Part shown: piece after piece, positions 1 through 17,427 of the stretch
Numbering within the stretch: the stretch's first letter is position 1
How the letters are laid out: every line of letters begins with the position of its first letter
Source of the DNA: Escherichia coli
Lineage (GTDB): Bacteria > Pseudomonadota > Gammaproteobacteria > Enterobacterales > Enterobacteriaceae
DNA length: 17,427 nucleotides
Assembly (NCBI RefSeq): GCF_003334305.1
Contig: NZ_QOWS01000040.1
Reading direction: 5' to 3' (one strand)
Position numbers and translations under genes: made by a program
Notes under the pieces: model-generated
What the model was told of the DNA's origin: nothing
Databases searched by the model: none
What the model saw: only the letters and a program-made list of their open reading frames with translations

Positions 1-11824: not shown

Positions 11825-13294
11825 ATGCATATCGATTCGACTGAAAAAAATAATAAACAAAAGTTGGGCTTGCTTGCGCTAACATCCATTGTCGTGAGCT
11901 CGATGATCGGCAGCGGCGTTGACGGACTCCCCCAGAATATGGCGGAGAATTCTGCCGTGGGCCCGGTGGCGATAGCATGGATAGTCTGTGGTATCGGCAT
12001 GTTTTTCATCTCCAGAACTTTTATCGTGCTGTCAAACATTAGACCTGATCTCCAGTCAGGAGTTTATATGTATGCCCGGGAAGGGTTCGGCCGATTTACG
12101 GCATTTAACGTCGCCTGGGGCTACTGGCTGATGACTATATTCAGCAACGTCGCCTTTGCCATTATGGTGATGGATACGCTGAATTATTTCTTACCAGGTG
12201 ATTTCAAGGGAGGGAACAATATTCCTTCCGTTATCGGTGCCTCTTTGCTGATATGGGGATTCAACTTTTTAGTCCTCTCCGGTACCCGCATTGCCGGGTC
12301 GATTAACATCGTCGGCACGCTGGCCAAACTGATCCCGCTGGTGGCCTTTATTATTATTCTCATGCTGTTTATGAAGTACACCACGTTCGCAGATAACGTC
12401 TGGGGGCACAGCGCGAGTAAGGCCAGTCAGGACCTAGGCTCTATTTTCTCACAGGTAACTTCACCGCTTAGCGTGGCACTCTGGAGCTTCATCGGCGTTG
12501 AGGGGGCTGTCGCTCTTTCCGGTCGGGCCAAAAATAAACGCGACGTGGGTAAAGCCACATTAATTGGCTTCGTTGTATCACTGATTATCTGTCTGCTGGT
12601 CTCCATCCTACCGTTTGGCGTGCTGACTCAACATGAGCTCAGCGCAATTCCAACCCCATCCACCGCCGGTATTCTGAAGATTGTTGTCGGTGAATGGGGG
12701 AAGATTATGATTATCTTGGGGGTGCTGATTTCGGTGCTTACCAGCTGGCTGGCGTGGACCATCATCTGCGCCGAACTGCCTATGGTGGCCGCGCAGAACG
12801 GCACATTCCCGAAACCGTTCAGCAAAAAAAATGTGAAGGGTTCGGCCTCGGTTTCGCTTTATATAAGCAGTGCGTTTATGCAAATCGTCGTACTTCTGGT
12901 CTACTTTTCTAACGATGCCTGGCTTGCAATGCTGGCTATCTCTACCCTGACCGTTTTACCTGCGTATTTAATGACCACGGCATACCTGTTTAAACTATGT
13001 ATTAGCGGCGAGTATGCCAGCTATACCACGAATCACAGCCGCAGCGCCGCGCTGGTCAGCAGTATTATCGGCTTTGTATTCTGCCTGTTTATGTTCTACG
13101 CCAGTGAAATCAAATATCTGGCGATGGTTCCGGTGCTGCTTACGCTGGGCGTGCCCCTGTTTATCTGGGCAAGAAAAAAAGACGATCGCGCAGATAAAAT
13201 ATTTACGCTACGCGAACTGGCATTTTTTATTTTACTGCTGGTCCTCGACATCATTGTTTTTATTCTACTGCATTATAAAACGATACATTTTTAG
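11825..13294 (+). CDS. APC-superfamily antiporter, ArcD/YdgI-type (paralogue 1)
   Basis: 489-aa polytopic membrane protein. Motifs shared with E. coli YdgI/ArcD: KLGLLALTSIVVSSMIGSG…LPQNMA, IRPDL…YAREGFG, NVAWGYWLM, LWSFIGVEGAV.LSGRAKNKRDVGKATL. The TM1 motif is GSGVDGLPQN instead of the usual G.GVFSLPQN. A 195-bp AT-rich upstream region separates it from the IS1 end; the RBS is weak (AAGAG). Confidence 0.85.
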   Translation: MHIDSTEKNNKQKLGLLALTSIVVSSMIGSGVDGLPQNMAENSAVGPVAIAWIVCGIGMFFISRTFIVLSNIRPDLQSGVYMYAREGFGRFTAFNVAWGYWLMTIFSNVAFAIMVMDTLNYFLPGDFKGGNNIPSVIGASLLIWGFNFLVLSGTRIAGSINIVGTLAKLIPLVAFIIILMLFMKYTTFADNVWGHSASKASQDLGSIFSQVTSPLSVALWSFIGVEGAVALSGRAKNKRDVGKATLIGFVVSLIICLLVSILPFGVLTQHELSAIPTPSTAGILKIVVGEWGKIMIILGVLISVLTSWLAWTIICAELPMVAAQNGTFPKPFSKKNVKGSASVSLYISSAFMQIVVLLVYFSNDAWLAMLAISTLTVLPAYLMTTAYLFKLCISGEYASYTTNHSRSAALVSSIIGFVFCLFMFYASEIKYLAMVPVLLTLGVPLFIWARKKDDRADKIFTLRELAFFILLLVLDIIVFILLHYKTIHF

Positions 13295-13398
13295 TCCAGA
13301 TTAATTCACAGCAAGTTAAGGTGACGATAATGTCTGTTTCTTGGGCATGACATCCTCACAGTTAAATACTATCTGAACAGTAACAGTGGAGACACCTA

Positions 13399-15768
13399 AT
13401 GAAATTTAACCACAATCTTTTATTTATTTCCTCACAATATCTTGATGGCGACAACCCTTCGCAGCAGGTACTGGAAGAGCTTCAAACCGAACTCGCGGAA
13501 CGCGGTTTTAAAATTCATATCACGCACCAGATCTCTGATGGATTAAAAATCATCGAAAAAAGCCCCCAATACAGCGGGATTGGTTTTTACTGGGAGCCAG
13601 ACAATCCGACCTTTGCAGAAGAGCTACAGCACTTTATCAGCATATTCCGCAAAAGAAATGCCACGACGCCGCTGATAATTTTCTCAGAACAGAATATTAC
13701 CGATCGTATCCCACTCGACGTCTTAAAAGAGGTCAGCGAATATGTTTATCTGTTCTCTGAATCCGCAGCCTTCACTGCCAATCGACTGTACTCCTTAGTC
13801 CACCGCTATGCGGATAAGCTTCTTCCTCCCTACTTTAAAACCCTTAAGGACTTTACCGAGGACGGTGACTATTACTGGGACTGCCCGGGGCATATGGGGG
13901 GAATGGCCTATCTGAAACATCCTGTTGGCATTGAGTTCATTAACTTCTTTGGCGAAAACATGATGCGCGCTGATATTGGCGTGGCTACCGCGGAGATGGG
14001 GGATTATCTGATCCACGCCGGACCGCCTAAAAAATCGGAAGAAATTGCGGCCCGACTGTTTGGCTCTGATTGGACCTTCTACGGTGTTTCCGGCTCATCG
14101 GGGTCGAACCGTATTGTGGCCCAGGCTGCGGTTGGCGCAGATGAAATTGCCATTATTGACCGAAATTGCCACAAGTCACTTAATCATGGCCTGACCTTGT
14201 CTCAGGCAAGGCCGGTTTACCTGAAACCTACCCGCAACGCGTGGGGGCTGATTGGGCCTATCCCGACCGGACGCCTGAAGAAGGCCAGTATTGATGCGCT
14301 GGTGGCAAACAGCCGACTAGCATCTGGTGCGGTCAGCCAGTCCCCGTCCTACGCCGTGGTAACCAACTGCACCTATGATGGCTTCTGTTATAACGTGAAC
14401 GATGTAGTCAGACACCTGGGTGAAAGCGCACCGCGCATCCATTTTGATGAAGCATGGTATGCCTATGCGCGTTTCCATCCGCTATACCAGAGTCGCTATG
14501 CAATGGACGCGGAGGAAACGCCAAATCGTCCAACCCTATTCGCCGTACAGTCCACCCATAAAATGCTGCCCTCACTCTCCATGGCCTCAATGATTCATGT
14601 GAAGAAAAGCGATCGCGCGCCGCTTAATTTCGATGACTTTAACGATGCCTTTATGATGCACGGCACGACCTCACCCTACTACCCGATCATTGCATCAATT
14701 GATGTGGCAGTAAGCATGATGGAGGGTGAATCCGGTTATTCGCTTGTGCAGGAGTCAATTGAAGAAGCGATTGCCTTCCGTAAAGCCGTGGTCAGCGTCA
14801 AGCGCCAGCTCCAGGAGCAGGAAGGTGGTGACGCCTGGTTCTTCGATGTGCTTCAGCCAACCGAAGTGCAGGACAGCGATTCTGGGCAGCGATACAGTTT
14901 TGAAGAGGCACCCGTATCGCTGCTGAGCCACAGCGCCGACTGCTGGTCGCTGCGCTCCGGTGAGCGCTGGCACGGTTTTGCCGATGATGATCTGGTCGAA
15001 ACCAACAGTATGCTCGATCCAGTAAAAGTGACCCTGACTTGTCCAGGGATCGGCCCGAAGGGAGAATACCAGAAAAACGGTATTCCGGGATATTTGCTGA
15101 CCCGTTTTCTCGATGACCGTCGCATTGAAATTGCCCGTACTGGTGACTACACCGTGCTGATCCTGTTCTCCGTCGGCATCACCAAAGGCAAATGGGGAAC
15201 TCTGATTGAAAGCCTGCTGGCCTTTAAAAAGCATTACGACAATGACGATCTGGCCACAGATGCTATCCCGTCGCTGAAAGCGCATTCTCCACACTACGAC
15301 ACGCTAACCCTCAAGGAGCTATGTCAGATAATGCATGAAAAAATGGATGAGCTGGAGCTGATGTCGCATATCAACGACGCGGTAAACACCGATCCGGAAC
15401 CAGTTATGACCCCGGCAGAAGCCTATCAGAAAGTCGTACGCTACAAAACCGAGCATATCCGGCTGGATGATTTTAGCGGCAGAATTGCCGCCAGCATGCT
15501 CGTCCCATATCCCCCAGGCATTCCTGTACTGATGCCGGGCGAACGGATGCCGCAAGGTAACAAGGGCATTATTGGCTATCTGCGCGCCCTGCAGGAATTC
15601 GATAAGCAATTCCCAGGTTTTGAACATGAGATCCAGGGCGTTAACGTCGATGAAAACGGGGACTTCTGGGTCAGAGCGATTGTGGAAGAAGAACGCGATG
15701 GGCAGTCGCTACCCGGCCACATAACCTTTAAACGCCAGGTCTCTGGTATTAAAAAGGGCCGCCAGTAG
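13399..15768 (+). CDS. PLP-dependent Orn/Lys/Arg decarboxylase, fold-type I, AdiA-like (789 aa), substrate unknown
   Basis: Shares blocks with E. coli AdiA and CadA: GSSGSNR, DRNCHKSL, PTRNA, VVTNCTYDG, HFDEAWYAYARF, STHKM (putative PLP lysine, codon at 14560-14562), MMHGTTSPYYPI, DVAVSMMEG, WHGF, MLDPVKVTL, FSVGITKGKWGTL, VPYPPGIPVLMPGE, FPGFEHEIQG. N-terminal wing-like domain present. GGAG RBS 8 nt upstream. About 34 aa longer than AdiA, with a C-terminal extension. Confidence 0.9.
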   Translation: MKFNHNLLFISSQYLDGDNPSQQVLEELQTELAERGFKIHITHQISDGLKIIEKSPQYSGIGFYWEPDNPTFAEELQHFISIFRKRNATTPLIIFSEQNITDRIPLDVLKEVSEYVYLFSESAAFTANRLYSLVHRYADKLLPPYFKTLKDFTEDGDYYWDCPGHMGGMAYLKHPVGIEFINFFGENMMRADIGVATAEMGDYLIHAGPPKKSEEIAARLFGSDWTFYGVSGSSGSNRIVAQAAVGADEIAIIDRNCHKSLNHGLTLSQARPVYLKPTRNAWGLIGPIPTGRLKKASIDALVANSRLASGAVSQSPSYAVVTNCTYDGFCYNVNDVVRHLGESAPRIHFDEAWYAYARFHPLYQSRYAMDAEETPNRPTLFAVQSTHKMLPSLSMASMIHVKKSDRAPLNFDDFNDAFMMHGTTSPYYPIIASIDVAVSMMEGESGYSLVQESIEEAIAFRKAVVSVKRQLQEQEGGDAWFFDVLQPTEVQDSDSGQRYSFEEAPVSLLSHSADCWSLRSGERWHGFADDDLVETNSMLDPVKVTLTCPGIGPKGEYQKNGIPGYLLTRFLDDRRIEIARTGDYTVLILFSVGITKGKWGTLIESLLAFKKHYDNDDLATDAIPSLKAHSPHYDTLTLKELCQIMHEKMDELELMSHINDAVNTDPEPVMTPAEAYQKVVRYKTEHIRLDDFSGRIAASMLVPYPPGIPVLMPGERMPQGNKGIIGYLRALQEFDKQFPGFEHEIQGVNVDENGDFWVRAIVEEERDGQSLPGHITFKRQVSGIKKGRQ

Positions 15769-15786
15769 GCGGGGGAAAGAACAATA

Positions 15787-15812
15787 CCGTCGGATCGCCT
15801 GCAATCCGACGG
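15787..15812 (+). other. Perfect 9-bp hairpin in the decarboxylase-antiporter intergenic region (possible attenuator or transcript-processing/stability element)
   Basis: CCGTCGGAT-cgcctgca-ATCCGACGG, 18 bp after the decarboxylase stop and 30 bp before the second antiporter ATG. No T-run follows, so it is not a classical full terminator. Confidence 0.4.
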
Positions 15813-15842
15813 CAATATTATAGAATAGCTGAGGGAAACGTT

Positions 15843-17342
15843 ATGGCAGAGCAATCTTCAGATGTAAAAAATAGTGACAATAGCGCCGGAGGACATAAGC
15901 TGGGGCTTATATCCCTCATCGCTATTGTCGTTAGCTCCATGCTGGGAGGCGGCGTTTTCAGTCTGCCGCAAAACACGGCGGCCTCTTCTGCACTAGGGCC
16001 AGTAATCATTGCATGGATTATTGCCGGGATCGGTATTTATTTTATCGCAAACTCCTTTCGCGTACTATCAGATCTGCGCCCGGACCTTCAGGCTGGAGTG
16101 TATATGTATGCCCAGGAAGGTTTTGGTTCCTTTATTGGCTTTAACGTCGCCTGGGGCTACTGGCTGATGACCGCATTTGGCAACGTTGCCTTTGCGGTAA
16201 TTTTAATGGATGCTTTTAATCAGTTTATGCCGGGGGTTTTTACGGATGGTAATAATCTGAACTCCATTATCTGCGGCTCAGTGCTGATCTGGGGCTATAA
16301 TTTTCTTGTTCTGTCCGGGACGAAAGTGGCCGGATTTGTTAACACCTTGGGAACCATCGCCAAGCTCGTCCCTCTGATCCTATTCGTATTACTGCTGGGT
16401 GTGCTGATCGATTATTCGGACCTGTTTAAAAATTTTTGGGGAGAATCACCCGCGATCCTCAGTGGCAACGGAAATGACGCCGCACCAGTATCGCTGCTGT
16501 CTCAGATTCTGGCACCGATGACCGTAACGCTCTGGGCCTTTATTGGCGTCGAGGGAGCGGTTGTTCTATCCGGACGTGCCAAAAATAAACAGGACGTAGG
16601 GAAAGCCACACTGATCGGCTTTCTGCTGGCGCTAATTATTTATATGTTAATGTCCATTCTGCCGTTCGGTGTAATGCCTCAGGCAGAACTAGCGCAGGTC
16701 AGTAACCCCTCTACCGCAGGCGTGCTCGCCCACGTTGTCGGTCAGTGGGGCGACTGGCTGATGAGCGCGGGGCTGATTATTTCTGTTCTGGCCGGCTGGC
16801 TTGCCTGGACCATGCTATGCGCTGAAATACCGATGGTAGCAGGACAGAAAGGCGCTTTCCCGCGCGCGTTTGCCCGAACGAACAGTAAACAGGCGGCCAA
16901 TGTGTCACTGTGGGTTAGTAGCTTTGTGATGCAGGCGGCCATGTTACTTGTTTATTTTTCAAATAATGCTTGGACCACCATGTATAATATCAGTGCGCTG
17001 ATGGTTGTTCCGGCCTATATTACCACCACGCTGTATCTGACCAGTATTTGCAGAAACGGAAAATATGATCAGTATGCAAAAAAAGGCCGCAGGCTGGCTT
17101 TGTCCAGCGGTGTTTTAGGCTCGCTATTCTGTCTGTTTATTCTTTACGCCAGCCAGATTGAGTATGTTGCATTAATTCCTATCCTGTTGACCTGTGGTCT
17201 GCCGGTCTTTATCTGGTCAAGAAAAGAAAAAAATGATGGTCAGCCGATATTTACCAAAAAAGAGCTGATTTATCTGATTATGCTGTTGCTGTGCGATATT
17301 ATCGTCGTTGCCCTGTTTATTGGTGGATATTTAAAGGTATAA
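15843..17342 (+). CDS. APC-superfamily antiporter, ArcD/YdgI-type (paralogue 2)
   Basis: 499-aa polytopic membrane protein with the canonical TM1 motif SSMLGGGVFSLPQNTA and FIGVEGAVVLSGRAKNKQDVGKATL. Roughly 55-60% identical to paralogue 1 by eye. GAGGGA RBS upstream. Confidence 0.9.
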   Translation: MAEQSSDVKNSDNSAGGHKLGLISLIAIVVSSMLGGGVFSLPQNTAASSALGPVIIAWIIAGIGIYFIANSFRVLSDLRPDLQAGVYMYAQEGFGSFIGFNVAWGYWLMTAFGNVAFAVILMDAFNQFMPGVFTDGNNLNSIICGSVLIWGYNFLVLSGTKVAGFVNTLGTIAKLVPLILFVLLLGVLIDYSDLFKNFWGESPAILSGNGNDAAPVSLLSQILAPMTVTLWAFIGVEGAVVLSGRAKNKQDVGKATLIGFLLALIIYMLMSILPFGVMPQAELAQVSNPSTAGVLAHVVGQWGDWLMSAGLIISVLAGWLAWTMLCAEIPMVAGQKGAFPRAFARTNSKQAANVSLWVSSFVMQAAMLLVYFSNNAWTTMYNISALMVVPAYITTTLYLTSICRNGKYDQYAKKGRRLALSSGVLGSLFCLFILYASQIEYVALIPILLTCGLPVFIWSRKEKNDGQPIFTKKELIYLIMLLLCDIIVVALFIGGYLKV

Positions 17343-17372
17343 GTCCGAGTTAAATCTTTACTGGGCTAGCAA

Positions 17373-17404
17373 TGCCGCCTTTTAAACAAGAAGGGCGGCA
17401 ATCT
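17373..17404 (+). terminator. Possible terminator hairpin after the second antiporter gene
   Basis: TGCCGCC-(14-nt loop)-GGCGGCA inverted repeat about 30 bp after the stop. Weak T-tract (aatctt), so confidence is low. Confidence 0.25.
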
Positions 17405-17427
17405 TACTGAAATTAGTATGCTGCAAA

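Follow-up and report, generated by a model that had tools for sequence, protein, structure and literature searches.

A candidate histidine/histamine decarboxylation-antiport operon of Escherichia coli with an AdiA-like decarboxylase between two paralogous antiporters

In the arginine-dependent acid resistance system AdiA-AdiY-AdiC the decarboxylase is encoded beside a single antiporter. The Escherichia coli locus described here shares enzyme fold, domain order and decarboxylase-antiporter adjacency with this system, but it holds two transporters (T1 upstream, T2 downstream) instead of one and has no adjacent regulator. The product of Morganella hdc is presumably a group II PLP histidine decarboxylase of roughly 378 aa and not close to the 789-aa wing-domain enzyme of our locus. 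In the Gram-negative cluster hdcT1-hdc-hdcT2-hisRS of Morganella the decarboxylase gene likewise lies between two putative antiporter genes (PMC12072131), a likeness of layout; the E. coli module is without hisRS. The transporter-enzyme-transporter layout had been regarded in a first-pass annotation as a departure from known systems. This holds in comparison to the single-antiporter AdiA system, whereas Morganella provides a precedent within the Enterobacterales. On plasmid pHDC-RI of Tetragenococcus halophilus, the cluster hdcC(hdcP)-hdcA-hdcB-hisS encodes a pyruvoyl enzyme, unrelated to the 789-aa decarboxylase, together with the antiporter HdcC. The latter belongs to the same ArcD-like branch as T1 and T2, and this branch thus includes histidine/histamine exchangers. 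The known clusters hdcC-hdcA-hdcB-hisS, hdcT1-hdc-hdcT2-hisRS and cadBA-lysU are all marked by tRNA-synthetase paralogues.

LdcA of Pseudomonas aeruginosa is also an AdiA-related wing-domain enzyme with an adjacent downstream antiporter. It differs from the E. coli enzyme by its separate clade and its CadB-like antiporter; its substrate departs from what the nearest relatives suggest, and its reported role lies in lysine catabolism and growth rather than in acid stress (PMC6257575). Together with a Burkholderia lysine decarboxylase within the Adc cluster, LdcA documents substrate shifts in the AdiA-related branch (PMC6257575). For Photobacterium, PMC8671102 credits an alternative histidine decarboxylase, hdc2, to Bjornsdottir-Butler 2020 (Int J Food Microbiol 334:108815). 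According to this paper, hdc2 and a histidine-histamine antiporter are both found in 11 strains of P. phosphoreum and one of P. carnosum that are without hdc (PMC8671102).

The features of the E. coli locus are compiled in Table 1; positions refer to the window, i.e. the whole stretch of 17,427 nucleotides that was analyzed.

Table 1. Features of the decarboxylase-antiporter locus and its borders in the window.
Feature	Position	Strand	Basis
IS1-family element, left boundary of the module, outside the operon	10914-11630	-	RefSeq frameshifted IS1-family transposase, A7 and CFT073
Promoter-like site TATACA-16-TATAAT	11681-11708	+	10/12 matches, consensus match only; best + strand site of the region
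T1, upstream antiporter, basic amino acid/polyamine antiporter family, 489 aa	11825-13294	+	ORF list
PLP-dependent wing-domain decarboxylase, AdiA-like, separate clade, 789 aa; proposed substrate histidine	13399-15768	+	ORF list and Pfam
T2, downstream antiporter, paralogue of T1, 499 aa	15843-17342	+	ORF list
Strong stem-loop, probably operon end	17373-17400	+	11-bp G+C-rich stem, 30 nt past the T2 stop codon

All three open reading frames are co-directional, with gaps of 104 bp between T1 and the decarboxylase and 74 bp between the decarboxylase and T2, in exact agreement with the sizes and distances given in the first-pass annotation. The same three coding sequences are found in the RefSeq annotation of CFT073 and strain A7. 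The block occurs in 495 of 5,426 complete E. coli genomes (~9%, roughly one in eleven), including the urinary pathogen CFT073, and among the 495 genomes all three reading frames are intact and at least 99% identical. It sits in at least two separate islands: CFT073 carries it in the selC island, A7 in a region with fec and malX. On the left, the terminal repeat of the IS1-family element is visible at about 11620-11630, and on the right a canonical IS1 inverted repeat begins 3 nt past the end of the window. The locus, with IS1-family sequences on both sides, is accessory, as had been supposed. A composite transposon was considered and rejected, as the two flanking IS1-family elements differ and have no long repeat in common.

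An AT-rich stretch of 195 bp, which holds the promoter-like site, separates the IS1-family end from the T1 start codon and is the only native sequence left upstream of T1. In E. coli an insertion sequence has taken the place of the region upstream. In a comparison of four genera the sequence upstream of T1 was not conserved in Klebsiella sp., Hafnia and Proteus, and no Rfam match to an RNA element was obtained anywhere in the window. The 85-nt tail after T2 folds with -28.1 kcal/mol (z = -3.7), a stability that none of 200 shuffled sequences reached. In both intergenic gaps the scan gave no comparable + strand terminator-like site, and folding there was no better than that of shuffles. T1, the decarboxylase gene and T2 presumably form one operon.

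The decarboxylase contains the wing, core and C-terminal domains expected for this family, namely OKR_DC_1_N (1.2e-15), OKR_DC_1 (1.1e-144) and OKR_DC_1_C (6.1e-46). Among solved structures, full-length matches were obtained to AdiA, LdcA, LdcC and LdcI, with AdiA as the best (E = 1e-190) and LdcA (6q6i) lower at 583 bits. No cut-off of a curated NCBIfam arginine, lysine or ornithine decarboxylase model is reached. The AdiA equivalog model NF011603 gives 739.9 bits (cut-off 1167), followed by LdcC with 620.6 (968), LdcI with 560 (1056), ornithine decarboxylase with 428.9 (794) and SpeF with 424.7 bits (1310). Against a histidine assignment it may be recorded that AdiA is still the best profile match. 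Sequence identities amount to 38.8% for AdiA, 36.1% for CadA, 31.6% for SpeF and 61.7% for a Photobacterium enzyme. The earlier description as AdiA-like is therefore apt for fold and best match, yet the protein is not AdiA. Whatever the substrate, the automated label 'arginine decarboxylase' lacks support and should not be propagated.

In an alignment of 18 sequences of the clade the motifs STHK388, FDEAW (D350, W353), NCHKS (H258), GSSGSN and HGTTSP are invariant. From the structures of AdiA and LdcI we take STHK388 to be the PLP-lysine motif and the others to bind the cofactor. The clade and AdiA each have a conserved but different residue at 62 positions, among them the loops next to the PGH and LLDH motifs. 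The literature examined on AdiA and AAT-fold decarboxylases names no substrate determinants. By analogy to its wing-domain relatives, the enzyme probably assembles into a decamer.

All trees, including bootstrap values, are of the neighbour-joining type only. The decarboxylase clade is recovered with 97% bootstrap, comprises members from Hafnia and Proteus to Bordetella, Acinetobacter and Victivallis, and is excluded from the AdiA group at 100%. Among the matches listed in a locus scan across genomes, most were distant relatives of 40-50% identity, and at least seven new loci fell inside the clade. The order T1-enzyme-T2 was found in six other genera, including Hafnia, Klebsiella sp., Proteus, Commensalibacter and two Bordetella species, and because of this recurrence the arrangement is not due to chance. 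Acinetobacter has the same set in rearranged order. The enzyme is followed by T2 without T1 in Victivallis, Lentisphaeria, an alphaproteobacterial MAG, Amphritea and a Salmonella plasmid, and in Shewanella by an antiporter of 489 aa whose family scores show the same profile. Outside the Photobacterium lineage, an antiporter of the T1/T2 type accompanied the enzyme in all 17 loci examined, in one case as a weaker relative of about 43% identity. Adjacency, co-direction and order of the decarboxylase and antiporter genes are hence conserved across taxa.

An AraC-type regulator upstream, which recalls AdiY, was found in Hafnia and Proteus only among the loci examined and is absent in E. coli; it was rejected as a general component for this reason. 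The same applies to three genes located after T2: a FUSC-family gene (Salmonella plasmid) and an unannotated 352-aa gene (Bordetella avium), each seen in a single locus, and a 341-aa gene of Acinetobacter that recurs only in Bordetella genomosp. 12. In P. penneri the copy of the enzyme gene carries an apparent frameshift. None of the clade loci examined showed a lysine or ornithine context (lysU, cadC, speFL or a potE-type antiporter). In a sister clade of Acidobacteria and Dyella, the antiporter partners are 61-63% identical to AdiC; this pairing of related enzymes with AdiC-like antiporters is an observation against histidine.

T1 and T2 share 55% identity. Both pass the model of the basic amino acid/polyamine antiporter subfamily (TIGR00905; 488.3 and 493 bits, cut-off 409.05), and no narrower model was passed. 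On the ArcD equivalog TIGR03810 they reach 442.2 and 449.8 bits (cut-off 591; E. coli YdgI 507.7), and on the HdcC/HdcP-type model NF040512 437.9 and 415.5 bits (cut-off 725), where T. halophilus HdcC as a true member scores 883 bits. They are hence members of neither family. The slightly higher values on the ArcD than on the HdcC-type model are a point against histidine. The AdiC model (cut-off 574) gives 146 and 155 bits; neither transporter is an AdiC-type partner. Identities are 37-38% to YdgI (T1 37%), 35-36% to T. halophilus HdcC (T1 35%) and 22-31% to AdiC, CadB and PotE, with 29-31% to AdiC alone (T1 29%), which lies on the other main branch of the family. In the tree T1 and T2 group in a clade of their own next to YdgI and HdcC. 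Tree, scores and identities thus place the transporters outside the AdiC/CadB/PotE clade, as the first-pass annotation had it. Its term 'ArcD-type' is correct with regard to paralogy and to the ArcD/YdgI side of the family, but too specific in view of the ArcD equivalog score. Nor can this type of antiporter be tied to the arginine deiminase pathway, as had been proposed, since T1 and T2 are as close to the Gram-positive histidine/histamine antiporter HdcC as to YdgI.

The orthologous clade of T1 covers seven other loci from seven genera. Orthologues of T2 are 76-86% identical in Proteobacteria and 58-61% in single-transporter loci, and T2 is the partner retained with the enzyme across the clade. 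The residues aligned to AdiC Y93, N101, W202, E208, W293, Y365 and Y74 are all kept in T1 and T2; we take the first six to be core residues and Y74 to be the proposed pH sensor. AdiC-aligned sites also include residues of T1 and T2 that differ from both YdgI and AdiC. At the substrate-binding positions of AdiC there is a single difference between T1 and T2, and the two therefore probably carry the same substrate/product pair. Separate roles of the two transporters are presumed. Among the basic amino acid/polyamine antiporters the T1/T2 clade forms a new specificity group, and it lends itself well to transport studies.

Histidine is the only substrate-specific context found anywhere in the decarboxylase clade. 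It comes from the Photobacterium lineage, represented by two loci whose enzymes are 86% identical to each other and 62% to the E. coli enzyme. An identity of 62% is, as a point against histidine, no guarantee of the same substrate. The lineage is nested in the 97% clade; in 61% of replicates its sister group is the core that contains E. coli, in 28% it is Shewanella. Of the 62 positions by which the clade is told from AdiA, the Photobacterium enzyme keeps 55, the loops GDYYWDCPGHMGG and GDYLIH among them. As in E. coli, the enzyme gene adjoins a co-directional antiporter gene of the basic amino acid/polyamine family. In Photobacterium this is one AdiC-like, TIGR04298-type antiporter (about 452 aa), accompanied by a HisRS paralogue, whereas in E. 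coli the two antiporters (489 and 499 aa) are ArcD/HdcC-like and hisRS is missing. The Photobacterium antiporters score 738 and 742 bits on TIGR04298, the histidine-histamine antiporter model (cut-off 750), and are thus near the threshold; AdiC is the next-best model with about 458-460 bits. A TIGR04298-like partner (742.6 bits) was also found for a basal relative from Budvicia. A swap of the transporter on the Photobacterium branch could have brought a change of substrate, which again is a point against histidine. The HisRS paralogue is 51% identical to E. coli HisS and located outside the housekeeping context. Both the TIGR04298-type antiporter and hisRS are missing from the window and from all T1/T2-type loci examined, and a tblastn search of the collected loci with Photobacterium HisRS gave matches only in L005 and the Tetragenococcus plasmid.

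The Photobacterium protein cluster spans phosphoreum, kishitanii, toruni and one carnosum sequence. The clade enzyme from this genus is probably hdc2, as judged by gene context and species distribution rather than by an accession number, and the gene cluster would correspondingly be that of hdc2. In a literature search we found no paper on the T1-decarboxylase-T2 module in E. coli, let alone one that assigns a substrate to this exact arrangement. The designation as undescribed thus stands for the E. coli module, but the enzyme clade is probably not wholly uncharacterized owing to hdc2. The earlier pointer to a different substrate/product pair gains a candidate as well: the Photobacterium members in histidine-type clusters point to histidine as the different substrate.

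On this basis, the nearest informative relatives suggest histidine/histamine rather than arginine. This is the most likely substrate/product pair, and the enzyme would then be a histidine decarboxylase of the hdc2 type and not a second AdiA. We consider the chances about even that the locus is a proton-consuming decarboxylation/antiport operon, probably converting histidine to histamine. In this cycle, which the locus probably runs, an antiporter would bring the basic amino acid into the cell, where the PLP enzyme would strip the alpha-carboxyl group and thereby use up a cytoplasmic proton. The amine would then exit in exchange for fresh substrate, and the outcome would be acid protection and membrane potential. 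We infer the antiport cycle, the substrate and any acid induction.

A second arginine-to-agmatine system, in which a divergent biodegradative arginine decarboxylase would work with T1 and T2 as arginine/agmatine exchangers, is an unlikely competitor. In its favour, AdiA is the best family and structure match, the arginine-ornithine antiporter model gives the transporters 442 and 450 bits, the sister-clade antiporters resemble AdiC, and some sources name the protein arginine decarboxylase. Against it, 739.9 bits lies far under the equivalog cut-off, and the identity to AdiA hardly exceeds that to CadA. Moreover, the clade departs from AdiA at the 62 positions conserved in each, loops included, T1 and T2 are unlike YdgI and AdiC at the AdiC-aligned sites, and E. 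coli already possesses adiA-adiY-adiC. In the nested Photobacterium lineage the context is one of HisRS and a histidine-type antiporter and not of arginine. Somewhat less likely still is the conversion of another basic amino acid to its amine, be it lysine, ornithine or the rarer 2,4-diaminobutyrate or citrulline, in parallel to LdcA. Substrate shifts are known in the AdiA-related branch (PMC6257575), the LdcC and LdcI models are matched at 620 and 560 bits, and the pattern M96, T97, F104 of T1 and T2 at AdiC-aligned sites is unlike that of every reference transporter examined. The clade loci examined, however, are devoid of lysU, cadC, speFL and potE-type antiporters, and their sole substrate-specific context is histidine.

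It is improbable that the genes are a decaying or silent passenger in E. coli, severed from their regulator by insertion sequences and of no expression or benefit. Such a fate would fit the IS sequences on both sides with about 195 bp of native upstream sequence left, the missing AraC-type regulator of Hafnia and Proteus, and the apparent frameshift in P. penneri. Three intact, nearly invariant reading frames in 495 genomes, the occurrence of the same block in at least two different islands, and the presence of a promoter-like site and a terminal hairpin argue against decay. In addition, a Tn5 insertion in c4502 ('putative antiporter') of CFT073 led to a copper phenotype, c4502 being only a candidate for this locus.

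Scombroid poisoning is linked to histamine formed by gut and food bacteria, and parts of the review literature connect such histamine also with visceral pain and inflammatory disease. A survey of histamine producers in the gut rests on the two known types of histidine decarboxylase, pyruvoyl and PLP-dependent (PMC8465708). With slightly less than even confidence, we propose a third, widely distributed bacterial class of wing-domain, AAT-fold, AdiA-like histidine decarboxylases with a dedicated, previously unrecognized pair of histidine/histamine antiporters. If histidine is the substrate, roughly one in eleven sequenced E. coli, including CFT073, would be cryptic histamine producers, as would Hafnia, Proteus, Providencia, Acinetobacter, Bordetella avium and insect-gut symbionts, and none of these would be caught by surveys that rely on the two known types. 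E. coli would then also have a further amino-acid-dependent acid-resistance system, with mobile islands and at least one conjugative plasmid as its carriers.

The three open reading frames described in the first-pass annotation, together with the gaps of 104 bp between the upstream antiporter (T1) and the decarboxylase and of 74 bp between the decarboxylase and the paralogous downstream antiporter (T2), were reproduced exactly by the ORF list, and its account of the anatomy of the module stands. Over the 5.8-kb block, identity reaches 100% with strain A7 and 99.9% with CFT073. In total, 495 out of 5,426 complete genomes carry the complete block with an identity of at least 99%. The RefSeq names in A7 and CFT073 are 'basic amino acid/polyamine antiporter' for T1 and T2, and 'Orn/Lys/Arg decarboxylase N-terminal domain-containing protein' for the enzyme; the CFT073 locus tags of the three genes are C_RS21255, C_RS21250 and C_RS21245. 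Literature searches on the E. coli genes of the module gave no result. We thus regard this as a real and conserved module, as yet uncharacterised in E. coli, and very likely as a decarboxylation/antiport system.

Coordinates of the module, its surroundings and features of compared loci
Feature	Sequence	Position	Strand	Remark
Ferric citrate uptake operon fecIRABCDE	Window	235-7780		complete
fecI ORF	Window	235-756		intact, 173 aa
IS3-family and IS1-family remnants	Window	7800-11630		patchwork, with truncated alcohol dehydrogenase gene
End of IS1-family element	Window	~11630		
Promoter-like site 5' of T1	Window	11681-11708	+	10/12 consensus matches; single such site
T1 antiporter	Window	11825-13294	+	489 aa; ORF list
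Decarboxylase	Window	13399-15768	+	789 aa; ORF list
Inverted repeat	Window	15785-15814		perfect over 9 bp, extendable to 13 bp
T2 antiporter	Window	15843-17342	+	499 aa; ORF list
Strong hairpin 3' of T2	Window	17373-17400	+	z = -3.7
Qat system and SLATT-domain gene pair	L001 (CFT073)	4499-9058		selC island
549-589-aa ORF	L005 (Photobacterium lineage)	10730-12379	-	
549-589-aa ORF	L097 (Photobacterium lineage)	5925-7694		
Two large decarboxylases	L007 (Acidobacteriota)	7001-13753		
Two large decarboxylases	L032 (Dyella)	7001-14374		
Decarboxylase	L037 (Proteus penneri ATCC 33519)	7001-9369		two overlapping pieces

The promoter-like site and the hairpin frame the genes, and T1, the enzyme and T2 are presumably co-transcribed. 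On the plus strand, the scan detected nothing terminator-like in the two intergenic gaps, and shuffled versions of each gap fold just as well as the gap itself. No Rfam family was found in the window, nor was a conserved leader. The inverted repeat in the gap between the enzyme and T2 is called terminator-like on the minus strand only, where no gene ends; the fold of this gap as a whole is not significant (z = -1.4).

All three Pfam Orn/Lys/Arg decarboxylase domains are present in the enzyme, and among solved structures it matches the AdiA decamers best (E = 1e-190), ahead of LdcA, LdcC and LdcI. Identity amounts to 38.8% with E. coli AdiA, 36.1% with CadA and 31.6% with SpeF. The score is nevertheless below the cut-off of every curated NCBIfam decarboxylase model, with 739.9 bits for AdiA (cut-off 1167), 620.6 for LdcC (968), 560 for LdcI (1056) and 424.7 for SpeF (1310). 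Since the PLP-lysine motif STHK388 and the remaining cofactor motifs are invariant across 18 relatives, the enzyme looks active.

The only model whose cut-off the two transporters exceed is the general one for basic amino acid/polyamine antiporters (488 bits for T1 and 493 for T2, cut-off 409). They fail the ArcD model (442/450 bits, cut-off 591), which makes the tie to the arginine deiminase pathway drawn in the first-pass annotation less apt, and likewise the HdcC-type histidine-histamine model (438/415 bits, cut-off 725) and those of AdiC, CadB and PotE. T1 and T2 share 55% identity with each other, compared to 37-38% with YdgI, 35-36% with the Tetragenococcus histidine/histamine antiporter HdcC, 29-31% with AdiC and 22-26% with CadB and PotE. 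In the neighbour-joining tree they form two separate orthologous groups within one joint clade, located beside YdgI and HdcC and far from AdiC, PotE and CadB. At sixteen positions aligned to substrate-binding or pH-sensing residues of AdiC, T1 and T2 differ at position 26 alone (Ser in T1, Gly in T2), and it is therefore probable that their substrate pair is the same. Both retain the conserved core residues as well as Tyr74. The pocket positions M96, T97 and F104 are unlike those of both YdgI and HdcC, so that the substrate pair cannot be read from the reference transporters. T1 may correspond to c4502 in the CFT073 gene numbering. A Tn5 insertion in CFT073 c4502, described as a 'putative antiporter', increased copper resistance.

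A protein search revealed a family of ~790-aa enzyme relatives with 52-87% identity in Hafnia, Proteus, Providencia, Salmonella diarizonae, an Enterobacter plasmid, Bordetella avium, Orbus, Orrella, Alcaligenes, Acinetobacter, Shewanella, Photobacterium, Victivallaceae and others. The T1-enzyme-T2 order is found again in B. avium, Hafnia, Commensalibacter, Klebsiella sp., Bordetella genomosp. 12 and Proteus penneri; in Acinetobacter all three genes are present but rearranged. A single T1/T2-type antiporter accompanies the enzyme in Victivallis, Lentisphaeria, an alphaproteobacterial MAG, Amphritea and two metagenomic contigs, as well as in a Shewanella locus, there judged from family scores. 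Of the two antiporters, T2 is the one retained alongside the enzyme across loci, and its conservation exceeds that of the enzyme. On a conjugative IncFIB plasmid of Salmonella Macclesfield, the enzyme and T2 (74% and 79% identity to E. coli) occur without T1; a FUSC-family membrane protein gene follows T2 there and in no other locus. An AraC-type regulator 5' of the module occurs in Hafnia and Proteus only. In Proteus penneri ATCC 33519 the decarboxylase match breaks near residue 402-405, so that either the gene is a frameshifted pseudogene or the assembly is in error at this point; its T1, T2 and AraC regulator genes are all intact.

Neighbour-joining trees of the enzyme (500 bootstrap replicates) united the E. 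coli, Photobacterium and deeper members paired with a T1/T2-type antiporter with 97% support. Together with Budvicia and relatives from Acidobacteria, Dyella and Methanosarcinales this clade was separated from the AdiA group with 100%. Photobacterium was placed as sister to the E. coli-containing core in 61% of the replicates, as sister to Shewanella in 28% and with all deeper members, the core excluded, in 0%. In the simplest history, the enzyme would have been paired ancestrally with a T1/T2-type antiporter, and the Photobacterium branch would later have exchanged its transporter and acquired hisRS. At 62 positions, residues are conserved within the clade and within AdiA but differ between the two; Photobacterium shares 55 of them and the sister clade 35. 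Among the clade-specific positions are the loops GDYYWDCPGHMGG and GDYLIH, where SLLDH stands in AdiA. The Acidobacteriota and Dyella loci each encode two decarboxylases, of which one belongs to the clade that is sister to that of the E. coli enzyme and the other to the AdiA group, with antiporters of 61-63% identity to AdiC between or beside them, resembling two-decarboxylase, one-antiporter systems (PMC8465708).

The two Photobacterium-lineage loci (L005 and L097) are unlike all others and bear on the substrate. Between them, the enzymes share 86% identity, compared to 62% with that of E. coli. The preceding antiporter is AdiC-like and reaches 738 and 742 bits on the TIGR04298 histidine-histamine model (cut-off 750), compared to ~458-460 bits on the AdiC model; the basal Budvicia enzyme is likewise paired with a TIGR04298-like antiporter (742.6 bits). 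After the enzyme follows a histidyl-tRNA synthetase paralogue with 51% identity to E. coli HisS and a diverged C-terminal domain, around which the ispG-hisS-yfgM context is absent. An additional tRNA synthetase gene is a mark of decarboxylation clusters already known, such as hdcC-hdcA-hdcB-hisS and cadBA with lysU. A further example, hdcT1-hdc-hdcT2-hisRS (PMC12072131), also provides a precedent for the two-transporter layout that the first-pass annotation had regarded as unprecedented. According to PMC8671102, hdc2, the alternative Photobacterium histidine decarboxylase (Bjornsdottir-Butler 2020), occurs in one strain of P. carnosum and 11 of P. phosphoreum; our Photobacterium protein cluster spans P. 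phosphoreum, P. toruni and P. kishitanii, with WP_107290077 as the protein of the last, and contains a single P. carnosum sequence. As gene context and species match, the Photobacterium enzyme is probably hdc2. Histidine is the best-supported candidate substrate of the E. coli module, to which we give an even chance, in accordance with the probable new substrate anticipated from the sequence. Arginine appears unlikely, and another basic amino acid slightly more so. Beside the hisRS paralogue lies a 549-589-aa ORF without a Pfam domain in either locus, the C-terminal half of which weakly matches HisRS in L005 (76.5 bits).

In CFT073 the block is located inside an island adjoining tRNA-Sec (selC), in A7 and the window next to fecIRABCDE, in a region also containing Ag43 and malX. 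An IS1-family element ends ~195 bp 5' of T1 in both CFT073 and A7, and a canonical IS1 starts directly past the window end. As these two elements differ, a classical composite transposon could be ruled out. Given the island setting, the flanking IS elements and the plasmid-borne relative, the module was correctly read as accessory. The fec operon shares this accessory region; its fecI is marked by RefSeq as frameshifted in A7 and is intact in the window. Upstream of the module, CFT073 has the same alcohol dehydrogenase fragment and IS1-family element, though the island is a different one. Within a few kb of the module, that island also carries a pair of SLATT-domain genes and a Qat anti-phage system (qatC, and qatD with a KAP NTPase).

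Follow-up and report, generated by a model that had tools for sequence, protein, structure and literature searches.

A Basic-Tailed Wing-Domain Amino-Acid Decarboxylase in an Escherichia coli Antiport Cassette Forms a Clade Separate from AdiA and Probably Acts on L-Histidine

The stretch of Escherichia coli DNA analyzed here, hereafter the window (17,427 nucleotides, contig NZ_QOWS01000040.1 of RefSeq assembly GCF_003334305.1), carries a decarboxylase gene between two antiporter genes, T1 upstream and T2 downstream (Table 1). All three genes lie on the plus strand in the order antiporter, decarboxylase, antiporter. An IS1 copy with a terminal repeat near 11616-11630 forms the upstream boundary, and ATCC 43896 has an identical region with a second IS1 after T2 (RefSeq annotation); the E. 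coli cassette is bracketed by IS1. The search for adiC and adiY as neighbors in the window found neither, and the partners of the decarboxylase are the two TIGR00905 antiporters. No hisS gene and no regulator remnant, including an AraC-type gene, were detected within the window. Promoter-like matches in the region upstream of T1 were not above shuffled expectation. No Rfam match to a leader or riboswitch was found upstream of T1, and the hairpin between the decarboxylase and T2 had no significant Rfam match.

Table 1. Features of the decarboxylase cassette and of the encoded protein (positions in the window)
Feature	Position	Strand	Basis
IS1 copy, upstream cassette boundary; insA 11300-11572, frameshifted insB 10914-11273	10914..11630	-	NCBIfam transpos_IS1
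Sigma-70-like promoter match TATACA-16-TATAAT, best upstream of T1	11681..11708	+	consensus scan
T1, ArcD-like basic amino-acid/polyamine antiporter, 489 aa	11825..13294	+	TIGR00905, 488 bits (cut-off 409)
Decarboxylase ORF, 789 aa; wing-domain, PLP-dependent (AAT-fold) basic amino-acid decarboxylase, basic-tail clade	13399..15768	+	ATG start, C-terminal end ...EEERDGQSLPGHITFKRQVSGIKKGRQ; ORF, Pfam, NCBIfam, AF2/Foldseek, phylogeny
N-terminal wing (REC-like) domain, aa 1-137	13399..13809	+	OKR_DC_1_N, aa 23-137; AdiA wing domain aligns
Y159-W160-D161-C162 codons, part of the clade-specific distal pocket	13873..13884	+	mapped from ligand-bound LdcI structure
K388 codon, PLP Schiff-base lysine in STHK	14560..14562	+	aligned with AdiA K386 and LdcI K367
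Insert preceding WHGF, residues 488-513 (about 26 aa)	14860..14937	+	common to AdiA, missing in CadA (three-way alignment)
Variable linker, aa 762-784	15682..15750	+	column entropy 2-3.6 bits; AF2 block pLDDT 80-85
Terminal motif K785-K786-G787-R788-Q789, conserved short linear motif	15751..15765	+	column entropy; synonymous codons
Hairpin, 13-bp stem, in the 74-nt decarboxylase-T2 spacer	15785..15814		terminator-like scan and sequence
T2, ArcD-like antiporter, 499 aa	15843..17342	+	TIGR00905, 493 bits

The T1-decarboxylase-T2 cassette is conserved across genera and was present in 495 of 5,426 complete E. coli genomes (about 9%). T1 precedes the decarboxylase in Enterobacterales, Alcaligenaceae, and Commensalibacter. 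T2 lies 12-155 bp downstream in every tail-bearing member of at least 63% identity whose contig reaches past the gene, and in the tail-less Photobacterium members, HisRS stands at this place. The cassette would work as a mobile three-gene decarboxylation/antiport unit, in which the amino acid would enter, decarboxylation would use up a proton, and the amine would leave. Such a cycle, of which the adi, cad, and hdc systems are examples, would buffer the cytoplasm and generate proton-motive force. The Morganella cluster is ordered hdcT1-hdc-hdcT2-hisRS (PMC12072131) and shares with the window an antiporter, decarboxylase, antiporter order on one strand. The Morganella decarboxylase is an unrelated 378-aa group II PLP enzyme, and the window has no hisRS.

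Both antiporters were scored against models of narrower name. T1 reached 442 bits on the ArcD model (cut-off 591) and 438 bits on the histidine-histamine antiporter type 2 model (NF040512, cut-off 725), and T2 reached 450 bits and 415 bits on the same models, respectively. On TIGR04298, the two scored 122-134 bits, and on the AdiC model, 146-155 bits (cut-off 574). The ArcD and type 2 scores are near-equal and under both cut-offs, and close homologues carry only generic names, as do all 120 best matches of T2, which gave no specificity for T2; these observations count against histidine as the substrate. Neither in E. coli nor in any further T1/T2 locus examined was a HisRS gene found with the cassette, which likewise weighs against histidine.

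The decarboxylase contains OKR_DC_1_N, OKR_DC_1, and OKR_DC_1_C (Pfam E-values of 1e-15, 1e-144, and 6e-46, respectively). Its AF2 monomer model (pLDDT 89.3, pTM 0.89) matched AdiA, LdcI, and LdcA structures with TM scores of 0.85-0.91. Foldseek comparison with AdiA 2vyc gave TM 0.91/0.95 at 38% identity, and AdiA was the best family and structure match. By its three-domain architecture and fold, the decarboxylase is a member of the wing-domain AAT-fold LAOdc enzymes. The catalytic set of this family consists of the PLP lysine in STHK, a re-face histidine, and an aspartate binding the pyridine nitrogen. In a three-way alignment with AdiA (755 aa) and CadA (715 aa) of E. coli K-12 (NC_000913.3), S385-T386-H387-K388, H258, D350, and W353 were all kept, with K388, H258, D350, and W353 opposite LdcI K367, H245, D330, and W333. 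The first-pass annotation, made from the sequence alone, had described these motifs as conserved, and the alignment bears this out. It had also named the loss of an essential catalytic residue as grounds for a pseudoenzyme; every such residue is present, and a pseudoenzyme is ruled out. Because the catalytic motifs are intact, the decarboxylase is probably active. The catalytic lysine is absent only in one sister pair (P0122/P0125).

The lengths given in the first-pass annotation, 34 aa more than AdiA and 74 aa more than CadA, were exact. Its AdiA-type insert before WHGF was also recovered, with a gap of about 20 residues in CadA opposite decarboxylase residues 488-513 or so, before W524-H-G-F. 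Its framing of the protein as a longer AdiA was not upheld. The NCBIfam AdiA equivalog model NF011603 scored the decarboxylase at 739.9 bits, against a cut-off of 1167 bits and 1278 bits for a true AdiA representative used as a positive control (P0128). The LdcI/CadA model NF011929 gave 560 bits (cut-off 1056). In 200 bootstraps, the core clade was recovered at 99.5%, and an inner group with the decarboxylase and Photobacterium enzymes was recovered at 98.5%. The decarboxylase clade joined exclusively with AdiA in none of the 200, and the tail-less Photobacterium enzymes (62% identity) were nested inside the decarboxylase sub-clade. Since the cut-off was missed, the clade is separate, and the partners are not adiC and adiY, the decarboxylase is not an AdiA orthologue and belongs to a separate, well-supported clade.

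The decarboxylase resembles AdiA (2vyc, NF011603) in fold, three-domain layout, WHGF insert, PLP residues, and a presumed acid-stress role with an antiporter. It differs in sequence (38-39% identity), in its basic tail of about 27 aa, and in having ArcD-like partners where AdiA has AdiC and AdiY. Its gene is accessory and lies outside the conserved adi locus. LdcI/CadA (3n75, 9e0o) shares the fold family, and its pocket positions are transferable; identity is 34-35%, CadA lacks the AdiA-type insert, and cadB and cadC are absent beside the decarboxylase. Dozens of genera have homologues that share the C-terminal end of the decarboxylase and measure 787-794 aa. The clade is a large, so far unnamed family of acid-stress-type amino-acid decarboxylases. 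Carriel et al. 2018 suspected hidden paralogy within the Adc group, and this clade is plausibly the case in point; the patchy phylogeny of that group and its lack of a conserved gene context are an acknowledged puzzle (PMC6257575, PMC8983666). Homologues are publicly annotated as arginine decarboxylase, names that are similarity-based only, with scores under the curated cut-off. A literature search by protein accession (WP_000671170) found no paper.

To compare the substrate pockets, we transferred positions from the ligand-bound Hafnia alvei LdcI structure, in which T149/S181/S183/E526 form the ammonium pocket (PMC12091041). These positions correspond to A/G/E/T in AdiA and to C162/G194/A196/A579 in the decarboxylase, with C162 matching LdcI T149 and AdiA A159. 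At positions 161/162/194/196/579, the decarboxylase has D-C-G-A-A, and the AdiA signature is A/S-A-G-E-T. D161 is conserved across the decarboxylase clade and, on this mapping, is the relocated acidic residue of the pocket, with the AdiA acid at E193. The signature Y159-D161-C162-G194-A196-A579 was invariant among inspected members of at least 59% identity (including L008, P0106, and P0098), and Y-D-C was invariant in the sub-clade at this identity, Photobacterium included. The S-S-E part of the LdcI T-S-S-E pocket is missing, which rules out lysine specificity. The distal pocket is remodeled relative to both AdiA and LdcI, and the first-pass suggestion that specificity, regulation, or oligomerization may differ is reasonable. 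Nothing in the analysis pointed toward the analogy with RavA and LdcI that the first-pass annotation had drawn. The small residues A196 and A579 are not obviously suited to a shorter substrate, an observation that speaks against histidine.

The C-terminal tail was a further point on which the first-pass annotation proved right. The ends of AdiA (...VMCVKA) and CadA (...KEESKK) aligned opposite decarboxylase residues 760-766 or so, leaving about 26-28 residues beyond them. Residues 762-789 carry a net positive charge, and the linker starts with acidic residues (E763-E765). In the AF2 monomer, residues 761-780 were packed (pLDDT 80-85), with a predicted beta-bridge at F777/K778 and a strand at 777-778, and residues 782-789 were undefined (pLDDT below 50). 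Column entropies at the terminal motif were 0.45 (K785), 0.71 (K786), 0.50 (G787), and 0.00 bits (R788), against 2-3.6 bits in the linker. R788 is invariant; it is penultimate here and the C-terminal residue in some members. Each of the four KKGR codons varies synonymously, with AAA and AAG, four GGN codons, and four CGN codons in use, and selection therefore acts on the tail peptide. A read-through or misannotated stop as the origin of the tail is ruled out by the synonymous codons and by a length and motif kept in many genera. Conservation at the nucleotide level, through a terminator or the T2 ribosome binding site, for example, is also ruled out as the cause, as the codons vary synonymously and the hairpin lies 3' of the stop codon.

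A basic C-terminal tail was found in nearly every clade member, with a net charge of +4 to +8 across the clade versus 0 to +2 in AdiA, LdcA-like, and CadA enzymes. KKGR is kept in archaeal and deltaproteobacterial homologues of about 50% identity, and other sub-clades have very different basic tails. The extra residues are an ancestral hallmark of the whole subfamily and are not peculiar to the E. coli gene. The first-pass annotation had envisaged that they might be common to a known, characterized subfamily; they are subfamily-wide, but the subfamily is not a characterized one. Natural truncation of the tail occurs without loss of the gene, and because tail-less members exist, the tail is dispensable for catalysis. 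W757, W225, D413, and Y682 are kept only where the tail is present, a pattern that rests on two or three independent losses.

Our explanation of the locus is that an active decarboxylase of a distinct clade is encoded in a mobile antiport cassette, uses histidine as its substrate, and carries its tail as a latch; we give this whole a probability of roughly 0.55. The substrate would be L-histidine and the product histamine. This is the probable reaction as judged from sequence, with arginine as the main rival, because the whole distal-pocket signature is common to the nested Photobacterium enzymes. The homologue with 62% identity in P. kishitanii and P. phosphoreum is flanked by a permease of the TIGR04298 type on one side and a hisS paralogue on the other. 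Against TIGR04298 (his_histam_anti), whose cut-off is 750 bits, the permease scored 737.9, and the hisS paralogue reached 449 bits (cut-off 287). A histidine-histamine antiporter paired with HisRS is essentially present in the Photobacterium loci and not in the window. Histidine decarboxylase activity was reportedly found for hdc2 of Photobacterium (P. phosphoreum/P. kishitanii) by Bjornsdottir-Butler et al. in 2020 (Int J Food Microbiol 334:108815). We take hdc2 to be the LAOdc-type enzymes P0108 and P0272 from their context and species distribution; the species represented in the P0108 cluster fit the hdc2 distribution. The hdc2 study of Bjornsdottir-Butler et al. 2020 is cited in PMC8671102, and the citing papers examined do not name the protein family. 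The only studied members of the clade appear to be these tail-less hdc2 enzymes.

If that identification holds, the hdc2 enzyme belongs to the same clade as the decarboxylase and shares its domain architecture, distal-pocket signature, decarboxylase-antiporter clustering, and near-identical active-site motif segments. In the inspected segments, the Photobacterium enzymes differ only by H263Q and G235A. Unlike the decarboxylase, they are tail-less (766-771 aa), with W757 replaced, and are encoded beside one HdcP-type (TIGR04298) antiporter and a HisRS paralogue where E. coli has two ArcD-like antiporters.

The decarboxylase could instead be an isozyme of AdiA, gained horizontally as a second enzyme for arginine and binding the guanidinium group by D161 rather than E193. 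T1 and T2 would then exchange arginine for agmatine or ornithine, and Photobacterium would later have switched to histidine. The best family and structure match to AdiA, the public annotation, and the membership of T1 and T2 in the family containing the arginine/ornithine antiporter ArcD all favor this possibility. The invariant Arg788 could also serve as an arginine-like pseudosubstrate, which would fit an arginine enzyme best. In deep clade members from Dyella (60% identity), an AdiC orthologue lies 31 bp downstream of the gene, an observation against histidine; from this pairing, arginine may be the ancestral substrate. However, the AdiC-linked deep group has Q/S159, A162, and S196 in its pocket versus Y159, C162, and A196 in the decarboxylase sub-clade. 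The HisRS-linked Photobacterium enzymes have the decarboxylase signature, and it is unlikely that an enzyme would switch to histidine with its pocket unchanged. The annotations favoring arginine fall under the curated cut-off. We regard arginine as possible and distinctly less probable than histidine.

For the tail, our best guess is the hypothesis that it serves as a regulatory latch binding its own enzyme. The C-terminal extension is an ancestral accessory of the clade: its flexible linker is predicted to pack against the enzyme and exposes a basic terminus, which in the decarboxylase sub-clade is a near-invariant KKGR. The latch would be charge-dependent, with an acidic site on the enzyme or oligomer as its docking place. 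In GadB, an acid-resistance decarboxylase, the active site is blocked at neutral pH by a flexible C-terminal stretch. GadB has another fold group and another tail sequence, yet by analogy it offers a precedent for a pH-dependent tail latch. In LAOdc enzymes, the C-terminal domain is part of the active-site entry channel (PMC8983666), and tail docking near this channel would tune activity or assembly with pH. The KKGR tail offers a cleanly testable candidate for a regulatory peptide tethered to a large decameric stress enzyme.

Alternatively, the tail might anchor the decamer, either at the inner membrane or on the cytoplasmic side of the partner antiporters, giving a decarboxylase-antiporter metabolon. 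From the location of the C-terminal domain, ten basic tails would lie at the decamer periphery (PMC8983666). The gene is flanked by co-transcribed antiporters, and LdcI is known to form clusters at the cell periphery (bioRxiv 10.1101/2025.03.27.645680). Against this, KKGR persists without an antiporter within 6 kb in Methanosarcina, Methanothrix, and a deltaproteobacterial MAG, as do basic tails in Acidobacteriaceae. Conversely, copies without the tail in Shewanella and Enterobacter have kept T2 or T1/T2 as neighbors. These two patterns led us to down-weight an antiporter-docking peptide. The strict conservation of Gly and Arg exceeds the need of nonspecific lipid binding, and the tail has no amphipathic hydrophobic face. 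We consider such a tether unlikely.

KKGRQ could also be a degradation signal limiting the enzyme level after acid stress. Flynn et al. reportedly described in 2003 a basic C-terminal class of ClpX recognition signals, such as MuA ...RRKKAI. The extreme C-terminus of the decarboxylase is exposed and of low confidence in the model, its dibasic motif is conserved, and the tail is naturally truncated in genes that are kept; but the likeness to MuA is loose, with a different lysine register, other sub-clades have very different basic tails, and the motif is conserved in archaea that are not known to carry ClpXP, making a turnover signal very improbable.

A wider and rather doubtful reading is that the cassette represents a third structural type of histidine decarboxylase in bacteria, IS-mobilized, with a previously undescribed KKGR latch docked electrostatically at neutral pH and freed on acidification. 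This type would span Enterobacterales (E. coli, Proteus, Providencia, Hafnia, Citrobacter, and Klebsiella), Alcaligenaceae, Acinetobacter, and gut Lentisphaerae, and its wing-domain LAOdc-fold enzyme would escape every hdc-based survey now in use. PMC8465708 and PMC12484125 consider only the pyruvoyl and group II hdc types, and PCR or HMM screens built on these genes are blind to the cassette. If histamine is made, about 1 in 11 sequenced E. coli strains would carry an unrecognized histamine-producing system, as would many Proteus, Providencia, Hafnia, Citrobacter, Klebsiella, and Acinetobacter strains. This would bear on scombroid food-safety testing and on gut bacterial histamine in asthma, IBS, and diarrheagenic E. 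coli infection, connections reviewed in PMC8231116. Whatever the substrate, a distinct paralogous clade is separated from the Adc group, and the pocket signature gives a simple means to tell LAOdc clades apart. Elsewhere in the clade, the Enterobacter copy adjoins slp, yfdX, and hdeD-like acid-fitness genes, and an AraC regulator lies upstream of the cassette in Proteus and Alcaligenes.

The decarboxylase gene of the window starts with ATG and encodes a 789-aa protein (the query, whose numbering is used throughout) that ends in ...EEERDGQSLPGHITFKRQVSGIKKGRQ and contains three Orn/Lys/Arg decarboxylase family domains (Pfam). The query was aligned with AdiA (755 aa) and CadA (715 aa) of E. coli K-12, both from NC_000913.3. 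This alignment bore out every factual statement of the first-pass annotation. Conserved residues include the STHK lysine (K388) together with H258, D350, and W353. An insert of ~26 residues before the WHGF motif is common to the query and AdiA and missing in CadA, and the query outruns the C-termini of both proteins by ~26–28 residues. An AlphaFold2 model built from an 85-sequence family alignment reached a pLDDT of 89.3 and a pTM of 0.89, and superposed on AdiA (2vyc) with TM scores of 0.91/0.95 at 38% identity. The query is a bona fide wing-domain LAOdc superfamily member and, by analogy, would function as the inducible adi, cad, and hdc decarboxylases do.

Describing the protein as a longer AdiA was nevertheless misleading. 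The query departs from AdiA in all four respects tested (model cut-off, phylogeny, pocket, and gene neighbors), and it fails to qualify as LdcI likewise. Its top NCBIfam match, the AdiA equivalog, has a curated cut-off of 1167 bits, and the query reached 740; a genuine AdiA representative scored 1278 bits on the same model. A search of 5.8 billion proteins returned many full-length homologues of 787–794 aa, to ~52% identity, from E. coli, Hafnia, Proteus, Providencia, Salmonella diarizonae, Bordetella, Alcaligenes, Acinetobacter, Orbus, and many MAGs. A genome scan added Citrobacter, Klebsiella, Commensalibacter, Victivallis/Lentisphaeria, and Ignatzschineria, together with ~50% identity homologues in many Acidobacteriaceae, Dyella/Lysobacter, Methanosarcina, and Methanothrix. 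In distance-based (neighbor-joining) trees, the homologues formed a clade separate from AdiA, LdcA-like, and CadA sequences. Over 200 bootstrap replicates, the core clade was recovered in 99.5% and the clade plus a sister pair in 98%, while an exclusive join with AdiA never appeared. For Carriel et al. (2018), 'Adc' was a patchy group that showed 'possibly hidden paralogy' and lacked a conserved gene context (PMC6257575; restated in PMC8983666). The query's clade is a good candidate for such a hidden paralogue; its gene context, unlike that of the 'Adc' group as a whole, is conserved. The most fitting place for the query is a 'basic-tail / hdc2-like' clade, as yet unnamed. The sister pair, representative proteins P0122 (794 aa) and P0125 (790 aa) from outside the window, lacks the PLP lysine (STHE and STHS); in P0125, H258 is also replaced by E. 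The two keep basic tails of 25–28 residues (net charge +5) and may be non-catalytic pseudoenzymes.

The substrate pocket provided a further distinction. Cryo-EM of Hafnia alvei LdcI with a hydrazino-lysine analogue places T149, S181, S183, and E526 in the distal ammonium pocket and H245 on the carboxylate (PMC12091041), and this numbering is valid in E. coli CadA. Mapped by alignment, the equivalents are A159/G191/E193/T571 in AdiA and C162/G194/A196/A579 in the query. Lysine enzymes, including LdcA-like representatives, have T-S-S-E, and true AdiA has A-G-E-T. Throughout the tail clade, an acid is absent from all four sites, and a conserved D161 adjoins the first. The query's sub-clade, whose tails end in KKGR, has an invariant Y159-D161-C162-G194-A196-A579 pocket; in the Dyella, Acidobacteria, and archaeal groups the signature is Q/S159-D161-A162-G194-S196-A579. 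Across the family, the pocket signature may serve to classify specificity quickly. Representatives P0124, P0126, and P0132 group near AdiA and carry the lysine-type T-S-S-E, which fits LdcA-like lysine decarboxylases and the Burkholderia lysine decarboxylase that branches inside 'Adc' (PMC6257575).

Photobacterium is informative about the substrate. P0108 and its relatives are tail-less, share 62% identity with the query, nest with it (98.5% bootstrap), and have the same pocket, with active-site segments that are almost identical. In P. kishitanii and two P. phosphoreum assemblies, the enzyme has a permease on one side and a bona fide hisS paralogue on the other; the permease reaches 737.9 bits on the HdcP-type histidine-histamine antiporter equivalog (cut-off 750). 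Fuertes-Perez et al. found hdc absent from P. phosphoreum genomes and cite a 2020 study for a new enzyme that decarboxylates histidine (PMC8671102). Clustering at 90% groups P0108 with many P. phosphoreum entries, P. kishitanii, P. toruni, and one P. carnosum, all annotated as arginine or Orn/Lys/Arg decarboxylase. From gene context and species distribution, we strongly infer that hdc2, the Photobacterium histidine decarboxylase gene of that 2020 study (Bjornsdottir-Butler et al.), encodes the P0108-type protein. The T1–decarboxylase–T2 order of the E. coli cassette, in which T1 and T2 are the flanking antiporters, also resembles Morganella hdcT1-hdc-hdcT2-hisRS (PMC12072131). Histidine is thus the probable substrate of the query, at roughly 55–60% on these sequence comparisons. 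Arginine is considerably less likely. It is suggested for the deep Dyella-type group by an AdiC homologue (60% identity) encoded 31 bp downstream of the decarboxylase in one Dyella member. Some other basic amino acid takes the small remainder. The query differs from the Photobacterium enzymes, its only studied relatives, by a conserved tail and twin ArcD-like antiporters. Beyond the tail, a modest curiosity by itself, the locus gains value from its separation from AdiA, its pocket signature, and a possible histamine link.

Tails were measured from the conserved W757-V-R-A-I strand. They span 27–30 residues with a net charge of ~+4 in the query's sub-clade, 31–58 (+6) among the archaea and Deltaproteobacteria, 16–22 (+5) in Dyella, and 40–70 (median 40, +8) in Acidobacteriaceae, where the motif differs (SAPPVKR[KR]KR, or an end ...RPVR[RH]STE). 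AdiA, LdcA-like, and CadA sequences have 1–9 residues there, with a charge of 0 to +2. Linker entropy in the sub-clade is 2–3.6 bits, against 0.45/0.71/0.50/0.00 bits for K785/K786/G787/R788, and synonymous codon differences at KKGR among genera show that selection acts at the peptide level. The KKGR ending also occurs in Methanosarcina, Methanothrix, and one deltaproteobacterial MAG, with no antiporter within 6 kb. The methanogen homologues (L027, L028, L030, L079, L082, L087) have longer tails ending KKGR[S] and suggest inter-domain transfer; in L028, DRICLKS replaces DRNCHKS (H258L). The ~50% identity homologue is almost universal in acidophilic soil Acidobacteriaceae (L029–L075), with no transporter within 6 kb.

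A few tail-less lineages are nested in the clade, indicating secondary loss. An Enterobacter plasmid copy retains an in-frame remnant past its stop, KGHKITF*NAVFSRRPKKS (L009/L010, 150 nt downstream), and its tail was evidently removed by a recent nonsense mutation; no remnant was seen in Photobacterium or Shewanella. W757 is 100% conserved with the tail and is T/T/H in old tail-loss lineages, where W225, D413, and Y682, all conserved in tail-bearing sequences, become K, N, and G, correlations based on two or three independent loss events. The Enterobacter copy has C at D413. In the AlphaFold model, residues 761–780 pack on the body (block pLDDT 80–85) with a beta-bridge at 777–778, and 782–789 fall below pLDDT 50. 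The C-terminal domain occupies the periphery of the decamer and contributes to the active-site entry channel (PMC8983666). Together, tail conservation, packing, loss-correlated residues, and this location point to a tethered peptide docking on the enzyme or its oligomer, and less to a transporter- or lipid-binding tail. Such a peptide could act as a charge-based, pH-sensitive latch. The C-terminal plug of GadB is a precedent. Our literature search found nothing on the tail or the E. coli gene.

Features of the window around the decarboxylase cassette
Feature	Position	Strand	Location
fecIRABCDE	235-7780
IS3-family transposase fragment	8917-9516	-	between fecE and IS1
acuI/yhdH-type acrylyl-CoA reductase, N-terminal fragment	9914-10291	-	between fecE and IS1
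IS1 remnant	10914-11630		upstream of T1
T1 antiporter	11825-13294	+
Decarboxylase	13399-15768	+
T2 antiporter	15843-17342	+

The window is E. coli accessory DNA. The 6.4-kb cassette region occurs in 495 of 5,426 complete E. coli genomes at a coverage of at least 80%. T1 and T2 are ArcD-like TIGR00905 members that score about equally on the ArcD and type 2 histidine-histamine antiporter models, missing both cut-offs. T2 lies 12–155 bp 3' of the decarboxylase in every tail-bearing member of at least 63% identity for which the contig continues beyond the gene; HisRS takes its place in tail-less Photobacterium. On the upstream side, T1 is present in Enterobacterales, Alcaligenaceae, and Commensalibacter. 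In Proteus and Alcaligenes, the cassette comes after an AraC-type regulator, which is absent from the E. coli locus, where no regulator was found. Downstream of T2, Acinetobacter, Providencia, and Bordetella have a gene for a FomA-family porin (L006, 10992–12017; L032, L017, and L018, ~1.7 kb downstream of the decarboxylase), which may provide an outer-membrane route for substrate and amine. The Enterobacter copy (L009/L010, 7001–9304) adjoins slp, yfdX, and hdeD-like acid-fitness genes. Across genera, these neighbors have the layout of a decarboxylation/antiport module for acid stress or energy.

The 74 nt that separate the decarboxylase stop from the T2 start contain a hairpin (15785–15814) with a perfect 13-bp stem (TACCGTCGGATCG...CGATCCGACGGTA type); the + strand shows no T-run there, and Rfam gave no significant match (Xoo8, E = 0.43). 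Promoter and terminator scans gave consensus matches only, in numbers at or below shuffled expectation. Only ~195 bp of native DNA separate IS1 from T1. ATCC 43896 carries IS1 copies on both sides of the cassette, and IS1 bracketing in E. coli (the window remnant; 18486–19183 in L001) is a composite-transposon-like arrangement. The window's IS3 is also found in ATCC 43896, but there a group II intron (ltrA), which the window lacks, interrupts it further. A 488-aa ORF at 5546–7012 was rejected as an over-extended fecD, with the FecD match only in its last 318 residues; RefSeq fecD is 957 nt and overlaps the end of fecC.

Follow-up and report, generated by a model that had tools for sequence, protein, structure and literature searches.

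In this Escherichia coli locus a perfect hairpin lies between a decarboxylase gene and the antiporter gene that follows it, and no run of U adjoins its stem. What would such a structure do inside an apparent operon: end some of the transcription on one strand or the other, protect or process the mRNA, serve the start of the next gene, or act as a palindrome in DNA? We approached this question through the window (the whole 17,427-nt stretch of DNA that was analysed), through orthologous loci from other bacteria and through the complete genomes of E. coli.

Genes and operon layout

The plus strand of the window encodes antiporter 1 (11825..13294), the decarboxylase (13399..15768) and antiporter 2 (15843..17342). 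The decarboxylase, a 789-aa fold-I PLP protein of the Orn/Lys/Arg family, has AdiA as its best model; it reaches 740 bits against this model, under the cut-off of 1167, and scores well under the cut-offs of AdiA, CadA, LdcC and SpeF. Antiporter 2 (499 aa) is a basic amino acid/polyamine antiporter that matches TIGR00905 above cut-off with 493 bits, as does its paralogue antiporter 1 (55% identical, also above cut-off). For the two antiporters, the arginine-ornithine and histidine-histamine antiporter models come next, with scores under their cut-offs. Searches by protein accession or keywords found no publications on the operon. Co-transcription of the three genes as one operon is assumed here from the 74-nt spacing and the conserved gene order.

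A further plus-strand hairpin, UGCCGCCUUUU-AAACAA-GAAGGGCGGCA (17373..17400; -17.4 kcal/mol), is found at the operon end, 3' of antiporter 2. It likewise has no clean U-run in its tail (AUCUUACUGA), and transcripts of the E. coli operon may also end by way of Rho, or at a protective hairpin that has no U-tract.

Structure and stability of the intercistronic hairpin

The first-pass annotation had described a perfect 9-bp stem with an 8-nt loop in the 74-bp spacer, and this description was confirmed. The stem-loop CGCCUGCA occupies 15787..15812 on the plus strand, with nine perfect pairs between its arms CCGTCGGAT (15787-15795) and ATCCGACGG (15804-15812) and the loop CGCCTGCA between them (15796-15803). 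The spacer extends from the decarboxylase stop codon TAG, which ends at 15768, to the ATG of antiporter 2 at 15843, and the stem begins 19 nt past the stop codon. The absence of a T-run, also claimed at first pass, was borne out by the sequence 3' of the stem, CAATATTATAGAATAG, which has no U-run and received no plus-strand call in the terminator scan.

The folding-energy calculation that had been proposed as a check gave -14.2 kcal/mol for the isolated hairpin (z -4.6), a value equalled by none of 200 shuffles. When the whole 74-nt spacer was shuffled with dinucleotides preserved, an equally good simple hairpin appeared once in 200 trials. The hairpin pattern occurs once in the window against an expectation of 0.01. 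Ranked by stability among the uninterrupted plus-strand hairpins of the 17.4-kb window it takes fifth place, and it is one of only two that are intergenic.

Folded in 200-400 nt of native context, the stem pairs with a probability of 0.90-0.99. Cutting the RNA exactly past the stop codon gives preference to a competing fold (MFE -19.1; stem probability ~0), in which GCGGG at 15769-15773 pairs with CCUGC of the hairpin loop. In the native context GCGGG pairs instead with CCGCC across the decarboxylase stop codon. The resulting small GC hairpin, CCGCC-AGUA-GGCGG (15759..15772, plus strand, in a 121-nt fold), holds the stop codon UAG in its loop and, by tying up GCGGG, removes the rival of the main hairpin. 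This small hairpin belongs to the E. coli sequence only, and its minus strand was also called terminator-like, with the tail CCCTTTTTAA.

Downstream of the main stem, an A/U-rich single-stranded linker, CAAUAUUAUAGAAUAGC, leads into the Shine-Dalgarno sequence GAGGGA (15831-15836) of antiporter 2, the two together occupying 15813..15842 on the plus strand; the hairpin makes no contact with this Shine-Dalgarno sequence. An RNase III site needs about two helical turns (~20 bp) of double-stranded RNA, for which the stem is too short, with nine pairs on the plus strand and 13 on the minus strand, and 8-13 in most orthologues. No Rfam family was found at the site; the lone overlap was Xoo8 on the minus strand, at 15.5 bits where the gathering score is 90. 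In the linker, AUAUU (15815-15819) matches the loose RNase E motif RN|WUU (defined in PMC5927463), a match of little information.

Recurrence in orthologous loci

Orthologues were collected by one scan of species-representative genomes and twelve look-ups of nearer and farther relatives. The tally comprises 26 distinct decarboxylase-antiporter loci from several phyla, of which 21 have a spacer of at least 57 nt and five a spacer of 11-56 nt. A homologue of antiporter 2 lies 3' of the decarboxylase in all 26, and the full antiporter-decarboxylase-antiporter trio was found in Enterobacterales, Commensalibacter and Alcaligenaceae. A Photobacterium relative (L096), whose next gene is not an antiporter gene, was left out of the tally.

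A significant stem-loop occupies the equivalent place in 20 or 21 of the 21 spacers of at least 57 nt. At most three of 200 shuffles were as good in E. coli, Citrobacter, Klebsiella, Proteus faecis, Proteus terrae, Providencia, Hafnia, the Enterobacter-plasmid type, Commensalibacter, two Bordetella species, an Alcaligenaceae MAG, Victivallis, Acinetobacter, Pseudomonas and four metagenomic relatives. The Crenobacter spacer holds a nested structure (0/200 shuffles as good), and that of Alcaligenes is borderline (10/200). The closest relative, a metagenomic sequence with 87% protein identity, carries a 40-nt hairpin of -28.6 kcal/mol. No hairpin was found in Salmonella diarizonae, Orbus, Ignatzschineria or two MAGs, the five loci whose spacers measure 11-56 nt, and because of these hairpin-less orthologues the structure must be regarded as dispensable.

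The position of the hairpin is better kept than its sequence. In most loci the stem starts 5-30 nt past the stop codon, and the 3' end usually lies 25-34 nt upstream of the antiporter ATG. Stem sequences are unrelated between clades, and both arms (8-13 bp or more) and loops (3-24 nt) vary in length across orthologues with the pairing kept. As a control we took the spacer between antiporter 1 and the decarboxylase in the same operons (78-122 nt), and found no consistent hairpin; for instance, the best hairpin of the 104-nt E. coli control spacer has -3.8 kcal/mol, with 81 of 100 shuffles as good. Past antiporter 2, a strong hairpin of the kind expected at an operon end was seen in 17 of the 19 loci. 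Since hairpins are common after genes generally, recurrence alone cannot tell a decay barrier from weak termination.

In Proteus penneri ATCC 33519 (L054, ~6500-6520) a stretch of poly-C close to where the antiporter 2 homologue begins puts the reading frame out of register with that of Proteus terrae, probably through an error of assembly or at the homopolymer.

Covariation and strand preference

A core of 9 bp, G/A-T-C-C/T-G-G-C/T-A/G-C, could be aligned across seven enterobacterial hairpins. The usable alignment is this trimmed core (A3) only, given that full-spacer MAFFT and untrimmed RNAalifold alignments misaligned the E. coli and Providencia stems; no convincing alignment was obtained between the E. 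coli hairpin and the Klebsiella/Proteus helix. Within the core, changes on both sides were seen in six of the nine pairs, a count with some circularity in it, since the arms had been selected as hairpins before they were aligned, and 96.8% of cells are paired, as compared to 20-34% with slid partners. The check named in the first-pass annotation, that orthologues keep the stem through compensatory changes, thus came out positive for both the long spacers and the core. The robust reading of these numbers is that pairing persists through sequence turnover.

A preference for one strand is suggested by the G-U pairs. Sense-strand G-U pairs make the plus-strand fold better by at least 4 kcal/mol in seven loci, and the minus-strand fold is better by this margin in two loci only (E. 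coli and B. trematum). Across the family, the signal thus favours the sense RNA. Taken from these sequence comparisons, the best explanation would be that the hairpin is maintained by selection for pairing and position, not for sequence.

Termination on either strand

The U-tract of an intrinsic terminator was defined as at least five U in 8 nt, starting 0-2 nt past the stem. The plus-strand hairpin has the GC-rich stem of an intrinsic terminator (six of nine pairs are G-C), and also its short loop and its placement 19 nt past the stop codon. The U-tract is missing on this strand: the tail CAAUAUUAUAG contains none, the scan made no plus-strand call, and the TransTermHP-style tail score, -2.54, lies near the background of the window (median -1.9, with 19% of positions reaching -2.5). 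A stem with a terminator-like tail occurs at this site on the minus strand only. Among the 18 scored intercistronic hairpins, tail scores range from -1.5 to -4.0 (best -3.99) and none has a canonical U-tract. Of the 17 operon-end hairpins, seven score between -4.15 and -5.7; the two sets are parted weakly by their tail scores (Mann-Whitney p ~0.05). The earlier claim that the hairpin looks less like a terminator is therefore supported, the lack of a U-tract being itself conserved among the 18.

A contrasting case is provided by the Photobacterium relative, where a His-tRNA-synthetase-like gene comes after the decarboxylase and the post-stop hairpin is found with UUUCUUUUUUGG. On this contrast, the absence of a U-tract goes with a downstream antiporter that needs expression. 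The Photobacterium kishitanii relative is 62% identical, and its arrangement (L096, 2501-6175) beside a His-tRNA-synthetase-like gene is typical of histidine decarboxylase clusters.

The minus-strand form, which the first-pass annotation passed over, is both stronger and terminator-like. Read on this strand, the same palindrome (15785..15814) forms 13 pairs including G-U, with a 4-nt loop and the tail UUGUUCUUUC. At -20.7 kcal/mol (up to -22.8), as compared to -14.2 on the plus strand, it is the strongest hairpin in the window, and with its T-rich tail TTGTTCTTTC (tail score -4.1) it is the top match of the terminator scan. The flank upstream of the stem in orthologues is often T-rich and not A-rich (for instance, GTTTTTTAT in L085 and Hafnia), and the other enterics carry T-runs there in place of A-runs. 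A minus-strand terminator was rejected as a family feature, as it is not conserved in the orthologues; the terminator-like minus reading is, on the sequences compared, a peculiarity of the E. coli copy.

Alternative explanations

On the plus strand, the imperfect U-containing tail could still stop a fraction of polymerases, so that the hairpin would act as a leaky intrinsic terminator or attenuator that yields a shorter antiporter 1-decarboxylase transcript and less read-through antiporter 2 mRNA. We hold this to be unlikely, with some evidence in its favour. In GC content and size the stem resembles that of a terminator, several relatives have moderately U/C-rich tails (B. trematum CGUUUCCUUCUC, Bordetella UUGUCUCC, the Enterobacter type UCUAUUUUACUU), 14 of the 18 hairpins pass a lenient tail threshold of -2.5 at their best offset, and the K-12 cadB-cadA spacer has a hairpin followed by UUUUUU within an operon. 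Against it, CAA directly adjoins the E. coli stem, the near-background tail score and the missing scan call apply to this very copy, and a run of at least four U beside the stem occurs in no orthologue except L090. Termination on the minus strand would require antisense transcription from inside or beyond antiporter 2, e.g. from the downstream IS1, that is halted before the decarboxylase gene. The strength of the minus-strand fold and its tail score make it the best hairpin of the window in this orientation, and the small terminator-like hairpin at 15772-15759 comes next to it; yet the window scan detected no minus-strand promoter-like site to the right of the hairpin, no minus-strand gene ends there, and the often T-rich upstream flanks and usually better plus-strand folds of the orthologues show the minus-strand property, and not the hairpin, to be specific to E. 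coli. Very little likelihood is attached to antisense termination.

It is rather improbable that the hairpin serves antiporter 2 from the 5' side, either by capping its mRNA after an RNase E cut in the upstream A/U-rich stretch or after initiation at a weak internal promoter (papBA/ompA-like), or as a structure at a fixed distance that tunes ribosome loading. Such a role would fit the fairly constant distance of 25-34 nt between hairpin and ATG in most loci despite unrelated sequences, as well as the A/U-rich stretch between stop codon and hairpin in enterics, and protective 5' structures following RNase E cleavage are documented (PMC5927463). However, the constant distance possibly reflects short spacers and shared ancestry, the Shine-Dalgarno sequence is untouched by the hairpin, and an internal sigma-70 promoter was rejected, as the promoter scan of the spacer found none and the best manual candidate, CTGCAA-16-TAGAAT, matches 8/12. 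Very unlikely, too, is a palindrome that works as DNA (an operator for a dimeric regulator, a recombination site or a REP-like element) or a leftover with no function. Two perfectly inverted 9-bp arms set 8 bp apart have a plausible operator geometry, and the module is mobile and IS1-flanked. An RNA helix fits better, given that arm sequence, arm length and loop length vary freely with the pairing kept and with G-U pairs on the sense strand, which disfavours an operator; the element is single-copy in E. coli and has no Rfam match, and recurrence in nearly every long spacer argues against a neutral leftover. An integron attC-like site was dropped, the R'/R'' core motifs not being visible. Finally, the U-less hairpin might be a dedicated regulatory device of decarboxylase/antiporter acid-stress operons that actively sets the enzyme:transporter ratio and is not a passive exonuclease stop, which we regard as doubtful. 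Equally doubtful are the forms that such a device could take, a condition-dependent attenuator (responding to pH, translation or Rho) or a docking site for a specific RNA-binding protein. Such a device would be in line with the distance of about 25-34 nt to the antiporter start across Proteobacteria and Lentisphaerae, and with the similar layout of gadB-gadC.

A putative decay barrier between enzyme and transporter

The explanation with the most support, whose chances we consider about even, is that the hairpin is transcribed between the two cistrons, does not terminate transcription and belongs with the protective 3' structures of the malE-malF type. RNA polymerase would mostly read through it into antiporter 2. 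Once the RNA had been cut by an endonuclease, or had ended prematurely, downstream of the hairpin, PNPase and RNase II would digest it in the 3'-to-5' direction and stall at the hairpin, and the antiporter 1-decarboxylase segment of the mRNA would outlive the antiporter 2 segment. The soluble multimeric decarboxylase would then be made in excess over the membrane transporter. We infer all three components of this scheme: transcription within one operon, the exonuclease block and the changed expression ratio.

Conserved protective structures are known to reshape about 12% of E. coli polycistronic mRNAs and to drive differential decay within operons (Dar and Sorek 2018, PMC5927463), and 3' ends that arise by Rho or by processing are marked and protected by stable stem-loops lacking U-rich tails (PMC6061677). 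The hairpin has the structure of the protective 3' class, a stable RNA fold directly 3' of the segment proposed to be stabilised with no U-rich tail, and also the conservation, with its presence in 20 or 21 of the 21 spacers of at least 57 nt and covariation in six of nine pairs. The decay-barrier reading has against it the stronger minus-strand form in E. coli, the five hairpin-less orthologues and an E. coli allele, G15812A, described below. The proposal made at first pass, that the hairpin is less a terminator than an RNA processing or stability element, or a partial attenuator that sets the enzyme-to-transporter ratio, is partly supported; the conserved stem and the conserved lack of a U-tract argue against a normal terminator, and would fit a stability element and a partial attenuator alike.

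If the hairpin does set this ratio, the locus would offer a clean and widely conserved case of an operon tuned from within by RNA structure, carried by an uncharacterised mobile IS1-flanked module of acid-stress type, many carriers of which are extraintestinal clinical isolates, and also a useful natural part for tuning expression ratios. The hairpin itself is real, selected and ordinary: it joins an already established class, and the general understanding of such elements is unchanged by it.

Comparison with known systems

Like the malE-malF element and the structures of Dar and Sorek, the hairpin is a stable stem-loop within an operon, located just 3' of the gene for which the higher abundance is expected, conserved in related species and proposed to block PNPase/RNase II after downstream cleavage (PMC5927463). 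It differs in that the malE-malF element is a multi-copy REP and the hairpin is single-copy, and in that most Dar-Sorek structures lie ~107 nt inside the downstream coding region (PMC5927463), whereas the present one lies in the spacer. With the hairpins at Rho-dependent 3' ends (PMC6061677) it shares stability and the absence of a following uridine-rich sequence. Hairpins of that class mark transcript ends and are closely followed by rut sites; in the present case, the 30 nt past the stem form an A-rich ribosome-binding region that leads into a translated gene, and we infer a poor Rho substrate in this region unless translation fails. Stabilising 5' hairpins of the papBA and ompA type could similarly cap a downstream mRNA near an intercistronic processing region (PMC5927463), in contrast to the present hairpin, which lies 30 nt upstream of the ATG beside a candidate RNase E motif.

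A neighbouring case was found in E. coli K-12. The gadB-gadC spacer (L091 1691-1845, minus strand of the record) contains a perfect 12-bp hairpin, UGUCCCGAAACG-AACC-CGUUUCGGGACA, that begins 20 nt past the gadB stop codon and has -19.9 kcal/mol, with one of 200 shuffles as good and a tail, AUUUCC, that has no U-run; no description of this hairpin was found in the searchable literature. Both operons thus have a decarboxylase gene, a U-less hairpin ~20 nt past its stop codon and an antiporter gene. The GadB and GadC families and the sequence are unrelated and the spacer is 155 nt long, so that any functional link is by analogy only. The K-12 cadB-cadA spacer (L092 2319-2397) has a hairpin of -20.1 kcal/mol followed by UUUUUU inside the cadBA operon. 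This intra-operon hairpin is terminator-like, and its genes are in the opposite order, with the antiporter before the decarboxylase.

Mobile module and distribution in E. coli

The window matches E. coli A7 at 100%. Its gene order is fecIRABCDE, IS3 and IS1 remnants and the three-gene cluster, with a further IS1 just past the window end. The antiporter-decarboxylase-antiporter cluster is bracketed by IS1 in the window (10879-17427) and also in L001 (12380-19683) and L093 (13881-21184). In ATCC 11775 the same IS1-flanked cluster is found in another island, beside a tRNA-Phe gene and together with Qat and SLATT genes. Altogether, the cluster was seen in two chromosomal contexts (the fecIRABCDE side in A7 and the tRNA-Phe island in ATCC 11775) and in one plasmid copy, and it behaves like a mobile module of the composite-transposon type.

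The cluster is carried by 508 of 5426 complete E. coli genomes (~9%), once per genome. A 38-nt query at the hairpin, searched at an E-value of at most 10, found one site in each island-positive genome (median 1, maximum 2) and no match in the other 4918 complete genomes, a search that strongly diverged copies would escape. A dispersed palindrome of the REP/BIME type was ruled out, the element being single-copy and confined to the module. Two alleles of the hairpin were distinguished, the window sequence in 490 records and G15812A in 18, the latter having lost the outermost stem pair. In the record of the identical strain A7, fecI (window 235-756) is annotated as frameshifted or a pseudogene, and fecR and fecABCDE are intact.
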